Source: Clostridia bacterium
Lineage (GTDB): Bacteria > Bacillota > Clostridia > Oscillospirales > CAG-272
Assembly: GCA_017531925.1 (NCBI GenBank)
Contig: JAFXKD010000005.1
Span: 10,817 to 74,816, forward strand
Length of the DNA: 64,000 nt
Direction: 5' to 3'
Part shown: positions 1-64,000 of the stretch, piece by piece
Position numbering within the stretch: the stretch's first letter is position 1
How the letters are laid out: each line of letters starts with the position of its first letter
Notes under the pieces: generated by a model
Database searches by the model: none
What the model was told of the DNA's origin: nothing
The model's input: only the letters and a program-made list of their open reading frames with translations
Program-made: the position numbers and the translations under genes

Positions 1-166
1 CGGTAAGGATCGCAGGAACAAGGATAAACAGTATCAGGTATTGCCAGATAAGACAGTCCAAAAGTCCCGTAGGACCGGCAAGCACCCAAAAATACAAAAC
101 GGTGAATACAAACCATGCTGCGTAAACAATGCCTGAAATTATATTTAACTTTCTATACTCTCCCAT
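1..166 (-). CDS. Hypothetical integral membrane protein, N-terminal part only (runs off the window start)
   Basis: ATG at 166-164 is preceded by GGAGGTG (178-172). The frame is open to base 1. The translation MGEYRKLNIISGIVYAAWFVFTVLYFWVLAGPTGLLDCLIWQYLILFILVPAIL is strongly hydrophobic. It is absent from the ORF track because it is truncated. Confidence 0.4.
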   Translation of the reverse strand, partial: MGEYRKLNIISGIVYAAWFVFTVLYFWVLAGPTGLLDCLIWQYLILFILVPAILT

Positions 167-168
167 AA

Positions 169-273
169 TCACACCTCCAAAACATAATCTTCATCTCTTT
201 GTGGAAGCAAGGCATCTACCTCACCTACCGTTATTAACAAAAGCGAACATAACAAAACAATGTGTTTTTTCAT
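169..273 (-). CDS. Small 34-aa peptide MKKHIVLLCSLLLITVGEVDALLPQRDEDYVLEV (hydrophobic N-terminus, acidic C-terminus)
   Basis: ATG at 273-271 has GGAGGA (286-281) 7 nt upstream. TGA is at 171-169, 2 nt before the next ATG, whose SD lies in the last codons of this ORF. It is below the ORF-track size cutoff. Confidence 0.3.
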   Translation of the reverse strand: MKKHIVLLCSLLLITVGEVDALLPQRDEDYVLEV

Positions 274-305
274 AAATTTGTCCTCCTTTATTATTTGGTA
301 ATTAA

Positions 306-334
306 ATTATATCATTCTTCTATTTCTCTGTCAA
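306..334 (-). promoter_or_regulatory. Sigma-A type promoter for the small-peptide/membrane-protein pair
   Basis: Minus strand reads TTGACA (334-329), a 17-nt spacer, then TATAAT (311-306) with a TGn extension. Confidence 0.55.
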
Positions 335-343
335 TATGAACAA

Positions 344-374
344 GGGCAAACTGTCACATTTGACAATTTGCCCC
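344..374 (-). terminator. Hairpin after the ABC exporter pair
   Basis: gggcaaactgtca/tgacaatttgccc is an imperfect inverted repeat 25 nt downstream of the stop at 399. The T-run is weak. Confidence 0.4.
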
Positions 375-398
375 ATTGCGTTTTGTATATTGTTTATA

Positions 399-2285
399 TT
401 ATTTACCCGTAAGCTGCTGCTTCTGGTATTGAAGCATATAGAGATCATAATATCTTCCGCGCTTAGCGAGAAGCTCGAAGTGATTGCCCTGCTCTATTAT
501 CTCACCGTGCGAAAGAACGATGATATTATCCGCGTGCTGAATGGTTGAAAGTCTGTGCGCAACTATCAGCATCGTACCAATGTTCATCATCTTTTCAAGG
601 GAGTCCTGAATAAGAAGCTCGGTCTCCGTGTCGATATTCGCCGTAGCCTCGTCAAGTATCATAACACTTGGCTTGTGAATTATCGTTCTCGCAAAGGATA
701 GAAGCTGACGCTGTCCTGCGGAGAAGTTGTTACCCCTCTCGCGAACTTCCTCGTCGAGTCCGTCCTTGAGCCTGTCTATAAAGTGATCGGCATTTACGTA
801 TTTGCAAGCCGCCATTATCTCCTCGTCCGTAAAGCTGTCCTCACGAAGCACGATATTTGAGCGGATCGTTCCGGAGAAAAGGAATACGTCCTGAAGCATC
901 TGTCCGAAGTGACGGCGAAGCGAGGATATCTTGATATCCTTAATGTCGATTCCGTCAATAAGGATCTGTCCCTTCTGGATATCGTAATTTCTGCAGATAA
1001 GAGAAAGGATAGTTGTCTTTCCGCTTCCCGTAGATCCTACGAATGCAACGGTATCCTTAGCCTTTATCTTGAAGGACACGTCCTTAAGCACCCATTCCTC
1101 GCCCTCATAAGCGAACCATACGTTTTTAAATTCGATATTGCCTTCAACAGCTTCAAGCTCGATTGCGCCCTCGGTATCAACGACGTTTGGCGTCATATCC
1201 ATAATAGCGAAGATCTTTTCGGCAGAGGCAAACGCGCTCTGCAATCTGTTGAACTGGTCTGCAAGGTTCTGAATGGGATCGAAGAAGGTCTGTATATACA
1301 TATAGAACGAAACCACAACGTCCGCGCCTATCACCTGACCCAAGAAGCTGACCTCATCGATATAGCCCTTTGCCGAGAAATAGAAAAGGCAAAGAACGCT
1401 TGAAATATAGAGCATATAAATGATGGGACGGAATACGCTGAAAACGTATATCTGCTCCCTCATAGCCTTTCCGAGCTTGTTGTTCTTCTGCGCAAATTCC
1501 TTTTTCTTTCTCTGCTCCTGGTTGAAGATCTGAATGATCTTTATTCCCGAGAGGTTTTCGGAAAGGAAGGTATTGATATCCGTAGTACCGTCCTTAACTC
1601 TTCTGAAGGCTCTTCTTGAGAACTTTCTGAATATAAGAGTAAATACGAATATAAAGGGCACAAAGCAAAGCACCATAAGAGTGAGCGCATAGTTGAGCAT
1701 AAGCATTGCAACTACTATCGCGACCACAAGGAAGATGTTTTTGATAAGGTTAGTCAAAATCTGCGTGAACATCATCGAGATGGCGTTCGTATCGTTCGTA
1801 ACTCTCGTTACAAGCTTGCCCACGGGCATATGATTGAGCTGCGCGTAAGAAAGGCTCTCGATATGAGTGAACACGTCCTCTCTGAGTGCGGAGAGGATCT
1901 TCTGACCTATCTTCTGCAAAATAATTGCCTGGATATACTGGAATACGAGTGACGTAACAAGTATCACCGCGTATATCGCAATGTACATAACAAGGGTGTT
2001 TATCTCAAAATCGGTGTCAAGGAATTTGATGATAAAGCCCATAAGACGGGGCGAGATAACGCTGTACGCGATAGAAAACGCCATAAGAAGTCCAACGACT
2101 ATGAATTTTCCAATATGGGGCTTGGCATAACGAAGCAAACGCTTCATTATCTCCGTGTCCTTCATATTTCGCTCAAAGCCGATCTCTTCTTTTTTGTTTT
2201 TAATGGAAAAATAAGCAATACCGAAAATTATACTGAAAAGTCCTGCGATGCCGCCGACAAACAAAAGAGGAAAATATTCGTACAT
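399..2285 (-). CDS. ABC transporter, fused permease/ATP-binding subunit (type I exporter, MdlB/MsbA-like), partner 2 of a heterodimer
   Basis: Six-helix N-terminal TMD. Walker A GSTGSGKTT, signature FSAGQRQLLSFAR, Walker B MILDEATANID. I chose the ATG at 2285 (MYEYFPLL...) because it abuts the upstream stop at 2287-2289. Confidence 0.9.
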   Translation of the reverse strand: MYEYFPLLFVGGIAGLFSIIFGIAYFSIKNKKEEIGFERNMKDTEIMKRLLRYAKPHIGKFIVVGLLMAFSIAYSVISPRLMGFIIKFLDTDFEINTLVMYIAIYAVILVTSLVFQYIQAIILQKIGQKILSALREDVFTHIESLSYAQLNHMPVGKLVTRVTNDTNAISMMFTQILTNLIKNIFLVVAIVVAMLMLNYALTLMVLCFVPFIFVFTLIFRKFSRRAFRRVKDGTTDINTFLSENLSGIKIIQIFNQEQRKKKEFAQKNNKLGKAMREQIYVFSVFRPIIYMLYISSVLCLFYFSAKGYIDEVSFLGQVIGADVVVSFYMYIQTFFDPIQNLADQFNRLQSAFASAEKIFAIMDMTPNVVDTEGAIELEAVEGNIEFKNVWFAYEGEEWVLKDVSFKIKAKDTVAFVGSTGSGKTTILSLICRNYDIQKGQILIDGIDIKDIKISSLRRHFGQMLQDVFLFSGTIRSNIVLREDSFTDEEIMAACKYVNADHFIDRLKDGLDEEVRERGNNFSAGQRQLLSFARTIIHKPSVMILDEATANIDTETELLIQDSLEKMMNIGTMLIVAHRLSTIQHADNIIVLSHGEIIEQGNHFELLAKRGRYYDLYMLQYQKQQLTGK

Positions 2286-2286
2286 A

Positions 2287-4059
2287 CTACGCCCCCCTTT
2301 CCTCGTCAAGCTTCTGAAGCTCGACCATAAGCTTGTAATCGGGACAGGTCTCAATAAGATTTTCGTGCGTTCCGACTGCTACGATCCTGCCGTCGTCAAC
2401 GAACACTATCTTGTCCATCTTCTCAACCGTTGAGATCCTGTGCGCGATAAGGATAGTGGTCCTTCCGCGTCTGTTATCGCGAAGATTGTCTATAATGACC
2501 TTCTCCGTCTTGGTATCGACAGCGCTTACGGAGTCATCAAGAATAAGAATGGACGCCTCCTTCATAAGCGCACGGGCAATCGAAATTCTCTGCTTCTGTC
2601 CGCCCGAAACCGTAACTCCCCTCTCGCCAAGTATTGTCGCGTATTTTGCGGGGAATTCCGTAATGTTTTCGTGAACGTCCGAAAGCTTAGCGGCTCTTAC
2701 TACCTCGTCCGAGCTTGAAGCATCGCGCGAGAAAGCGATATTATTTTCAATAGTGTCGCTGAAAAGGAAATTATCCTGCGGAACGTAGGCGCAGAAATTT
2801 CTGAGCGTTTTTATTGGAATGGTGTTAACGTCCCTTCCATCTATAAACAGGGATCCGTCGGGTACATTATAAACTCTCAAAATAAGATCGACTATTGTCG
2901 TCTTACCGGAGCCCGTCTTACCGATTATACCAACGTTTTCACCCGCGTTGATCTTGAAGCTGACGTTTTCAAGAACATCATAATCACCGTCGGGATAAGC
3001 GAAATTGAGATTTCTGAACTCAATATCACCTCTTATATGATCTACCTGCTCAACTGATGCAGAGTCCTTAACGTCGGGCTTCGCGTCAAGCAGCTCGGAA
3101 ATTCTCTTGAGAGAGGCTTTTCCGCGGCTCGTCATATCAATAAGCATTGAAAGCGCCATAATGGGCCATACGATCGATGTAAAGTAACCGTAAAACTCTA
3201 TAAGCTCACCGACCTTGAAGTCGCCTCTGTAAACGAGGTATCCGCCGTAGCCGAGTATGATACATACAACGGACTGAACGAAGAACGTAACAGAAATGTG
3301 AAGCAAGGTAGAGATCTTTGTGAACTCAATATTTATATTCTCGTTCTCCTTGTTGAGCTTTTTGAATGCCCAAAGCTCCTTGAACTCCTTAACGAACGCC
3401 TTGATAACGGCTATGCCGGAGAAGTTTTCCTGAGTGAAATCTGAGAGTTGCGAGAATTTTTCCTGTCTCTGCTCCCATTTCTTCGTCATATACTTACCAA
3501 CAAAGGCTCCGACAGCGAAAAGCAAGAACATTGGAACGAATGCAAGAAGCGTAAGCAGAGGGTCGAGCTTTGACATCTTGTAAACTGCCATTCCCGTAAG
3601 AGCCACCGCGTCAACGAGCATAAGCGTGCCATCGCCGAAGCACTCGTTTATCTGGGAAAGGTCGTTCGTAAAGAGAGACATCATATTTCCGACCTTATTG
3701 ACCTGATAATACTGCTGTGAAAGATCCTTGCAGTGATCGAACATCCTCTCTCGAAGATCCGTCTCAACCTTGATCGCCGTACCGAACATACAGATTCTCC
3801 ACAGGAATCTGCCAAATGCTATCACCAATATCGTAAGTATCATCGGAGCGCAGATCCTGTCAAGTAAAAAGCCAAGATCAAATTTCAAAAGCTCCCCGCC
3901 CACTTCAACGTAGCCATCGTTAAGTCCCGTAATTATATGGTTATAAAATTCGGGTATCTTAAGCTGAAAAAAGTCAACGGCAACAAGCGCCGCAACACCG
4001 AGCAAAAGCGCGAAGAAGTGCTTGAAATAATACTTATTCACGTATTTTCCAAATACCAT
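2287..4059 (-). CDS. ABC transporter, fused permease/ATP-binding subunit (type I exporter), partner 1
   Basis: Walker A GKTGSGKTT, signature VSGGQKQRISIARA, Walker B ILILDDSVSAVD. ATG at 4059 (MVFGKYVNKYY...) has GGGAGGG 6 nt upstream. Confidence 0.9.
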   Translation of the reverse strand: MVFGKYVNKYYFKHFFALLLGVAALVAVDFFQLKIPEFYNHIITGLNDGYVEVGGELLKFDLGFLLDRICAPMILTILVIAFGRFLWRICMFGTAIKVETDLRERMFDHCKDLSQQYYQVNKVGNMMSLFTNDLSQINECFGDGTLMLVDAVALTGMAVYKMSKLDPLLTLLAFVPMFLLFAVGAFVGKYMTKKWEQRQEKFSQLSDFTQENFSGIAVIKAFVKEFKELWAFKKLNKENENINIEFTKISTLLHISVTFFVQSVVCIILGYGGYLVYRGDFKVGELIEFYGYFTSIVWPIMALSMLIDMTSRGKASLKRISELLDAKPDVKDSASVEQVDHIRGDIEFRNLNFAYPDGDYDVLENVSFKINAGENVGIIGKTGSGKTTIVDLILRVYNVPDGSLFIDGRDVNTIPIKTLRNFCAYVPQDNFLFSDTIENNIAFSRDASSSDEVVRAAKLSDVHENITEFPAKYATILGERGVTVSGGQKQRISIARALMKEASILILDDSVSAVDTKTEKVIIDNLRDNRRGRTTILIAHRISTVEKMDKIVFVDDGRIVAVGTHENLIETCPDYKLMVELQKLDEERGA

Positions 4060-4284
4060 AGCATTCCCTCCCTTACTAAAAAATCTAAATTTTATTGTAT
4101 CACATTTTTTTATTATGTGCAACTAAAAATTCAAAAAACATCTACATTTTTCTATATATTTTCATTTTGTTCATAAAATAAAAGCTTTTTCACCAATAAT
4201 TGATATTATTTTTGTCTTTTGCACTTGTTTCAGTGCAAAAAATGTGATAAAATAATTAAGTTAATTCATTTAAGGAGAAAAGAA

Positions 4285-5232
4285 ATGGATATATTCATAT
4301 ACGTTCTTATAGCAGTATTGGCAATAATTCTGTCAGCATCATATATATGCTTTTTTAAGGTCTTTCGAACTGCAAAAAGAAAAACGCTCGCCGCAGATGA
4401 ATACGATCTTCCTCCCGGCGAGATATACGAGCCATATTACCCCCAGATGCGAAAATGGGTTGATGAGATCCGTTCAATGAAGCGAGAGCTTTTTGAAATA
4501 GAGAGCTTCGATGGTTTAAAGCTCCGCGGCTACTATTACGAATACTCTCCCGATTCACCTCTCGAGCTAATATTTCACGGATACGGCGGAAATGCAGAGC
4601 GCGATCTTTCGGGCGGCGTTGAACGTTGCTTCGCTCTTGGCAGAAGCGCCGTTCTTATCGATCAGAGGGGCGCGGGAATGAGCGAGGGACGCATATGCTC
4701 CTTCGGCATAAACGAAAGGCGCGACTGCCTTGAATGGATAAAATTCGCTACGCGCAAATTCGGTAAAGAGCGTCCGATAATCATAGGCGGTGTATCAATG
4801 GGTGCCGCCACGGTTATGATGGCTGCAGGCGAGGACTTGCCAAGCAACGTAGTCTGCGTAATGGCGGATTGCGGCTATTCCTCTCCCAAGGAAATAATCA
4901 AAAAGGTGGTACGGGAGATGAAGCTTCCTTCCTCCATCGTCTACCCTTTCATCCGTCTTGGCGGTATGCTCTACGGCAAATTCGACATTGAAGAGACCTC
5001 ACCCATCAGTGCGGTAGCAAGATCGAAAACTCCAATAGTATATATCCACGGCGACACGGACGATTACGTTCCTCACTCTATGAGTGTTGAATGCTATGAA
5101 GCGACAAAATCACCCCGAAAGCTCGTAACCATAGAGGGCGCAGGACACGGCCTCGCCTTCCCCAAGGATCCCGAAAAATACGTTGAGTCCCTTCGTGAAT
5201 TTGAATCAGAGGCAAGGCTTTTCACCAAATAA
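4285..5232 (+). CDS. Alpha/beta-fold hydrolase with N-terminal membrane anchor
   Basis: ATG at 4285 follows AAGGAGA. One N-terminal TM helix. Nucleophile elbow GGVSMGA (GxSxG), then IHGDTDDYVP and GAGHG acid/His regions. Confidence 0.85.
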   Translation: MDIFIYVLIAVLAIILSASYICFFKVFRTAKRKTLAADEYDLPPGEIYEPYYPQMRKWVDEIRSMKRELFEIESFDGLKLRGYYYEYSPDSPLELIFHGYGGNAERDLSGGVERCFALGRSAVLIDQRGAGMSEGRICSFGINERRDCLEWIKFATRKFGKERPIIIGGVSMGAATVMMAAGEDLPSNVVCVMADCGYSSPKEIIKKVVREMKLPSSIVYPFIRLGGMLYGKFDIEETSPISAVARSKTPIVYIHGDTDDYVPHSMSVECYEATKSPRKLVTIEGAGHGLAFPKDPEKYVESLREFESEARLFTK

Positions 5233-5240
5233 AAATCAAA

Positions 5241-5270
5241 GGAGAATCCCGATGGGATTCTCCTTTTCAG
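5241..5270. terminator. Bidirectional rho-independent terminator between convergent genes
   Basis: ggagaatccc (5241-5250) / gggattctcc (5254-5263), a perfect 10-bp stem. It is flanked by an A-run and a T-run. Confidence 0.8.
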
Positions 5271-5278
5271 TTTATTTT

Positions 5279-7420
5279 TTATTCAAGAACGATATAGTAA
5301 AGATTTGTCGAATCAGCCTTGCTTATCGTGTGGCTTCCCGCCTCAAGCTCGACCGTTATGATATTTGTATCGCTCGTGTATTTCACTCCATCCACCTTAA
5401 CGCTTGCTCTGGGGTTGAAAACGAGGGTAAGCGTTCTTGCCTCCGTCAACGTAAACGTGATCGAAGTCTCGCTTTCAAGCTTCAAGCACTGAGTAAGGCT
5501 CTGACCGTCATAGCTGATAGTTCCCTTGCTTTTTGAAAGATTACCGTTTATCTTAAAGAAATCAGAGTTCTTTCCGCTCTCGTGGAAATTATGGATTATA
5601 GTGCCCTCGGGAGTGGGAGTAACCTCTGTGCCGCCCGTACTATCTCCACCTTCATTACCGCCACCGGTGCTGCCGCCGCTTGACGAATTTCCAACGTTCG
5701 TGGAAACGAGCGAGCTTCTGTAAGACCTGATCGCAGCCATGAGCTCAGCGTTTATCTCAAAGGATGAATCGTCCGCCTCGGTAAATTCCCACTTGAGATC
5801 TCCGCCCTGAACTCTTCCGGCATATGCCTTAACGGTAAGCATAGCATCCTGCGCGCTCTCTGCGTTGTAGGAATACATCGAGCTGTCCGTGTCAAAATTA
5901 CTGTATGTGTGTCCGCCCTTCTTCGAGCAGATGCTCTGGGGCAATACCTCATCCCTGCTTGAAGCAACGAATGCATCGTATTCTACCTTGTTGGACGCGC
6001 TGTAAGGAACGAACGTACCGCCAACGATGTAGTCGCCGAAGCTCTTGATAACGCCGCCGTCCTCACCAGAGAACGTGCCCTCTCCGTCACCGGCTATATC
6101 ACTTCCCTGCATCGACGTGAGCATGGGATATTTAGTATTTCTGAAGTAGTTAGCCTCGGATAATACCGAGCTTCCGCCGCCCGCGGCACCGATGCCGTAT
6201 TTTGAAACGCCGTCGTAGAAATTATTGTAAACGTGAACGTTCGCGTTTCTGACTCTGGGATGGCGCGAATCGGAATGATCGAACCAGTTGTGATGGTAGG
6301 TGATGTAATCTGCACTCGCTCCCGTAGAAGCATCAAGCAAGCAGCATTTGCCCGATTCAAAGAAATGGTTGAACGAAACGGTTATATATTGCGACTTCTT
6401 GATATCGAGCGAGCCGTCGCCCTTGTTCTGGTCGGAATCACTTCCCGCCTGACCGTAGAAGAAATCTATATTATGAAGCCAGAGGTTGCAGTTATCGGTG
6501 TCAACGGATATACCGTCGTCCTTAAAGTTCATAATACCGATATTGCGCATCTCAACGTTCTTGCAGTTCCTGATCAAAAATCCAAAGCCGTTAACGGTCG
6601 CATCGTTTCCAACACCCTCAATGGTGATATTCATATCGGTGTATGCACTTCTGCCCTTGATCTGAATTCCCTGGGCAGAGCTTGAAAAATGATCCACATC
6701 CGAAGCAGATATCATACCTATTATGCGGATACAAAGGATATCGCCGGAGGTATTTGCCTTTTGCTTTGCGTCAAGGATGGTCTGAAGTCCCGTCTGTGTC
6801 GCGCCGTTGACAGTAGCAGTCACTGTCTTTGCGTTGCCTGCGGTAACGTATATTACCTGTGCGCTCGCTTTGAGCGTTCCGTCGTCGTTATATGCACCGC
6901 TCGCGCTGCCGCCGACGAAGCCAAAGCCCTCCCTTACGTGTGCGACCGTCTCCTCGGTAAAGGAGGTGGCTGCTTCCGTAAGCTCCTCGCCGTTATGCAC
7001 GGGAACGATCTTTATCTCGTACTCACCTGCGGCAAGTCCAAGAATATCGCATCTGTAATACGAACCGTAATTTCTTATAAGCTCAGTATCGACGCGCTCA
7101 CCGTCGCAGTAAACGTTGTAATCTGTAATATTTGCATAGGGCTTCCACTCACAATAGATAGTCTCAAACGAATATCCCGTCAGAGTAACGTCGATATCGC
7201 CCTCAATAACGGGCGGATCGCCAGGCAGCTTTGAGGTAGTGCCGCCGGATGACGAGCTTGAAGAACTCGTCGAGCTACTCGTCGAGCTACTTGTAGATCC
7301 ACTCGTTGAGCTGCTTGTAGATCCACTCGTTGAACTGCCACCGGGCGTAAAGATCTCGCACGCGCTGAGCAATCCCAAGCATAGAGAAGCCAAAAGAATT
7401 ATAGCCAGAAATTTTTTCAT
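5279..7420 (-). CDS. Secreted pectate lyase (PL1-like) lipoprotein with Ser/Thr-rich linkers and extra N- and C-terminal beta-rich domains
   Basis: Signal peptide with lipobox LLSAC. Parallel beta-helix core with WLHNIDF, DGSLDIKK, ITYHHNWFDHSDSRHPRVRNANVHVYNNFYDG (the PL1 R-x-P-x-x-R and HvyNN pattern). Confidence 0.8.
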   Translation of the reverse strand: MKKFLAIILLASLCLGLLSACEIFTPGGSSTSGSTSSSTSGSTSSSTSSSTSSSSSSSGGTTSKLPGDPPVIEGDIDVTLTGYSFETIYCEWKPYANITDYNVYCDGERVDTELIRNYGSYYRCDILGLAAGEYEIKIVPVHNGEELTEAATSFTEETVAHVREGFGFVGGSASGAYNDDGTLKASAQVIYVTAGNAKTVTATVNGATQTGLQTILDAKQKANTSGDILCIRIIGMISASDVDHFSSSAQGIQIKGRSAYTDMNITIEGVGNDATVNGFGFLIRNCKNVEMRNIGIMNFKDDGISVDTDNCNLWLHNIDFFYGQAGSDSDQNKGDGSLDIKKSQYITVSFNHFFESGKCCLLDASTGASADYITYHHNWFDHSDSRHPRVRNANVHVYNNFYDGVSKYGIGAAGGGSSVLSEANYFRNTKYPMLTSMQGSDIAGDGEGTFSGEDGGVIKSFGDYIVGGTFVPYSASNKVEYDAFVASSRDEVLPQSICSKKGGHTYSNFDTDSSMYSYNAESAQDAMLTVKAYAGRVQGGDLKWEFTEADDSSFEINAELMAAIRSYRSSLVSTNVGNSSSGGSTGGGNEGGDSTGGTEVTPTPEGTIIHNFHESGKNSDFFKINGNLSKSKGTISYDGQSLTQCLKLESETSITFTLTEARTLTLVFNPRASVKVDGVKYTSDTNIITVELEAGSHTISKADSTNLYYIVLE

Positions 7421-7595
7421 AGTAAGATCCTTTCATAATTTTATGAACATCTATTTTTATTTTACATCATTTTAATCAAAATAGCAATACTTTTCGTAAT
7501 CAGAGCCCTCATTTCATTCATTTATCCAATTTTAAACCCGCTTTTTTGTATATAATAACAAAGATTCGCCCCTTTTTCAGAGGCGAATCTTAATT

Positions 7596-8387
7596 TTATT
7601 GATTTTCACAAAAAGGATCGTCAGAAAGCACAAGCTCACCGTTTTGAAGCTTGTAAACATCAAGCTCCAGATCTCTTTGAAGAGGAAGCTCCTTCATTTT
7701 TTCAAATCTGTCAAACGGGAGCGGATGCGCCCTGCCCTCTCTGATCTCCGTGATAAGCTCATCAATACTGAATACTTTTCTTTCAAGCGCAACGCCCGAT
7801 ACCTCCTCGCGATCGATGAGGGAGTGATTGTCCGTACCGCCCGTCATAGGAAGACCGAGATTTTTAGCGTATTCGTAAGCCTGCCTTGAATATACGTCCT
7901 TGTGACCTATATTGAGAACCTCTACCGCATCAACGTGATCAAGCGAAAGACGGATATCCGAGATATAATAGCACACTCTGAAGGGATGCGCCTGAATAAC
8001 GAAGCCGCCCGCCTGCCTTACAGTCTTAAAAAACGGCTCTCGCTTCATATCCCTGATCTCGGGATGCGCCTTCAACCATTCGGGAGAGATACCGAGAACG
8101 ATGTATTCGTCGTTTCCGTCCATAAACTTCTGCTCAAAGCCAAAGAAAACACTAAAGCCGTGCTTGTCGCCCTCGGCTTTAACTCTATCAAAGCTCTTAC
8201 AGTATTCGTCAATAAAAACGTCCCACGGGAGCTTGCGGTTAATCGCGGTGTTGCCGTAATAAAAATGATCGGTCACCACCATACCGGAATATCCGCGGTT
8301 CATATAGAATTTAATATATTCCTCAGGCTCAACGATCGAGCAAAGGCTTGATACGCATGTGTGCGCGTGCAATTCGTAGTAAAACAT
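7596..8387 (-). CDS. PHP-family metal-dependent phosphoesterase
   Basis: ATG at 8387 follows GGAGAAAAG. The N-terminal YELHAHTCVSS motif is typical of PHP domains. Later His/Asp motifs: VTDHF, QAHPFR, GGTDNH. Confidence 0.8.
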   Translation of the reverse strand: MFYYELHAHTCVSSLCSIVEPEEYIKFYMNRGYSGMVVTDHFYYGNTAINRKLPWDVFIDEYCKSFDRVKAEGDKHGFSVFFGFEQKFMDGNDEYIVLGISPEWLKAHPEIRDMKREPFFKTVRQAGGFVIQAHPFRVCYYISDIRLSLDHVDAVEVLNIGHKDVYSRQAYEYAKNLGLPMTGGTDNHSLIDREEVSGVALERKVFSIDELITEIREGRAHPLPFDRFEKMKELPLQRDLELDVYKLQNGELVLSDDPFCENQ

Positions 8388-8544
8388 CTTTTCTCCAATA
8401 AATAAATTTTCCTTAATTATACCCCCAAAATCGAAAAAAGTCAATAAATACACGTTTAAAAAATTCACAGTTGACAAAATCACCAAAACGTGATATAATA
8501 ACTTGTTAAAAATACATAGTAACTTAATTCAAGGAGATATAATC

Positions 8545-9420
8545 GTGAGATTTTTTGATCTTATCGGCGATAGCCTTTTAGATACGCTCAAGCTGTTGCC
8601 CTTCTTATTTTTGACCTATATACTTATGGAGTACCTCGAGCATCGCGCAGGAGGCTCCGCAGAGAAATTTCTTAAACGCTCGGGACAATTCGGCTCCGTT
8701 CTTGGAAGTGCGCTCGGCATCCTTCCCCAGTGCGGCTTTTCATCCGCCGCTGCGGGACTTTACAGCGCAAGAGTGATATCCATAGGCACGCTTATCGCGG
8801 TATTCCTTTCAACGAGCGACGAGATGGTTCCCATCTTCATCGTAAACGGAAACCTCACACTTATGATCAAGGTGCTTGCCGTAAAATTTGTGATCGCGCT
8901 CGTATCGGGCCTCGCTATCGACCTTATACTCAATGCGATATATAAGAAAAGAGGCGTAACTCCCACCCCCAATATCGAGGAGATCTGCGAAAGAGATAAC
9001 TGCCATTGTAAGCACGACATCTTAAAATCTGCGCTCGTCCACACGGGCAAGGTAACGCTCTTCATCTTCATTTTCAGCTTCGTGCTTAACTTCCTCGTTT
9101 ACTTCGTGGGTGAAAGCAATATCGCACTTCTCATTCTCAATAAGCCCGTCATAGCAAATATCCTCGCAGCCATCGTTGGACTCATCCCCAACTGCGCGTC
9201 AAGCGTAGTGATAAGCGAGCTTTTCCTTGACGGAATGCTCTCCGCAGGCGCACTCATTTCGGGACTCTTGGTAAACTCCGGCGTCGCCCTCGCAGTACTT
9301 TTCAGAGCCAACAGACCGAGAAAGAACACCCTCGCCATCATGGGAATACTCCTCGCTATCTCAATCGTTGCAGGAATCGTCATCGACCTCACTCCCCTCG
9401 GCACCTGGCTCGCAGTCTAA
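8545..9420 (+). CDS. Polytopic membrane protein, putative ion/metal permease (from memory it resembles the 10-TM ArsP_2-type putative permease family; unverified)
   Basis: GTG at 8545 lies 7 nt after AAGGAGA. About 8-10 hydrophobic helices. Motifs GILPQCGFSSAAAGLY and GLIPNCASSVV. Confidence 0.7.
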   Translation: MRFFDLIGDSLLDTLKLLPFLFLTYILMEYLEHRAGGSAEKFLKRSGQFGSVLGSALGILPQCGFSSAAAGLYSARVISIGTLIAVFLSTSDEMVPIFIVNGNLTLMIKVLAVKFVIALVSGLAIDLILNAIYKKRGVTPTPNIEEICERDNCHCKHDILKSALVHTGKVTLFIFIFSFVLNFLVYFVGESNIALLILNKPVIANILAAIVGLIPNCASSVVISELFLDGMLSAGALISGLLVNSGVALAVLFRANRPRKNTLAIMGILLAISIVAGIVIDLTPLGTWLAV

Positions 9421-9436
9421 TTAAATATCAAAATCA

Positions 9437-9467
9437 AAAGGCGTTCATCCGAACGCCTTTATTTTTT
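9437..9467 (+). terminator. Rho-independent terminator of the permease gene
   Basis: aaaggcgttc / gaacgccttt form a 10-bp stem with a 4-nt loop, followed by ATTTTTT. Confidence 0.85.
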
Positions 9468-9650
9468 CATCAATAATAATATAACCCCCACCGCAAGCGG
9501 CGTCAGGATACTGCCCCTACCTCTTCTTTCGTCATAGCAATGCTCACTTTTTTCCATTTCGGGCTCCGCAGACTGCTCCGCCCTCGGCACATTTCTCATT
9601 CCCTGCGCCGTGTTCTCCAAAATATGCCTTAAAACAGTATTCTTATCCAT
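9459..9650 (-). CDS. Small hypothetical protein (63 aa) with C-terminal hydrophobic helix
   Basis: ATG at 9650 has GGAGGTG 5 nt upstream. The C-terminus LTPLAVGVILLLMKK is TM-like. No recognisable family. Its 3' end overlaps the terminator of the convergent gene. Confidence 0.3.
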   Translation of the reverse strand: MDKNTVLRHILENTAQGMRNVPRAEQSAEPEMEKSEHCYDERRGRGSILTPLAVGVILLLMKK

Positions 9651-9687
9651 AAGCACCTCCGCATTCACTATCCATTATATTCTCACA

Positions 9688-9717
9688 CAAAAAAATCGCT
9701 CACAAGCCGTGAGCGAT
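9688..9717 (-). terminator. Rho-independent terminator after ftsZ
   Basis: atcgctcac / gtgagcgat stem, followed on the minus strand by TTTTTTT. Confidence 0.75.
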
Positions 9718-9736
9718 TTTTTATGTAATTTAAAAA

Positions 9737-10825
9737 TTATCTCTTGAATACGGAGAAGAGATCGTCAAAGTCGAGATCGTCGGACTCTTCGGGAGCGGGC
9801 TCTGCCTTCTTCTCTTCCTTCTTGGGAGCCTCTGCCTTCTTAGCAACCTGAGCAGCCTGATCCTCAAACTTCTTTTCAAAGCCTGTAGCGATGATGGTAA
9901 TTCTCATCTCGTCCTCAAGCTCGGGATCAAAAGCAACACCCCAGATAACGTTCGCATCGGGATTAGCCTCCTGAGCGATCATAGTGGAAGCAACGTCAAC
10001 GTCCTCAAGTCCAACGTCGGGAGAAGCGGTAATGCTGATAAGCACGCCGGATGCACCCTTGATGGATGTTTCAAGAAGAGGACTGGAGATAGCAGCCTTA
10101 GCCGCAAGCTCTGCCTTATCCTTACCTGTTGCGTTACCAACGCCCATATGAGCGTAGCCCGCATCCTTCATAACGGATGTAACGTCTGCAAAGTCAAGGT
10201 TGATGAACGCAGAAACGTTGATAAGCTCGGAAATACTCTGAACACCGCGGCGAAGAACGTCGTCCGCAGCCTCAAAAGCGTTTGCGAGAGTAATTCTTGT
10301 ATCGGATGTCTGCTTAAGTCTTTCGTTGGGAATGACAACGAGAGCGTCAACGTAGGAAGAAAGAGCAGCAATGCCGTCCTCTGCCTGATTCATTCTTCTT
10401 GTACCCTCAAAAGCAAAGGGCTTGGTTACGATAGCAACCGTAAGAATGTCCATCTCTCTTGCAATTCTTGCAACTACGGGAGCAGCTCCCGTACCTGTGC
10501 CGCCGCCCATACCTGCGGTGATAAAGCACATATCCGCGCCGGAAAGAAGAGCCTTGATATCGTCAACGGACTCCTCAGCAGAGCGAGTACCGATAACGGG
10601 GTTAGCACCTGCTCCAAAGCCCTTTGTTACCTTTTCACCGATAACGAGCTGAACGGATGCGTCACTTCTCTTAAGCGCCTGTCTGTCTGTGTTGATAGCA
10701 ATGAATTCAACGCCCTTTATATTTGTATTGATCATACGGTTAACAGCGTTGTTACCGCCGCCGCCTACACCAATAACCTTAATATTAACGCCACTGCTCA
10801 TGCTGTCGTCGTGTTCAAAAATCAT
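9737..10825 (-). CDS. ftsZ: Cell division GTPase FtsZ
   Basis: [17 protein letters not shown] and the tubulin signature [11 protein letters not shown]. Acidic/Lys-rich linker and conserved C-terminal peptide [17 protein letters not shown] at 10825 lies 8 nt after GGAGG. Confidence 0.95.
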
Positions 10826-10949
10826 TATGATATCCTCCAAATTTCACAAAAATAAATGATAAGTTCGTCCAATATATATAATAATATATTTTTAGAATAA
10901 AAGCAAGAGTTTTTTTGTATTTTTTGTGAAAAATCGAAGATTTTTTTAA

Positions 10950-12059
10950 TTATTTTTTGATAAGTGCCAAAATCTCGCCGTAAATGTGCTTGTTGGCATC
11001 GGATTTTGCAAACTCCGATATATTTTTTTCAAGCTCACTTCTCTTCTCAGGTGATGCTGCAAGTCCGTCAACCGTATCCGAGAATAATGCATCGTCAAGT
11101 CCGCTCTCCTCAAGCATAACGACCGCTCCCGCATCTGCAAGCACCTTTGCATTTTTATACTGATGATTGTCAACAACGTTGGGAGAAGGTATCATAACGC
11201 ACGCCTTTTTCATCATAGCAAGCTCCGATATCGTCATAGCACCCGCGCGGCAAATAATTATGTCGGCAGCACTCATTCTCACGTGCATATCGTGGATGTA
11301 TTCCATCATGCAAAGATCCTCGTTCTTATCAAGCCCCGCCGCCTTGAATTGAGCGGAAAAATCCTCATAATAGTTTTTTCCCGTCGCGAGATGACAGATG
11401 ACATCGCCCCCCTGCTTATCAAGATGCTTCATATAAGCAAAGACCGTCTCGTTTATTCTCTGCGCGCCAAGGCTTCCTCCAAAGGCAAGCACATAGGTCT
11501 TTTCGTCCGGAATACCGAGCTTCTCTCTTGCGCTCTGGTAATCAAAGCCTCCAAATCCGCCTCTTAAGGGATTGCCAACGTGGACCACCTTTTCCTTTGC
11601 GGCTATGTAGGCCTCCGTCTCCTTAAAATTGACGAGTATCTTATCAAGACTGCCCTGAAGCTGTCTTATCGCAAGTCCGGGACGCGCGTTGGACTCATGC
11701 GCAACCGTGGGTATCCCCATTCTCGCCGCGACCTTAAGCGCGGGCCAGCAAACGTATCCGCCCGTACCTATAACTATGTCCGGCTTAAACTCCTTTATTA
11801 TGCGCTTAGCCTCAAATTGCGAGCTTATCATAAGAAACGCCGCCTTGATATTCCTTGGAGAAAGAGAGCGGCTTACTCCCATAATATTTACGTGGTGGAG
11901 CTTATAGCCCTCCTTGGTAACAAGTGTATTTTCAAGTCCGCGCGCAGTTCCCACAAATTCGATCTGCGCATTGGGATCATTCTTTTTTATCGTGCTTGCA
12001 ATTGCGAGAGCAGGATTTATATGTCCAGCAGTTCCTCCGCCCGTCATTAAAACTCTCAT
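10950..12059 (-). CDS. murG: UDP-N-acetylglucosamine--N-acetylmuramyl-(pentapeptide) pyrophosphoryl-undecaprenol GlcNAc transferase
   Basis: N-terminal TGGGTAGHINPALA. Length and dcw-cluster context fit. The start could instead be the ATG at 12068. Confidence 0.93.
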   Translation of the reverse strand: MRVLMTGGGTAGHINPALAIASTIKKNDPNAQIEFVGTARGLENTLVTKEGYKLHHVNIMGVSRSLSPRNIKAAFLMISSQFEAKRIIKEFKPDIVIGTGGYVCWPALKVAARMGIPTVAHESNARPGLAIRQLQGSLDKILVNFKETEAYIAAKEKVVHVGNPLRGGFGGFDYQSAREKLGIPDEKTYVLAFGGSLGAQRINETVFAYMKHLDKQGGDVICHLATGKNYYEDFSAQFKAAGLDKNEDLCMMEYIHDMHVRMSAADIIICRAGAMTISELAMMKKACVMIPSPNVVDNHQYKNAKVLADAGAVVMLEESGLDDALFSDTVDGLAASPEKRSELEKNISEFAKSDANKHIYGEILALIKK

Positions 12060-12072
12060 ATTTTTCATCCTT

Positions 12073-13362
12073 TCATTTTTTTCGTATTGAACTGTATTTT
12101 GATACCGAAAGTATTATTCCCATCTCAAATATCTGGAGCGCGAGCGACGTACCGCCCGAGCTGAAGAACGGCAGGGATATTCCCGTATTTGGCATGGAAT
12201 TAGTCACCACCGCAATATTAAGCGCCGCTTGAAGCGCCACCTTGAAGGTAAGCCCGAAAACAAGTAGCGAGGTATATGCATCAGGAGCGCGCGATGCTAT
12301 TTTAAAGCCTCTTATAACGAGAAGGCAGAACAGACCTATAACGGCAAGCGCGCCGAAGAATCCAAGCTCCTCGCAAATTATCGTAAATATAAAATCATTC
12401 TGCGGCTGGGATACGTATCCGTGCTTTTGGCGGCTGTTTCCAAGCCCAACACCGAAAAGTCCTCCCGAACCTATAGCATACAATCCCTGAAGCGTCTGCC
12501 ACGCAGGACCCAGAGGATCGACCTTTTCTATATAGAGCCAGGTGTTCACCCTCTCCTGAGCGTAATCGGAAACAAGGATGAGCGCACATCCCGCCACCGC
12601 AATAAAGCCGAGGATCAAGGCTATCCACTTTGCGCGTGTTCCGCCCATGTACATAACCGCGATCCCTATCATTCCCACTATCATAAGCCCCGAAATATGC
12701 TTTTCAAGAGCTATGAGAATACACACCGCGCCAAATATGCACGCGGGATACAGAACTCCGTATTTAATATCCGAGCGATCAAGCTTTCGTTGTGCTATCC
12801 TGTCGGAATATTTGGACATATATAGCGCAAGCATCATAACGACGCCCGTTTTTGCTATCTCCGAGGGCTGGACCGTGATAAATCCAAGATCGAGCCATCT
12901 CTGCGCTCCTCCTCCGTCACTGCCGATAAAAATAACAAGAACGAGTAAAACGAGCGATACTCCGTAAAGCCCCGTTCCAAACGCCTTCCAAAAGCGCGGA
13001 GTGGCGTATATCACAAAAAGCAAGGTTATGATAGCTGCCGCCACGGCAAAAATAACGTATCGCACGGTAAAATACCAATCGTCGCCATACTTCTGCTCTG
13101 CATAGACATAGCTTGCGCTGTGTGAGGTGATCGCTCCAAAACAAAGTAAAACGATTACATATATGAGAAAGCGCACGTCCACGCCGCTTCTATAAGTAAC
13201 CGTTTTGCTCTTCCCCTCCGAAACGGCGGAGGCACCGTCGGGCGCAATCGGTCGGGAACGGGGTATATCCCCCGAATACCGTTTTTCGCGCCGCGATTCT
13301 AAATATTTATTTATTTTTTCTTTTATTCTTTTATACTTCTTGACCGCTACGCTCTCTGCCAA
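12073..13362 (-). CDS. ftsW: SEDS-family peptidoglycan glycosyltransferase (FtsW/SpoVE/RodA family)
   Basis: About 10 TM helices. Conserved C-terminal NTGISLPFFSSGGTS motif. Sits between mraY and murG. Only a TTG start (13362) is available upstream of the first TM segment. Confidence 0.88.
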   Translation of the reverse strand: MAESVAVKKYKRIKEKINKYLESRREKRYSGDIPRSRPIAPDGASAVSEGKSKTVTYRSGVDVRFLIYVIVLLCFGAITSHSASYVYAEQKYGDDWYFTVRYVIFAVAAAIITLLFVIYATPRFWKAFGTGLYGVSLVLLVLVIFIGSDGGGAQRWLDLGFITVQPSEIAKTGVVMMLALYMSKYSDRIAQRKLDRSDIKYGVLYPACIFGAVCILIALEKHISGLMIVGMIGIAVMYMGGTRAKWIALILGFIAVAGCALILVSDYAQERVNTWLYIEKVDPLGPAWQTLQGLYAIGSGGLFGVGLGNSRQKHGYVSQPQNDFIFTIICEELGFFGALAVIGLFCLLVIRGFKIASRAPDAYTSLLVFGLTFKVALQAALNIAVVTNSMPNTGISLPFFSSGGTSLALQIFEMGIILSVSKYSSIRKK

Positions 13363-13365
13363 GGC

Positions 13366-14352
13366 TTATATACCGAAATAAGCAAGCACGCAGAACGCGA
13401 GCGTTACGAGTGAGAATATCACAACGATCTTTATCTCACTCCAACCGCATTTTTCAAAATGATGATGAATGGGCGCCATCTTGAAAACTCTGATCTTTCT
13501 ACCGGAAAGCTTGAAAACACCGACCTGGATTATATCCGAAGCCGCCTCGATAAGATAGATGATACCTACGAGAAAGATTATCATCGGCTCGTCAAGCACA
13601 AAGACCGCACCAACCACGAGACCACCGAGAAAGAGCGAGCCCGTATCACCCATAAACACCCTTGCAGGATAGAAATTGTAAACCAGAAATCCCGCCGTCG
13701 CGCCAACGAGCGCAGCACCGATGAGAATAAGGATCTTATCATTAAGGCTCATACCTACCGCAGCAAAGAAGAGTCCCACTACAAGTGTAACCGAGCTTGC
13801 AAGACCGTCAATGCCGTCCGTAAGGTTTACGCTGTTTACAAAGCCGATAATAAGCACGAAGGCAAAAACGTAATAGAACCAGCCAAGCTCAAGGCTTACA
13901 CTCGTAAAAGGAATGTGAAGAGCGGTATTTATATTATCCGTCAGCGACATAGCCGCAAGATAAAGGATCGCCGCAAGGGACTGAAGAATGATCTTCTGCT
14001 TTGCGGTAAATCCCTCGTTCTGCTTCTTAACAAGCTTGGTATAATCGTCAAAAAATCCTATCATACCGTTAAGCACCGCAAGACCCAGTGCAAGAGCGAG
14101 AGGGATAAGCTCTCCGCTTTCGCCGTTTACATCAAAAATAATAGCAACAATAACCATAACTGCCAATATTGCCATAATAAAGCAGATGCCGCCCATAGTG
14201 GGAGTACCTGCTTTATTCTTGTGCCAACGGGGTCCGATCTCAAGGATCTTCTGACCGACCTTACGGCTTTGCAATATGGGAATTATGAGCTTTTCAAGTA
14301 TTACCGTAACAAAGAATACGGCAAGTGCAACTGTAATAAACTCAATAATCAT
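13366..14352 (-). CDS. mraY: Phospho-N-acetylmuramoyl-pentapeptide transferase
   Basis: Motifs KAGTPTMGG, NLTDGIDGLA, GDTGSLFLGG, APIHHHFE. Confidence 0.95.
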   Translation of the reverse strand: MIIEFITVALAVFFVTVILEKLIIPILQSRKVGQKILEIGPRWHKNKAGTPTMGGICFIMAILAVMVIVAIIFDVNGESGELIPLALALGLAVLNGMIGFFDDYTKLVKKQNEGFTAKQKIILQSLAAILYLAAMSLTDNINTALHIPFTSVSLELGWFYYVFAFVLIIGFVNSVNLTDGIDGLASSVTLVVGLFFAAVGMSLNDKILILIGAALVGATAGFLVYNFYPARVFMGDTGSLFLGGLVVGAVFVLDEPMIIFLVGIIYLIEAASDIIQVGVFKLSGRKIRVFKMAPIHHHFEKCGWSEIKIVVIFSLVTLAFCVLAYFGI

Positions 14353-14366
14353 TTTGTCCTCTTAAA

Positions 14367-15788
14367 TCAAACCAACTGTGCTTTAACGTAATTAAGCACG
14401 TTCTCAGCCGCAATGGAGCGGCTCGCCTTAACGAGAAGCACGTCTCCGCTCTTAAGAACGCCGAGAAGCTTCTTACCAACGCTCTCCGCGTCCGTTACAG
14501 GGCTTCTGAATATCTGCTTTTCGCTCATTCCGTTTGCCGCCGCGCCGTCAGCGAGATTTTTTGATGAAAGCTCGCCGTAGGTAAAGAGGAAATCGGGATG
14601 CTTTTCTGCAAGATAAGAGCCAACACCTGCGTGGAGCGCAGGACTCGTAGCACCAAGCTCCTTCATATCGCCGAGAAGCGCGATCATTCTTCCGCCGTTG
14701 CGCTTTGCGGTAACACCGAGAACATTGATAGCCGCGTGCATTGACTCGGGGCTTGCATTGTAGCAGTCCTCGATAACGGTAACACCGCCGACCTCGTAGA
14801 TATTCTGGCGCATTCCCGCGGGAACGTAGGAAATAAGGCCCTCTCTTATCTGCACTTCATTCATATTCATGCTAAGACCCACCGAGAAGGCTACCATAGC
14901 ATTGTAAACGTTATGCTCGCCCGCAAGGCTGATCTCGATATTCTTGTATTCGCCATCGGGTGTTCTCATATCGAAAACGAGTCCCCCGTCAGCCTCTCTT
15001 ACGTTGCTTGCAAAATAATCGCAGGCTTCGTTCTTCATACCGAAGTAAAGAGTATTGTATCTATCGCTCTTATGATCTGCAAGCAAGGGCTCGTCGCCGT
15101 TTAAGAAAAGCGTACCGCCGTCGCGGAGTCCTGAGGTGATCTCCATCTTTGCTCTGCAGATGTTCTCTCTTGAGCCAAGAGCCTCAAGGTGTGAGGAGCC
15201 GATATTCGTAACGATGGCAACGTCGGGCTTTGCAGCCTCGCTCATATACTCGATCTCACCGAGACCGCTCATACCCATCTCAAATACCGCCGCATCGTTT
15301 TTCTGACTAAGCTCAAGCATACTCATAGGCATACCAATCGTAGAGTTGAAATTTCCCGTAGTCTTATAAAGCTTATATTTTCTGTCAAGCACGGCTGAAA
15401 CGAATTCCTTTGTGGTAGTCTTACCAACCGAGCCCGTGATAGCAACCGTCTTAACGTCAACCTGACTCTTAACGTATTCCGCGATATCACGGATAGCGCG
15501 AACAGAGTCCTGAACAAGGATGACCGCGATTCCCTTAACGTCAAGGGGGATCCTCTCTGCGATAACGCAGCGGCAGCCCTGCTTAACTACGTTTGAAATG
15601 AAGGAATGTCCGTCAACTCTCTCGCCGCGGATAGCTACGAACATAGATGTGTTGTCCGCCTCGCGTGAGTCGGTGCATACCGTCTCGAAAAGGACCTTAT
15701 GCTCGCACGCAACGGAATAAAGAGTGCCACCGCAGATCGATGCCACCTTATCAGCCGTAAGACGTCCAAGACCAAGTCTTATCTTCAT
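14367..15788 (-). CDS. murF: UDP-N-acetylmuramoyl-tripeptide--D-alanyl-D-alanine ligase
   Basis: Mur ligase P-loop ITGSVGKTTTKE. Length and position after murE fit. Confidence 0.93.
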   Translation of the reverse strand: MKIRLGLGRLTADKVASICGGTLYSVACEHKVLFETVCTDSREADNTSMFVAIRGERVDGHSFISNVVKQGCRCVIAERIPLDVKGIAVILVQDSVRAIRDIAEYVKSQVDVKTVAITGSVGKTTTKEFVSAVLDRKYKLYKTTGNFNSTIGMPMSMLELSQKNDAAVFEMGMSGLGEIEYMSEAAKPDVAIVTNIGSSHLEALGSRENICRAKMEITSGLRDGGTLFLNGDEPLLADHKSDRYNTLYFGMKNEACDYFASNVREADGGLVFDMRTPDGEYKNIEISLAGEHNVYNAMVAFSVGLSMNMNEVQIREGLISYVPAGMRQNIYEVGGVTVIEDCYNASPESMHAAINVLGVTAKRNGGRMIALLGDMKELGATSPALHAGVGSYLAEKHPDFLFTYGELSSKNLADGAAANGMSEKQIFRSPVTDAESVGKKLLGVLKSGDVLLVKASRSIAAENVLNYVKAQLV

Positions 15789-15791
15789 AGC

Positions 15792-17264
15792 TCATTCCTC
15801 CTTTTTCTTTTTATCATTTATCTCGCGGATTATCTCCCTCTCATCAAAATGAAAGCGACCGCGACCGTTAATTTCGTAATTTTCGTGTCCCTTGCCCGCA
15901 AGGAGAACCACGTCACCCTCGCGTGCGAGTGCCATCGCGCAGCCGATAGCGTTTTTTCTGTTTTGAATAACTATATATTCTTTGCTTTTGTCTATCCCTT
16001 GAAGGATATCGTTTATAATGCTTTCAGGATCCTCGCTTCGCGGATTATCATCCGTAATCACCGTAATATCCGCAAACGCCGTTGCGATGCCGCCCATCTT
16101 GGCTCGCTTCTCTTTTTCGCGATCCCCGCCGCATCCGAAAAGCAGAATGATCCTCGATCCTTCCCTTTTGAAGCTCCGAACGGCTATTAATAGCTGCTCA
16201 AGAGCATCGGGCGTGTGAGCATAATCAATAAAAATATCATATCCAAGCTCGTCGGACTCCGGGACTCTCTCAAGCCTTCCGCGAACACCCGAAAATCTCT
16301 CGATCGCTCTCTCTGCATCCTCTCTGCCGATCCCAAGCTCAATAGCCGCGGCTATCGCCTGCATCGAATTCATCACCGAAAAGCCACCGGGAGCTCTGCA
16401 AAAAGCGTTTATGCGCTCAGCTTGCGTTTTTATAGTATATTTCGTTCCGTGCTCGCCAAAATAACTAATGGATTCAGCAAAATAATCCGCTTTTTCCGTA
16501 AGCGAGCAGGTCTTAGCGGAGCATTTTGCACTTTGCAAAATTCTTTTTCCGTAATCTCCGTCAATATTTATTATTCCAAGCTTGCACTTATCAAATAAGC
16601 AAAGCTTCGATTTGAAATAATCTTCCATATCACCGTGGAAATCAAGGTGATCCTCGGTAAGATTGGTAAAAATTCCAACCTCGAAATCGATCGGCTCAAG
16701 CTTGTGCAGCTTCAGGGCGTGTGAGCTTGCCTCCATCACTACCCACTCGATCCCGGCGTCCGAGATCCTTCGGAGCATTGGATATAGCTCCTCAGGATCG
16801 GGCGTTGTGAAATTTTTTGCGGAGTCATCGGATTTTTCGGAAAAGGACGAACAATTCAGAGTCCCGATGATCTCACAGTCTCTTTTGGAAGAATCAAAAA
16901 TATGTTTAATCATAACCGACACGCTCGTTTTACCGTTCGTACCCGTTACACCAATAAGCTTTAGCTTTTTCGTCGGCTCACCGCAAAGGACGTTCATAGC
17001 CCTCGCAAGCGATGCCCTCGTGTTTTCGACCGTGATCGAGCGATCGCACGCGTATCTCTTATCCTCGATCACCGCGGCATAAGCTCCCCTTTCAAGGGCG
17101 GCTCTAATATAGCGATGACCGTCATCCCTCGTACCGCTAAGGCAGAAGAAAAGATAATTTCTCTTGACCCTTCTCGAATCCGAGGTTATCTCCTCGATCT
17201 CCGCATCCGCAAGATGTGGGGGACAATCTATATTTGCTCCGCGGCAGATATCGTAAAGTCTCAT
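15792..17264 (-). CDS. murE: UDP-N-acetylmuramoyl-L-alanyl-D-glutamate--2,6-diaminopimelate (or L-lysine) ligase
   Basis: Mur ligase P-loop GVTGTNGKTS. DYAHTPDALE motif. GKGHE near the C-terminus. Confidence 0.93.
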   Translation of the reverse strand: MRLYDICRGANIDCPPHLADAEIEEITSDSRRVKRNYLFFCLSGTRDDGHRYIRAALERGAYAAVIEDKRYACDRSITVENTRASLARAMNVLCGEPTKKLKLIGVTGTNGKTSVSVMIKHIFDSSKRDCEIIGTLNCSSFSEKSDDSAKNFTTPDPEELYPMLRRISDAGIEWVVMEASSHALKLHKLEPIDFEVGIFTNLTEDHLDFHGDMEDYFKSKLCLFDKCKLGIINIDGDYGKRILQSAKCSAKTCSLTEKADYFAESISYFGEHGTKYTIKTQAERINAFCRAPGGFSVMNSMQAIAAAIELGIGREDAERAIERFSGVRGRLERVPESDELGYDIFIDYAHTPDALEQLLIAVRSFKREGSRIILLFGCGGDREKEKRAKMGGIATAFADITVITDDNPRSEDPESIINDILQGIDKSKEYIVIQNRKNAIGCAMALAREGDVVLLAGKGHENYEINGRGRFHFDEREIIREINDKKKKEE

Positions 17265-17302
17265 AAAGCCTCCATTTTTTGAAATGCTTTAAACTTCCTT
17301 TA

Positions 17303-19567
17303 TCAGTCGGGATCTTCGTATCTTAGTCTTATAGTTATTACCGTTCCCTCGGGAACGTAGGTGCCGGCTCCTATCGATTGCTCAACGACCGTCGCACCGC
17401 CTCCGCTGAGGTAGTTATCCGTACCCGTAATGCAAACGTTGAGTCCTGCATCAGCAAGGAGCTGATTTGCGACAAATGCGTTCTTGCCCACCAGGGATGG
17501 TACGGCAACACTTCCCTCCTCACGGGCATCCCCCGTGTAAAGAGTCAACGTCCTGTTATTTTTATCTATCAAAGCGTCCGCTCGTGGGATCTGACTCGTT
17601 ACGTACTCACCGTCTCCCTTGACGTTCACCTTGTATCCAAGCTCCTCCGCCCACGAAAGCGCAGAGGAAAGCTCCATATTTTCAAAATTCGGAACGCTCA
17701 CCTCGTTAACGAGTGCCTCGTCCCTCTGCACTCCGATATACGGAAGCACAGTTTCAAGAAAAGCTCCAACGTACGGCGCGGCTACCACACTTCCGTAAAG
17801 TACGCCGCGGCTCGGCTCGTCAACCATCATAAGCACCGCTATCTCGGGATCGTCCGCAGGAGCGAATGCAACGCACGAGCAAACGTAAGCCTTAACACCC
17901 TCAACGCGTATCTCTGTTCCCTTCTTTTCGCTCGTTCCGGTCTTTGCGGCTATCTTGTAGCCCGCAACGTAAACGTTCTTCGCGCCTCCGTCACCCGAAA
18001 CACCGCTCTCAAGTATCTCTGCAACAGTCTTGCAGACATCACTACTTATCACCTGCCGCCTAATCTGCGTTTCGTGTGAATAAGTAACAGTTCCGTCAGA
18101 GTCCGTTATGCTTTCCACTAAATACGGCTCAAGCAGATATCCGCCGTTGGCGGCTGCCGCTATCGCCATTATATGTTGAATAGGAGTTATATTAAAGTTT
18201 TGTCCGAACGCGTAGATCGCAAGGTCAAGCCCCGTCATCGCGTTCTGCGTTTTTACCACGCTGTTTCCTTCACCGGGAAGATCGATTCCCGTCTTTTCAA
18301 GATAACCGAAGGATCTGAAATAATCGTAAAACCTGCCGACGCCAAGCCTCTCGCCAAGAGTCATAAACCACACGTTGCAGGATTGCACAAGTCCCTGCGC
18401 AAAGCTGAGAGGACCGTGTCCCTTTCGCTTGTGGCAATGTATGGTGTGCCCGAATATCCTGAGCGATCCGCCGCAGCAGACCGTGTCACCCGAAAGATTT
18501 ACCTTGCCTTCGCTAAGCGCCATCGACGAGGTGAGTATCTTAAAAGTCGAACCGGGAATGTAGGAGTCGGATACCGCCTTGTTCCTCCACATATCAAAAA
18601 GATAATCCTGATATGCTTTTTCGTATTCCGCGCTTCCTTCCGCAAGTCCGTCACTCAGCAGAAAATTCGAATAATAATCGTTCAAAGTCCACGGATCGTT
18701 AAGATCGAAGCCAGGGACCGTAGCCATTGCAAGCACCGCTCCCGTTTTCACGTTAACGACGACGCCGCAGGCTCTGTTCTGCGCTCCGCTCTCGGAAATT
18801 TCCGCAAGCAGCTGCTCCTCAAGTGCGCGCTGTATATATGAATCTATCGTAGTAGTTATTTTGCTTCCGTTTTCGGCGGGAACGTACGTATCGAATTCAC
18901 CGGGCATCTCGTTGCCAAACGAATCCCGCGCGGTCAGATAATAACCGTTCGTTCCCCGAAGAGCCTCATCGTAAAACGCCTCAAGCCCGTATATTCCAAC
19001 GCCGTCCGTGTTTGTAAATCCAAGCACCGACGAGCCGAGCGAGCCGTTTGGATAGTATCTTTTATTCGTCGCCTCAAGGAATATCATATCGTGATATCCG
19101 TTCTCATCAATAAAGGCGCGCACCGCATCCGCTCTTTCATCGGATACGTCCTTAGCCACCGTCCTGTCAAGATATCGCGTGTATGTCGTATGCTTGTAAA
19201 CCTTTTCGTAATCAAGCTCCAAAATGCCCGAAAGCCCCTTTGCGATGTCCTCCGCATAACGCGTGCCAACTCCGTCCTTCTTTTGCTTTGCGGAGATCTT
19301 TGACGGCGAAATGAATACACGGTAGGTCGTGATATTCGTTGCAAGCACCTCGCCGTTCGCGTCAAGAATTATCCCGCGCTCGGCTTCGAGAATGCTCTGC
19401 GTATTCATCTGATCGATGACCTTGCTTAAATATCGGTCGTAATCGACCGTTTGTATTATCAATATTCTTCCGAGAAGCATTGCAAATACCAATAGCATTC
19501 CCACAAGAACAGTTAATGCTCTTTTAATCGTTTGAGGACTTAAGCGTCCACTCTTCAATACCTTCAC
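17303..19567 (-). CDS. Class B penicillin-binding protein (PBP2B/SpoVD/FtsI-like transpeptidase) with two C-terminal PASTA domains
   Basis: N-terminal TM anchor. Active-site motifs GSTFK, SCN, KTGT. Two PASTA-like repeats at the C-terminus. The start is uncertain: GTG at 19567 is only 1 nt from AAGGAG, and TTG at 19558 has better spacing. Confidence 0.9.
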   Translation of the reverse strand: MKVLKSGRLSPQTIKRALTVLVGMLLVFAMLLGRILIIQTVDYDRYLSKVIDQMNTQSILEAERGIILDANGEVLATNITTYRVFISPSKISAKQKKDGVGTRYAEDIAKGLSGILELDYEKVYKHTTYTRYLDRTVAKDVSDERADAVRAFIDENGYHDMIFLEATNKRYYPNGSLGSSVLGFTNTDGVGIYGLEAFYDEALRGTNGYYLTARDSFGNEMPGEFDTYVPAENGSKITTTIDSYIQRALEEQLLAEISESGAQNRACGVVVNVKTGAVLAMATVPGFDLNDPWTLNDYYSNFLLSDGLAEGSAEYEKAYQDYLFDMWRNKAVSDSYIPGSTFKILTSSMALSEGKVNLSGDTVCCGGSLRIFGHTIHCHKRKGHGPLSFAQGLVQSCNVWFMTLGERLGVGRFYDYFRSFGYLEKTGIDLPGEGNSVVKTQNAMTGLDLAIYAFGQNFNITPIQHIMAIAAAANGGYLLEPYLVESITDSDGTVTYSHETQIRRQVISSDVCKTVAEILESGVSGDGGAKNVYVAGYKIAAKTGTSEKKGTEIRVEGVKAYVCSCVAFAPADDPEIAVLMMVDEPSRGVLYGSVVAAPYVGAFLETVLPYIGVQRDEALVNEVSVPNFENMELSSALSWAEELGYKVNVKGDGEYVTSQIPRADALIDKNNRTLTLYTGDAREEGSVAVPSLVGKNAFVANQLLADAGLNVCITGTDNYLSGGGATVVEQSIGAGTYVPEGTVITIRLRYEDPD

Positions 19568-19800
19568 ACTCCTTAATCCGCACCGATTAGAAAAAATAAA
19601 CGGTGAGAGCCGGATTCAAGCAAATGGGCCGTTGCTTTTGCTCCGTGCCGTGTGTCTAACCTCCACGAAAGACACCGACCTGCTCTTCACCGTTTTTCAA
19701 ATGTGGCAAATTAAGAATTCTGCCATCTCCATCTTATTCGACGAAGACCGGCTTTATGATTTTCCATCTTGAAAATCACTCTGGTATTGTGTTTTGAAAT

Positions 19801-20445
19801 CTATGCTATGCCGAAGATAACTGCCGAACCGATTATTAGGATAAGAGAGAGCGCGATAGCACCAAACGTAAACATCGACTTAAAATCAAAGCTCCGCTCT
19901 TCTCTTTCCAAAAGCTCGCCGCGCCTTGCGCGTATTTCTTCAGCCTTATTCGTTTTTTTAGTTTTTACGGACGGATCCTTCTTTTCCTTCCGCTCCGCTC
20001 TGTCGATCTCAGTCTCAACTCTCGCCTTGGGATTTACCCTGTCCGCTTCAAGTCTGAGCTGTGCTCCGACGTTTTTCTTGACCGTTTTATCGGGAGATAT
20101 CTTCTTGTATCTCTTCTGATCGATGTTGTCAAGGACGATTGCCGTGTCGAGACGGTTCTCATACGCGGGCGCGTACTCGCGCGTCGCGCGATAGAAATTC
20201 ACGAAATCGCCATCGGTCATATATCTTCTGCCGTTTTCGATTCCGTTTTTGTATTTCTGCTTTTCATAAGCGGCTTTGAACGAGGTCTTGTAGAAGCTTG
20301 GAGCGACCGTTCTCGAAGATAGCTCCTTGTCCTCCTGCTCCGCGCTCTCAGGTGCGCCGCTGTAATTCATTCCGCGATTTCTGTATCTTGCGCAAAGCTC
20401 GTCGATCGCTCTATTGTCAAAGGGAACGTTCTGAGCCTTTTTCAT
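19801..20445 (-). CDS. Hypothetical Lys/Arg/Glu-rich protein with a single C-terminal transmembrane helix, occupying the position where ftsL usually sits
   Basis: ATG at 20445 follows GAAAGGA. The first 190 aa are hydrophilic. The last 23 aa, FTFGAIALSLILIIGSAVIFGIA, are hydrophobic. Confidence 0.7.
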   Translation of the reverse strand: MKKAQNVPFDNRAIDELCARYRNRGMNYSGAPESAEQEDKELSSRTVAPSFYKTSFKAAYEKQKYKNGIENGRRYMTDGDFVNFYRATREYAPAYENRLDTAIVLDNIDQKRYKKISPDKTVKKNVGAQLRLEADRVNPKARVETEIDRAERKEKKDPSVKTKKTNKAEEIRARRGELLEREERSFDFKSMFTFGAIALSLILIIGSAVIFGIA

Positions 20446-20462
20446 CGCGAAAATCCTTTCAT

Positions 20463-21398
20463 CTATATTTTTTCCACCACTCTGAGCTTCGCGCTCTTGC
20501 TTCGTGAATTTATTGCAAGCTCCGCATCACTCGGAAGTATCGGCTTTTTGGTAAGTATCTTGATTTTGGGCTTGTTTCCGCACACGCAAACGGGAAAATC
20601 CTTTGGACAGGTGCATCCGCTTGCAAGCGATTGGAAGGTCTGCTTGACTATTCTGTCCTCAAGGCTGTGGAATGTGATTATCACTATCCTCCCGCCCTCG
20701 TTCATCATATTCACAGCCGCCTCGATAGTAGGCGCTATAACGTCAAGCTCACGGTTGACCTCGATCCTCACGGCTTGGAAAACTCTCTTAACAGAGCTCC
20801 ACTCCTCGCGGCGCGCGAACGAAGGCAACGAATTTTTAATTATCTCAACAAGCTCTCCCGTAGTCTTAACGGGCGTTTTCTCTCTTGCATTAACAATGCC
20901 GTAAGCGATCTTCGGCGCGAATCTCTCCTCACCGAAATCGTAAATGATCTTTTTAAGCTCGTCCGCGGAGTACTCGTTGATAACGGTGTACGCGCTGCGA
21001 ACGGCTCTGTTGTCCATCCTCATATCAAGCGGCGCGTCAGCCATATAGGAAAATCCGCGCTCAGCCGTGTCAAGCTGATAGGAGGATACGCCGAGGTCAA
21101 GGAGAAGTCCGTCTATTTTTTCGATCCCCAAGCCCTCAAGAACGCTTTTGATGTTTGAAAAATTATCCCTTACGATCTTAACTCGCTCACCGTAGGGCGC
21201 AAGGCGCTCGCTTATCACCTTGATCGCATCCTCATCCTGATCAATCGGGATAAGCAATCCGCCGTCAAGACGTTCCGCAATTTTGGAAGAATGTCCCGCG
21301 CCGCCCGCCGTTCCGTCAACGTAAACGCCGTCGGGCTTTATATTTAAATTTTCTATGCACTCCGAAAGAAGCACCGAAAAATGTGAAAATTCACTCAT
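20463..21398 (-). CDS. rsmH: 16S rRNA (cytosine1402-N4)-methyltransferase
   Basis: HFSVLLSE and YVDGTAGGAGHS motifs. FHSLEDRIVK motif. Lies immediately after mraZ. Confidence 0.95.
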   Translation of the reverse strand: MSEFSHFSVLLSECIENLNIKPDGVYVDGTAGGAGHSSKIAERLDGGLLIPIDQDEDAIKVISERLAPYGERVKIVRDNFSNIKSVLEGLGIEKIDGLLLDLGVSSYQLDTAERGFSYMADAPLDMRMDNRAVRSAYTVINEYSADELKKIIYDFGEERFAPKIAYGIVNAREKTPVKTTGELVEIIKNSLPSFARREEWSSVKRVFQAVRIEVNRELDVIAPTIEAAVNMMNEGGRIVIITFHSLEDRIVKQTFQSLASGCTCPKDFPVCVCGNKPKIKILTKKPILPSDAELAINSRSKSAKLRVVEKI

Positions 21399-21413
21399 AA
21401 TCTCTTTGTTTTA

Positions 21414-21836
21414 TTAAAGTCCGCAATCCTCAAGAGCAGCTCTGAGAGCTTCCATATCCTGCTCTGCCTGATCTCTTTCGTAAGACTCCTCAGCCCAGAT
21501 CTCTGCGTAATCACCGCAGCCGATGATGACCGTGCCCTTTGTGATCGATGCGAACTGGAGCATCGTGGAAGGAAGGATTATTCTTCCCTGTCCGTCGGGG
21601 GAAACCTCGATGGAATTACCGATAAGGAAGCGGAGCGCCTCCTCGCTGGTCTTACGTGGAAGGAGCTTGATGGGAGCTATGTATCTTTCCCACTCCTCGT
21701 GAGAGTATATCTTAAGATAATTTCCGCGTATGCTCTGAGAAACTATGAATGTCTCGCCAAGCTCTTCGCGGTATTTCGCGGGAACGAAGAGACGGTTTTT
21801 TGTATCAACGTTGTGCCTGAAATTGTTTGATAACAT
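21414..21836 (-). CDS. mraZ: Transcriptional regulator MraZ
   Basis: Two DxxxR-type SpoVT/AbrB-like repeats (VDTKNRLFVPAKYRE and SPDGQGRIILPSTM). First gene of the dcw cluster. Confidence 0.95.
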   Translation of the reverse strand: MLSNNFRHNVDTKNRLFVPAKYREELGETFIVSQSIRGNYLKIYSHEEWERYIAPIKLLPRKTSEEALRFLIGNSIEVSPDGQGRIILPSTMLQFASITKGTVIIGCGDYAEIWAEESYERDQAEQDMEALRAALEDCGL

Positions 21837-21926
21837 ACCCTGCTCCTTTCATAAAATCGGCTTAAAAATCGTGAAATTCACCACTTTTAAACACTTTCGT
21901 GGGATTTTCCACCACGACGCATCACT

Positions 21927-21955
21927 ATTATACTAAAAACTAACGAAAAATGCAA
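21927..21955 (-). promoter_or_regulatory. Sigma-A type promoter of the mraZ/dcw operon
   Basis: Minus strand reads TTGCAT (21955-21950), a 17-nt spacer, then TATAAT (21932-21927). Confidence 0.55.
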
Positions 21956-22042
21956 TAGTTTTTTCAAAATTTCTGCGAAAAAATTATTAATTTTTTGTAA
22001 ACAAAATTCAGATGATTTGTGAATTTTTGCCCTTTTCCCACA

Positions 22043-22081
22043 AAAAGACCCCAAAGCCCATCGTTTTGAAGGGTTTTGGGG
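22043..22081 (-). terminator. Rho-independent terminator after the ferritin-like gene
   Basis: ccccaaagccc / gggttttgggg stem (one G-U pair), followed on the minus strand by TCTTTTTG. Confidence 0.65.
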
Positions 22082-22181
22082 TTCAAGCATAGCTTTTTCT
22101 TACAGCTATAATATTGGGGTGGGGGATTTTCCCTGATTTTTCAATTTTCGGGCAAAAAAATGCTCATTTTGGGGGTGAAAA

Positions 22182-23462
22182 TCAGCAGTTGCATTTAAAA
22201 TCCGTGGACTCCGCCGCGTGCGGAACGCGTCCGACCTCGACGTTATCACATCTACGGTTTCTGAGCGCGGGGATGGGATTTTCAGCCACCTCAAATCTGT
22301 AATCGGTACGGTGGCGGCGCAGATATGCATCTATCACGTTATGCGACGGAACGCAATCGACCGTGGGAATACTTATATTCTGGAAACGGTAAAAGTCCGC
22401 GTCCGCGGGCAAGCGCTCTATCTTTTCGTAGGTGTTGTCCTTCCCCGTGGTAAATTGAACGGTGTTCGCAAGAACGTCGCGCACGTATTCAATATTCGAA
22501 TGGAGAGAAAGCGGAGCCGGGAAATCCGCGCAGGGTATCACCTGCTCCCACGATTTGCCCTCGTATTTCTGCAAAAGCTCAGCCGCCTTGTGAAGATGCC
22601 CTATCTCCGCTTCAAGATTGCATTCCCAGAGCTTCTTGACGTAAGGATCTCCCTCCGTCATATAGCAGGACCAGTAGAGATAGCACTCGCAGTATTCGTG
22701 CCACAAAAGCATCTCAAGCCAAGTCGCATTCGGGTCCATAAGTGCCTCGTAATGCGTAACGTGCTCCTCCTCAACGAGCGCGATCTCCTGATACAAGCGC
22801 CTAGCGAGATCGTTGCAGGCAAAGTTCGTAACGTTCATATAATAATTCATCGTCTGCTGCTCTGCGGCGGTAATTATCATCGTGTCAAGAACCGTCTGCA
22901 CGTCTGCGAGCTTGGAATTGATGCTTTTGCGAACGTTGTCAAAGGGGTGGCGGTGGTGGGCGACCGTCGGTCTGCCGGGCATTATCTCGGTATATCTGCC
23001 CACTAAATGCTCGGGAGATGTTCCCTCCGTCATTTCAAGAAGATCCGAATAACGGTAAAGATGGTCAAAGTCCTCAAGGAGAGCAAAATCAAGCGCGCGC
23101 TTAACGTTGCAATCCCGCTCCCTCTTTGCAAGCTCCGCGGTAAGATCGACCGCCAGCTGCTCGTAACCGATGGTGTGCTCAAGCACAGTTTCGTTAATGG
23201 GCTTTAAAAGTGAGATCTTCAGCTGCTGCTGCTTTTCGACCTCGCGGCTGAGAGCTATCTCACGGCGAAGCTCGTTGTCACCGCAGTGGCGCGCAAATTG
23301 ATGCGAAAACCAGTTCGCCTCAAATTCCGTGCCGTTCATAAGTATTATGCGCGTTTTCGTGTAGGGATCGACCGTCTTTTTGTTGTAGGACTCGGGATAC
23401 ATCTCACAAAAGCTCTGAAGTGCCCTCTCCGGCGCGATCCCTCTCTCTTTAAATGGATTCAT
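22182..23462 (-). CDS. Ferritin-like (diiron-carboxylate fold) domain protein of unknown function
   Basis: Predicted all-helical. Two ExxH motifs (ALVEEEHVTHY, EAEIGHLHKA) plus paired upstream Glu (LEHTIGYEQLA, ALLEDFDHLY). Cys-rich C-terminal tail ...DFKCNC. Confidence 0.75.
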   Translation of the reverse strand: MNPFKERGIAPERALQSFCEMYPESYNKKTVDPYTKTRIILMNGTEFEANWFSHQFARHCGDNELRREIALSREVEKQQQLKISLLKPINETVLEHTIGYEQLAVDLTAELAKRERDCNVKRALDFALLEDFDHLYRYSDLLEMTEGTSPEHLVGRYTEIMPGRPTVAHHRHPFDNVRKSINSKLADVQTVLDTMIITAAEQQTMNYYMNVTNFACNDLARRLYQEIALVEEEHVTHYEALMDPNATWLEMLLWHEYCECYLYWSCYMTEGDPYVKKLWECNLEAEIGHLHKAAELLQKYEGKSWEQVIPCADFPAPLSLHSNIEYVRDVLANTVQFTTGKDNTYEKIERLPADADFYRFQNISIPTVDCVPSHNVIDAYLRRHRTDYRFEVAENPIPALRNRRCDNVEVGRVPHAAESTDFKCNC

Positions 23463-23521
23463 ATCTTACCTCCTTTTGTAGTTACTATAATATATTATGC
23501 GAACAAAAGAGGAATTTATAC

Positions 23522-23550
23522 AAAAATAAAAAGGAGAGCCGAAGCTCTCC
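23522..23550 (-). terminator. Rho-independent terminator ending the LRR gene array
   Basis: ggagagc / gctctcc stem with cgaa loop, followed on the minus strand by TTTTTATTTTTG. Confidence 0.75.
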
Positions 23551-23562
23551 CTGAAGTTTTGT

Positions 23563-24612
23563 TTAATTATACGTCACCGTACCGTCCATTGCTATAGTAC
23601 CGTCTGTGCAAATTATTGTGAATATTGATTCGGTATTGGCATTCCAACCATCTACCTTATCAATCCGTTTCCAATCTTCAACAGTACCATCATAATATAT
23701 TGTTTCTATATTTGGAGATTTAAAGAAAATCTCAAATCCAATAGAGTTTACACTTTTGGGGATTGATATTGTTTTCAAATTATGACATCCGGCAAATAAC
23801 CATCCACTAAGTATAACTACGCCCTCTGGAATATCAAACGAACTATCCGGTTTGGCGCACGCATAGCTTATAAAGACCGAGTTATCCTCAGCATACAAAT
23901 TTCCATCAATAGATGATAATACGGGGCTATCAGCCTCAACATCTATAGTTATTAAACTATTGTAACAAACCAACCCCTCACCAACACTTCTAACTGATGC
24001 AGGAAAATTTATGTTTGTTAGAGATACACATCCGGCAAAAGCCCCAGCGTCAATACGCATTACACCATCAGGGATGGTTATACTTTTCAAGGATAGACAT
24101 CCATAAAACGCAGAGTTGCCGATTATCTTTGTCGTATTAGGTATGTCTATATTTTTTAATATGATACATGCCTGAAATGCACATTCTCCAATTTGAATCA
24201 GATTAGGTGGCAAGGTCATCCTACGCAATTCACTGCAACCTCTAAAACATTCTTCTTGGATTGTCGTAACGCCTGCAGGAATAGTTACCTTAATAAGTTG
24301 TTTACAATCCTGAAAAGCCCCCTTGCCTATTCGGGTTACATTATTGCCTCCCGAAACCGTTTCAATATCCGTACCTTTAAATGCGTAATCGGCTATGGCA
24401 GTCACCTCATAACCTCCAAGAGCATCAGGAATAGTCAAATCCTTGGAAGAATACTTACCTATACCTGTTATGGTACAAGTTTTGCCATCGTCGTTTACGG
24501 TATATTCAAGCCCCTTACTGCCGTCAATACACGCGCAAGTCGTAATAGCACACAGCATCAACACCATTGTCAGAACTACTGTGGTTATAATTAAACGTAA
24601 ACTTGATTTCAT
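23563..24612 (-). CDS. Secreted/cell-surface leucine-rich-repeat protein (BspA-type LRR), copy 1 of 3
   Basis: ATG at 24612 lies 5 nt after GGAGG. N-terminal hydrophobic signal/anchor. About 23-aa repeats of the form IP.sVt.Ig..AF..C..L. Conserved C-terminal module TESIFTIICTDGTIAMDGTVTYN. Confidence 0.85.
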   Translation of the reverse strand: MKSSLRLIITTVVLTMVLMLCAITTCACIDGSKGLEYTVNDDGKTCTITGIGKYSSKDLTIPDALGGYEVTAIADYAFKGTDIETVSGGNNVTRIGKGAFQDCKQLIKVTIPAGVTTIQEECFRGCSELRRMTLPPNLIQIGECAFQACIILKNIDIPNTTKIIGNSAFYGCLSLKSITIPDGVMRIDAGAFAGCVSLTNINFPASVRSVGEGLVCYNSLITIDVEADSPVLSSIDGNLYAEDNSVFISYACAKPDSSFDIPEGVVILSGWLFAGCHNLKTISIPKSVNSIGFEIFFKSPNIETIYYDGTVEDWKRIDKVDGWNANTESIFTIICTDGTIAMDGTVTYN

Positions 24613-24697
24613 AGTGCCTCCTAACACATTTTAATCTTTCATTAACTCCTATTTACCAAAACTTCCGGTAAAAGACTCATTGAGGATTGTAAAACCT

Positions 24698-24725
24698 CCC
24701 CTGCGGAGCAATTACTCCACAGGGG
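24698..24725 (-). terminator. Hairpin directly after LRR copy 2 (possible partial terminator)
   Basis: cccctgcggag / ctccacagggg with one mismatch. Only a 4-T run follows on the minus strand. Confidence 0.45.
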
Positions 24726-24731
24726 TTGATT

Positions 24732-25721
24732 TTAGTTATACGTCACCGTACCATCCATTGATATAGTACCGTCTGTACAGATTATGGTGAATATTGATTC
24801 GGTGTTTTTATTCCAATCGGCTTTCTTCTCGATATTGTTCCAATCCTCAACCGTTCCCTCATAATATATTGTTTCTATATTTGGAGACAGATAGAAAATC
24901 CCACCTCTAATAGAGTTTACACTTTTTGGGATTGATATGGTTTTTAAATAAGGACATCCGGCAAACGACATTCCACCAATTCTAACTACGCCCTCGGGAA
25001 TATCAAAAGAACTATCTGTTTTGGCACACGCATAACTGATAAAAACCCTGCTAAAATTAGCGTACAAATTTCCATCAATAGATGATAATACGGGACTATT
25101 TGTATCAACATCTATAGTGGTTAAACTATTATTGCCAACCAAACCTTCACCAACACTTCTAATTGATGCAGGAAAACAAATACTTGTTAGAGAAACACAA
25201 TAGCCAAAAGCTCCACTTTCGATACAAGTTACGCTATCAGGTATGATTATGCTTTTCAAGGAGGTACATGCACAAAACGCGTTTCCTCCAATTGTTTTTA
25301 CTGTGTTTGGAATGTTAATTTCGGTCATACGCACGCACAAATCAAACGCGCCGTATCCAATTTCAGTTATGCCTATAGGGAGATCCACTTTCTTAAGCTC
25401 TGAGCAGTTGTGGAAAGCATCCATGCCTATTCGAGTAAGATTTTTTCCTCCCGAAAACGTTTCAATATCCGTTCCTTGAAATGCGTAGTCTGCTATAGCA
25501 GTTACTTCATAATCACCAATAGTATCAGGGATAACCAAGTCCTTGGAAGAATAGGTTCCCAAGCCTGTAATGGTACAAGTAGTATTATCAGCGTTGATTT
25601 TATATTCTAATCCTCTGCTATCAGGATATAGACTGTTTATGAGAACAATTAATATCACAATTGCACACATACACAAGGTAAGACAAATAGTCAATATAAA
25701 GGTTTTCTTTTTATCTTTCAT
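24732..25721 (-). CDS. Secreted/cell-surface leucine-rich-repeat protein (BspA-type LRR), copy 2 of 3 (one repeat unit shorter, different signal peptide)
   Basis: ATG at 25721 follows GGAGG. Same repeat architecture and C-terminal module as copies 1 and 3. Confidence 0.85.
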   Translation of the reverse strand: MKDKKKTFILTICLTLCMCAIVILIVLINSLYPDSRGLEYKINADNTTCTITGLGTYSSKDLVIPDTIGDYEVTAIADYAFQGTDIETFSGGKNLTRIGMDAFHNCSELKKVDLPIGITEIGYGAFDLCVRMTEINIPNTVKTIGGNAFCACTSLKSIIIPDSVTCIESGAFGYCVSLTSICFPASIRSVGEGLVGNNSLTTIDVDTNSPVLSSIDGNLYANFSRVFISYACAKTDSSFDIPEGVVRIGGMSFAGCPYLKTISIPKSVNSIRGGIFYLSPNIETIYYEGTVEDWNNIEKKADWNKNTESIFTIICTDGTISMDGTVTYN

Positions 25722-25805
25722 AATGCCTCCTAACACAGTTTATTTTTCATTAACTCCTATTAATCAAAGCTTCCGGTAAAAGATTCATTGAGGATTGTAA
25801 AACCT

Positions 25806-25833
25806 CCCCTGCGGAGCAATTACTTCACAGGGG
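25806..25833 (-). terminator. Hairpin directly after LRR copy 3 (degenerate copy of the 24698 hairpin)
   Basis: cccctgcggag / cttcacagggg with two mismatches. Weak T-run. Confidence 0.35.
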
Positions 25834-25839
25834 TTGATT

Positions 25840-26889
25840 TTAGTTATACGTCACCGTACCGTCCATTGCTATAGTGCCGTCTGTACAGATTATTGTGAAT
25901 ATTGATTCGGTTCCTGCATTCCAATTATCATCCTTATCAATCCTGTGCCAATCTTCAAGAGTTCCGTCATAATATATTGTTTCGATATTTGGAGAAAAGC
26001 AGAAAATCCCAGCTCCAATAGAGTTTATACTTTTGGGGATTAATATTGTTTTCAAATTAAGACATCCGGCAAACGACCATGTACCAATTCTAACTACGGT
26101 CTTAGGAATATCAAAAGAACTATCCGGTTTGGCACACGCATAACTGATAAAAACCCTGCTAAAATCACCGTACAAATTTCCATCAATAGATGATAATACG
26201 GGACTATTTGTATCAACATTTATAGTGGTTAAATTATTGTAACTAACAAACCCCTCACCAACACTTCTAACTGATGCAGGAAAATTTATGTTTGTTAGAG
26301 ATACACATCCGGCAAAAGCCCCAGCGTCAATACGCATTACACCATTAGGGATGATTATACTTTTCAAGGAGACACATCCACAAAACGCGGTTGCTCCAAT
26401 TGTCTTTACTGTGTTTGGTATGTTAATTTCGGTTATTCGCACGCATGCACCAAACGCACTTTCTCCAATTTCAATAAGATTAGGTGGCAAGGTCAACCGA
26501 CGTAATTCACTGCAATCTCTAAAGCAGTCTTGCTCGATTGTCTTAACTCTCGCAGGAATAATTGCCGTTTTGAGTTGCTGACAATCCTGAAAAGCACCTA
26601 TACCTATTTTCGTTATATTTTCGCCTCCCGAAAATGTTTCAATATCCGTTTTCTGAAATGCGTAGTCTGCTATAGCGGTTACTTCATAATCACCAATTTT
26701 AGAAGGAATAACCAAGTCTTTAGAAGAATAGGTCCCTAAGCCTGTGATAGTGCAGGTTTCACCGTCACTATTCACTTCATATTCAAGCCCCTTACTGCCG
26801 TCAATACACGCGCAAGTCGTAATAGCACACAGCATCAACACCATTGTCAGAACTACTGTGGTTATAATTAAACGCAAACTTGATTTCAT
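25840..26889 (-). CDS. Secreted/cell-surface leucine-rich-repeat protein (BspA-type LRR), copy 3 of 3
   Basis: ATG at 26889 follows GGAGG. The first 37 aa and last 23 aa are identical to copy 1. Confidence 0.85.
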   Translation of the reverse strand: MKSSLRLIITTVVLTMVLMLCAITTCACIDGSKGLEYEVNSDGETCTITGLGTYSSKDLVIPSKIGDYEVTAIADYAFQKTDIETFSGGENITKIGIGAFQDCQQLKTAIIPARVKTIEQDCFRDCSELRRLTLPPNLIEIGESAFGACVRITEINIPNTVKTIGATAFCGCVSLKSIIIPNGVMRIDAGAFAGCVSLTNINFPASVRSVGEGFVSYNNLTTINVDTNSPVLSSIDGNLYGDFSRVFISYACAKPDSSFDIPKTVVRIGTWSFAGCLNLKTILIPKSINSIGAGIFCFSPNIETIYYDGTLEDWHRIDKDDNWNAGTESIFTIICTDGTIAMDGTVTYN

Positions 26890-27014
26890 AGTACCTCCTA
26901 ACACATTTTAATCTTTCATTAACTCCTATTTACCAAAACTTCCGGTAAAAGATTCATTGAGAATTGTAAATCTCGAATTGAGGCAGCACAACTTGTCCAA
27001 TTGATCCTATTAAA

Positions 27015-27043
27015 ATTATACACCAAGTAAAAAATTTTGTCAA
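27015..27043 (-). promoter_or_regulatory. Sigma-A type promoter upstream of the LRR array
   Basis: Minus strand reads TTGACA (27043-27038), a 17-nt spacer, then TATAAT (27020-27015). It lies about 125 nt upstream of the copy 3 start. Confidence 0.6.
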
Positions 27044-27294
27044 CACCAAACATCTTTTACAATTCTTTATTACTCCGCGCGTGCCATGCCTTGGCAAATT
27101 GCTTACTTCGGCAAAAACGCGTTTTCGTTTGCGAAACGTTGTCGCAAGACAACGAGCGTTTTTCGACGGCGCGCCGCTCAATTTTTCGCTTCCTGCCACA
27201 TTTCACGCGCGGCGGGGTGCCACACTGTGCCATTTTTTCGCAATTTTTCGCAAAAATCGTCATTTTTTCTCAAAAAACAAGGTATTTTTATGCG

Positions 27295-27321
27295 CAAAAA
27301 AGACAGGACACGCGTCCTGTC
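27295..27321. terminator. Bidirectional terminator after the TIGR01212-type radical SAM gene
   Basis: gacaggac / gtcctgtc stem, flanked by AAAAAA and TTTTCTTTATTTTTT. Confidence 0.75.
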
Positions 27322-27334
27322 TTTTCTTTATTTT

Positions 27335-28297
27335 TTATTCAAATAATTTTCCCTGCCACATATTGTAGGTGTAAAGATATTTATCGATATCGTTGATGAC
27401 CGTTACCTTTTTGCGCGACCATTCGGGCGCGAGCAGATCCTCAAAGGCGCCGTCGCCGGTCAATCGGGCAATGACCGTATCCTTATGAAAATACTGCAAA
27501 GCCGTTGCCGTAAGCTCGATGTAGCGTTCGCGCTCAAGAGGGGTATATTCCCCACTTTCGTACCATTTTGCAAGCTCTGTGTCGCGAATAACGTGCAAAA
27601 GATGTATTTTTACCATATCGGGCAGGAGCTTTCCCACCACCTTGGCAGTTTGAAGCATCATCTCATCGGTTTCATTCGGAAGTCCGAAAATGATATGCAC
27701 GCAGATCCTTATATTAGGATTTGCCCTTCTTAATTTTTCATATCCTTCCACAAATTGCGCAAAGGTATGTCCCCTGTTTATCAGCTCCGCAATACCGTCG
27801 TGAACGGTCTGAAGCCCCAATTCCACGGTAAGATCCACCCTATCCGCAAGCTCTGAAAGATACTCCACTACGTCATCGGGAAGGCAATCCGCCCTCGTTG
27901 CCACGTTCATCGCCACAACGCCATCACAAAGCAGAGCCGCCTCAAATTTTTCCTTTATTTTATCAAGTGGCGCGTAGGTGTTCGTCCTCGCCTGAAAATA
28001 CGGAATAGTGCGTTCGGTTGTCCACTTTTTCGAGAGCTTTTGACGAGTAAGCTCAAATTGCTCAGCAATGGAAAGAGTGGCACTCTCCGCGAAATCTCCG
28101 CTTCCTCTTGATGAGCAGTATATACAGCCGCCAATGCCGCATCTTCCGTCCATATTGGGACAGGAAAAACCCGCATCAAGCGGAATTTTGGCGCATTTTC
28201 CGCCGTATGTTTTCTTTAAAAAATAGTCGTAGGTATAATATCTTTTATTGCTATCGCTATTTTCAAAGGGATTTATTTGCGATTGCTTGATCTTCAT
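27335..28297 (-). CDS. Radical SAM protein, TIGR01212 (YhcC/YtqA-like) family
   Basis: Cys cluster CPNMDGRCGIGGCIYCS. Length about 320 aa. The ATG overlaps the pfk stop (ATGA). Confidence 0.88.
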   Translation of the reverse strand: MKIKQSQINPFENSDSNKRYYTYDYFLKKTYGGKCAKIPLDAGFSCPNMDGRCGIGGCIYCSSRGSGDFAESATLSIAEQFELTRQKLSKKWTTERTIPYFQARTNTYAPLDKIKEKFEAALLCDGVVAMNVATRADCLPDDVVEYLSELADRVDLTVELGLQTVHDGIAELINRGHTFAQFVEGYEKLRRANPNIRICVHIIFGLPNETDEMMLQTAKVVGKLLPDMVKIHLLHVIRDTELAKWYESGEYTPLERERYIELTATALQYFHKDTVIARLTGDGAFEDLLAPEWSRKKVTVINDIDKYLYTYNMWQGKLFE

Positions 28298-29532
28298 ATA
28301 ATTATATGCTTGGGGATACCGTTTTCGTATTTTATATCAAGCTCGCCCTGGATAAGGGGCAGAAGATAGCGCGCACATTCGTCCGTTATATGATTTCCGC
28401 GCTCGTTGATAAATTCCGCGGGCACGTGCTTGACCTTATTTGCGATCTCACTTACGTCGCGGTGTGATATTTCAACCTCATATGGCTCTGTGCTGACTCT
28501 TTCAATAGTCATCATCTGTCTCGTTACGCCCTCGCTCGCCGCCTTAACCACCGCGCGTCCGACACGCACGGACTCCTCTATATCCACCCTTGAAGCGATA
28601 TGGGATGCGCATCTCTGTACGATATTCAGCTCAACCGAGCGCACCTTACAGCCAAGCTCAGCCTTGATCGCATATTCAAGGGCCTTGCCCGTACCCGAAA
28701 GCTGCTTATGACCGAAAACGTCCGTAGAGGCAATACCAAAGCCCTCGCAGACGTAAGTGCCGTCGGCGAATCTTATTCCCTCGCTTACCGCAACAACAAC
28801 GTTGGGCTTTTTATCAAGAAGGGCACGGAGATCCTCAAAGAACTCCTCCTTATTGAATGCCCTCTCGGGAAGGTAGATAAGGTCGGGAGTCTCGCCGCCA
28901 AATGCCCTTGGAATACCCGCAGAAGCCGTGAGCCAGCCCGCGTCACGTCCCATTATCTCAATAACCGTAACCGCCTTGGTCTTATATACCGCGCAGTCGC
29001 GGATACACTCTGTAACGGTAGTTGCGATATATTTAGCCGCGGATGCGAAGCCCGGGGTGTGATCTGTTACAACAAGGTCATTATCGATGGTTTTGGGAAC
29101 TCCGATCACTCTCATTTCGTAATCGCACTCCCTTGTGTATTCGGAGAGCTTTGCAACGGTATCCATAGAATCGTTGCCGCCAATGTAGAAAAAGTATCTT
29201 ATATCGTATTTTTTGAATATCTCGATAAGCTTTTCGTAGGTCTCCCTGCCCTCGTCTATTTTCGGGAGCTTCTTTCGGCACGAGCCGAGAGCCGCCGCGG
29301 GCGTTTGCTCAAGGATCTTTATTTTGTCAGCATCCGCAAAAAGCTCGGAAAGATTAACGATATCCTCTTTGAGCAGCCCTTCGACACCGTTTCTCATTCC
29401 GTAAAGCGTGGGAATGGCGCTGTTATGCACGTTTTCAAGAACACCGCGTATAACTCCCGCAAGCGTTGCGTTTATTGCCGCAGTCGGTCCGCCCGACTGC
29501 CCTACTATTGCGTTGCCTATAAGCTTATCCAT
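28294..29532 (-). CDS. 6-phosphofructokinase, probably PPi-dependent (diphosphate--fructose-6-phosphate 1-phosphotransferase type)
   Basis: GQSGGPTAAINA, YIGGNDSMDT, GVPKTIDNDL, MGRDAGWL. The Asp in GGND and the Lys in PKTIDND match the residue pair associated with PPi rather than ATP use. Confidence 0.85.
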   Translation of the reverse strand: MDKLIGNAIVGQSGGPTAAINATLAGVIRGVLENVHNSAIPTLYGMRNGVEGLLKEDIVNLSELFADADKIKILEQTPAAALGSCRKKLPKIDEGRETYEKLIEIFKKYDIRYFFYIGGNDSMDTVAKLSEYTRECDYEMRVIGVPKTIDNDLVVTDHTPGFASAAKYIATTVTECIRDCAVYKTKAVTVIEIMGRDAGWLTASAGIPRAFGGETPDLIYLPERAFNKEEFFEDLRALLDKKPNVVVAVSEGIRFADGTYVCEGFGIASTDVFGHKQLSGTGKALEYAIKAELGCKVRSVELNIVQRCASHIASRVDIEESVRVGRAVVKAASEGVTRQMMTIERVSTEPYEVEISHRDVSEIANKVKHVPAEFINERGNHITDECARYLLPLIQGELDIKYENGIPKHIII

Positions 29533-29565
29533 AAATAATACCTCGTAATTGATATAATAAATCGC

Positions 29566-30483
29566 TTATTTCAAAAATCCGTTTACGATCTGCTCCTCAG
29601 CCTCCTGCTCGGTAAGTCCCAAGGTCATAAGCTTGATTATTTGCTCACCTGCGATCTTACCGATGGCAGCCTCGTGAATAAGGCTTGCATTGATATCGTT
29701 TGCGGTAATTTCGGGGATAGCGCGAACGGACGCGTTATCCATTATGATTGCGTCGCACTCGGTATGACCGTAGCACTCGGCATTACCGTTGATCTTTGAT
29801 AAGAAGGTCTGCGTTGAGGTGTCCTTTGCAACGGAACGGGAGATAACGTTCGTGCTTGATCCCTCACCGTTAAGATCAACGTTGAATACGGTCTCCGCGT
29901 GCTGACTGCCGTGTGTCATGATCTTCTCTTTTACAATGAGTGTGGCATCCTTGCCGAGAACTGCGTTTGTATTGCGGATGGTAGAGTCTATACCCTTTAT
30001 CTGAGTGGTCTCCATTTCAAGATATCCGCCCTCATCGATCTCTATGACGGTGGTTGGGTTCATTATGTTCTCGCCCGTTCCCTCCTCCTCGCCGTAGTGA
30101 CGCTCAACGTAGCGAACGCGCGCGCCCTTTCCAACGTGGAAGCTGTGAATACCGTCGTGCGCGGAGTCCTGATCGCCGCAGTTGTGGATTCCACAGCCTG
30201 CGATAATGGTTACGTCCGCATCATCTCCGATATAGAAATCGTTGTAAACCATATCCTTAAGTCCGCTCTCGCTGATGATTACGGGAATATGGATGCTCTC
30301 TCTTTTAGTGCCGGGCTTAACGATGATATCTATGCCGGGCTTGTCCGCCTTTGAAACTATATCGATATTGGCGGTGGTCTTTCTTCCTGCCGCTGAGCCG
30401 TTTTCACGGATGTTATATGCTCCCTCGGGAACTGTGTGAAGGTCGGCGACCTGCATAAGTAAATTCTTTTTTATCTGATCCAT
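29566..30483 (-). CDS. SufB/SufD-family Fe-S cluster assembly protein
   Basis: Beta-helix-type repeats, with a C-terminal ...EAAIGKIAGEQIIKLMTLGLTEQEAEEQIVNGFL typical of SufB/D. Directly follows sufC. Confidence 0.85.
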   Translation of the reverse strand: MDQIKKNLLMQVADLHTVPEGAYNIRENGSAAGRKTTANIDIVSKADKPGIDIIVKPGTKRESIHIPVIISESGLKDMVYNDFYIGDDADVTIIAGCGIHNCGDQDSAHDGIHSFHVGKGARVRYVERHYGEEEGTGENIMNPTTVIEIDEGGYLEMETTQIKGIDSTIRNTNAVLGKDATLIVKEKIMTHGSQHAETVFNVDLNGEGSSTNVISRSVAKDTSTQTFLSKINGNAECYGHTECDAIIMDNASVRAIPEITANDINASLIHEAAIGKIAGEQIIKLMTLGLTEQEAEEQIVNGFLK

Positions 30484-30494
30484 AGCCGCCTCCT

Positions 30495-31220
30495 TTAAAT
30501 GTTTTCCGTAAGCACCGAGCAGGGTGCGCCCGATCCGAGAACTGAGGGCATGATCTCATCCTTCGTTCCGCTCTCGCGGATCTCCCCGTCGGCAATTACG
30601 ATAATCCTGTCCGCAATATTCAAAATCCTCTCCTGGTGGGAGATAATGAGGATTGAACCCTGCGTTTTTTCGTGCATTCTCTCGAACACCTTGATAAGAT
30701 TGTTAAAGCTCCAGAGGTCGATGCCCGCCTCGGGCTCGTCGAAAACTGAGAGCTTTGTGCTTCTCGCGATGATGAGCGCGATCTCGATCCTCTTAAGCTC
30801 ACCGCCCGAAAGAGATGCGTTGACCTCACGGTTTATATAGTCTCTTGCGCAAAGTCCGACCTCGGAAAGATAGTTGCATGCCTCTGCCACACTGATGGGC
30901 TTGCCTGCGGCAAGCGTTATAAGATCCTTAACGGTAAGTCCCTTAAATCGTACGGGCTGCTGGAACGCAAAGCTTATTCCTTTCTTGGCTCTTTCGGTTA
31001 TTGACAGTTCGGTTATATCCTCACCGTCAAATAATATCTGACCGCCCGTGGGCTGATAAATACCCGCTATTATTTTTGCAAGAGTGGATTTTCCCCCTCC
31101 GTTCGGACCGGTGATAGCCACAAAGCGCTCGTCTATTTTAAGATCGATATTTTTGAGTATTGCCTTGTCCTCGCCGTTCTCATCCTTGACAACGTAGGAC
31201 ACATTTTTAAGCTCAAGCAT
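30495..31220 (-). CDS. sufC: Fe-S cluster assembly ATPase SufC
   Basis: Walker A GPNGGGKST, signature LSGGELKRIE, Walker B VFDEPEAGID, H-loop IISHQ. No TMD. Confidence 0.88.
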   Translation of the reverse strand: MLELKNVSYVVKDENGEDKAILKNIDLKIDERFVAITGPNGGGKSTLAKIIAGIYQPTGGQILFDGEDITELSITERAKKGISFAFQQPVRFKGLTVKDLITLAAGKPISVAEACNYLSEVGLCARDYINREVNASLSGGELKRIEIALIIARSTKLSVFDEPEAGIDLWSFNNLIKVFERMHEKTQGSILIISHQERILNIADRIIVIADGEIRESGTKDEIMPSVLGSGAPCSVLTENI

Positions 31221-31422
31221 TAAATTGCTCCTTTCAAATGGTATATATATAGTAAATTATTAACTTAATTTGCATTATTTTGCATTTTAACAATATATTA
31301 TATCATAAAAATGAGGCTTTGTCTATATTTTTTATTATAATGAACTTTATTAATTTTCAACAAAAATAAATAGTAATAATTATCATTATTACATAAAATT
31401 TGGTTTTTTATTAACGAAGTAT

Positions 31423-31450
31423 TGACATTTAATGACTTTTTTGATATAAT
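31423..31450 (+). promoter_or_regulatory. Sigma-A type promoter with extended -10 for the small lipoprotein gene
   Basis: TTGACA (31423-31428), a 16-nt spacer, then TGATATAAT (31442-31450). Confidence 0.55.
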
Positions 31451-31511
31451 ATGCACATAGATGTGGGATATGGAAGCCCACTATCAAATATGATTTAAGG
31501 AGAATTTAACT

Positions 31512-31895
31512 ATGAAAAAGACAATTAAACTCGTTGCAGTAGTAATGGTTATTGCTATGCTCGCTCTTTCACTCGTTGCTTGCGGAAAGTCCCTTAGCGG
31601 CAAATACACCGCAGAGGCAAACTGGGGTCTCGGTCAGACAACCTACACATACGACTTTACAATGGGTGGCAAGGTTACAAGAACAACAACTACAGATACT
31701 CTCTTTGGCGATCCTGAAACAAAGACTGCTGAAGGTAAGTACGAGATAATGGAAGACAATGAAAACCCCGATAAGTATGTTATCGCATTTGAGTTCCCCG
31801 AGGAAGACAGAGTTACTTATTCCTACTCCGAGGGTAACATTGACGGTGAAAAGGTTATCATCATCAACGGCACAACATTTACAAAGGTAAAATAA
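31512..31895 (+). CDS. Small lipoprotein of unknown function
   Basis: AAGGAGA SD. Signal peptide with lipobox SLVAC. Confidence 0.75.
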   Translation: MKKTIKLVAVVMVIAMLALSLVACGKSLSGKYTAEANWGLGQTTYTYDFTMGGKVTRTTTTDTLFGDPETKTAEGKYEIMEDNENPDKYVIAFEFPEEDRVTYSYSEGNIDGEKVIIINGTTFTKVK

Positions 31896-31905
31896 TTCAA
31901 TTATT

Positions 31906-31940
31906 AAAAATCCGAGAGGCAATTGCCTCTCGGTTTTTTT
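31906..31940. terminator. Strong bidirectional terminator shared by the lipoprotein gene and the metY-metA-TIR-membrane protein transcription unit
   Basis: ccgagaggc / gcctctcgg is a perfect 9-bp stem with aatt loop. It is flanked by AAAAAT and TTTTTTT. Confidence 0.85.
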
Positions 31941-34116
31941 ATTGCTTTTCAATTATTTCGTATCCGTTTGAGGTGAGGAGCCAGTATGCGTCGTCAAGTA
32001 TCTGATAATCGTATTTGATAACGTCCGTATCGAGCATACTCACTCCGTCGCGCTCTGCTACCATCCTTGCAAATTCCTCAAGTCCCTCAAACGTTGTGAT
32101 ATTTCCGTGTCTGCGAACGGAGTACATCTTTCCGTTCGTATATCTCTTTTTGTCATCGGTGCGCTCATTAAGTATCTGATCCTTAGTGGACGGCACCATT
32201 CCCTTGCTGAGCATAAAGGAGTTCCATCTGTGATGCTCAAGCACCGCCATATTTCTTCTGCGCGATATTGGGAAATCCAATGAATAACGCGCAACGGGCT
32301 TGCCCGTAATGCTGCAATCCTCAAAGCTCGGCATATCACCCGCTCCGTAAAGGGAAAGGTATTGCTCCCTTGTGAGAGGCTTTACTCCCTGTATTCCCTT
32401 TTCGCAGTAATCAAGCCCCATAAGGTGAAGCTTGGAGCGAAGGCTCAGGCAACAATAAATATTTGATTCCCTTTCGAGCAGGGATTTTTTTACGTACCAA
32501 TTCTTATCCGATGCTTTCTTGCATCCTTCAACGAAGGCTGCATCGATATTTGCGCCCTTTGAATGACTTATCTCATATTCAAGATCGTATATCTCGTTTC
32601 TCTTGCGAGCCATATCGGATATTTTGTCGTTAACTATTTTATCTATATTATAGACGACCTCTTTTTCGTTTCCAATAAATATGCAGCTCTCTGCATCAAG
32701 CGGTATCTGCTTATCCGTGTGATCGCTTGCCTTTACGAATACCGTAAGAGCGCCTTCATCCCATTCCTTGCTCTTCCCGGATAGCTTTGCGGCAATATCG
32801 ATATTTTCAAGATCGTCTCTTACAGCAACCACGGCAATATTCACCGCGTTCCTGCTTGATCTCAACGTCTCTCTTACCGCACTGTAAAAATCGGGCGAGT
32901 TATAATCAAGACAATAGTATCTCTCAATTGCGGGCGCGCTTGGAAGCGGCAGATATTCTGAGCTGTCGGCATTTATAAATTCATTTTCAAATCTGTAATA
33001 GCCGTGATTGAGCATCTTGCTCATTTTAGGATCTTCCTTATCAAAAATGTGATAAGTGATCTGCTTTGGCTCAGGTCTCTCAGACGTTCCGCAGAGCAGC
33101 TGATTATTTGCAATAGAGGTAAGGAAGATCTGCCTGTTTGTCCTTCCAAAGCCTACAAGGAACACGTTGATATCAACGTCATCATTTACAAGAGAGGTTG
33201 AATGATCGACCTGCTCCTTCGTCAAGAAGCGGCTTATCGGATATTTATCAACAAAGTCTATTGCCACCATTCTGTGCTTGCTGAGATAGTGCATACATCC
33301 GTAGCCCCTTTTTATAATATCCTCGTATATGCTTTCGTATTCCGTGTCACCGAAAGCGTAAATATCAAGACGGGAGAAAAGCTCCTCGCGCTGTGCGTCG
33401 TTCAGTGCTGCAAGCTCACACGCAAAGCTATTGCAGATCGCAATATTTTTATCGTCATCACCGGTATTTATCACCGCAATTCCGCTGCACTTCTTCTTAA
33501 GGACATCCTTAATAAGCTTTGCGGCAAATTTTTCGGGTGCGGACGTGGGGGCGTATCTGATATTGTTTAGATACAGCTCCTCTCTTTGCTTGCTGCCAAT
33601 ATCGTCCACGAGAATTTTAAAGCGTTTTTTATCGCTATTATAGATATTTACGCTCTGTCCGTTTGCTCCGAAAATATAGAGCTTATCCTTTTTGGTGACG
33701 TTTCCGATAAATCTCTGATATCTCTCCCAAAGATGCTGGTTGAATATCGATACCGCAAACATAAAGGCGTTTACGGTCACCACTATAAAGCAGAGATAGA
33801 CCGTTAATCGGAAAAGGTAGCTATCGTTCATAAGAAGCTTTATTCCGTCAGTTTCGTATTCGAGAGTCACAAGTGCTTTGATCTCGTTTACCGTGCTGAA
33901 GAACGCTTCTAAAATACCCTCGCCCACATAGGTATGCGCTACGTAATAGAGCGGAAAGGCGGTCGCGTAAATTATTGCAAACTTACCCTTTTTAAAGCCC
34001 CTTATGAAGGATATTCTGTCACCTCTGCCGGAAAAGGCAATTGCTGCGACGGATGCAGCTATCTCCAATATGATCAGTATAAGGCACGCAAGCGTTACTG
34101 CATTTACTAACAGCAT
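31939..34116 (-). CDS. 725-aa membrane protein: three N-terminal TM helices, two Rossmann-like (KTN/TrkA-N-like) modules, and two C-terminal RyR-like repeats
   Basis: ATG at 34116 follows GGAGGAAG. Hydrophobic helices at about aa 4-27, 44-62 and 100-125. Beta-alpha-beta starts KLYIFGANGQSV (aa 145) and INVFLVGFGRTNRQ (aa 316). W540..LERESN..LRSKLHLMGL and LEHHRWNSFMLSKGM...RRHGNITTFEGLEEF resemble bacterial RyR-domain motifs as I remember them. Confidence 0.85.
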   Translation of the reverse strand: MLLVNAVTLACLILIILEIAASVAAIAFSGRGDRISFIRGFKKGKFAIIYATAFPLYYVAHTYVGEGILEAFFSTVNEIKALVTLEYETDGIKLLMNDSYLFRLTVYLCFIVVTVNAFMFAVSIFNQHLWERYQRFIGNVTKKDKLYIFGANGQSVNIYNSDKKRFKILVDDIGSKQREELYLNNIRYAPTSAPEKFAAKLIKDVLKKKCSGIAVINTGDDDKNIAICNSFACELAALNDAQREELFSRLDIYAFGDTEYESIYEDIIKRGYGCMHYLSKHRMVAIDFVDKYPISRFLTKEQVDHSTSLVNDDVDINVFLVGFGRTNRQIFLTSIANNQLLCGTSERPEPKQITYHIFDKEDPKMSKMLNHGYYRFENEFINADSSEYLPLPSAPAIERYYCLDYNSPDFYSAVRETLRSSRNAVNIAVVAVRDDLENIDIAAKLSGKSKEWDEGALTVFVKASDHTDKQIPLDAESCIFIGNEKEVVYNIDKIVNDKISDMARKRNEIYDLEYEISHSKGANIDAAFVEGCKKASDKNWYVKKSLLERESNIYCCLSLRSKLHLMGLDYCEKGIQGVKPLTREQYLSLYGAGDMPSFEDCSITGKPVARYSLDFPISRRRNMAVLEHHRWNSFMLSKGMVPSTKDQILNERTDDKKRYTNGKMYSVRRHGNITTFEGLEEFARMVAERDGVSMLDTDVIKYDYQILDDAYWLLTSNGYEIIEKQ

Positions 34117-34128
34117 AAGACTTCCTCC

Positions 34129-35484
34129 CTATTTCTTTTGCGCTATTCCGACGAAATCTATCTCGCAATACCAGAAATTATCCTCTGAAAACTTATTTTC
34201 AAGACATTCGAGAGCATAATCCATAAGCTCAAGATTATTTCTGCTCTCCATATTGTGAGGATTTCTGTCATATATCTGCTTAAGATAATTTCTCCTGTAA
34301 GCAAATCTCTCCTCAAAGATATCCGCTCTCTCATCTATGTTAAGGCCGGATATCTCCTTTATGTAGTTCATCATTTTTACATTTTTATATCCCGAGCCGA
34401 GAAGCTGGGAGTATATCTTTCGTCCGTTAAAGCGGTCGGATATTCCCTCGGTCGAGGTATGAAGATCTATTATCTTCTGAACGAGTCCGTCATCGTTTAC
34501 GGCAATCGTAGAGCCGTCATCCGAGCCGCGGATGATTATATATCCGTCACGGGAGAGGAATTTTCTTATCCTCTTCAAGAACTTATTGGGGTTCGTCAGG
34601 TGGTGGATAACAAGGGACGCAAAGATTATATCGAAGCACTCGATATCGTACTTTTCCATCAGCGCGGTAAGATTATCCTCGAGGTTTTCGTCCTCAAGGT
34701 TCAGCTGCTCGTATGCAAAGTTTTCAGGGCAGTTCTTTTCCCTTGCGTATTCAAGGCATTTTTCGTTAAAATCGACGCCAAGAACGAACGAATCGGGGAT
34801 ATTCTCAAATCTGTCCTTAGTTACATAGCCGTATGCACATCCCGCGTCAAGGATCTTGATATTATCCTTTTTGATCCTTTCAAGCACGTATTCGATAGCG
34901 GGCATATCCGCAGCTCTCGTATTCTGTGACTGAATCTTAAGTCGCGTAAACTCCCTGCCGTAATTTGCCTTATAGGTCGAAGCGGTCTTGCCTGTCGATA
35001 AGGACCTTTTATACGTACGCTCCTCGCTGTGCGCGCTGTTGTTTTTCAAACAGTTTGCGGCAAACTGCGTTACCGTGCTTACGGGGGTGGAATTGTAGTC
35101 AAATATCTCGTATCCGCGAAGACTTCTCGGTACCTCGGACGAAGTGCTGTTCACGATATAAGGAATGATGCAGGCATTTTTCTTTCTGCCCGAAAGTATG
35201 TCATCGTGGAAGGATTCCCTTTCATAGCTCAGCCATTCGGTATCAAGATATGCAAGGTCGCTTGCGATGATTATAAGAACTCTCGCCTCGTCAAGTGCCT
35301 GCTCAATGGATCTCTTGTACGTTGCCGCGCCAAGCTCAAGAAGCTTAACGTTGCTGTAAAAGGCAGAGATTCCCATCCTATTGAACTCCGAATACATCTG
35401 CTCCGCAACGCGGACATCCTCAGTCTGATTGCCGTCAAATCCGGAATTTTTGAAAGATATGAACACGTCGAAATGATTATCCAT
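34129..35484 (-). CDS. TIR domain - class I SAM-dependent methyltransferase fusion protein (451 aa)
   Basis: TIR region: DVFISF at aa 6, GISAFYS, ARVLIIIASD, and W84-LSY-E88 at the catalytic Glu position. MTase region: motif I ILDAGCAYG (aa 211-219), VLGVDFN, FDIIFASLVIHHL, LSRDGYIIIRG. ATG at 35484 follows GGAGG. Confidence 0.85.
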   Translation of the reverse strand: MDNHFDVFISFKNSGFDGNQTEDVRVAEQMYSEFNRMGISAFYSNVKLLELGAATYKRSIEQALDEARVLIIIASDLAYLDTEWLSYERESFHDDILSGRKKNACIIPYIVNSTSSEVPRSLRGYEIFDYNSTPVSTVTQFAANCLKNNSAHSEERTYKRSLSTGKTASTYKANYGREFTRLKIQSQNTRAADMPAIEYVLERIKKDNIKILDAGCAYGYVTKDRFENIPDSFVLGVDFNEKCLEYAREKNCPENFAYEQLNLEDENLEDNLTALMEKYDIECFDIIFASLVIHHLTNPNKFLKRIRKFLSRDGYIIIRGSDDGSTIAVNDDGLVQKIIDLHTSTEGISDRFNGRKIYSQLLGSGYKNVKMMNYIKEISGLNIDERADIFEERFAYRRNYLKQIYDRNPHNMESRNNLELMDYALECLENKFSEDNFWYCEIDFVGIAQKK

Positions 35485-35492
35485 AATTCCTC

Positions 35493-36404
35493 CTATATAA
35501 GTGAAATGTTATAGGGTGTTACCTGATAAACGTAGTAATTGAGCCAGTTTGAATATATGAGCGAGGTGGTGGAATACCAATTGGGGTTTATCTCGGTCAT
35601 AGTTTCATCCACAAAGTAGTTCTTGGGCGGATCGATAGGCAAGCCCTTTGCAACGTCGCGAAGATACTCCGTCTTAAGTGTTTCCTTGCTGTATTCAAGG
35701 TGTCCCATAAAGTATATCTGACGCCCGTCGCGCGAGCGAAGAATGGATGCTCCCACCTCGTCGCTTCTCGCAAGTGTTACAAGATCGTCGATCTTGGCAA
35801 TTTCATGCTCGCTTATCTCCGTATGGCGCGAGTGGGGGATGTTGATATACTTATCCGTTCCCTTCAGTAGCGGATCGTAACGCATAACCTTTTCGTGCGG
35901 AAATATTCCGAAAACCTTTTTGGGAAGCTCCGTTTTCTGCAAGCCGTAATAGTAATGAAGAGCCGCTTGTGCTCCCCAGCAAATGAACACGGTGCTTTGC
36001 ACGTTGGTGCGCGCAAAATCCATAATTTTTGTAAGCTCCTCCCAATATTTGACCTCCTCGAACGGTATCGTTTCAACGGGCGCGCCCGTGATTATCATTC
36101 CGTCGAAGCGGCGGTCCTTTATCTCGCCGAAGGTCTTATAAAACCTGTCAAGATGATGCTCCGGCGTGTGAGTGCCCGTATAGGACTCGGTGGCAAGGAG
36201 CGTCACCCTTATCTGAAGCGGTGAATTTGAGAGCATACGGATAAGCTGAGTTTCCGTTTCCACCTTCGTTGGCATAAGATTGAGGATCGCTATCTCAATG
36301 GGTCTTATGTCCTGACGAAGCGCACGCTGCTCGTTCATCACGAATATATTCTCGCTTTTCAGAGTGGAATATGCAGGCATTTCCTGCGGAATTATAATTG
36401 GCAT
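35493..36404 (-). CDS. metA: Homoserine O-acyltransferase (MetA family; acetyl or succinyl specificity not assignable)
   Basis: N-terminal MPIIIPQEMPA...IRPIEIAILNLMPTK. ICWGAQAAL active-site Cys region. C-terminal NWLNYYVYQVTPY. Confidence 0.93.
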   Translation of the reverse strand: MPIIIPQEMPAYSTLKSENIFVMNEQRALRQDIRPIEIAILNLMPTKVETETQLIRMLSNSPLQIRVTLLATESYTGTHTPEHHLDRFYKTFGEIKDRRFDGMIITGAPVETIPFEEVKYWEELTKIMDFARTNVQSTVFICWGAQAALHYYYGLQKTELPKKVFGIFPHEKVMRYDPLLKGTDKYINIPHSRHTEISEHEIAKIDDLVTLARSDEVGASILRSRDGRQIYFMGHLEYSKETLKTEYLRDVAKGLPIDPPKNYFVDETMTEINPNWYSTTSLIYSNWLNYYVYQVTPYNISLI

Positions 36405-36421
36405 TATTCTTCTTCCTTAAA

Positions 36422-37696
36422 TCAAATTTGTGAAAGCGCACCGTCAAGGTCTGCAATAATATCATCGATATTCTCAATGCCGACCGAAAGACGAATGAGA
36501 TTATCGGCAATTCCGATATTCTCAAGATCCGCAGCGGATAACTGACGGTGAGTGGTGGATGCGGGGTGGAGCACGCAGGAGCGCACGTCCGCTACGTGAG
36601 TTACTATGGCGATCATTTTAAGTCCCTCCATAACGACCGTTGCGGCTTCCGAGCCTCCCTTTACGCCAAAGCTGAGCATACCGCCCTGTCCGTTAGGCAT
36701 ATATTTTTTTGCAAGCGAATGATACTTGTCGCTCTCAAGCGAGCCGTATTTTACCCACTCGACCTTGGGATGTTGTGCAAGATACTCCGCTACTCTCTCC
36801 GCATTTCTTGAATGTCTTTCCATACGGAGCGCGAGAGTTTCCATACCGAGATTGGTAAGGAATGCGTTTTCGGGGCTCATTATAGCACCGAGATCGCGCA
36901 TCATCTGAACGCGGCATTTTGTTCCGAACGCCTTTTCGCCAAGCGTTGAATACACAAGTCCGTGGTAGCTATCGTCGGGAATATTGAATTCGGGATATCT
37001 GTCAGATATGGCAAAATCGAAGTTTCCGCAGTCAACGATCGCTCCGCCAAGGGCTACGGCGTGTCCGTCAAGATATTTTGAGCTTGAATAAAGGATCACG
37101 TTTGCACCGAAATCACGGGGCTTGCACAAAACGGGAGTTACAAGGGTGTTATCCACCATAAAGAGAATGCCGTGCTTATTGGCAAGTCCTGCAAGCTTAT
37201 CGAAATCAAGCACCACTATGGTGGGGTTGGCTACCGTTTCGGCAAAGATGATCTTTGTATTTTTATCGATGAGCTTTTCGATATTCTCCGCGCTGTCGTC
37301 GGGGTCGAAGAAGCGCGTTTCTATGCCGTATTTTTTAAGTGTTACGGAGAAAAGATTGTACGTGCCTCCGTAAACCGCGGACGATGAAACGATATTGTCA
37401 CCCGCGTTACTAACGTTGAGAACCGCGAGCATTGTCGCGCTCATACCGGATGCGCAAGCGATCGCACCCGTGCCTCCGTCAAGCATTGAGAGCTTTTCCT
37501 CAAAGGCATTAACGGTGGGGTTGCCTATTCTGGAATAAAAATATCCGTCAGATTTGAGATCGAAAAGGTCTGCCATAGGCTGAGCCTTTTCATAGTAAAA
37601 AGTTGTGCTTTTAACAACGGGGCAAACTCTTGCCTCTCCGCTTTTGGGACTGTACGCTCCCTGCACGCAAACAGTATCAAGCTTTTTGTTTTTCAT
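36422..37696 (-). CDS. metY: O-acetylhomoserine aminocarboxypropyltransferase/sulfhydrylase (PLP-dependent, Cys/Met metabolism family)
   Basis: Motifs YSRIGNPT and SSSKYLDGH (PLP lysine), plus the C-terminal LIRLSVGIE. Confidence 0.92.
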   Translation of the reverse strand: MKNKKLDTVCVQGAYSPKSGEARVCPVVKSTTFYYEKAQPMADLFDLKSDGYFYSRIGNPTVNAFEEKLSMLDGGTGAIACASGMSATMLAVLNVSNAGDNIVSSSAVYGGTYNLFSVTLKKYGIETRFFDPDDSAENIEKLIDKNTKIIFAETVANPTIVVLDFDKLAGLANKHGILFMVDNTLVTPVLCKPRDFGANVILYSSSKYLDGHAVALGGAIVDCGNFDFAISDRYPEFNIPDDSYHGLVYSTLGEKAFGTKCRVQMMRDLGAIMSPENAFLTNLGMETLALRMERHSRNAERVAEYLAQHPKVEWVKYGSLESDKYHSLAKKYMPNGQGGMLSFGVKGGSEAATVVMEGLKMIAIVTHVADVRSCVLHPASTTHRQLSAADLENIGIADNLIRLSVGIENIDDIIADLDGALSQI

Positions 37697-37739
37697 TGTG
37701 ATACCTCTCTATATATAAGAATTAATATACTAACATAAA

Positions 37740-37768
37740 ATTATAACACAGATTCTGAGAGTTGTCAA
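37740..37768 (-). promoter_or_regulatory. Consensus sigma-A promoter of metY
   Basis: Minus strand reads TTGACA (37768-37763), a 17-nt spacer, then TATAAT (37745-37740). This leaves a leader of only about 36 nt. Confidence 0.65.
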
Positions 37769-37817
37769 TAAATTGGTATAATTATTAACATTTGAGTGGC
37801 AAGTTTTGGTTTGTCGG

Positions 37818-37983
37818 GATGTAAGTTTTATTGAACATCCCTCTCAGGCGCGATGCGCCAGCTCTCCCAGAGGGCGAGCCTTCTTATCGTGAGCGCTTAC
37901 AACCTAAAGCTCTCACTCCGGGAGAGGTGGTCGCCAAAGGCGGATGGTGAGGGTTTCCTAAGGAAACAGGGTGGACGGTGAGG
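37818..37983. repeat. GC-rich structured intergenic repeat, copy A
   Basis: About 90 percent identical to 38002-38180. Contains nested palindromes (ccctct..agaggg enclosing ggcgcgatgcgcc; gtgagcgctt..aagctctcac). Confidence 0.85.
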
Positions 37984-38001
37984 CTGTTGAGAATTTGTCA
38001 T

Positions 38002-38180
38002 GATGTTAGTTTTATTATACATCCCTCTCAGGCGCGATACGCCAGCTCTCCCAGAGGGCGAGCCTTTTTATCGTGAGCGCTTGCAACCTAAGCCTCTCAC
38101 TCCGGGAGGGGTGGACGCCATAGGCGGACGGAGAGGGTTTTCGAAGGAAACAGGGTGGACGCCATAGGCGGACGGAGAGG
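38002..38180. repeat. GC-rich structured intergenic repeat, copy B (with an internal duplicated 28-nt block gggtggacgccataggcggacggagagg)
   Basis: Direct repeat of copy A with a 184-nt period. Confidence 0.85.
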
Positions 38181-38253
38181 ACGCTAATATAAAACTAACT
38201 TTTTCAAACGAACCTTAAAACCCCGAATTTATTATACAAATTCATATAATCCG

Positions 38254-38282
38254 TTGCAATTTGATATTTTTTATGCTATAAT
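38254..38282 (+). promoter_or_regulatory. Sigma-A type promoter for the small Cys4 protein gene
   Basis: TTGCAA (38254-38259), a 17-nt spacer, then TATAAT (38277-38282). Confidence 0.55.
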
Positions 38283-38315
38283 ACATACGAGCAGGAATGA
38301 AAGGAGAACGGCACT

Positions 38316-38489
38316 ATGACTCTTTGCGAAAGCTGTGTATATTTTGATTACGACGAGGAATACGACGATAACGTTTGCACGATAAATCTTGACGAGGATG
38401 AGTACGTCCGTTTTTCACAGAGCAAGGGCAAGCAATGTCCCTATTACAAATTTTACGACGAATATAAATCGGTGCATAAGCAGATATAA
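38316..38489 (+). CDS. Small acidic Cys4 protein, 57 aa (MTLCESCVYFDYDEEYDDNVCTINLDEDEYVRFSQSKGKQCPYYKFYDEYKSVHKQI). From memory it resembles a clostridial DUF family of small zinc-ribbon-like proteins; unverified.
   Basis: ATG at 38316 lies 8 nt after AAAGGAGAA. It has its own promoter and terminator. It is below the ORF-track cutoff. Confidence 0.6.
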   Translation: MTLCESCVYFDYDEEYDDNVCTINLDEDEYVRFSQSKGKQCPYYKFYDEYKSVHKQI

Positions 38490-38497
38490 ATACAAAG

Positions 38498-38525
38498 AAG
38501 CGAGCCGTATGGCTCGCTTTTTTTG
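38498..38525 (+). terminator. Rho-independent terminator
   Basis: aagcgagcc / ggctcgctt stem with gtat loop, followed by TTTTTT. Confidence 0.8.
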
Positions 38526-38527
38526 TA

Positions 38528-39568
38528 TTAATCTAAAGTAACTACTTTATTTACGCCGATAACATCATCTTTATCAACAACAAATGCAAAAAATGCGTAT
38601 TGCATATCACACGTACCCATATTAGGCTCGTCAGTTCTTATCACTACGTAAACTTTATCTTCCGAAATGTAAAGATTATCTACTGTCAATCTTATGGATC
38701 CCGAGCCTCGAGCTACCATTCGTGTAAGTATCAATGCATTTTCTTCAAAAAACTCTTCATCGTATTTATCTCTTACGGCATTTATTTGTCCCATTTCATA
38801 ACGAGCCATTAGATCATCCGATGTTTCCCAAAGCTTTATCAGTTCATCCAGATAAGCGCAGTACTCCTCTTTGCTTCTGATTATAATATTCTTGCAAATT
38901 TCCGTTCTAACCGCACAAGGAGCCGGCTCATATTTCAAGATGGTTGGATAATCGGTATAACACTCAATTTTAGGCATATAGCTTCGATCCCAATAGCACT
39001 GCATATATATATCGAGGCTTTTAATTAGAGTTTCACTTTCGCAAATTTGATTGAGCTTTTGGTGGACATTTTCAGTAAAATCATTTCTTTCAAATGTTAC
39101 ACGAACCGTTTCTATCGAATTCCAAGCGCTAATCTTAGCATCTGCAAAGAGGTTTTTCATGTCGTATTTTTCCACAATAGCATCGACAGATGCTCCTTCC
39201 TCTAAATCAAAAGAACAAGAAACACTATACACCGGATTATAGAAATATTTATATTCGGGGTTCTCAGCTTGTAATTCAAAAAACTTATCTCTCAACGATT
39301 GCTCGTAATCAAGCACGATTTGAGCAACTCCAAACGGATTTGATACATAGCCACAAGCGTCACACATATCGTCTTCATTATGATCATAATGCTCCTCAAT
39401 TATATCAGGACCGGGACAACCACAGGTGTATTGCTTGAAGTGCCCTGATTCGTGTTGGATATACTCATAGGTATGCTCACCAAAATTAAAGGCAGAGTGC
39501 AGTAGCTTGCACGAAGTGAAAGGAACAAGAATAACCAATACCAGGATCAACAACAATATCTTTTTCAT
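38528..39568 (-). CDS. Hypothetical lipoprotein with N-terminal Cys/His cluster
   Basis: Signal peptide with lipobox FTSC. The cluster HESGHFKQYTCGCPGPDIIEEHYDHNEDDMCDACGY is present. No recognisable family. Confidence 0.7.
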   Translation of the reverse strand: MKKILLLILVLVILVPFTSCKLLHSAFNFGEHTYEYIQHESGHFKQYTCGCPGPDIIEEHYDHNEDDMCDACGYVSNPFGVAQIVLDYEQSLRDKFFELQAENPEYKYFYNPVYSVSCSFDLEEGASVDAIVEKYDMKNLFADAKISAWNSIETVRVTFERNDFTENVHQKLNQICESETLIKSLDIYMQCYWDRSYMPKIECYTDYPTILKYEPAPCAVRTEICKNIIIRSKEEYCAYLDELIKLWETSDDLMARYEMGQINAVRDKYDEEFFEENALILTRMVARGSGSIRLTVDNLYISEDKVYVVIRTDEPNMGTCDMQYAFFAFVVDKDDVIGVNKVVTLD

Positions 39569-39601
39569 AGAAATTCCTCCTTTTTTTCAAATTTGTACAA
39601 A

Positions 39602-40189
39602 TTACATCTCTATCAAAACCGCCCTGCAAGGAGAACCCTCAAGCCCCGCCAAATTAAGCGGAGCGCAGCTGAGGATATACCTTCCCTCTCGCGCTTTATC
39701 AAGGACAATTCCTTCGAGCAACACAATATTTTTTGAAAGCAATATTTTATGCACCGCCATAGGAGAGTCGACGGGTCCGACGCTTTGGCTCTCGTTTCCG
39801 AGAAGCAAGATATCCGCCTCCGCAAACACTTGCGCTCCCTTTTCGGTCACGGTGGCTTCACCCCTTATAAGGATCCTTCTGTCAGCGCCTGATCCTCTTG
39901 CTTTTTCAAGTATCTTTTGCGCTTTTTCCGCTGAAATATCCCCATTTTCCTCACAAACGAAGCATTCGCCTACGAAATATTCAAGGGGAATCTTATCGAC
40001 CGATCTTCCGTCCTCAAAAAAGTGGAGCGGAGCATCTATATGCGTGCCGTTATGCGCGCACATCGAGAAAGCGGAGAGATTGTAAAGCTCTCCCCTTTTC
40101 ATATCTGTTATTCTTTCTGCGCTCGGTGTGGGGTCGCCCTCATAGACCTCGCACGAAAGTACTTCCTGCGAAATATCAATAATTTTCAT
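39602..40189 (-). CDS. Cyclase-family protein (kynurenine formamidase-like metal hydrolase)
   Basis: HNGTHIDAPLHF matches the HxGTHxDxPxH motif of the putative cyclase family. Confidence 0.82.
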   Translation of the reverse strand: MKIIDISQEVLSCEVYEGDPTPSAERITDMKRGELYNLSAFSMCAHNGTHIDAPLHFFEDGRSVDKIPLEYFVGECFVCEENGDISAEKAQKILEKARGSGADRRILIRGEATVTEKGAQVFAEADILLLGNESQSVGPVDSPMAVHKILLSKNIVLLEGIVLDKAREGRYILSCAPLNLAGLEGSPCRAVLIEM

Positions 40190-40190
40190 A

Positions 40191-41033
40191 TCAATTTTCC
40201 GCCGCAGTGAGTGTATTCTGAAGAAGCATAGTTATAGTCATAGGTCCTACGCCGCCCGGAACGGGGGTAATATACGATGCCACCTCACTAACGGACGCAA
40301 AATCGACGTCGCCCGTAAGCTTACCCTCGGCATTTCTGTTCATTCCGACGTCGATGACCACCGCGCCCTCCTTTACCATATCAGCGGTAACGAAGTCCGC
40401 TCTGCCTATCGCGACCACAAGGATATCAGCTCTGCGGCATACCTCTTTCAAATCCTTTGTTCTGCTATGGCAAACGGTTACGGTGCCGTTCTTTGCAAGG
40501 AGAAGGAGCGCCATTGGCTTACCAACGATATTTGAACGACCGATGACAACACATTCTTTGCCCGATATTTCAATACCTGAGCGGTGGAGCAGCTCCATAA
40601 TTCCCGCGGGGGTGCAGGGCAAAAATTTGGGGTCTCCGATAGTAATTCTGCCAACGTTATAGGGGTGGAACGCGTCAACATCCTTTTCGGGCTTTATGCG
40701 AAGTATTACCTCTTCCTCATCAAGATGCTTTGGCAGAGGAAGCTGCACGAGTATTCCGTGAACGCCGGGGTCGCCGTTCAGCTTATCGATAAGCGCGTTA
40801 AGCTCGTCCTGAGTCGTGCTTTCGGGCATTTCGTAAACCCACGAATTAAATCCCACCTGCTCGCAAGCCTTTTTCTTATTTCTGACGTAAACCTGCGAGG
40901 CGGGGTTTTCTCCGACTATGATCACCGCAAGTCCCGGGCGCGAGCCCGTTTTTTCGTTGTATATCTTTACTTTTTCTGCAATCTCTTCTCTTATCTGAGC
41001 GGATATTGCTTTTCCGTCTATTATCTTAGCCAT
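40191..41033 (-). CDS. folD: Bifunctional methylenetetrahydrofolate dehydrogenase (NADP+)/methenyltetrahydrofolate cyclohydrolase
   Basis: Motifs [48 protein letters not shown]. Confidence 0.95.
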
Positions 41034-41982
41034 TGTCAGTATTTTCGCTCTTCTCTTCTGCTTTATTTTCTTCTGCCTTCTTTTCTTCCTTCACTTCAAG
41101 AGCGTGCGCGTTATTTACGATAGCAAGCTTGGAGTCGGGATGATTCTTGACATAGATGAGACCGTAAACTATGAGCGCTGTCGCTACGGCAAAAAGCAAA
41201 AATCCGAGAAGCTGAGATACTCTTATTCCCGTATCGCCGATGTAGAGCGCATCCGTACGGAGTCCTTCAATGAACATTCTTCCAAAGCCGTACCAAGCAA
41301 AATAATAGAGCGCGTTCTGTCCGTCAAATTTCTTCTTTTTGAAGAAGATATTGATGAGAATAAATCCAAGGATATTCCAAAGAGACTCATAAAGGAAGGT
41401 GGGATGAACGTAAACCATATCGTAAGTTCCGAAATCCCCGTAGGTATTTCTTGAGATAAGTCCCATTCTGAGGAAATAAAGGGGATGTCCCTCTTGTACA
41501 AGTCCGCCGTAGGCTTCACCGTTAAAGAAATTACCCCAACGTCCCATAGCCTGCGCGATCATAACACCGGGGCCTACACAGTCGAATAGCTTTCTCCAGC
41601 TGATCTTTTTGATAAGGCAGCAAACGAAGATGGTTATAGCTCCCGCTATGATTCCGCCGTAGATCGCAAGTCCGCCGCTTCTGAGATTTAACACATCCCA
41701 AATGGTTTTGAACTGATTGGGTGAAAAGGCTACGTAATAAAGCCTTGCGCCTACAACGCCGAAAAGGATGGTGAATATGGCTATATCGGTGAGGTCATCA
41801 ATGGATATACCCGACTGCTTGCAACGGAAAGCAGCATAGCCTATCGCCATAAGCATACCGAGCGCGATGACCACGCCGTACCACATAACCTCGAAGCTTT
41901 CACCTATCGTAAAAGCCACGTTTCCAAGGTCGAAGTTATCTATCCCAAGTCCCGGGAAAGAAACAGTAATATTTTTTAACAT
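41026..41982 (-). CDS. lgt: Prolipoprotein diacylglyceryl transferase
   Basis: Polytopic. Motifs [36 protein letters not shown]. Lys/Glu-rich C-terminal tail. Confidence 0.93.
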
Positions 41983-41994
41983 AACAATGTCCTC

Positions 41995-43281
41995 CTATTT
42001 ATTCTTTATAACGGAGAGCGCGTAGCACTCCTTATCAAACGATTCGTAAAAGCATTTTTGCACGTCATCAAAGCTGACGCTCTCTATTATGCTTCTGTAT
42101 TCGAAAAGCTCGCCACCGTCGAACACGATATTCATAAGTGAGCCTGCAATATCGTCAACATTATCGAAATCCCTTAGAAATTCCGCGTACATCACTCGCT
42201 TGCATCTCAGAAAATCGCGCTCGGACAGTCCTCTTTTCTTTATTCTTTCAACGTATTCCTTAACCCTTTCAAGAACGAGTGCAGGATCGTCCCCCTCTCC
42301 GTATATGGAGTGGAACGCCGCGTCGCGCGTGATCGAATAGCCGTAGGAATACGATTCGTTTATATATCCTCCCTCGAAAAGCTCGCCGAAAAGCTCCCCC
42401 GCGCGGGAAAACAGCATCTCGTCAAGGATGGTCATAGCAACGTCGCGAAGCAATCTTTCCCGCGGATCATCCGCGGGCATTGCATCCTTGATCCCTATCT
42501 CGAATATCGGCTGGCTTACCGACATTCTTTTTTCTATGTACGGCTTCTTTACCGCTCTTGAATATGAAAGCGTGGGTAAGGTGGGCGGCTCTGCCGCTTC
42601 GTGATCCTTAAGTATATCCTCGACCGTGCGCAAGACCCTATCACGATCGACGTCTCCGCAGACTACGAGCGCCATATTGGAGCAACGGTAAAAGCTTTCA
42701 TAACAGCTGTAAAGAGTTTTTTCGCTTATCTTAGCGATGCTCCTCTCATCTCCAAGCACGTCCGACGAGAGCTTACACTTTCCGTAAAGGGCGGTAAGAA
42801 GATTTCTTGATACCGTATCGTACGGACTGTCAAGGCACATCTTGATCTCCTGCGTGATTATCCCTCTCTCGCTTGCCACGTTCTCCGCCGTAAAATGCGG
42901 ATCATACACAAAGCTGACAAGCTCTGCAAGAGCTTCTTCAAAATTTTCCGTGCAGGAAAACATATATACCGTTTTATTATTTGAGGTATAGGCATTCGCA
43001 TCCGCTCCGAGCGACGCGAGTATCTCGCAGGCATCGACTCCGTCCTCGCTTGAAAAGAGCTTATGCTCAAGAAAATGAGATATTCCGTCGGGATAGCTCA
43101 CCGTTTTGCCGTCAACGATCGCTCCATCCTCGTAAAATGAGCCGAGCTTTACGCCGAGCCAGGCGGTCTTTTGAGTCATCCTTTTTGGAAAAACGTAAAT
43201 ATCAAGCCCGCTTTTGTGCTTTGTATAGTAGTATTTTTCCTTTAATACCTTATCCTCGTATATTTTGAAGCAGTTATTCAT
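41995..43281 (-). CDS. M16 (pitrilysin/insulinase) family zinc peptidase, catalytic-type subunit
   Basis: The inverted zinc motif HFLEH (HxxEH) is present. Confidence 0.85.
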   Translation of the reverse strand: MNNCFKIYEDKVLKEKYYYTKHKSGLDIYVFPKRMTQKTAWLGVKLGSFYEDGAIVDGKTVSYPDGISHFLEHKLFSSEDGVDACEILASLGADANAYTSNNKTVYMFSCTENFEEALAELVSFVYDPHFTAENVASERGIITQEIKMCLDSPYDTVSRNLLTALYGKCKLSSDVLGDERSIAKISEKTLYSCYESFYRCSNMALVVCGDVDRDRVLRTVEDILKDHEAAEPPTLPTLSYSRAVKKPYIEKRMSVSQPIFEIGIKDAMPADDPRERLLRDVAMTILDEMLFSRAGELFGELFEGGYINESYSYGYSITRDAAFHSIYGEGDDPALVLERVKEYVERIKKRGLSERDFLRCKRVMYAEFLRDFDNVDDIAGSLMNIVFDGGELFEYRSIIESVSFDDVQKCFYESFDKECYALSVIKNK

Positions 43282-44584
43282 AGTCCGCCTCCGGATCCTC
43301 CCCTTCTCCGCGCAGGAAATAAACCGTGTGGAGCGAGAGCCTTTGCGCTGCTCTTACAACGTCGTCCCGAGTCAGGGTGGATATTTTTTTAAGAAAGCCC
43401 TCAAGGTCGATCTCCACGCCGCTTATTATCCTTCCGAGATAAAATCTCTCTATTGCATTCGGAGAATCGCACACCGCCGCATATACGTTGGATATGGATT
43501 TTTTAGCGGCGGATAGCTCCGCGTCGCTGATATTTCCGTTCTTGATATCCGCGACCTGCGCCTCTATCGCCTCTCTTGCGAGCAAATAATTATCGGAGTC
43601 TATTCCCGTAGTTACGAACACCGCCCCTCTTGCGCTATTATACACAGATGAACATTCGTAGCAGAGCGAGAGCCTCTCGCGAACGTTCATAAACAGCTTT
43701 GAGACGGGGGATGCGCCGAGTATCTCGTTGCAAAGGAGCATCGCGTAATAATCGGAGTCGTGCCACGTTGTGCGGCAGTTATATCCCATAACGAGTCTTC
43801 CCTGCGATGCCTCAAGACTCTCGATGACCTCACGCGGCTCGCCGGCGTTTTCCAAAAGAGGAACGTCCCCTTTTCCGATGACTGAAGCCGTGCTTCCCTT
43901 CGCTTCGGGCATTATTTTTTCAAGCTCACGCGCTATTTCGGCTGCGGAGCGATTTCCGACGTAAAAGACCACAAGCTGAAGAGAGTCAAGTATCTCGCGG
44001 TAGCATTCCGTAATGGTCTGCGGCGTTTGCGCATCTATTCGCTCACACATACCGTCAAGCGTATCCACTACTCCGAGCGATGAAAACATCTCCTCGCGGC
44101 ACCTTATTGCCGCATAGGTGCGGGGCTCGTTCATCTGGGACAGTATTATGCTCTTATAATTTTCCTTTTCACTGTTGACGTATTCCTCAAAAAAAGCGTC
44201 CGTATTTTCGTCTATAAGGGGCTTAAAGAGCATCTCGCCCATCACCTTGGCGGCCTGTGAGAGAATGTCCTCATCCCCCGTATAATCACGCTTTATCACA
44301 TCAGCGGATATTCCGAGAAGCTGTATGCCGTCATATTTCTGATTTTTCAGACTGACAAGAGTTGCATAAAGCTCATCAAGGCGTTCGTTTATCTGTCTTT
44401 GCGACGGATAGCTCTCGGTCCCGCGCTTTAATACCGACAAAAGTAATGAGCGCGCCACGTTCTTTTCCTTTTGCGTGGGAACGCAAAAAAACACGGAAAT
44501 ATTCTCGCTCTTGAATGCGTCGGTTTCATATTTATAGATCTTTATACGGTCAGAGACTGACGTATATTCAATAGCATTCATCAT
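43274..44584 (-). CDS. M16-family peptidase-like protein lacking the HxxEH motif (probable non-catalytic partner)
   Basis: Same length and fold pattern as its neighbour. LLLSVLKRGTE occupies the position of HxxEH. There is an 8-nt overlap with the downstream partner gene. Confidence 0.8.
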   Translation of the reverse strand: MMNAIEYTSVSDRIKIYKYETDAFKSENISVFFCVPTQKEKNVARSLLLSVLKRGTESYPSQRQINERLDELYATLVSLKNQKYDGIQLLGISADVIKRDYTGDEDILSQAAKVMGEMLFKPLIDENTDAFFEEYVNSEKENYKSIILSQMNEPRTYAAIRCREEMFSSLGVVDTLDGMCERIDAQTPQTITECYREILDSLQLVVFYVGNRSAAEIARELEKIMPEAKGSTASVIGKGDVPLLENAGEPREVIESLEASQGRLVMGYNCRTTWHDSDYYAMLLCNEILGASPVSKLFMNVRERLSLCYECSSVYNSARGAVFVTTGIDSDNYLLAREAIEAQVADIKNGNISDAELSAAKKSISNVYAAVCDSPNAIERFYLGRIISGVEIDLEGFLKKISTLTRDDVVRAAQRLSLHTVYFLRGEGEDPEADYE

Positions 44585-44760
44585 TTTTTCACTTTCAAAA
44601 ATATGTATTCAGTTTATTTTACACTATTTTTTGTGATTTTGCAACTATTAGTTATGTTTTTATTTGTAAATTATTTGTTTACACTTGCATAAATCGATAA
44701 AATGTGCTAAAATAATCAAGAAGGAATATTAATTTGCCGCTTGCGGCAGAAGGAGATATA

Positions 44761-46350
44761 ATGAAGAAGGCTCTTACGACGATTTTGGTAGTAATACTTG
44801 CTCTCTTGCCCACGATAGTAGCCGCGGTATTACATCTTACCCCCGATGAGATAATACAAACACCCATAAATCTCAGCGGCTCTTTTATTGACGAGAACGG
44901 AAACGGATATGAATTCAACAGAAACAACAATTCCTTTCTTGCTTCATTCTTTGATGACCTCGATGATAATTCAATAAAGTCCTCTTATTCCTTGGACAAC
45001 ATAAAATACGACAAGAAATTCATCGCCGAAATAGTAAAAAAGGACAAGAAGCAAAAGCTTGATTTTTATCTTTCCATACTTGGATCCTGTTATTACAGTG
45101 ATGAGAGCGGCACGCTCTACCGTATAGATACCTCTTATGCTAATACCCTTATCAACTCCAACTACGTTGTAAGCCTGTATGAGGAAAGATATACTCCCGC
45201 GCTCCTCTCGTTCTCAAAGCAACCGATCCTGCCCGAATCCGTCGATCTCAAGTATTCCTCAAAGAGCGGAAACGAGCCCTTGTCCGCGCAAAATCTCCCA
45301 ACTTCCAATATTACGGTAACTTATTACTCAAGTCAGGTATCGACATTTGATTTTTCGGTCACTCCGGAGCTTTGCACGCTGAGAGTGTATATCAACGACA
45401 GAAAATATTACGACGGACAGCTATATGATTTCAAATCTTCGATCATACCCAAGCACGCTACGACCGTTAAATATGAAATTGACGCGACCTGGATGCAAAC
45501 CACCTCTAATAAATGCTTTGGTGATGCGCATTACAGCTTTTATATCAGCTATGCACCCGCTCCCGCTTTCACGGTCAATAACGTGGATAACGAGTTTTTG
45601 ACGGTAAGAGCGCATAACGTGATCGATCCCGAAAATATTACCTGCAGCCTTTCAGACGGAAAGCCTGTTGACGTTTCCTTCCACAGATCCGGAGACGATT
45701 ACTTTGCACTTATCCCAACAGCAAGCCTGCTTACCACCGGTAAGCACAAGCTCATCCTCAGCTGCGGCGAAACTGATAAAACCGTGGAGGTTGAAGTACC
45801 TCAGCAGGATTCCTCTGTGAGCAGTAAGGTTTATACTCCAAAAAGCCCCATTACCGCACAGATGCTTGAAGATATGACTGCCCTTCTCTCAAAGATCGGT
45901 GCGCAATCCTCAAATGATTCACCGTCCGGTGACGCGTTCATAAATATTGAAACGAAGTACAAAGACGATTTCTCCCTTACGCTCGGTTACGGAAAGGTGA
46001 GGAGCTTTACGGAGGGCGAGAGCCTCAATATGATCGGTGTTGAATTTTCGGGACTAGCGGATATGGATATTCCCGCCATTAACGACGGTATCGTGTGTGC
46101 CGTGGGCGAGGACGCGATCCTCGGAAAATACGTGGTCATCGATCACGGCTACGGACTTAAGAGCTGGTACTGCAATATAAGCGAGCCTTCCGTTGCGGTC
46201 GGCACGCATATAAACGGTGGTAGCGCGGTGGCAAAATCGGGCAATTCCGCAATATACGATCAGAACGGCTTTTATCTTATTACCACTATAGGCAAAACTC
46301 CCGTATCGCCCTATGCGGTATATGAAAATAATTTTACTCTTCCGCAGTAA
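44761..46350 (+). CDS. Membrane-anchored protein with a C-terminal degenerate LytM (M23 peptidase-like) domain
   Basis: ATG at 44761 follows AGGAGA. One N-terminal TM helix. The C-terminal VVIDHGYGLKSWYCNIS...GNSAIYDQNGFYL aligns to the M23 core, but the HxxxD and HxH zinc ligands are substituted. Confidence 0.8.
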   Translation: MKKALTTILVVILALLPTIVAAVLHLTPDEIIQTPINLSGSFIDENGNGYEFNRNNNSFLASFFDDLDDNSIKSSYSLDNIKYDKKFIAEIVKKDKKQKLDFYLSILGSCYYSDESGTLYRIDTSYANTLINSNYVVSLYEERYTPALLSFSKQPILPESVDLKYSSKSGNEPLSAQNLPTSNITVTYYSSQVSTFDFSVTPELCTLRVYINDRKYYDGQLYDFKSSIIPKHATTVKYEIDATWMQTTSNKCFGDAHYSFYISYAPAPAFTVNNVDNEFLTVRAHNVIDPENITCSLSDGKPVDVSFHRSGDDYFALIPTASLLTTGKHKLILSCGETDKTVEVEVPQQDSSVSSKVYTPKSPITAQMLEDMTALLSKIGAQSSNDSPSGDAFINIETKYKDDFSLTLGYGKVRSFTEGESLNMIGVEFSGLADMDIPAINDGIVCAVGEDAILGKYVVIDHGYGLKSWYCNISEPSVAVGTHINGGSAVAKSGNSAIYDQNGFYLITTIGKTPVSPYAVYENNFTLPQ

Positions 46351-46365
46351 ATTTTAAAAAATCTA

Positions 46366-46394
46366 TTGACAAGTTAATACTCTTGTGCTATAAT
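46366..46394 (+). promoter_or_regulatory. Consensus sigma-A promoter of ylxM-ffh
   Basis: TTGACA (46366-46371), a 17-nt spacer, then TATAAT (46389-46394). Confidence 0.6.
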
Positions 46395-46437
46395 GTGTAA
46401 AGTATTTTGCTTTACACATTATTTTTTGGAGTTATCT

Positions 46438-46767
46438 ATGTTTGAGAAGGATCTTAGAATATCTTATCTGCTTGATTTTTACGGCGACGTGCTTACCGAG
46501 CGTAAAAAGGAAGTGCTTGATATGTATTATAACGAGGACCTTTCTCTTGCCGAGATAGCTGAGCAGATAGGCATTTCCCGTCAGGGTGTGCGAGAGCTTA
46601 TAAAAAAGGCGGAGGACGAGCTTCTTTTCCTTGAAGAAAAGCTTGGACTTGCAAAAAAAATGAGAGCGCTTCGCATCCACGCGGATAATATGATGAATAT
46701 CGCAAATACCGAGGAGATCCCCTCTTCCCTCAGAAATGAGATAAAGGAGATTTCCGATATAATATAA
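46438..46767 (+). CDS. ylxM: YlxM/p13-like helix-turn-helix protein (UPF0122) preceding ffh
   Basis: LLDFYGDVLTERKKEVLDMYYNEDLSLAEIAEQIGISRQGV is a sigma-70 region 4-like HTH. Conserved position upstream of ffh. Confidence 0.85.
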   Translation: MFEKDLRISYLLDFYGDVLTERKKEVLDMYYNEDLSLAEIAEQIGISRQGVRELIKKAEDELLFLEEKLGLAKKMRALRIHADNMMNIANTEEIPSSLRNEIKEISDII

Positions 46768-46789
46768 ATACATTCAGGAGGCAAGTAAT

Positions 46790-48133
46790 ATGGGTATGTT
46801 TGAAAGCCTCAGCGACAAGCTGAACAACGCATTCAAAAAATTCAGAAACAAAGGTAAGCTCACCCCCGAGGATGTTAAGGTCGGTATGAGAGAAATAAAG
46901 CTTGCTCTCCTTGAGGCGGACGTAAACTTCAAGGTAGTTAAAAGCTTTGTAAATACGGTTTCAGAGCGCGCTGTGGGCGCGGAGGTGCTTGAATCCCTCC
47001 TCCCCGCGCAGCAGATAGTCAAGATAGTCAACGAAGAGCTTATTAATCTTATGGGCGGAACTCAGTCAAAGCTGACGATCGCATCCGCTCCGCCAACCGT
47101 TATTATGATGGTGGGTCTTCAGGGCGCGGGTAAGACCACTCACGCAGGTAAGCTCGCAGCTCTTTATAAAAAGCAGGGCAAGCATCCTTTGCTCGTCGCT
47201 TGCGATATCTACCGTCCCGCTGCTATAAAGCAGCTTCAGATAGTGGGCGAAAAGCTTGATATTCCCGTCTTCACGATGGGCGACAAGGTATCCCCCGTCA
47301 CTATCGCCAAGGAGGGTGTAGCTTACGCAAAGCAAAAGGGCTACGATATGGTATTTATTGATACCGCGGGCCGTCTTCATATCGATGAGGAGCTTATGGA
47401 GGAGCTTAGGGCTATCAAGGCTGAAACAAGACCGACGGAGATACTTCTCACGGTTGACGCTATGATAGGTCAGGACGCGGTCAACGTTGCGGAGACGTTT
47501 AACGAGCTGCTCGATATCACGGGAGTCGTTCTTACGAAGCTCGACGGTGATACACGAGGCGGCGCGGCACTTTCAATAAAGCACGTAACCGGCAAGCCTA
47601 TAAAATTCATCGGTACGGGCGAAAAGCTCGACACGATAGAGCCCTTCCATCCCGAGAGAATGGCATCGAGAATTCTTGGAATGGGTGACGTTCTCACGCT
47701 TATCGAAAAGGCGCAGACCGCTTATGACGAAAAGCAGAGCGCGGAGCTTGAAAAGAAGATACGTCAGCAGAAATTCACACTTGACGACTTCCTTGAGCAG
47801 TTCCAGCAGCTCCGCAATATGGGCGGAGTTGAGCAGATGCTTGGTATGATGCCCGGCGGCGCGGCTATGAAGGACGTTAAGATAGACGAAAAGGCTATGG
47901 CTCATATGGAAGCGATCATCCGCTCTATGACAATGAAGGAAAGAGTCAATCCCGAGATCATCAACTCGTCAAGAAAGCAAAGAATTGCCAAGGGCAGCGG
48001 CACGAGCGTTGAGGAAGTTAACAAGCTTCTTCGTCAGTTCGAGCAGATGAAGAAGATGATGAAGCAATTCTCAGATCCCAAAAAGCTCAAGAGAATGGGC
48101 TTTGGTACAGGACGCGGAAGATTTCCGTTTTAA
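46790..48133 (+). CDS. ffh: Signal recognition particle protein Ffh
   Basis: GLQGAGKTTHAGKLA, DTAGRL, TKLDGD. Met-rich M domain (MLGMMPGG). Confidence 0.96.
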   Translation: MGMFESLSDKLNNAFKKFRNKGKLTPEDVKVGMREIKLALLEADVNFKVVKSFVNTVSERAVGAEVLESLLPAQQIVKIVNEELINLMGGTQSKLTIASAPPTVIMMVGLQGAGKTTHAGKLAALYKKQGKHPLLVACDIYRPAAIKQLQIVGEKLDIPVFTMGDKVSPVTIAKEGVAYAKQKGYDMVFIDTAGRLHIDEELMEELRAIKAETRPTEILLTVDAMIGQDAVNVAETFNELLDITGVVLTKLDGDTRGGAALSIKHVTGKPIKFIGTGEKLDTIEPFHPERMASRILGMGDVLTLIEKAQTAYDEKQSAELEKKIRQQKFTLDDFLEQFQQLRNMGGVEQMLGMMPGGAAMKDVKIDEKAMAHMEAIIRSMTMKERVNPEIINSSRKQRIAKGSGTSVEEVNKLLRQFEQMKKMMKQFSDPKKLKRMGFGTGRGRFPF

Positions 48134-48216
48134 TTAGTAAAAAATACCGTAAAAATACGGATTTTTAATAAAAAAGTCAAAAAATAATTTAATTTTATTC
48201 TTGGAGGAATATTACA

Positions 48217-48462
48217 ATGGCAGTAAAAATCAGACTTAGAAGAATGGGTCAGAAGAAGGCACCCTTTTACCGTGTAGTTGTTGCAGACAGCCGCTACCCC
48301 AGAGACGGTCGTTTCATCGAGGAGATAGGTTACTACAACCCCATCACAGAGCCCGCTGAGATCAAGATCGACGCAGAAAAGGCTAAAAAGTGGATCGCTA
48401 ACGGCGCTCAGCCCACAGACACTGTTAAATCCTTGCTTAAAAGAAGCAACATCGTTGACTAA
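48217..48462 (+). CDS. rpsP: 30S ribosomal protein S16
   Basis: [26 protein letters not shown]... Confidence 0.96.
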
Positions 48463-48481
48463 TTAAAGGCAGGAGATAACG

Positions 48482-48718
48482 ATGACGGATTTGAAGCAGA
48501 CCTTGACCGACATCGCAAGAGCGATAGTCGATAATCCCGATGAGGTTACCGTTATCCTTACCGAAGATGACCGTAGCATTACCCTTTCCCTCAACGTTGC
48601 ACCCGAGGATATGGGAATGGTTATCGGCAAAAACGGAAAGATCGCAAAGGCTATCCGCTCCGTAATTAAGGCGGCAAGCGCAGATTGCGGCAAGAAAGTA
48701 AATGTTGAAATAAAATAA
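48482..48718 (+). CDS. KH-domain RNA-binding protein (YlqC/KhpA-like)
   Basis: The VIGKNGKIAKAIRSV GxxG KH motif. Conserved position after rpsP. Confidence 0.9.
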   Translation: MTDLKQTLTDIARAIVDNPDEVTVILTEDDRSITLSLNVAPEDMGMVIGKNGKIAKAIRSVIKAASADCGKKVNVEIK

Positions 48719-48730
48719 TTTACTTGAATA

Positions 48731-48762
48731 AAAAACCCGACTTGACTACAGTCGGGTTTTTT
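48731..48762 (+). terminator. Rho-independent terminator of the ffh-rpsP-KH operon
   Basis: cccgact / agtcggg stem, flanked by AAAAA and TTTTTT. Confidence 0.85.
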
Positions 48763-48798
48763 ATTATAATTATATCGTAAAGCTGAAAGGAGCAAAAA

Positions 48799-49467
48799 AT
48801 GGACGGACTTTTACTTACCTTCACTCCCGAGCAGATAAAAAAATACAATGAAATAAAGGAGAGTAGCGATCCCCTGCCCGCATTTGATGCTCGCTTTGAC
48901 TATACGGACGAGGTCGGGGTCGATATTGCCTCGGTCTTAGGCGAAATAGCCGAGGAGTCAAGGGCTATACTTTCTTACAAAAAAAAGGATCGGTTCTTCA
49001 ATACCGAGATGGCTCCCGCAGAGCTTGAAAAATTCAAGGCATCGTATTTTAAGATGATCAACGGCATTGAAGCTTTAAGAAAGGTGCTTTATGCTGAGAT
49101 CTCAAATCTTTCCGGCGACATACTGCTGCTTGACAAGAAGTGCGCCTCGCTCTCCCGCGAATACTCCGAATTTTTGCCATATAAGGCTGCGCTTTACGGA
49201 AGATGCGAGCATAGAGAGGAGATAGAGCTGACGGACGGTGAATTCATCTCATCGCTTGAAAGCGCGAGAGGATATATTTCCAAAAAGAAGGAAAGACTTG
49301 ATACCCTCATTCTTATTTGCGACACCGTGATCCCCGATTTTTACAGGAGCGCCACCGCACACTCGGGCTCGCCGAAATTTGAAAGCTTTGACAGTACGTT
49401 CTTTTTTAATGCGGTAACTGCATTCATTTATCAAATTGAAGCAATACAAAAACAAAAGCCGATGTGA
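48799..49467 (+). CDS. Hypothetical protein (222 aa, predicted helical, no recognisable motif)
   Basis: AAAGGAG SD. Bounded by terminators on both sides. Confidence 0.65.
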   Translation: MDGLLLTFTPEQIKKYNEIKESSDPLPAFDARFDYTDEVGVDIASVLGEIAEESRAILSYKKKDRFFNTEMAPAELEKFKASYFKMINGIEALRKVLYAEISNLSGDILLLDKKCASLSREYSEFLPYKAALYGRCEHREEIELTDGEFISSLESARGYISKKKERLDTLILICDTVIPDFYRSATAHSGSPKFESFDSTFFFNAVTAFIYQIEAIQKQKPM

Positions 49468-49486
49468 TTTCACATCGGCAATTTTG
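49458..49486. terminator. Bidirectional terminator between the hypothetical gene and rpsU
   Basis: gccgatgtg / cacatcggc is a perfect 9-bp stem. It is flanked by AAAACAAAA and AATTTTG. Confidence 0.7.
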
Positions 49487-49499
49487 TTATTAACAAATA

Positions 49500-49676
49500 T
49501 TATTTGTATTTGCGCTTTCTTGCAGCCTCTGACTTCTTCTTGCGCTTAACACTGGGTTTCTCGTAGTGTTCTCTCTTACGAAGCTCAGTGAGGATACCGG
49601 AACGTGCGCACTGGCGCTTGAAGCGACGAAGGGCACTATCCAAGGATTCGCCTTCCTTAACTCTTACTTCTGCCAT
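49500..49676 (-). CDS. rpsU: 30S ribosomal protein S21
   Basis: [42 protein letters not shown]... ATG at 49676 follows GGGGAGGG. Confidence 0.93.
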
Positions 49677-49728
49677 TTTCTGTTTCCCTCCCCTCAAGGT
49701 TCGAGTAACTCGAACAATATACTGTTAT

Positions 49729-49757
49729 ATTTTACACCAAAATTCCCTATTTGTCAA
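49729..49757 (-). promoter_or_regulatory. Sigma-A type promoter of rpsU
   Basis: Minus strand reads TTGACA (49757-49752), a 17-nt spacer, then TAAAAT (49734-49729). A leader hairpin gttcgag/ctcgaac follows. Confidence 0.5.
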
Positions 49758-49769
49758 TAGGTTTTTTAA

Positions 49770-52205
49770 TTATTTTACGACGATATTTACGATTTTATTC
49801 GGAACGGATATTTCCTTGACTACCGTCTTTCCTTCGATCGCCGCAGCGACCTTCTCGTCCGCCTTTGCGATAGCGATCGCCTCATCCTTGGGGCAATCTA
49901 CCGGAAGCATAACGGTCGCTCTGAGCTTACCGTTGACCTGAACCGCAACCTCTATTGTATCGTCCGCGCATTTGCTCTCATCATAAGCGGGCCAAGGCTC
50001 GTAAGCGATGGTATCGTTATGACCAAGGATGCTCCACATCTCCTCACCTATATGGGGTGCGATGCAGGAGAGCATCTTGATAAGTCCCTCTGCGTACTCA
50101 CGGGGGCATTTACCCTCCTTATATACCGCGTTGACAAAGATCATCATCTGAGAAATAGCCGTGTTGAATGCGAGCTTTTCAAAATCCTCGGTGATCTTCT
50201 TTACACTCTTATGGTATATCTTCTCAAGCGCGGGAAGTTCGTGATCCACAACGTTTTCAGGCTCTGTGAAGAACGCCCAGACTCTGTTGAGGAATCGTCT
50301 TGCGCCCTCAACGCCCTGATCGCTCCAAGGCTTGGAAACCTCAAGAGGACCCATAAACATCTCGTAAAGACGGAGCGTATCCGCGCCGTACTCTCTTACG
50401 ACGTCGCTGGGATTAACAACGAACTCGGGAAATCTCTTACCCATCTTGATACCGTTGGAGCCGAGGATCATTCCCTGATGAACGAGCTTCTTAAAGGGCT
50501 CCTTTGTGGGAGCGATGCCCTTATCGTAAAGGTATCTGTTCCAGATTCTTGAATACATAAGGTGACCTACCGCGTGCTCGGGTCCTCCGATATAGAGGTC
50601 AACGGGCATCCAATGCTTAAGAAGCTCGGGATCGGCAAGAGCCTTATCGTTTTTAGGATCGATGTATCTGAGATAGTACCAGCTTGAGCCTGCGGAGCCG
50701 GGCATCGTGGATGTCTCCCTCTTACCCTTTATACCGTTTTTATCGTAGTATTTCCACTCCTCCGCGTTTTCAAGGGGAGCTTTTCCGCCAACACCCTTAT
50801 AGTTTTCAAGCTCGGGAAGAATGAGAGGAAGCTCCTCGTCGGGAAGCACGTGAACTGCTCCGTCCTCACCGTGAACCACGGGAACGGGCTCGCCCCAATA
50901 TCTCTGACGCGCGAAGATCCACTCTCTGAAGTGATAATTTACGGTCCTCTTTGCAACACCCATCGCCTCAAGCTTTGCGGTGATAGCCTCCTTTGCCTCC
51001 TCAACGGTAAGTCCCGTAAATTCCTCGGAATTTACAAGTCTGTAGCCCTTGCCGAGATAATCTCCCTTTTCAAAGGAGTGCTCGCTTACGTCAACGTGGC
51101 CGAGCTTTTCATCACCGTCGATTACCTGTATCATATCGATACCGTGCGCCTGAGCATATTCAAAATCGCGCTGATCGTGTGAAGGAACCGCCATAACTGC
51201 GCCCGTGCCGTAGCTTGCAAGCACGAAGTCACCGATGAACATTCTTGCTTCCTTGCCATTTACGGGATTTATGCACGTAACGCCCTTAAGCTCACAGCCG
51301 GATTTGGTCTTGTTAAGCTCGGTGCGGTCCATATCATTTTTCTTAAGAGTTTCGGCAATATAAGCCTCTACCTCTTCCTTATTTTCAATTCTAGGCATAA
51401 GCTGCTTTACGATCTCACCGTCGGGAGCAAGCACCATAAAGGTGATACCGTAGATCGTTTCGATGCAGGTGGTAAATATTGAAAATTCACCGCCGCCCAC
51501 GATGTTGAATTTCACCTCAACGCCCGTGGATTTGCCAATCCAGTTCTTCTGCATAGCCTTTGTGGATTCGGGCCAATCGATCTCGTCAAGTCCTTCAAGA
51601 AGCTGCTCTGCAAATGCGGGCTGATTGATGACCCACTGCTTCATATTCTTGCGCACTACGGGGAATCCGCCGCGCTCGCTCTTACCGTCGATGACCTCGT
51701 CGTTTGAAAGCACCGTGCCGAGCTCCTCGCACCAGTTTACGGGCATATCTATGTACTGCGCGTAGCCGTCGAGATAGAGCTGCTTGAATATCCACTGCGT
51801 CCACTTGTAAAACTCGGGATCGCTCGTTGCTATCATCTTATCCCAGTCATAATCAAAGCCAAGCTCACGGAGCTGGTTTGAGAATGTCTTGATATTTGCC
51901 TGCGTAAAGCCGTTGGGGTGATTGCCCGTGCTTACCGCATACTGCTCTGCGGGAAGTCCGAAGGAGTCGTAGCCCATTGGGTGAAGGACGTTATAGCCCT
52001 GCATCCTCTTCATACGGGAAACGATATCAGTTGCGGTATATCCCTCGGGATGACCTGCGTGAAGTCCTACGCCCGACGGATAGGGAAACATATCAAACAC
52101 GTAGTATTTGGGCTTTGAAAAATCCCACACGTCGGTTTTGAAGGTGTGGTTCTTCTCCCAATATTCCTGCCATTTCTTTTCAATAATCAGATGCTCGTAT
52201 TTCAT
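49770..52205 (-). CDS. leuS: Leucine--tRNA ligase
   Basis: Class I HIGH variant (PYPSGVGLHAGHPEGY). KMSKS variant (KMGKRF). Length 811 aa. Confidence 0.96.
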   Translation of the reverse strand: MKYEHLIIEKKWQEYWEKNHTFKTDVWDFSKPKYYVFDMFPYPSGVGLHAGHPEGYTATDIVSRMKRMQGYNVLHPMGYDSFGLPAEQYAVSTGNHPNGFTQANIKTFSNQLRELGFDYDWDKMIATSDPEFYKWTQWIFKQLYLDGYAQYIDMPVNWCEELGTVLSNDEVIDGKSERGGFPVVRKNMKQWVINQPAFAEQLLEGLDEIDWPESTKAMQKNWIGKSTGVEVKFNIVGGGEFSIFTTCIETIYGITFMVLAPDGEIVKQLMPRIENKEEVEAYIAETLKKNDMDRTELNKTKSGCELKGVTCINPVNGKEARMFIGDFVLASYGTGAVMAVPSHDQRDFEYAQAHGIDMIQVIDGDEKLGHVDVSEHSFEKGDYLGKGYRLVNSEEFTGLTVEEAKEAITAKLEAMGVAKRTVNYHFREWIFARQRYWGEPVPVVHGEDGAVHVLPDEELPLILPELENYKGVGGKAPLENAEEWKYYDKNGIKGKRETSTMPGSAGSSWYYLRYIDPKNDKALADPELLKHWMPVDLYIGGPEHAVGHLMYSRIWNRYLYDKGIAPTKEPFKKLVHQGMILGSNGIKMGKRFPEFVVNPSDVVREYGADTLRLYEMFMGPLEVSKPWSDQGVEGARRFLNRVWAFFTEPENVVDHELPALEKIYHKSVKKITEDFEKLAFNTAISQMMIFVNAVYKEGKCPREYAEGLIKMLSCIAPHIGEEMWSILGHNDTIAYEPWPAYDESKCADDTIEVAVQVNGKLRATVMLPVDCPKDEAIAIAKADEKVAAAIEGKTVVKEISVPNKIVNIVVK

Positions 52206-52208
52206 TTT

Positions 52209-52595
52209 TTATTCCTCGACCTCTGTTGTATTTTCGTATAATTTGTCAAGATTATAAAAATCTCTTGCTTCTCTGTTAAAGATGTGAACAAGAACGTTAC
52301 AATAGTCGAGGACAACCCAGGAGTTATTGTCCCTGCCCTCGATATGGTACGCGTTGACTCCACGGCGCTCAAGCTGATATTCAACCTCGCCCGAAAGAGC
52401 CTTAACGTGCGTATTGCTCGTTGCCGTGCATACTACGAAGTAGTCCGCAATATTGCTCACGTCCTCAACGTGAAGGACCTTGATGTCCCTGCCCTTTTTG
52501 TTGTCAAGGAAGCCCTCGATCGCCCTTGCGACCTCAAGGGGCGATGCATTTTCAAGAGATACTATCTCCTCATTCAAATTGGTCATTTCTTCCAT
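52209..52595 (-). CDS. rsfS: Ribosome silencing factor RsfS (iojap-like)
   Basis: DYFVVCTATSNTHVKAL...WVVLDYCNVLVHIF pattern. Position between nadD/yqeK and leuS. Confidence 0.9.
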   Translation of the reverse strand: MEEMTNLNEEIVSLENASPLEVARAIEGFLDNKKGRDIKVLHVEDVSNIADYFVVCTATSNTHVKALSGEVEYQLERRGVNAYHIEGRDNNSWVVLDYCNVLVHIFNREARDFYNLDKLYENTTEVEE

Positions 52596-52606
52596 AGAAT
52601 TACTCC

Positions 52607-53602
52607 TTAATTTATGTGTACAAAATTGTTTTCAATCTCGTCTGCGGTGTATATCCTGTATTCACACCGCTTTTTATATATATCATAAAAGCCTTTTACG
52701 GCTTTGTCAACAAATTTTTCTTCCGGATCAAAATCCGTTTTTGCGCCGAATCTTTCAGAGACTATATCCATCATAGAATCGCGCGACAAAATATAGTACC
52801 AAGCGCCGCTTCGCTCACTTTGAACAGCCTCTCCGGGAGCGGTGAGGTAATAAGCGCCGCCGTCGGTCCTTTTTATGCTTGTAGCCACACGAAGCAGATC
52901 TCTCTCGCCGATATTGGTTTTTCCGTTTTGTGATACCATTTTCAAGAGCTTATATAAGAGCAAGGGGTCCTTTTTCTCTCCAAGCCTTTTTGCGAACGCT
53001 GCCATAAATATTTTTTGGGCATCCGCTCTGCCAAGGTCAGCGGTAACGTATCCCGAGCGGTATCTCAAAAACTGCATAGCAGCCTCTCCGTCAAGCGTCT
53101 GTTCTCCCGCACTAAGATGTATGTGTAAGCCCTGCTCTGCATCGTCGTAGTCCATATTTTGCGGCACGGTCAGCGTAACTCCGCCAAGCGCATTAACCAT
53201 ATCCTTAACGGTGATGAGCGTAAGAGAAAGATAATACTCAATTTCAATTCCAAGGCTCTCTCCGAGCGATGACGCAAATCCGCTAACTCCAAGAACCCTC
53301 GGTGCGCCGTTGATCTTTTTGTAATCCGCATTCGTATAATTCCAATACGTGTCGCGCGGTATCTGCATAATATTTACTTCGCCGCTCGCGCAGTTTAAGG
53401 AAACGAGCATAGTGAGGTCGCAAAGACCTGCAGCCCCATCCTCGCCGAGAATAAGAAAATTATATATCCCGTCCTCCGCACCGACCTTCAGAGCGGTAGC
53501 ATCCTCTTCATTTTTTATCGACGAAATATAGGCTATAACTCCCACTATCACAAGCAGCACAAATGCAAGCAGCATCAGCTTTACCAAGATATTATCCTTC
53601 AT
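52607..53602 (-). CDS. LytR-CpsA-Psr (LCP) family cell-wall glycopolymer ligase-like protein
   Basis: ATG at 53602 follows GAGGTGG. N-terminal TM helix. FLILGEDG...CDLTMLVSLN...MQIPRDTYW core. Confidence 0.85.
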   Translation of the reverse strand: MKDNILVKLMLLAFVLLVIVGVIAYISSIKNEEDATALKVGAEDGIYNFLILGEDGAAGLCDLTMLVSLNCASGEVNIMQIPRDTYWNYTNADYKKINGAPRVLGVSGFASSLGESLGIEIEYYLSLTLITVKDMVNALGGVTLTVPQNMDYDDAEQGLHIHLSAGEQTLDGEAAMQFLRYRSGYVTADLGRADAQKIFMAAFAKRLGEKKDPLLLYKLLKMVSQNGKTNIGERDLLRVATSIKRTDGGAYYLTAPGEAVQSERSGAWYYILSRDSMMDIVSERFGAKTDFDPEEKFVDKAVKGFYDIYKKRCEYRIYTADEIENNFVHIN

Positions 53603-53645
53603 AATCCACCTCTTGAATTTTTTATGTATCAAGGGTGGCGAGGGA

Positions 53646-54275
53646 TCATCTTTCAAGTATCAGAAAATTTCTCGCCTCAAACGTGGTATCGTTTATGTGC
53701 TTTCCGTCCTCAAGCAGACCTCTGATAGTCAGATCATAGGACATTATAAGAGTTTCACGAAGATGAGCGATCTTCTCGCTCTCGCTTGCACTGTCAAAAT
53801 CAAAGTCAAAGAAGTATTCCCGGAGCGCAACGCAGTCCTCAAAGCTTCTTGACATATCGATATAGTCGGCAAGATAGATGATCTTTTCGATAATATTCAT
53901 ATCTGCCTTGCCCGTAGTATGATACCTTACTGCTTCAACAAGCTCGGGAACGGCAAATTCGGGATATTTTTCGGGAATTACGAGCGCCGCCGTTTTTGAA
54001 TGGAACATCTTGGGGGATTTTCGCTCTGCCTCGCTCACCGCAAGCCCCGCTTTCTCACAGATGGCGATATGCTCCTCTGCGCTTCTCTCCTTCGTCACGT
54101 CGTGCAAGAGCGCAGCCGCGCGAAGAGTGGGGATCTTTTCGGGCGCGTAGATCTCGCCGAGGCGCATTGCCATTTTTTCCACCTCAAGCGTGTGATTATA
54201 GCGCTTCTCTCCCATTTCCTTCTTTACATCGGTACGTAATTTTTCAAGCATTTTCTCGGTAAATTTATTATTCAT
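53646..54275 (-). CDS. yqeK: HD-domain phosphohydrolase YqeK (bis(5'-nucleosyl)-tetraphosphatase-like)
   Basis: RYNHTLEV and LLHDVTKE HD motifs. Conserved position after nadD. Confidence 0.85.
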   Translation of the reverse strand: MNNKFTEKMLEKLRTDVKKEMGEKRYNHTLEVEKMAMRLGEIYAPEKIPTLRAAALLHDVTKERSAEEHIAICEKAGLAVSEAERKSPKMFHSKTAALVIPEKYPEFAVPELVEAVRYHTTGKADMNIIEKIIYLADYIDMSRSFEDCVALREYFFDFDFDSASESEKIAHLRETLIMSYDLTIRGLLEDGKHINDTTFEARNFLILER

Positions 54276-54337
54276 AAAAACCTCGCTATATATGCGCCGA
54301 CTTGCGTCGGTCAAATTTTGTCAGTGAAAATAAAAAA

Positions 54338-54949
54338 TTACAAATAAAGCTTGTTTTCCTTAATATACTGCGCCACCTTTTCGGGCACAAGATGAGATAT
54401 ATCCTCGCCTCTCTTTACCATCTCGCGGATCTCCGTGGATGAAAGCTCGATCTCGGGCGTCATTATCCTGCGGCAGATCTTGCCGTAATCATTAAGATAT
54501 TTCGTGTTTTTTTCAATTATCTGATTTTCAAGAAGCTTGTCACTTTCACGGCGAACGTAGGTAGGATAGCAGAGCTTGAATATCTCCTCAGGCTCGCGCC
54601 ACCGGTCAAGCTTGAGTGCCATATCCGTGCCAACGAGCATAAAGAGCCTTCTGTCCTCTCTCGCAAGAGCGCGCAGAGTATCGACGGTATAGCTTATACC
54701 GCCCTTCTCTATCTCCATATCGCTGATAATCACGCCCGTCTCACCCTCAAAGGCAAGTTCGCACATCTTCATCCTGTGATGCGCCTCGTCGCCGTCGTCC
54801 TTCATTTTTGAAGGATTGAGCGCGGTGGGTATCACAAATAGATAGTGAAGCTGCATTTGGTCCATAAACGCCTTTGCCGCGTTTACGTGACCGTTGTGAA
54901 TGGGAGCGAACGTTCCGCCGTAAATGCCTATTCTTGTAATTTCATCCAT
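54338..54949 (-). CDS. nadD: Nicotinate-nucleotide adenylyltransferase
   Basis: GIYGGTFAPIHNGH (the (H/T)xGH motif). SSTEIRE motif near the C-terminus. Confidence 0.92.
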   Translation of the reverse strand: MDEITRIGIYGGTFAPIHNGHVNAAKAFMDQMQLHYLFVIPTALNPSKMKDDGDEAHHRMKMCELAFEGETGVIISDMEIEKGGISYTVDTLRALAREDRRLFMLVGTDMALKLDRWREPEEIFKLCYPTYVRRESDKLLENQIIEKNTKYLNDYGKICRRIMTPEIELSSTEIREMVKRGEDISHLVPEKVAQYIKENKLYL

Positions 54950-54951
54950 AA

Positions 54952-55266
54952 TTAAATCTCAATTCTTTTTTTAGTTTTACTTTCGCGGTAAAGAATTACT
55001 TTTCTTCCAATAACTCCTACCACCTCGGCGCGTGTTGCCTCTGCAAGCTCCTCCGCCATTTCCCTTGGGGAGTAATCGCAGTTGTCAAGCACGGTGAGCT
55101 TTATAAGCTCCCTTGCCTCAAGCGCATCGGAAACAGTTTTAACAAGGTTTTCCGCAATTCCGCCCTTACCTATCTGCATAATGGGCTGCATCTGCGATGC
55201 CATTGAGCGCAGAGTGGCTCTCTGTTTTGAATTTATCATATTTTTCTCCGTAATCTTATTTTCCAA
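54952..55266 (-). CDS. yhbY: CRM/YhbY-family RNA-binding protein
   Basis: LRSMASQMQPIMQIGKGGI...ELIKL...GRKVILYR pattern. Confidence 0.85.
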   Translation of the reverse strand: MENKITEKNMINSKQRATLRSMASQMQPIMQIGKGGIAENLVKTVSDALEARELIKLTVLDNCDYSPREMAEELAEATRAEVVGVIGRKVILYRESKTKKRIEI

Positions 55267-55732
55267 AGCCCTCGGCGTTAAGCTTTTTCACAAGCTCGTC
55301 ACAGTTGCCCGCAAAGACTCTGATGCATTTATCGTAATCGAGGAAGATATTCAAAAATACGCCCTCGGATATCGATATTTTTTTAATATCGCTTTTCTTT
55401 ATTTCAAATTTTATGGCTTTATTTCCCTCGGTAGAAAGGACGAACATACTGCTTTTTGTGGCCACCATAAAGCCCTGTCTGATCTCCTCGCCAACGACGA
55501 AGTTCACTCTCTCGTCAAGGATTATCTTATCCTTGATCTCCTTTCGCAAGGGCTTGAATTTTCTGTCCCCTATCGCAAAGAGCACGGGTATGATTGTTGC
55601 TATAACGAGTGTCGTTATAGCCGAAAACAGCACCGACGTGGGCAGATCCGCATCCCCCGATACGAGCATAAAGGTCACTATTCCGCCAAGTGTGCTGAAA
55701 ATGAAAAGCGACGGCGTATAGTATCTCAGCAT
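55256..55732 (-). CDS. Hypothetical membrane protein (two TM helices plus a small cytoplasmic beta-rich domain)
   Basis: Hydrophobic N-terminal half. Overlaps yhbY by 11 nt. No recognisable motif. Confidence 0.6.
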   Translation of the reverse strand: MLRYYTPSLFIFSTLGGIVTFMLVSGDADLPTSVLFSAITTLVIATIIPVLFAIGDRKFKPLRKEIKDKIILDERVNFVVGEEIRQGFMVATKSSMFVLSTEGNKAIKFEIKKSDIKKISISEGVFLNIFLDYDKCIRVFAGNCDELVKKLNAEGFGK

Positions 55733-55746
55733 ATAAAAATTTCTCC

Positions 55747-56349
55747 TTAAATTCCAAGCATCTCGCAGAATTTTTTTGCAAAAAGCTCGGTAGCCACGGC
55801 TCTGTGGCTTATTTCATTCTTTTCTTGCGGCAAAAGCTCACCAAAGGTCTTTTTATATTTTTCAACGAAGAAGAGCGGATCGTATCCAAAGCCGCCACAC
55901 CCTCTTTCCTCATAAAGAAGCGTTCCGCGGCACTCACCTCGGACGGTGAAATCCGAATACTCCGAGCCTTCGGGAAACGCGCAGGCTATCGCGCTTACGA
56001 ATGCGCAGCTTCGGTCAGCTTCATCCTTCATATCCTCAAGGAGCTTTGCGTTATTCTTCTTATCGTTCCCGTGCTCACCCGCATATCTTGCAGAGTATAT
56101 TCCCGGCGCGCCGCCGAGAGCATCCACGGAAAGTCCCGAATCGTCCGCAACGCCAATATATCCGTGAGCCGACACGGCTCTCGCCTTTATCAAAGCATTT
56201 GCTTCAAAGGTATCACCGTCCTCAACGATATCGTCAGATATTCCGACATCCTTCATTGAAACGACCTCTATATCGGGGATATATTTACGGATTATCGCGC
56301 CGAACTCCTCTATCTTGTGCTTATTTCCGCTTGCAAATACTATCTTCAT
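55747..56349 (-). CDS. rdgB: Non-canonical purine NTP pyrophosphatase (RdgB/HAM1 family, dITP/XTP)
   Basis: MKIVFASGNKHKIEEF and GFGYDPLF motifs. The ATG at 56349 is adjacent to the ftsY stop. Confidence 0.9.
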   Translation of the reverse strand: MKIVFASGNKHKIEEFGAIIRKYIPDIEVVSMKDVGISDDIVEDGDTFEANALIKARAVSAHGYIGVADDSGLSVDALGGAPGIYSARYAGEHGNDKKNNAKLLEDMKDEADRSCAFVSAIACAFPEGSEYSDFTVRGECRGTLLYEERGCGGFGYDPLFFVEKYKKTFGELLPQEKNEISHRAVATELFAKKFCEMLGI

Positions 56350-56350
56350 A

Positions 56351-57256
56351 TCACTCGAAAAGTGCGGAAATAAATTCCTCTGCGCAGAAGGGCTGCATAT
56401 CGTCGATCTTTTCACCAACGCCTATGAATTTAACGGGTATTCCAAGCTCTCTCTTAATAGAAAGCACGATACCGCCCTTTGCGGTGCCGTCGAGCTTATT
56501 GAGAACGAGTCCCGTGATCTCCGCCGCATTTTTAAATTCCTTCGCCTGAAGGACTGCGTTCTGTCCCGTAGTCGCATCAAGCACCAAAAGGTTCTCTCTG
56601 TCAGCACCCGGAAGCTCGCGTGAGATAACGCGATTGATCTTCTCAAGCTCGTTCATAAGGTTCTTCTTGTTATGCAGACGTCCCGCAGTATCCACGATAA
56701 GAACGTCCGCGCCCTTATTTTTCGCATAGCTGATAGCATCGTAAACCACAGCTGCGGGATCACTTCCCTCGCTCTGCTTAACGAGATCCACTCCGCTTCG
56801 CTCACACCATACCGCAAGCTGATCGATAGCCGCCGCGCGGAAGGTATCCGCCGCCGCAACTACTACCTTTTTGCCGTCCTGACGAAGCTTATTGGATATC
56901 TTACCGATGGACGTGGTCTTACCCGCGCCGTTTACACCGATAACGAGGATGACCGAGGGCTTTGTTCCAAGCTTTAAGGGCTCTCCCTCTCCGATCATTT
57001 CCTTAAGTGTATTTTTAAGGAATGCGCGCACCTCGTCCGCATCCTTTATCTTTTCTTCCCTGATGTCATCGCGGAGCTTTTCAATTATCTCTTCGGTTGC
57101 GCCTGCGCCGACGTCTGCGCAGATGAGCATTTCCTCAAGCTCCTCAATAAGATCCTCGTCCACCTTGGTGAATGCCTTGAGCATCTGATCTATCGGAGCA
57201 AAAAGCGCCTTCTTCGTCTTCTGAAGTCCAGCCTTTAATTTATCCAAAAATGCCAT
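56351..57256 (-). CDS. ftsY: Signal recognition particle receptor FtsY
   Basis: GVNGAGKTTSIGK, DTAGRL, NKLDGTAKGG. ATG at 57256 follows GGAAGGAG. Confidence 0.95.
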   Translation of the reverse strand: MAFLDKLKAGLQKTKKALFAPIDQMLKAFTKVDEDLIEELEEMLICADVGAGATEEIIEKLRDDIREEKIKDADEVRAFLKNTLKEMIGEGEPLKLGTKPSVILVIGVNGAGKTTSIGKISNKLRQDGKKVVVAAADTFRAAAIDQLAVWCERSGVDLVKQSEGSDPAAVVYDAISYAKNKGADVLIVDTAGRLHNKKNLMNELEKINRVISRELPGADRENLLVLDATTGQNAVLQAKEFKNAAEITGLVLNKLDGTAKGGIVLSIKRELGIPVKFIGVGEKIDDMQPFCAEEFISALFE

Positions 57257-60200
57257 CCCAATCTCCTTCCTTCTTCTTAGCAATATCCGCAACGTTCAAA
57301 GAAAGTATCTTTGAAATGCCGTGCTCGGGCATCGTTACGCCGTAAAGACGGTTCGCGCTCTCCATAGTACCGCGTCTGTGCGTGATAAGTATGAACTGCG
57401 TGCCGCCAGTATATCTTTTGATGTATTCCGAGAAGCGCGATACGTTAGCCTCGTCAAGAGCTGCCTCGATCTCATCAAGTATGCAGAACGGCGAGGGATT
57501 TACCTGAAGCACCGCAAAGAATAGCGCGATGGCGATGAATGCCTGCTCTCCGCCCGAAAGCTGCATAAGGTTCTTGATGATCTTTCCGGGAGGTGCGGCT
57601 TTTATCTCAATGCCGCAGTTGAGAACGTCCTCGGGATCGGCAAGCTGAAGCTCGGCATAGCCGCCGCCGAAAAGCTCGCAGAATACTCTGTTAAAGTTTT
57701 CATTTATCTTGTTGAAGGACTCGATGAACGAGGTCTTCATCTCGGAATCGAGCTGAGCGATTATCTTTTCAAGCTCCGTCTTTGACGCGTTAAGGTCGCG
57801 GATCTGCTTGTCCATATAATCGTAGCGCTCCTTGACCTCCTTGTATTTATTCACGGCGTCAAGGTCAACGTTACCTATGGCGCGGAGCTTATTGCGGCAC
57901 TCGGTCTGCAGCTTAGCAAGCGCGGGGCGCTCCTCTGCCGTGATCTCCTCATATCCAAGCTCCATAGCCTGATTTCTCGTAAGCTCGTGATCGTCCCAGA
58001 GCTTGCTTGAAAGCTTATCGTAAGCATCTCTGAGGTTGGCAAGCTTATTCTCATTGGTGGAATGCTCGCGGTAAAGGATCTCCTTTTGAGAGTTCTTTTC
58101 CTTTATCTTGGCATTGACTGCGTTTATCTTCTTTTCGTATTCGGTCTCATTTTCCTCAAGACGCGATCTTTCCGCATTCAAGGCATTAAGCTCAGCCTCG
58201 CCCTTTGCGATCCTTTCGCGGCTATCCTGTCTTTCAGCCTCAAGAGCGATGAGTCTCTCGCGGTACTCCTTCACCTTTTCGTCCTGACCGTCTATGTCGG
58301 ATTTCAGAGCCTCGATATGCTCGCGACTCTTCTCGATAAGAAGATTCTCGGTCTCTATATCCTTCTGAAGCTCGTTGATGCGGATATAGATAGCAGTAAG
58401 GGATCCCGAAAGCTCGTCCCTTTTATCGATAAGTCCGTTTCTTTCAACATCCTTGTCAGATCTGAGCTCGCTTATAGCGGATATCTTTGCATCAAATGCC
58501 GCTATCTGCTCGGTAAGGGTCGCAAAATCCTCCTCGTAGCGCTCGCGCATTCTCACGATATTGTCGTAATCCTCCTGCAGCTTATCCATAAGCGTACGGT
58601 TTGCGTCGATCTTTGCGTTTATCTGCTGAAGCTTGGTATTTTCGCTTCCCGCCATAAGCGCGATTATCTTCTTTCTGTCCTCAAGCGCACCTATCTCGCG
58701 CTCCATCTTTTCAACGTCGGAGGAGAGCGCTTTGTGAGTTTCGGAGAGCTTATTTATATTCTTCTCTATTTTTTCACACTCATCCTCAAGCTTTTTGACC
58801 TGACCCGCGCGTGAAAGAATACTCTGTCCGTGCTTTACAGATCCACCCGTAAATGAGCCGCCCACGTTGATCTGCTGACCGTCGAGCGTGATAGCTCTCA
58901 CCTTATATCCGAGAGCCTTCGCCATTTCGGTCGCGTTATCGATATTATCAAACACCGCTATTCTGCCGAGCATATACGAAACTATATTCATATACTCGCT
59001 CTTGGTGCTTACAAGGTCGTCGGCAAACGCGATAAAGCCGCGGAAGCCCGATGCGTCCTTAAGCTCCTTAGTGATAGTGGGCGCTTTTATTGCGGTGATG
59101 GGCATAAACGTAGCTCTGCCCTGCTCGTGTCTTTTAAGAGCGAGCATTGCCGCCTTTGCGACGCTCTCGTTCTCTACCACGATATTCTGAATGGACGCGC
59201 CAAGGCTCGTTTCCACCGCCACCACGTATTTTTCATCAACGGAGATGAGCTTTGATACGGGTCCGTAGATCTTGCCCACGCTCTTTCCGTCGCTGCTTGT
59301 AAGCTTACCCTCGCTATATGTCTTCATCACGAAGCGCACACTGTTATTGTACCCCTCGAATTGCTCGTCCATAGCCTTGTAGGTATCTATTCTCTGCTTA
59401 GTTGACTGAAGCTGAAGCTTCTTTTCGTTAAGCTCGGAGTCAAGTCCTTCCTTCTGCTGAAGGACGCGCTGGAGCTCCGCGCTAAGCTCGGAGATCTTCT
59501 CATCGCTTCGCGCTATATCGTCATTATATTCGTCAACCGTGCGCGCGGTCGCCTTTTGCGATCTCGTAAGCTCGTCGTCGATACGCGCGTATTCCTGCAT
59601 CTCGGCAATAAGAGTATCGTTCTTGTCATTATCCGTGCTTTTTGCATTTTCGATGACTGACAAACGAACCTTGAGCTGCATCTCCTCGGATTCCAGCTCT
59701 CTCATATCTGCAAACGCAGTATCGATCTCCTTTTCAAGACGGGATATCTCACCCTCAAGGCGCGCTATTTCATCCTCAGCCTCGTCGTGCTGACGGAATT
59801 TGAGCTTTGCCTCCTCCTTGATCTGCTCGATCCTCTCAAGATGATTTTCGATCTCCTTATTTTCGGCTTCAATGCTTGCGAATATAGTTTTCTTCGTATC
59901 TCCGCTCGCATCGATAAGGGACTGAATATGTAAAGCATCGTTCTCATTAACACGGTAGGTGCTTTCAAGCTTATGATTTTCGTCCGTCTTTTCGCGGATG
60001 AGGGTGAGCAATCTCTCCGACTCATATCTGTTGGTCTGAGATACCTCGGTAAGATGGTCCCTCTGCGCTTCAAAGGACGCTATCGCATCCTCTGCCGCCG
60101 CAAGCTCAAAGGCGGATTGCTTATAAAGCGTTTCGATCCTTGCGATATCGTTTCTGTATTTCTCCGTATCGAAGAACCAGAGCTGAACGTCCACCTTCTT

Positions 60201-60872
60201 TTTGGTTTCAAGAAGCTCAAGGGCGCGTTTAGCCTTCTCTGCCTCCTTTTCAAGAGGTCCTACCTGCGCGCTTATCTCAACGAATATATCGTTGATACGC
60301 GTCATATTATCCTCGGTCTGAGCGAGCTTTCTTTCGCTCTCGTTCTTCTTATGGCGGAATTTTGCAATACCCGAAGCATCCTCAAAGATGCTTCTTCTAT
60401 CCTCGCTCTTGCGCGATATTATCTCCGCTATCTTACCCTGACCGATGATCGAATATCCCTCACGTCCGATACCCGTATTCATAAAAAGCTCGTAGATGTC
60501 GCGAAGGCGCACCGCTCTCTTGTTTATAAAATACTCACTCTCACCGGAGCGGTAATAACGGCGCGTTACTATGACCTCGTCATAGGGCGCATCAAGTCTG
60601 TTTTCGGGATCTGTATTATCAAAGGTGACGGAGACCTCCGCAAAGCCCATTGGCTTGCGTGAATCGGCGCCGCCGAAGATTACGTCCTCCATCTTACTTC
60701 CGCGGAGACTCTTTGACGATATCTCGCCAAGGACCCAACGCATCGCATCGGAGATATTCGATTTTCCGCTTCCGTTAGGTCCGACTATGACCGTTGCTCC
60801 GTGTTCAAACGTCAGCTTGGTCTTATCGGGGAAGGATTTGAATCCCTGCATCTCAAGGCTCTTTAAATACAA
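57240..60872 (-). CDS. smc: Chromosome partition protein Smc
   Basis: N-terminal YLKSLEMQGFKSF...GPNGSGKSN. Long coiled coils with a central hinge. C-terminal LSGGEQAFIAIALFFA...ILDEIEAALD. TTG start at 60872 lies 7 nt after GGAGGA. Confidence 0.95.
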   Translation of the reverse strand: MYLKSLEMQGFKSFPDKTKLTFEHGATVIVGPNGSGKSNISDAMRWVLGEISSKSLRGSKMEDVIFGGADSRKPMGFAEVSVTFDNTDPENRLDAPYDEVIVTRRYYRSGESEYFINKRAVRLRDIYELFMNTGIGREGYSIIGQGKIAEIISRKSEDRRSIFEDASGIAKFRHKKNESERKLAQTEDNMTRINDIFVEISAQVGPLEKEAEKAKRALELLETKKKVDVQLWFFDTEKYRNDIARIETLYKQSAFELAAAEDAIASFEAQRDHLTEVSQTNRYESERLLTLIREKTDENHKLESTYRVNENDALHIQSLIDASGDTKKTIFASIEAENKEIENHLERIEQIKEEAKLKFRQHDEAEDEIARLEGEISRLEKEIDTAFADMRELESEEMQLKVRLSVIENAKSTDNDKNDTLIAEMQEYARIDDELTRSQKATARTVDEYNDDIARSDEKISELSAELQRVLQQKEGLDSELNEKKLQLQSTKQRIDTYKAMDEQFEGYNNSVRFVMKTYSEGKLTSSDGKSVGKIYGPVSKLISVDEKYVVAVETSLGASIQNIVVENESVAKAAMLALKRHEQGRATFMPITAIKAPTITKELKDASGFRGFIAFADDLVSTKSEYMNIVSYMLGRIAVFDNIDNATEMAKALGYKVRAITLDGQQINVGGSFTGGSVKHGQSILSRAGQVKKLEDECEKIEKNINKLSETHKALSSDVEKMEREIGALEDRKKIIALMAGSENTKLQQINAKIDANRTLMDKLQEDYDNIVRMRERYEEDFATLTEQIAAFDAKISAISELRSDKDVERNGLIDKRDELSGSLTAIYIRINELQKDIETENLLIEKSREHIEALKSDIDGQDEKVKEYRERLIALEAERQDSRERIAKGEAELNALNAERSRLEENETEYEKKINAVNAKIKEKNSQKEILYREHSTNENKLANLRDAYDKLSSKLWDDHELTRNQAMELGYEEITAEERPALAKLQTECRNKLRAIGNVDLDAVNKYKEVKERYDYMDKQIRDLNASKTELEKIIAQLDSEMKTSFIESFNKINENFNRVFCELFGGGYAELQLADPEDVLNCGIEIKAAPPGKIIKNLMQLSGGEQAFIAIALFFAVLQVNPSPFCILDEIEAALDEANVSRFSEYIKRYTGGTQFILITHRRGTMESANRLYGVTMPEHGISKILSLNVADIAKKKEGDWDGIFG

Positions 60873-60906
60873 TGTCGTATCCTCCTGTTCTCGGGATAGA
60901 TTATAC

Positions 60907-61917
60907 TTAGATTAAATCTATTATTATATTATACCGCAAAAGCTCAGCTTTTTCAAGAACTTTTACTCTCTTTATTCCATATTTTTGGCAAATTTTTTCT
61001 ATATTTTTGCGTTTTTGTCCGACAATTTTTGATATTTCACCCTTCGGACAGTAAACGGTTATATTTTGAGGGATATTTTCCGCTCTGTCAAGCTCCGAGA
61101 ATATCTTATCAAGATAGAGCGCGCTCATAGCAAGCTCCCCTATTGCGGAGTGGTTTGCTCCTCCCGCAACGTGCGATGCATCCGAAAGATTTTCACCCGA
61201 TTGAAGTCCCACTCTTATGCAGGGCACTCCATATTCGGTAAAGACCTTAAGCGCCTCCTTGGTCCTGAAAATCGCATCGTCTCCGCTGAGTGCGATATAC
61301 TCTCCGCTCTGCATCATATCGCAAAGCTCCGTGCCGTAAAACACAACTGTGGGATACACGCGCGCGCCGTCTGCGCCAAGCTCGCATATCCTTTTCGCCG
61401 TATATATCTCCTTTTCAACGCTTGAGCTTGGCAGTCCTATCATCATCTGACCTATAAGAGAAAAGCCTCTCTCCTTTATCAGTCTGCAAGCCCTCTCCGC
61501 CTGCGAGGAGGTATGTCCGCGCTTGCAGGCTTCAAGCACCGTATCATCCATACTCTGAAGTCCAAGCTCGACCGTTCGCACCGAAAAGCGCGAAAGGATA
61601 TCAAGTATCTCCTCATCGATATAATCGGGACGGGTTGAGAGCCTTATTGAGCTTACCCTGCCCGCATCGACGTATTTTTGCGCAAGAGAAAGAAGCGCGG
61701 ACATAAGATCCCGGTCAATTCCCGTAAAAGAGCCGCCGAAAAAGGCGATCTCTACCTCGTCCTCGGAGGTCAGCGTCGAAAGAGCCGTTTCTATCTCGTT
61801 TTCAACGCAGGAAATATCAAAGCTCATCTTACCCGAAATAGATCTCTGATTACAGAAAACACACATATTGGGACATCCCAGATGCGGTATAAAAATGGGT
61901 ATATTTACGTGTCTCAC
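60907..61917 (-). CDS. Radical SAM protein (ELP3/HemN-like B-family) conserved between rnc and smc
   Basis: CPNMCVFCNQ is a CxxxCxxC cluster. I preferred GTG at 61917, 11 nt after GGAG, over the TTG at 61956 that opens the ORF. Confidence 0.82.
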   Translation of the reverse strand: MRHVNIPIFIPHLGCPNMCVFCNQRSISGKMSFDISCVENEIETALSTLTSEDEVEIAFFGGSFTGIDRDLMSALLSLAQKYVDAGRVSSIRLSTRPDYIDEEILDILSRFSVRTVELGLQSMDDTVLEACKRGHTSSQAERACRLIKERGFSLIGQMMIGLPSSSVEKEIYTAKRICELGADGARVYPTVVFYGTELCDMMQSGEYIALSGDDAIFRTKEALKVFTEYGVPCIRVGLQSGENLSDASHVAGGANHSAIGELAMSALYLDKIFSELDRAENIPQNITVYCPKGEISKIVGQKRKNIEKICQKYGIKRVKVLEKAELLRYNIIIDLI

Positions 61918-62000
61918 CGACGTTTTTTCTCCTTTCGCAATTACTTTAAAAAGCAAGAAAGGGAATCGGGCATTTTACTCGATTCCAATTCTTATATTGA

Positions 62001-62714
62001 TCAGATTTCTCCAAAGAGCGCAAGCGCCTCACGCGCGGCATTCTGCTCTGCCTCGCGCTTGGTCCTTCCCGTTCCTCTGCCTATAATGTTTGAATTTAAG
62101 CGCGCCTCGACCTCAAAGGTCTTTTCGTGATCGGGTCCCTTTGTTCCGACGAGCGCGTATGTAAGCGTGTCCACGCCCGATTGCTGTATTATCTGCTGAA
62201 GCTCGCTCTTATAATCGCCGACTACCTTTCCCTTTTCCCAAGCGTCAAGCTCCTTTTCAAAAAAGGGATGTACAAGTCCTGAAATTATCTCCATTCTGTG
62301 CGCGTTGCCGTCAAGGTATATCGCTCCCACAAGAGCCTCAAAGGTGTTCTCAAGAAGGCTTTTGCGCACTCTCGCGTTGTTCTTTTCCTCTCCGTTTCCA
62401 AGGAAAAGGAACGAGCCGAGATCAAACGCCTTAGCATACGAAGAAAGCGCCTCACGGCAAACGATGACTGCGCGGCGGCGGGTAAGCTCACCCTCGGGCT
62501 GATCGGGATATTTGTTGAAAAGATAAGTAGCTGCGATGATGGAAAGCACGCTGTCGCCAAGAAATTCAAGGCGTTCGTTATGCTCCACCACCCTGCCCTT
62601 GAGCTTCCACTCGTTTGAATAGGAGGAGTGCGTGAGAGCAGTTTTAAGGTACTCAATATTATTGAATTTATATCCGAGTCTTGCTTCAAGCTCGGAAAGG
62701 TTAGTGTTCTGCAT
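62001..62714 (-). CDS. rnc: Ribonuclease III
   Basis: NERLEFLGDSVL signature. C-terminal dsRBD (GPDHEKTFEV...GRGTGRTKREAEQNAA). Confidence 0.96.
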   Translation of the reverse strand: MQNTNLSELEARLGYKFNNIEYLKTALTHSSYSNEWKLKGRVVEHNERLEFLGDSVLSIIAATYLFNKYPDQPEGELTRRRAVIVCREALSSYAKAFDLGSFLFLGNGEEKNNARVRKSLLENTFEALVGAIYLDGNAHRMEIISGLVHPFFEKELDAWEKGKVVGDYKSELQQIIQQSGVDTLTYALVGTKGPDHEKTFEVEARLNSNIIGRGTGRTKREAEQNAAREALALFGEI

Positions 62715-62725
62715 ATTTACACTCC

Positions 62726-64000
62726 TTACTTTTTTATTTCCGAAATAACACCGTCAATAGCCTCAAGCGCGCGAGCCGATACTATCTCGTATTTCGCGAT
62801 CTTGCCGCCCTTCACTCTGTATCCAAGGGGCTCGATAATTCCGAAATTTGCATTCATCGGCACGAACTTACTGCTCATTGAGCCGTTTTTGACGTAGCTT
62901 GCCATAGCGCCTATCATCGTTGTATCGGGGAATATGACGCCATTCTCACCTAGCGCGCGCGCCGCGGCGTTTATTCCCGCCACGAGTCCGCTTCCCGCGC
63001 TCTCTATATAGCCCTCAACGCCCGTCATCTGACCTGCGAAAAAGACATTTTTGTTATTTAACATTGAATAATCGTTATTCAAAAATCCGGGGGAATTGAG
63101 ATAGGTATTTCTGTGCATTATTCCGTATCTCAAAAACTCCGCGTTCTCAAGTCCGGGGATCATTCTGAACACCCTTCTCTGCTCGGGAAACGCAAGGTGC
63201 GTTTGGAAGCCGACTATGTTATACATAGTTCCCTCCTTGTTCTCCTTGCGGAGCTGCACTACCGCAAAGCTCTCCTTACCCGTTCTCGGATCGACGAGCC
63301 CCACGGGCTTGAGCGGTCCGTAGCAGAGAGTATCGTAGCCGCGCTTAGCCATTACCTCAACGGGCATACAGCCCTCGAAAACGTTGATCTTCTTATTCTG
63401 CTCCTCGCGGTCAAATTCCTTAAGCTCCGCCTCTCTTGCGCCGATAAGCTCGGTATAAAAGGCGTCGTACTGCTCACGCGTCATAGGGCAGTTTATATAG
63501 TCCGCATCGCCCTTACCGTATCTTGAAGCGAAGAAGGCAACGTCCATATTTATGCTTGAAAAATCAACGATCGGAGCAGCCGCGTCGAAGAAATGAAGTC
63601 CCGACGCGCCAAGGCCGTCCCTTATATAATCCGCCATCGCGTCGCTCGTTAAGGGTCCCGTTGCGATAACGGTTATCTCTCCCTCATTAACGGACGTTAC
63701 CTCACCCTCGATCACCTCGATAAGCGGATGAGTCTTTATCTTTTTCGTAATGTAGCGAGAGAAAAGCTCGCGGTCCACCGCAAGAGCGGAGCCTGCGGGC
63801 ACCTTGGTAGCCTCAGCCGCCTCCATTATGAGCGAACCGAGACGGCGCATCTCCTCCTTGAGAAGCCCCACCGCGTTGGTTACGCTGTCGGAGCGGAGCG
63901 AATTTGAGCAAACAAGCTCCGCAAAGCCCTCGGAGTGATGAGCGGGGGTATATTTATGGGGCTTCATCTCATAAAGCCTTACTTTTATTCCCCTCTTTGC
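62726..64000 (-). CDS. trmFO: Methylenetetrahydrofolate--tRNA-(uracil54-C5)-methyltransferase TrmFO (5' end lies beyond the window)
   Basis: The frame stays open from 63967 to 64000 ([22 protein letters not shown]...). [19 protein letters not shown] motif. The FAD-binding N-terminus is missing from the window. Confidence 0.9.

Follow-up and report, generated by a model that had tools for sequence, protein, structure and literature searches.

A recurrent but optional pairing of a TIR-methyltransferase fusion with an RyR-like membrane protein in a Clostridia bacterium, a plausible NAD-derived signalling or defence module

A gene pair closing a methionine-biosynthesis operon

The window, i.e. 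the whole stretch of 64,000 nucleotides that was analyzed, comes from a gut Clostridia genome and carries 2 adjacent genes (hereafter gene 1 and gene 2), the last ones of a methionine-biosynthesis operon. The features of this locus are as follows.

37740..37768, minus strand: sigma-70-type promoter, TTGACA-17-TATAAT with extended TG (12/12 consensus match), upstream of the metY-like gene
36422..37696, minus strand: metY-like gene, O-acetylhomoserine sulfhydrylase-like, 424 aa (L102 syntenic orthologue with Pfam Cys_Met_Meta_PP)
35493..36404, minus strand: metA-like gene, homoserine O-acyltransferase-like, 303 aa (L102 syntenic orthologue with Pfam HTS)
34129..35484, minus strand: gene 1, TIR-SAM methyltransferase fusion, 451 aa (Pfam TIR_2 and Methyltransf_31/12/11/25/23)
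34117..34128, minus strand: 12-nt spacer with the gene 2 ribosome-binding site, GGAGGAAG, straight after the gene 1 stop codon
31939..34116, minus strand: gene 2, 725-aa membrane protein, RCK-like tandem Rossmann core between a membrane domain and a two-repeat RyR/R12-like domain (ORF; AlphaFold2 model)
31912..31933, both strands: bidirectional intrinsic terminator, 9-bp stem (7 G-C pairs), T-run on each strand

The initial annotation described 2 minus-strand open reading frames (35484 to 34129 and 34116 to 31939) lying 12 nt apart, a Shine-Dalgarno sequence for gene 2 at the stop codon of gene 1, and a bidirectional terminator at the end of the pair, all of which we confirm. Specifically, the distance between the genes is 12 nt (GGAGGAAGTCTT), GGAGG abuts the TAG stop of gene 1, and the terminator is common to gene 2 and a convergent lipoprotein gene (31512-31895, plus strand). 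Upstream, the stop codon of the metA-like gene is followed after 8 nt by the start of gene 1, and the stretch from the promoter to 31933 has no terminator-like site of similar strength. Judged from these signals, a metY-metA-gene 1-gene 2 transcript probably starts at 37740..37768, and the 4 genes would be co-transcribed. The metY-like gene is operon context and sits outside the module; the locus is not a defence island.

This setting bears on a metabolic reading of gene 1, under which the protein is tied to the methionine/SAM operon, e.g. through SAM-dependent metabolite methylation, its TIR-like domain is a nucleotide- or nucleoside-processing fold rather than an immune NADase, and gene 2 is unrelated. 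The short distance to the metA-like stop, the consensus promoter upstream with no terminator between, and the metY-metA-gene 1 order kept in the nearest relative all speak for it. However, the more distant homologues of gene 1 have unrelated neighbourhoods without met genes, neither a SAM riboswitch nor a T-box is present at the locus, and the WxxxE motif of the TIR domain, a signature of NAD-cleaving TIR domains, is invariant. We regard a purely metabolic gene 1 as highly improbable.

Domain architecture of the 2 proteins

The domains of gene 1, and the regions of gene 2, map to the window as follows.

35092..35466, minus strand: gene 1 TIR domain, residues 7-131, with W84-x3-E88 (TIR_2 30.8 bits vs cutoff 28)
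34378..34896, minus strand: gene 1 class I SAM-methyltransferase core, residues 197-369, motif I ILDAGCAYG (Pfam E 4e-18 to 9e-9)
33697..34116, minus strand: gene 2 N-terminal membrane region, residues 1-140 (hydrophobic segments and modelled helices)
32674..33684, minus strand: gene 2 tandem Rossmann/RCK-like modules, residues 145-300 and 316-481 (Foldseek TrkA/GsuK)
31942..32625, minus strand: gene 2 two-repeat RyR/R12-like domain, residues 498-725 (Foldseek, hhalign, MAFFT)

For gene 1, the Pfam matches bear out both a TIR domain with Glu at the catalytic position and an intact class I SAM-methyltransferase, and all of 31 family members keep W84, E88, D213, and G215. Within the family, over 320 clusters share this architecture and a length of about 451 aa. 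Several small-molecule O-/N-methyltransferases are among the nearest solved relatives of the methyltransferase and its nearest NCBIfam families (BioC, UbiG). Gene 1 resembles stand-alone bacterial TIR NADases and TIR fusions in its WxxxE motif, its TIR_2 match and its mostly solitary homologues, but differs from them in having an intact small-molecule-type SAM-methyltransferase as the C-terminal partner. No description of a TIR domain fused to a SAM-methyltransferase was found in the literature searched, and neither gene 1 nor gene 2 matches a PADLOC system model.

The Pfam check suggested for both proteins succeeded for gene 1 and failed for gene 2, for which neither TrkA_N nor RyR is matched; more broadly, gene 2 has no match in Pfam, NCBIfam, PADLOC or PDB sequences. 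Its family consists of 800 clusters at 50% identity among 1.84 billion representatives, and is present in 156 species genomes. AlphaFold2 models the protein with confidence (pLDDT 87.7, pTM 0.83), as N-terminal helices followed by 2 beta/alpha modules and a helical C-terminus made of two repeats. Of the 3 N-terminal transmembrane helices initially proposed, the membrane anchor as such stands, but only 2 segments (residues 1-32 and 100-127) are strongly hydrophobic; the modelled helices span residues 2-28, 46-63, 68-83, and 100-140, and one or two further helices may be membrane-embedded. Direct reading of the membrane region finds no K+ selectivity-filter motif.

The 2 Rossmann modules first seen in the sequence are recovered in the model, and Foldseek matches this middle region to tandem-RCK proteins, i.e. 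the TrkA gating ring (4j9v/4g65, E 1.6e-6) and NAD-bound GsuK (4gx0/4gx2, E 2e-5). These RCK/KTN gating rings are the best structural matches of gene 2 (E 1.6e-6 to 1e-4), although the query-normalised TM-scores are low (0.25-0.29). Gene 2 shares with them 2 consecutive Rossmann-type modules behind an N-terminal membrane domain, and GsuK, an NAD/ADP-binding channel, likewise has 2 RCK domains per subunit. In the second module, G322 (34/35), G324 (35/35), N327 (28/35), and an invariant D359 ending beta-2 form a dinucleotide-type signature, GxGxxN plus acidic residue, as in the gating rings. Unlike these, gene 2 is without a Pfam TrkA_N match and a K+ selectivity filter, and its first module is missing the canonical glycine-rich loop.

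For the C-terminal domain, the top 16 Foldseek matches are all RyR Repeat12 (Pfam PF02026), with RyR3 R12, including its ADP-bound form, giving the best fold matches, but they are weak (best E 0.057), and on the modelled fold the RyR assignment is not significant. Compared with paralogue family A5, the gene 2 family gives 98.8% over residues 9-485, hhalign of the gene 2 C-terminus against the Pfam-RyR region of A5 gives 90% probability (E 1.5e-6), and A5 against the phage RyR-domain protein RyDEP gives 88%. Paralogues adjoining gene 2 relatives match PF02026 and RyDEP directly, whereas gene 2 itself matches neither. The RyR-like repeats claimed for gene 2 hold at the profile, motif, and weak-fold level only, not at the Pfam level.

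According to a 2026 preprint (PMC13232231), 2'cADPR and 3'cADPR are ligands or substrates of RyR/R12 domains. RyDEP, a small soluble homodimeric phage counter-defence protein, hydrolyses both to ADPR, and binds and cleaves them through 4 residues, i.e. the catalytic dyad H75/D117 and the binding residues W78/H100 (PMC13232231). In a MAFFT alignment made via A5, RyDEP H75, W78, H100, and D117 correspond to H628, W631, H670, and D690 in repeat 2 of gene 2. Among 35 homologues H628, W631, and H670 are invariant, as is R689-D690 in the C-terminal alignment (15 sequences), and we take these positions as candidate ligand residues; in repeat 1 the His and Trp are replaced (N507, Y510). In contrast to RyDEP, gene 2 is a host gene whose product has a membrane anchor and RCK-like modules. 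The initial idea of the membrane protein as a reader of an NAD-derived nucleotide has gained strength from the preprint and the 4 retained residues.

The same residues could also be read as catalytic, in which case gene 2 would be a signal-terminating or self-protecting enzyme rather than an effector. It could clear TIR-made nucleotides, and so set a threshold, switch the response off, or couple nucleotide breakdown to another output. Every member of the RyDEP dyad and binding pair has an invariant gene 2 counterpart, and further RyR-domain proteins often adjoin gene 2 relatives (A5 in 15 loci, the HD-RyR family A6 in 6), which suggests a nucleotide-processing neighbourhood. Conserved residues are nevertheless no proof of catalysis, since most tested RyDEP homologues that carry them bind the signal without cleaving it (PMC13232231). 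Moreover, a divergent gene 2 homologue (L093) has Lys in place of the catalytic His, and neither the membrane domain nor the tandem RCK core has an obvious use in a hydrolase. We find a signal-clearing role for gene 2 unlikely.

Linkage of the 2 families

A TIR-methyltransferase fusion adjoins a gene 2 relative in 3 deeply diverged loci, i.e. the window, L049, and L093, each with a different gene order; compared with the window, gene 2 is 42% identical in L049 and 23% in L093, and gene 1 identity is 32%. In a further locus (L065), a gene 2 relative is immediately preceded by a gene 1-type TIR. TIR genes of several architectures also cluster within 5 genes either side of gene 2 relatives (17/665 neighbours vs 1/338 further out; Fisher P = 0.006, an optimistic value because the counted TIR genes are clustered in few loci, with three in L039 and four in L059). 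A co-occurrence survey of gene 2 homologues, as initially proposed, finds TIR genes within 10 kb in 12 of 80 species loci, but the other 68 (~85%) have none, and of 13 distinct contexts of the gene 1 family, 11 contain no gene 2-type gene within 8-10 kb. Known defence genes make up few of the neighbours.

The closest relative differs from the window by one segment, listed here.

31933..34128, minus strand: segment missing from the closest relative (collinear alignment with L102, L103, and L104)

These 3 loci are collinear with the window from 37772 to 34129, and the alignment picks up again at 31932 to 31717 (nucleotide identity 79% for L102 and L103; the shorter L104 reaches 76% across gene 1). 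The closest relative has metY-metA-gene 1 intact and exactly gene 2 missing, so gene 2 is a precise single-gene indel. The 2-gene cassette of the initial annotation is upheld as far as linkage recurs and TIR genes are enriched, but it is not obligate; the linkage is real but facultative.

This optional linkage also allows gene 1 and gene 2 to be functionally independent neighbours, adjacent only because accessory genes gather at the same operon ends. Gene 1 would then be a self-contained TIR-methyltransferase, e.g. a stand-alone NADase-type defence or stress protein, and gene 2 an ion or membrane homeostasis protein regulated by ordinary nucleotides (NAD(H), ADP/ATP, ADPR). The indel fits such independence, as do the solitary state of most members of both families, and the synteny lspA-rluD-gene 1 conserved in L086 and L107. 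In several Christensenellaceae, a gene 2 relative sits stably between the housekeeping genes rpsU and rpsT, and so looks like a core rather than a defence gene. RCK domains of TrkA, KtrA, and GsuK normally read ATP/ADP/NAD(H), which would suit a homeostatic role. By contrast, members of either family are rare (800 clusters of the gene 2 type, a few hundred of the gene 1 type), and 3 independent adjacencies in differing orders at 23-42% identity make chance very unlikely; the TIR genes clustered around gene 2 relatives count against independence as well. Independent neighbours strike us as a less likely than not account of the pair.

A possible Thoeris-like module

Our preferred reading, which we put forward tentatively, is a facultative Thoeris-like module whose RyR-type membrane effector would read the product of the TIR domain. 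Gene 1 would be the signal generator, its triggered TIR domain turning NAD+ into an ADP-ribose-derived nucleotide by means of E88, while its SAM-methyltransferase may either sense the trigger or modify a small molecule, with the TIR product and released nicotinamide as candidates. Gene 2 would be receptor and effector in one. Its cytosolic RyR/R12-type pocket (H628, W631, H670, D690) would bind the gene 1 nucleotide, and the tandem RCK-like modules, probably forming an oligomeric ring like those of TrkA and GsuK, would relay the change to the membrane domain. The outcome would be altered membrane permeability, through channel or membrane-damaging activity, and growth arrest, which may serve against phage.

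As in Thoeris (a ThsB TIR sensor plus an effector; types I-XI), a TIR with a catalytic Glu is encoded beside a nucleotide-binding, membrane-spanning protein, and TIR genes recur beside the effector-like gene 2 family. A channel can also serve as a Thoeris effector, type X using an ion-channel effector (10.64898/2025.12.03.692087). The pair differs from Thoeris in that its TIR is fused to a SAM-methyltransferase, its pairing is optional and mostly outside defence islands, and an effector-like protein with a tandem RCK plus RyR/R12 architecture is not found in the main text of the Thoeris catalogue or in the supplements searched. In agreement with the initial annotation, the literature searched holds no system with this domain combination, nor one where an RyR-type membrane effector reads a TIR product. 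Given that the pairing of a TIR-methyltransferase with an RyR-like membrane protein recurs in distant genomes while being optional, it is a plausible NAD-derived signalling or defence module.

Operon organization and the TIR-methyltransferase fusion

The 2 minus-strand genes proposed in the initial annotation are confirmed, as is the 12-nt spacer between them, GGAGGAAGTCTT, with GGAGG directly 3' of the TAG stop codon of gene 1. The bidirectional terminator placed after gene 2 is also recovered, and is common to gene 2 and a convergent lipoprotein gene. The features are as follows:

37768 to 37740, minus strand: sigma-70 consensus promoter (12/12 match, extended TG), upstream of the metY-like gene
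35493-37768, minus strand: metY-metA methionine-biosynthesis pair with its promoter
35484 to 34129, minus strand: gene 1, TIR-SAM methyltransferase fusion, 451 aa
34116 to 31939, minus strand: gene 2, membrane protein, 725 aa
31912-31933, both strands: terminator hairpin, 9-bp stem with T-runs on both strands

Since the promoter lies upstream of the metY-like gene, only 8 nt separate the metA-like stop codon from the start of gene 1, and no terminator of comparable strength occurs between the promoter and the end of the pair, metY, metA, gene 1, and gene 2 are likely co-transcribed as a single transcript. We consider a metabolic role of gene 1 linked to methionine or SAM highly improbable. Control of the operon by a SAM riboswitch or a T-box was dropped, as an Rfam scan of the window returns no riboswitch and no other RNA family, and the 5' leader is only ~44 nt. 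Gene 1 is appended to the metY-metA pair, and the nearest relative keeps the metY-metA-gene 1 order.

The TIR assignment of the gene 1 N-terminus holds. Specifically, residues 7-131 match Pfam TIR_2 (PF13676; 30.8 bits vs a cutoff of 28), which is also present in most gene 1 homologues, and W84 and E88 of the WxxxE motif are unvarying across an alignment of 31 homologues. The Glu of this motif is the catalytic residue in NAD-cleaving TIR domains (SARM1, AbTir, and ThsB), and by equivalence with these we take E88 to be the predicted catalytic Glu of gene 1.

The assignment of the remainder to the SAM-methyltransferases is likewise upheld, with 5 class I Pfam families matching residues 197-369 at E-values down to 4e-18; Methyltransf_31 scores 65.8 bits vs a cutoff of 27. 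SAM motif I reads ILDAGCAYG, and D213 and G215-G219 are invariant in the 31-member alignment, as are S349, D350, R351, N353, G354, R355, K356, R393, and R397 of the C-terminal lid. These basic and polar lid residues would be well suited to a small, anionic substrate. Several small-molecule O-/N-methyltransferases (BioC, UbiG, LahSB, ToxA, and juvenile-hormone acid methyltransferase), none of them a DNA methyltransferase, are among the closest solved structures and NCBIfam models. The sole PADLOC match of gene 1 is a weak one of its methyltransferase part to mad2. The gene 1 family, which comes from metagenome bins of Clostridia and Bacilli, comprises >320 clusters at 90% identity, nearly all ~451 aa long and with the same 2 domains. 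The fusion represents a new TIR architecture, not described in the literature searched.

Elsewhere, gene 1 homologues of 2 lineages (loci L086/L087, 541-9365, and L107, 6216-9356) have the common synteny lspA-rluD-gene 1, and in L108 the homologue adjoins a 1365-aa LRR/TIR/NACHT-like protein and has a PemK toxin gene in its vicinity.

Architecture of the membrane protein and its C-terminal repeats

Gene 2 has no match in Pfam, NCBIfam, or PADLOC, and queries of PDB sequences, whether by the single protein or by a C-terminal profile, return only chance matches to radixin. Its family comprises 800 clusters among 1.84 billion representatives. An AlphaFold2 model built with 35 homologues as input is confident (pLDDT 87.7, pTM 0.83) and contains N-terminal helices to residue 140, 2 beta/alpha modules (145-300 and 316-481), a helical segment, and a C-terminal alpha/beta part. 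The N-terminal membrane region first annotated is retained; its strongly hydrophobic segments number 2 (residues 1-32 and 100-127), and 1 or 2 more helices may also lie in the membrane.

The 2 Rossmann modules also reported there are recovered both in the model and by tandem-RCK matches of the middle region in a Foldseek search of the PDB, i.e. the TrkA gating ring (E 1.6e-6) and the GsuK channel (from E 2e-5; 1.2e-4 for the NAD-bound form 4gx2), all with low TM-scores. The first module is atypical. The second carries G322-F-G324-K-T-N327 and, at the end of beta-2, D359, a dinucleotide-binding signature that is conserved in the gene 2 family (G322 in 34/35 members, G324 in 35/35, N327 in 28/35, and D359 invariant). 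A canonical K+ channel of the GsuK/MthK type is rejected, since direct reading of residues 1-140 finds no motif of the pore-helix and selectivity-filter kind (TVGYG-like), and the family consensus does not preserve the loop VGEG at 64-67.

In L032 (8876-12145) a gene 2 relative reads in frame with a ~366-aa N-terminal extension, which in P0118 (1147 aa) contains domains of the iron-type alcohol dehydrogenases (PF13685, PF25137, and PF00465). Either gene calling went wrong here or the protein is truly fused to an NAD-dependent enzyme.

The RyR-like repeats proposed for the C-terminus are borne out in part, i.e. by a residue motif and by homology through a paralogue, but not at the level of Pfam: PF02026 (RyR) does not match gene 2 at E<=1, and a relaxed scan of 35 family members finds neither RyR nor TrkA_N even at E<=10. 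Fold matches are weak. A separate model of residues 490-725 (pLDDT 82.9) retrieves ryanodine-receptor Repeat12 (R12) domains as all of its best 16 Foldseek matches in the PDB, covering both repeats and led by human RyR3 R12 with dantrolene and ADP bound, with scores that stay below significance (best E 0.057, probability 0.82, TM 0.35-0.39). The same model has no Foldseek match in a viral structure library, and a tblastn search of phage genomes with repeat 2 finds nothing.

The homology runs through A5, a distant paralogue family of 620-800 aa that is found next to gene 2 homologues more often than any other. Over the membrane and Rossmann region, hhalign joins the gene 2 family to A5 with 98.8% probability (E 6e-17). 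The A5 C-terminus has a weak Pfam RyR match, and repeat 2 of gene 2 aligns with this RyR region at 90% probability (E 1.5e-6). A5 in turn reaches 88% with RyDEP, a phage RyR-domain protein that binds both 2'cADPR and 3'cADPR and hydrolyses them (PMC13232231), and the link between gene 2 and RyDEP is thus indirect, via A5. Aligned directly by hhalign with RyDEP, or with A6, a neighbouring HD-RyR family, the gene 2 C-terminus gives no significant match in either case.

The residues that RyDEP uses (sequence of DyoEdafos gp78, MN234187.1, residue numbering confirmed) have counterparts in repeat 2, as listed below.

Table. RyDEP residues and their gene 2 counterparts in the joint alignment.
RyDEP residue; role in RyDEP; gene 2 residue
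H75; catalytic dyad, terminal ribose contact; H628
W78; adenine base stacking; W631
H100; phosphate coordination; H670
K116-D117; D117 is the catalytic-dyad acid; R689-D690

H628, W631, and H670 are unvarying in 35 gene 2 homologues, and R689-D690 in a 15-sequence C-terminal alignment of the family. Repeat 1 has Asn and Tyr where repeat 2 has His and Trp. We call the C-terminus a divergent RyR/R12-like domain lying outside Pfam RyR, an assignment that the motif and transitive homology support well and the fold weakly; "divergent" is chosen because the direct comparison with RyDEP is not significant. The conserved His/Asp dyad would suit an alternative in which gene 2 degrades the signal or sets its threshold, which we regard as improbable.

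The A5 proteins (TM, Rossmann, and one C-terminal RyR domain) carry the motif EYEHRRW...KTH...KD. In 10 loci (L005, L025, L027, L029, L042, L044, L046, L049, L053, and L061) they immediately precede the gene 2 relative as a same-strand tandem, and they lie nearby in 5 further loci of the gene 2 family; the tandem partners may form hetero-oligomers. A6, with an HD-like N-terminus and a bona fide RyR domain that hhalign matches to RyDEP at 82% probability, adjoins the gene 2 relative in L016, L026, L027, L039, L068, and L069, and its conserved C-terminal region (TIAGTGHR...) has no Pfam match. In L093 (5443-7455), the gene 2 relative beside a TIR-methyltransferase has Lys at the RyDEP H75 position (EKLRW, not EHxRW), and retains the Trp and the downstream His.

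Linkage of the 2 families in other genomes

Relatives of gene 2 occur in 156 species genomes, and 80 loci were examined. A narrow gene 1 profile finds gene 1-like neighbours in L043, L049, and L065 only. This profile under-counts TIR neighbours, and an iterated TIR profile checked against Pfam was used for the final counts: 18 TIR ORFs in 12/80 gene 2-family loci, with all those spot-checked exceeding the Pfam TIR_2 cutoff. TIR genes are denser close to the gene 2 relative (17/665 neighbours within +-5 genes vs 1/338 further away; Fisher P = 0.006), counts that are not independent because L039 has 3 TIR genes and L059 has 4. The partner architectures include TIR-methyltransferase, TIR-GNAT, TIR-LRR, TIR-HD, and TIR alone. 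Among these, the pairing is with a TIR-methyltransferase in the window, L049, and L093, and with other TIRs in L039, L043, L059, L065, and L071.

In L093, the TIR-methyltransferase (32% identical) directly follows the gene 2 relative (23% identical), an order reversed vs the window, while L049 has the order TIR-methyltransferase, A5 paralogue, gene 2 relative. Three co-locations of 2 rare families, at deep divergence and in 3 orders, are very unlikely to be due to chance. The pairing recurs (L049 and L093), but the nearest relative and most loci lack it. Seen from gene 1, 11/13 distinct contexts are without a gene 2-type gene, the exceptions being the window and L093.

The closest relative (L102; also L103 and L104), which lacks gene 2, leads us to reject an obligate 2-gene cassette. 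Its gene 1 has 85% protein identity, nucleotide identity to the window is 79%, and the 2 sequences are collinear across metY, metA, and all of gene 1, up to window 34129, with the alignment restarting at window 31932, i.e. at the terminator and lipoprotein gene. Gene 2 and the 12-nt spacer are absent as a clean single-gene indel, so that gene 1 persists there on its own. This would suit the alternative that the 2 genes are independent and occupy a common permissive operon end, which we judge somewhat unlikely. Insertion of gene 2 by a mobile element was set aside, as no repeats are seen in the junction sequences at the indel borders and the GC of genes 1 and 2 is only slightly lower than that of their neighbours (0.44 vs 0.48).

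Gene 2 relatives also lie stably between rpsU and rpsT in several Christensenellaceae, with no TIR gene nearby. In L003, L004, L031, and loci with the same flanks, the order is prmA, a radical-SAM gene, HIT, rpsU, a 135-aa ORF, gene 2, and then rpsT and mraZ; the 135-aa ORF always precedes the gene 2 relative in these loci and has no known domain.

A defence-island setting is not upheld for the window pair, which comes after metY-metA and has no PADLOC system match, and few neighbours of the homologues match defence models. Two loci are rich in TIR genes. L039 (=L001/L002; 7718-19209, Christensenella bin) is an island with, in order, an HD-like/RyR protein (751 aa, Pfam RyR above cutoff), the gene 2 relative, a TIR protein (400 aa), a separate methyltransferase (261 aa), a DHQS_2nd-domain protein (180 aa), a TIR-GNAT (450 aa), and a TIR-HD_3 (~991 aa). 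In L059 (3692-16844, Spirochaetia bin), 4 TIR ORFs flank the gene 2 relative, including 2 giant proteins (1191 and 1147 aa) with 2 TIR domains each.

A candidate Thoeris-like coupling

The reading we tentatively favour is a facultative, Thoeris-like coupling of gene 1 and gene 2. The gene 1 TIR domain would convert NAD+ to an ADP-ribose-type nucleotide, the RyR-type pocket of gene 2 would bind it, and the RCK-like modules, which probably form a ring, would relay the change to the membrane domain. Three roles are conceivable for the methyltransferase: a sensor (e.g. of SAM levels), a modifier of the TIR product, or a nicotinamide sink. More doubtful is the proposal that a host-encoded RyR/Repeat12 pocket is the receptor of a TIR-made ADP-ribose-type messenger and gates the membrane protein via an RCK-like ring, and that the TIR-fused methyltransferase may methylate the messenger, which would then escape recognition by phage sponges and by glycosidases like RyDEP.

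Thoeris is the closest known kind of system to the pair. Thoeris type X combines a TIR with an ion-channel effector and has an unknown signal (10.64898/2025.12.03.692087). The available portions of the text and supplements of the 2025 catalogue of 29 Thoeris types make no mention of RyR, TrkA/RCK, or methyltransferase, and neither a bacterial TM-RCK-RyR effector nor a TIR-methyltransferase system came up in our literature searches. RyR-type domains that bind and cleave TIR-made cADPR isomers were first shown in 2026, in small phage proteins only, and the RyDEP preprint covers viral RyR-domain proteins only (PMC13232231).

The significance of these findings rests on a host membrane family that joins an RyR-type pocket to RCK-type modules and lies repeatedly beside TIR genes. 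If the coupling is true, TIR signalling would gain in the gene 2 family a new type of effector or regulator, and the family would offer a tractable bacterial model of the way in which nucleotide binding by an R12 pocket is coupled to membrane output. For animal ryanodine receptors and cADPR that question has yet to be settled, and an RyR-pocket receptor would parallel in bacteria the long-debated animal link between the two. The TIR-methyltransferase fusion, for its part, could be a sign of modified signals derived from NAD, or of SAM sensing. If the 2 genes are instead independent, they would still represent 2 uncharacterised families of gut Clostridia, each with clear testable residues.

Follow-up and report, generated by a model that had tools for sequence, protein, structure and literature searches.

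A family of unannotated membrane proteins in gut Clostridia predicted to join tandem RCK-type Rossmann modules to a paired RyR-repeat domain

What does a membrane protein without annotation do beside a TIR gene? The question is raised by a 725-aa ORF in a stretch of Clostridia DNA of 64,000 nucleotides (the window), whose product returned nothing by Pfam, NCBIfam, PADLOC or PDB sequence search and matches no defence-system family of PADLOC-DB v2. The original prediction, which did not give the strand, described a membrane anchor followed by two degenerate Rossmann modules and paired RyR-like repeats. We find that the ORF is real, begins with ATG, lies on the minus strand and represents a family, here named c0, of unannotated membrane proteins encoded by gut Clostridia.

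31939..34116, minus strand: c0 ORF, predicted membrane module, tandem RCK-type Rossmann modules and paired RyR-repeat, R12-like domain (ORF list, homologues, AF2)
33697..34116, minus strand: N-terminal membrane module, aa 1-140 (hydropathy, AF2 secondary structure)
33217..33696, minus strand: Rossmann/RCK-like module 1, aa 141-300 (AF2 beta-alpha-beta, Foldseek, hhalign duplication)
32668..33189, minus strand: Rossmann/RCK-like module 2, aa 310-483 (AF2, Foldseek, alignment, hhalign duplication)
31942..32667, minus strand: C-terminal paired RyR-repeat (Repeat12-like) domain, aa 484-725 (separate AF2 model, Foldseek)
32371..32646, minus strand: RyR-like repeat 1, aa ~491-582, degenerate (alignment columns)
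31969..32283, minus strand: RyR-like repeat 2, aa ~612-716, with intact ligand motif (74- and 108-sequence alignments)

Predicted architecture

Every sequence string quoted in the original prediction was found in the translation: KLYIFGANGQSVNIY...FKILVDD at aa 145-172, INVFLVGFGRTNRQIFL at aa 316-332, LEHHRWNSFMLSKGM at aa 626-640 and RRHGNITTFEGLEEF at aa 668-682, together with W540, ERESN and SKLHLMGL. A full-length AF2 model (pLDDT 93.7, pTM 0.90) and Foldseek searches with it recovered all three guessed folds, where a lack of Rossmann or RyR-like folds would have told against the proposal. The predicted architecture, a membrane module, two RCK-type Rossmann modules and a paired RyR-repeat domain, is also backed by profile homology to a paralogue, c1, which matches PF02026. 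In a 108-sequence alignment, the motif residues picked out earlier (G322, F323, G324, E627, H628, R630, W631, H670, G678 and L679) fall among the few invariant columns. Because c0 has full-length homologues, because these residues are invariant and because the three folds were recovered, the observation amounts to more than chance.

Hydrophobic helices had been claimed at about aa 4-27, 44-62 and 100-125. The first and third are clear, with Kyte-Doolittle hydrophobic segments at 1-32 and 100-127; the second is weaker by this measure, but AF2 places a helix at 46-63, along with hydrophobic-region helices at 2-28 and 100-140. The modelled module as a whole consists of helices 2-28, 31-43, 46-63, 68-83, 93-98 and 100-140, the last of which leads directly from the membrane into RCK1. 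By charge read from the translation, the loop at 29-45 is basic and that at 84-99 acidic; the topology is probably N-out and C-in, with three TM helices and one short non-spanning helix. K42, G44, P55, L56, L95 and N116 are near-invariant among the 108 sequences. Neither the translation nor the family alignments contain a selectivity filter of the T-x-G-(Y/F)-G or TVGYG type, and the loop after helix 68-83 (TLEYETDG; family consensus LVVLK(Y/F)D) has no conserved glycines.

The AF2 model shows two consecutive Rossmann-type beta-alpha-beta modules with an RCK fold, and their internal duplication is detected by hhalign (module 1 against module 2, E 4.6e-6). For the full-length model the best PDB match was the TrkA gating ring 4j9v (E 4.2e-6, 434 columns), followed by GsuK (4gx0, 4gx1 and 4gx5, E 2e-5 to 7e-4) and then by TrkH-TrkA, MthK and hSlo1. 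RCK/KTN rings gate K+ transport and bind ATP, ADP and NAD, and the best matching structures carry such ligands, TrkA with ATP-gamma-S and GsuK with ADP or NAD. The glycine motif of module 1 is degenerate (IFGANGQS, in which G150 alone is conserved), and the module retains the KTN-type motif INTGDDxxN; the general form of this motif, tGdDxxN, occurs in both modules. In module 2 the glycine motif is G322-F-G324-R-T-N (GxGxxN), strand 2 is followed by a conserved acidic residue, D359, and the string DLENID is present; where module 2 reads GFGRTN, c1 has GLGxYG, a canonical GxGxxG. TrkA_N (PF02254) matched neither the window protein at E<=10 nor any of 49 homologues at E<=1. The expectation of a sequence-level match to PF02254 or PF02026 failed for c0 even at E<=10.

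The RyR-repeat domain

Modelled separately, the 242-aa C-terminal domain reached a pLDDT of 92.4, and its top 44 Foldseek matches in the PDB were all R12 or R34 tandem repeats of ryanodine receptors. The best of these, 9l9b_B, is a human RyR3 R12 structure containing ADP and dantrolene; it aligns over 258 columns (E 8.9e-4, prob 0.99) and spans the whole tandem domain; TM-scores of the R12 matches are modest, at 0.35-0.45. According to their titles, the RyR3 R12 entries matched hold ATP or ADP.

Of the two segments said to resemble the RyR consensus, the second has the ligand motif intact. This motif, E627-H628-x-R630-W631 ... G639 ... H670-G-N-(I/L)-T-T-F-x-G678-L679, is invariant in both the 74- and the 108-sequence alignments and aligns to EEHvRW...GW...H..vPY..L of bona fide RyR domains. 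Repeat 1, however, has lost the H/W pair, with N507 and Y510 in place of H628 and W631, and no sequence similarity between the two repeats was detected. The residues invariant in all 108 sequences include P293, E627, H628, R630, W631, G639, P642, H670, G678, L679 and Y702, and the conserved acidic residues D698, D703 and D708 follow the motif.

PF02026 matched neither c0 at E<=10 nor any of 49 homologues at E<=1, and PDB profile searches with c0 gave no RyR entry; what identifies the repeats is their fold, their motif and transitive homology alone. Specifically, c0 is homologous to c1 over aa 47-679, RyR segment included (hhalign 99.7%, E 4.9e-27), and 11 of 16 c1 members match Pfam RyR PF02026 (best E 1.4e-6). 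Through c1, c0 is traceable to bona fide RyR domains. A direct profile comparison with another RyR-domain family, c10, aligned the same motif weakly (E 0.021).

The statement that bacterial RyR-domain proteins are essentially uncharacterised has been overtaken by two 2026 preprints on phage RyR/R12 proteins (PMC13232231; 10.64898/2026.06.04.730250). These proteins bind or cleave TIR-made 2'/3'-cADPR, using an H-x-x-W...H motif for binding, and contact the cADPR isomers through H75, W78 and H100 in RyDEP and through H129/W132 and H154 in RyR Tad (PMC13232231; 10.64898/2026.06.04.730250). In the motif alignment these residues are matched by H628, W631 and H670 of c0, in repeat 2 only. We found no host-side protein described in the literature that has an RyR repeat domain as receptor.

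Operon and accessory character

34129..35484, minus strand: TIR-methyltransferase gene, 451 aa, with TIR at aa ~7-131 and class I SAM methyltransferase at aa ~195-370 (Pfam)
34117..34128, minus strand: 12-nt spacer GGAGGAAGTCTT with Shine-Dalgarno site, from TIR-methyltransferase stop to c0 start (sequence read directly)
31912..31933, no strand: bidirectional terminator-like hairpin CCGAGAGGCAATTGCCTCTCGG, with a T run on each strand (sequence; homologous hairpin in relative)
31934..34129, minus strand: single-gene cassette, c0 plus ribosome-binding site, missing from a close relative (blastn, junction sequences)

The upstream TIR-methyltransferase partner is real: its product matches TIR_2 (30.8 bits, cutoff 28) and Methyltransf_31 (65.8 bits, 4.4e-18), and its sole match in PADLOC-DB v2 is the methyltransferase model mad2. 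Across 26 homologues, W84 and E88 (WLSYE) show conservation of 90% or more, and D213, G215 and G219 of the SAM motif are conserved as well; E88 is a candidate catalytic Glu of the TIR domain by motif resemblance. The 12-nt gap after the stop codon contains a GGAGG site of c0's own and no terminator-like site, and 5 nt past the c0 stop the hairpin closes the unit. The window holds a TIR gene and c0 in one operon, a single transcription unit with a terminator common to both.

By blastn, loci L097, L098 and L099 match the window from 37773 to 34130 and then from 31933 to 31718, with about 20 nt between. This relative without c0 is 79% identical in DNA and carries the TIR-methyltransferase at the same site, directly followed by a homologous hairpin. 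In other words, c0 is an accessory gene that differs in single-gene presence or absence from a close relative. The TIR-methyltransferase family is mostly stand-alone (4 sampled loci are without c0), and because of this, and because it occupies the same site without c0 in the relative, the two genes are not an obligate two-gene system.

Family and genomic neighbourhood

One search returned 266 clusters of full-length c0 homologues and another 632 representatives at 50% identity, mostly from gut Clostridia. Across families, full-length sequences keep 45-50% identity, and c0 occurs very patchily, in 167 of 185,579 species genomes. We sought TIR genes within 8 kb of 80 unique c0 loci. Such a gene was found in 14, directly adjacent in 6 (the window, L001, L046, L063, L070 and L076), while 66 had none within that distance and 46 had no recurrent partner. 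Consistent, near-obligate co-occurrence of TIR and c0 is contradicted by these counts and by the relative that has the TIR-methyltransferase without c0. Even so, of all Pfam families TIR_2 was matched most often in a set of 88 distinct neighbours on the same strand: 7 times, against at most 2 for any other family. Since TIR is the most enriched neighbour domain, yet most loci are without it, the link is real but facultative, and the homologues bear out the proposed partnership only to that extent.

Other RyR-domain proteins adjoin c0: 16 loci have c1 beside it and 7 have c10. In L005 and L001, c1, c0 and c10 lie beside TIR-NACHT proteins or several TIR genes, and the L005 copy sits in a mobile-element-like region. 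An AAA protein (PF00004 + AAA_lid_6) and two small c11 proteins (~159 aa) recur beside c0 or c1 in about 10 loci; no transporter gene recurs among the neighbours of c0. In Christensenellaceae, c0 stands alone at a conserved housekeeping site, rpsU...rpsT, with synteny across several species. Searches of 50,697 phage and 72,556 plasmid records and of a viral structure library gave no c0 homologue.

Interpretation

The original prediction called c0 a nucleotide-binding sensor or effector. This is still the most reasonable reading of the predicted structure, with a tie to TIR that is facultative. We favour, with a probability of roughly 0.4, an ADPR-family-nucleotide-gated membrane channel or effector that plausibly acts in bacterial immunity; its ligand identity, channel activity, oligomeric state and immune role, as given here, are what we infer. 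The three membrane helices and the short non-spanning helix would form a membrane-seated module, and the last membrane helix would enter the two tandem RCK-type modules. In TrkA and GsuK this arrangement builds the cytoplasmic gating ring, and by analogy a tetramer with an eight-RCK ring would be expected. The R12-like domain would be the receptor for an adenine-nucleotide-derived ligand, most likely an ADP-ribose-derived TIR-type signal (2'cADPR, 3'cADPR, cADPR or a modified relative). Binding at H628-x-x-W631...H670 would act via the RCK ring on the membrane module, and the outcome would be ion flux or membrane depolarisation, with the infected cell ceasing to grow. The TIR-methyltransferase made from the same transcript may supply the signal in cis in the window; where c0 stands alone, it may answer a signal made in trans.

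The lack of a K+-filter motif, the modest R12 TM-scores and the loss of H/W from repeat 1 count against this reading, and since RyR R12 domains also bind ATP and ADP, a common adenine nucleotide may be the ligand. The many loci with no TIR gene or recurrent partner, the lone copies at rpsU...rpsT, the mostly stand-alone TIR-methyltransferases, the lack of a PADLOC match and the phage and plasmid searches without a homologue count against it too. A bolder version, in which c0 is a bacterial cADPR-isomer-gated cation channel with an R12 receptor and a tandem-RCK transducer, and the TIR-methyltransferase makes a new methylated ADPR-derived signal, seems unlikely.

The main rival, a realistic possibility although we do not expect it to prevail, is that c0 is a physiological, non-immune channel for cations (probably K+) or a transport regulator, whose RCK ring and R12-like domain sense ATP, ADP or NAD and match ion flux to energy state, its TIR neighbours being the result of accessory genes gathering at insertion-tolerant sites. 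RCK/KTN rings are the classic K+ gates, and adenine nucleotides are present in the top folds (TrkA, GsuK) and in the RyR3 R12 structures alike. Most c0 loci have neither TIR nor another partner and are flanked by housekeeping genes; the rpsU...rpsT synteny and the 45-50% identity kept across families point the same way. A housekeeping role fits poorly, however, with the patchy distribution, with a cassette present or absent between close relatives, with the mobile-element-like surroundings in L005, and with the strong enrichment of TIR, TIR-NACHT and further RyR-domain proteins as immediate same-strand neighbours. Nor does c0 have the K+ selectivity-filter motif, and its GxGxxG is degenerate in both Rossmann modules.

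We consider it improbable that the RyR-like domain degrades or sequesters a cADPR-type signal, which would make c0, on the host side, a damper or reset switch of TIR signalling tethered to the membrane, or else an anti-defence factor carried by a mobile element. Outside animals, experiments have so far characterised RyR-domain proteins only as a cADPR glycosidase and as sponges (PMC13232231; 10.64898/2026.06.04.730250), c0 is cassette-like and conserves the H-x-x-W and H residues, and one of D698, D703 and D708 could be the acid of a putative His/Asp dyad. A sponge or hydrolase would nevertheless have no need of a 480-aa membrane and tandem-RCK module, the phage, plasmid and viral structure searches gave no homologue, and co-transcription downstream of a TIR gene suits an effector more than an antagonist.

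There is similarly little to recommend the view that c0 is no channel, its helices being no more than anchors for a cytoplasmic RCK/R12 sensor that regulates some other transporter or enzyme or works with the AAA ATPase and c11: TrkA and KtrA are indeed regulators and not pores (TrkA regulates TrkH), a recognisable pore signature is absent, and the AAA-c11 sets (~10 loci) and the 16 adjacent c1-c0 pairs offer possible partners, but in the AF2 model helix 100-140 passes directly from the membrane to RCK1, the layout of RCK-gated channels, conservation of the membrane module is high, and no transporter is a recurrent neighbour.

If c0 is indeed signal-gated, it would add a new effector class to TIR immunity and provide a small, tractable bacterial model for the coupling of R12 nucleotide binding to channel gating, a model that bears on an old question, namely whether ryanodine receptors are a direct target of cADPR; the TIR-methyltransferase fusion would then be a possible source of an undescribed signal. 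Gating by a cADPR isomer would make it a prokaryotic counterpart, and possibly an evolutionary source, of the disputed link from cADPR to the ryanodine receptor in animals. Should it be an ordinary nucleotide-regulated cation channel, the analysis still annotates a family of more than 600 clusters that has neither name nor domain assignment. In the predicted structure, c0 unites an RyR repeat domain and a channel-type gating ring in one membrane protein, often encoded beside TIR and other RyR-domain genes.

Comparison with known systems

Several Thoeris types have membrane effectors: type II ThsC (Macro-TM), type V ThsF (DUF2270), type VII ThsH (SLATT) and type X ThsK ('ion channel'). As in these systems, the TIR gene of the c0 locus adjoins a membrane protein with a (here predicted) cytoplasmic nucleotide-binding module, and multi-TIR loci occur for both (for example L001). 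In contrast, c0 is a different effector family, its TIR linkage is facultative (17% of loci), and the TIR domain in the window is fused to a SAM methyltransferase. A precedent is validated type X Thoeris, which uses ThsK, a predicted ion-channel effector (10.64898/2025.12.03.692087). The ThsK candidate encoded beside a ThsB that shares 99% identity with the ThsB domain validated in Bacillus sp. BH32 has 229 aa, and that of a second locus 222 aa; BLASTP of c0 against these candidates showed no similarity (best E 0.8), and the text of the type X study (10.64898/2025.12.03.692087) and the tables searched make no mention of RyR, RCK, TrkA or methyltransferase.

With the phage proteins RyDEP, a cADPR glycosidase, and RyR Tad, a gcADPR sponge, c0 has in common the fold, the His, Trp and His contact types and TIR signalling as biological neighbourhood. 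Those proteins are small soluble homodimers that antagonise Thoeris, whereas c0 is a 725-aa membrane protein of the host chromosome, with both repeats in one chain and co-transcribed with a TIR gene.

The paralogue c1 (unannotated; alignment A4) has the same architecture over its full length, and its gene often directly precedes that of c0 (16 loci). It is shorter (~620-800 aa), lacks the insertion at aa 568-610 and retains both the canonical GLGxYG and H..W in both repeats.

GsuK, like c0, has two tandem Rossmann-type RCK modules per chain right after its last membrane helix. From GsuK, MthK and TrkA, which are RCK (KTN) gating-ring proteins of K+ channels and transporters, c0 differs in giving no Pfam TrkA_N match at E<=10, in its degenerate glycine motifs (GxNxxS, GxGxxN), its lack of a TVGYG-type filter, an additional N-terminal helix and the C-terminal RyR-repeat domain, which we know of in no characterised RCK channel.

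Over its full 242 aa, the C-terminal domain superposes on the Repeat12 domain of RyR (PF02026) with its two repeats, a comparison set that includes an RyR-domain protein of Bacteroides thetaiotaomicron (3NRT). As there, repeat 2 holds H-x-x-W ... G ... H-x-x-L-x-x-(F/Y)-x-x-L, and in animal R12 the pocket equivalent to this motif site binds ATP or ADP and dantrolene. The c0 domain differs by inserted segments (aa 568-610, a beta-hairpin region; aa 645-667, a loop) and by its setting: in animals the R12 domain is part of a giant Ca2+ release channel, whereas in c0 its counterpart is predicted to be joined to an RCK ring.

Genomic context of c0

The 725-aa protein c0 is encoded directly downstream of a TIR-methyltransferase gene, as the following features show.

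34129-35484, minus strand: TIR-methyltransferase, a 451-aa fusion immediately upstream of c0; Pfam TIR_2 at 30.8 bits (cutoff 28 bits) and Methyltransf_31 at 4.4e-18 (class I SAM methyltransferase)
34116 down to 31939, minus strand: c0, ATG start, 725 aa
31912-31933: G+C-rich hairpin with T runs on both strands, 5 nt past the c0 stop codon

Every peptide string quoted in the original prediction occurs in the c0 translation, and the hydrophobic helices that it reported are recovered by hydropathy, which is strong at aa 1-32 and 100-127 and weaker at aa 44-62. Read along the coding strand, the TIR-methyltransferase ends in its stop codon, after which come GGAGGAAGTCTT and the c0 ATG; contigs from three gut metagenomes span this junction. 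A search for RNA reads bearing on co-transcription met the region only in DNA runs from gut metagenomes, which carry no information on transcripts. Because there is no terminator-like site between the two genes, they are likely to be co-transcribed in the window. Housekeeping genes flank the pair: homoserine O-succinyltransferase and a Cys/Met PLP enzyme on one side, and a SufC-like ABC ATPase, SufD, phosphofructokinase and a radical-SAM enzyme on the opposite outer flank.

Proteins with this TIR-methyltransferase fusion form a conserved family in their own right, with at least 320 clusters, a length of about 450 aa and 54-87% identity; W84/E88 and the SAM-binding motif are conserved in it. 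Contigs of a relative (L097-L099) carry a copy 85% identical to that of the window. Their match to the window runs from 37773 to 34130 and, about 20 nt later, picks up again at 31933, in the hairpin; the absent segment of 2.2 kb holds only c0 and its ribosome-binding site. By this comparison, c0 is a single-gene cassette lying between the TIR gene and that gene's terminator, and it has been gained or lost in cassette-like fashion. In four sampled loci (L093-L096), moreover, the TIR-methyltransferase stands alone among housekeeping genes. Given these solitary loci and the relative without c0, we rejected an obligate two-gene system. At L096, the TIR-methyltransferase adjoins a GmrSD-type nuclease.

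On the plus strand, a perfect match to an extended sigma-70-type promoter (TTGACA, 17 nt, TG-TATAAT) lies at 31422-31450, where the GC content is low (0.33). After it comes a 127-aa open reading frame (31512-31895, plus strand) that has no family match, converges with c0 on one hairpin terminator, and is kept in the relative that lacks c0.

Sequence searches and conservation

We found no family for the c0 sequence in Pfam (E<=10), NCBIfam, PADLOC or the PDB, by phmmer or by profile; the only marginal matches, radixin (E 0.31) and MrpB (E 0.024), were taken as chance. None of 49 homologues, each scanned against Pfam, matched RyR or TrkA_N, and profiles built from 49 or 74 sequences gave no credible match in the PDB. 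With these libraries blank, ordinary domain searches left the GxGxxG-like and RyR-like readings of the original prediction unconfirmed.

Homologues of c0 are nonetheless numerous, full-length (about 730 aa), 45-50% identical and all unannotated. Among 1.84 billion cluster representatives, searched exhaustively, 632 match the family at E<=1e-3, and 258 of these do so at E<=1e-30. In one-genome-per-species data, c0 is present in 167 species, nearly all of them uncultured gut or rumen Clostridia (Christensenellales, Oscillospiraceae, Acutalibacteraceae and Coproplasma), with a few 'Bacilli' MAGs; DNA runs place the window region in goat, sheep and other gut metagenomes. One homologue, P0118 (1147 aa), has the c0 body fused to iron-alcohol-dehydrogenase-type domains (PF00465, PF13685, PF25137), which may be a gene-call artefact or a genuine fusion.

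In an alignment of 108 sequences, the invariant columns are P293, E627, H628, R630, W631, G639, P642, H670, G678, L679 and Y702, and the nearly invariant columns include G150, G322-F323-G324, D359 and W540. The positions of the invariant columns indicate that conservation is concentrated on the second of the two C-terminal segments that the original prediction had singled out.

Predicted structure of c0

The AlphaFold2 model built from this alignment (mean pLDDT 93.7, pTM 0.90) has three parts.

aa 2-28, 31-43, 46-63, 68-83, 93-98 and 100-140: helices of the predicted membrane module, the last of 41 residues
aa ~141-300 and ~310-483: predicted beta-alpha-beta modules
aa 484-725: predicted C-terminal domain, mostly helical

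When the full model was compared with the PDB using Foldseek, the best matches were proteins with tandem RCK modules, the TrkA_N-type (PF02254) units of gating rings. The top match was the TrkA gating ring 4j9v (E 4.2e-6, 434 columns), and the GsuK channel and its RCK pair (4gx0, 4gx1, 4gx5) matched at E 2e-5 to 7e-4; TrkH-TrkA, MthK and human Slo1 ranked lower. The tandem Rossmann modules guessed from sequence thus have a counterpart in the model, as two beta-alpha-beta modules of TrkA/GsuK fold. They are a detectable duplication (hhalign E 4.6e-6), and both carry a KTN-type motif: INTGDDxxN in module 1 and (A/V)xxDLENID in module 2. Their glycine loops are degenerate, as had been described, reading FGANGQ in module 1 and GFGRTN in module 2, the latter followed by the conserved D359 at the end of strand 2. 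The membrane module is conserved, and in the model its last helix runs straight into the tandem-RCK unit.

The C-terminal domain, modelled alone, reached a pLDDT of 92.4. Its top 44 Foldseek matches in the PDB are all ryanodine-receptor tandem-repeat domains, with no competing fold. The best, 9l9b_B (E 8.9e-4, probability 0.99), is human RyR3 Repeat12 (R12) with dantrolene and ADP, aligned over 258 columns that cover both repeats; the Bacteroides single-repeat protein 3NRT is further down the list. Insertions at aa 568-610 and 645-667 keep the TM-scores against the ryanodine-receptor repeats modest (0.35-0.45).

Alignment to c1, a family of paralogues often encoded beside c0, offers independent, sequence-based support for the predicted RyR domain. 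It extends over aa 47-679 of c0 (hhalign probability 99.7%, E 4.9e-27), and 11 of the 16 c1 members match Pfam RyR (PF02026; best E 1.4e-6). In it, the c0 motif EH-RWN...G...RRHGN(L/I)TTF-GL falls onto EYEH-RWN...EG...KTH-L-PY--L of c1. In these columns c10, a neighbouring family whose RyR domain is bona fide (E 1.8e-12 against RyR2), reads EEHVRW...GWKYG...IHK-IVPY--L; when the c0 and c10 profiles were compared directly, the right motif was aligned, but the score was not significant alone (E 0.021, probability 2%). Fold and transitive homology thus bear out the 'paired RyR-like repeats' of the original prediction. The pairing itself has support from fold only: we found no sequence similarity between repeats 1 and 2. 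Repeat 1 is degenerate, with N507 and Y510 where His and Trp are expected, so that the putative site is intact in one repeat only.

Neighboring genes across the family

We called and clustered open reading frames in 80 non-redundant c0 loci, up to 8 kb on each side. The paralogue c1 is a same-strand neighbor in 16 loci and usually lies immediately upstream, which suggests a heteromeric pair. Members of c1 (L005:4113-5963, L007:4511-6445 and those of 14 more loci) have the same membrane, two-Rossmann and RyR architecture as c0, with a canonical GLGxYG loop and the H..W in both repeats.

In seven loci c0 lies beside c10, which consists of an HD-like domain, an RyR domain and a C-terminal module. 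Proteins of this family (for example L001:3712-5967, L005:8203-10533 and L018:5613-7946) are about 750-790 aa long, carry the HD-like phosphohydrolase motif HRDHYSHS...FHDIGYP, and adjoin both c0 and TIR or TIR-NACHT genes; their C-terminal module (AGTGHR...GAD...WDG...NRGGT) looks SLOG-like. About ten loci have an AAA ATPase (PF00004 and AAA_lid_6) and two c11 proteins of about 159 aa near c0 or c1. The ATPase is about 680 aa long and is followed by the two paralogous small proteins (L020:10388-13416, L027, L048, L062, L085 and others), which have no Pfam match; a cryptic TIR domain in them was rejected at an hhalign probability of 0.4%.

TIR-domain proteins of several architectures also recur as same-strand neighbors. 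Among 88 distinct contiguous same-strand neighbors assigned with Pfam, TIR_2 ranks first with seven members, and every other family has at most two. With a TIR profile built from these loci, 14 of the 80 were found to have a TIR gene no more than 8 kb away; in six, it is the immediate same-strand neighbor, separated by roughly 0-100 nt. The order at L005 is c1-c0-c10 followed by two TIR-NACHT proteins, in a mobile-element-like region, and at L001 it is c10-c0-TIR-methyltransferase-DHQS_2nd-TIR-TIR/HD. At L001 and L042, the genes directly downstream of c10-c0 (L001 8228-14193) encode a TIR protein (400 aa), a methyltransferase (261 aa), a DHQS_2nd-like protein (180 aa), a second TIR protein (450 aa) and a ThsB_TIR-HD protein (991 aa); TIR and methyltransferase are separate genes here and are fused in the window.

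TIR and RyR-domain neighbors are thus enriched around c0 across the family. Against a tight link to TIR speak the 46 of 80 loci that lack any recurrent partner and a solitary c0 between rpsU and rpsT. At this conserved site, seen in several Christensenellaceae-type MAGs (L003, L004, L006, L016, L023, L033, L034), c0 is preceded by rpsU and a 135-aa gene and followed by rpsT and mraZ, with no TIR or RyR partner within 8 kb. The original prediction was accurate as a description and right in its structural guesses; its step from lying next to a TIR gene to working with one has statistical support only and is contradicted as an obligate rule.

Proposed mechanism and alternatives

Two 2026 preprints describe proteins with comparable binding sites. 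Phage RyDEP is an R12-fold cADPR glycosidase, and further phage homologues bind the TIR-made 2'/3'-cADPR signals at nanomolar affinity without cleaving them (PMC13232231). RyR Tad binds 1''-3' gcADPR (KD 43 nM), 1''-2' gcADPR and cADPR through H129/W132, K147/H154 and K170/D171 (10.64898/2026.06.04.730250). The His-x-x-Trp pair and downstream His of such sites are exactly the residues that never vary in the c0 family, and the model shows a predicted R12-type domain with an intact putative nucleotide pocket. In the reading that we prefer, with a probability of about 0.4, c0 would assemble like GsuK into a tetramer with an eight-RCK ring, an ADPR-derived signal would bind at H628/W631/H670, and the signal-bound protein would open or perturb the membrane module, so that ions flow or the membrane depolarises. 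The charges of the membrane module (six basic residues in loop 29-45, four acidic in loop 84-99) support part of this reading: they imply an N-out, C-in topology in which helix 68-83 does not cross the membrane. This would resemble a pore-loop layout, but a search for a K+ selectivity filter found none.

In animal R12 domains, ATP or ADP is bound in the same pocket, as seen in PDB entries among the fold matches, so the fold alone does not fix the ligand of c0. A serious contender, if at well under even odds, is a cation channel with a physiological role that ordinary adenine nucleotides would regulate; the partnerless loci speak for it and the enrichment of TIR neighbors against it. We think it improbable that c0 is a damper of the signal, tethered to the membrane and acting in the manner of RyDEP or RyR Tad, whose kind of site it would share. 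The related idea of a phage or plasmid anti-defence gene was dropped: a Foldseek comparison of the full model with the viral BFVD library had no match below E 0.03, and tblastn against phage and plasmid collections had none at all. Finally, c0 may be a regulator that forms no pore, which we regard as unlikely.

Comparison with known systems

The closest functional analogues of c0 would be Thoeris systems with membrane effectors. A recent survey (10.64898/2025.12.03.692087) lists 29 putative effector types and validates a type X system, in which the effector is a predicted ion channel and the signal is not known; its text and accessible tables mention none of RyR, RCK, TrkA or methyltransferase. 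Next to a ThsB that shares 99% identity with the validated ThsB domain of Bacillus sp. BH32 lies a gene for a protein of about 225 aa without similarity to c0, and we therefore rejected c0 as the type X effector. This presumed effector (L091:3298-3987, L092:3319-3987) has no Pfam match and sits in an integrative-element-like region (Replic_Relax, FtsK_SpoIIIE); at the second locus, L092, it adjoins an OLD-family nuclease/UvrD pair. Plasmid matches of the BH32-type ThsB TIR are type II (Macro) systems, uninformative for the type X effector.

With no match in PADLOC or in the phage and plasmid collections searched, and no likeness to the type X effector, c0 is not placed in any described family. 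As modelled, it would instead combine known kinds, namely an RCK-regulated membrane protein, an R12 nucleotide receptor and a TIR-associated effector, and the finding deserves experiment.
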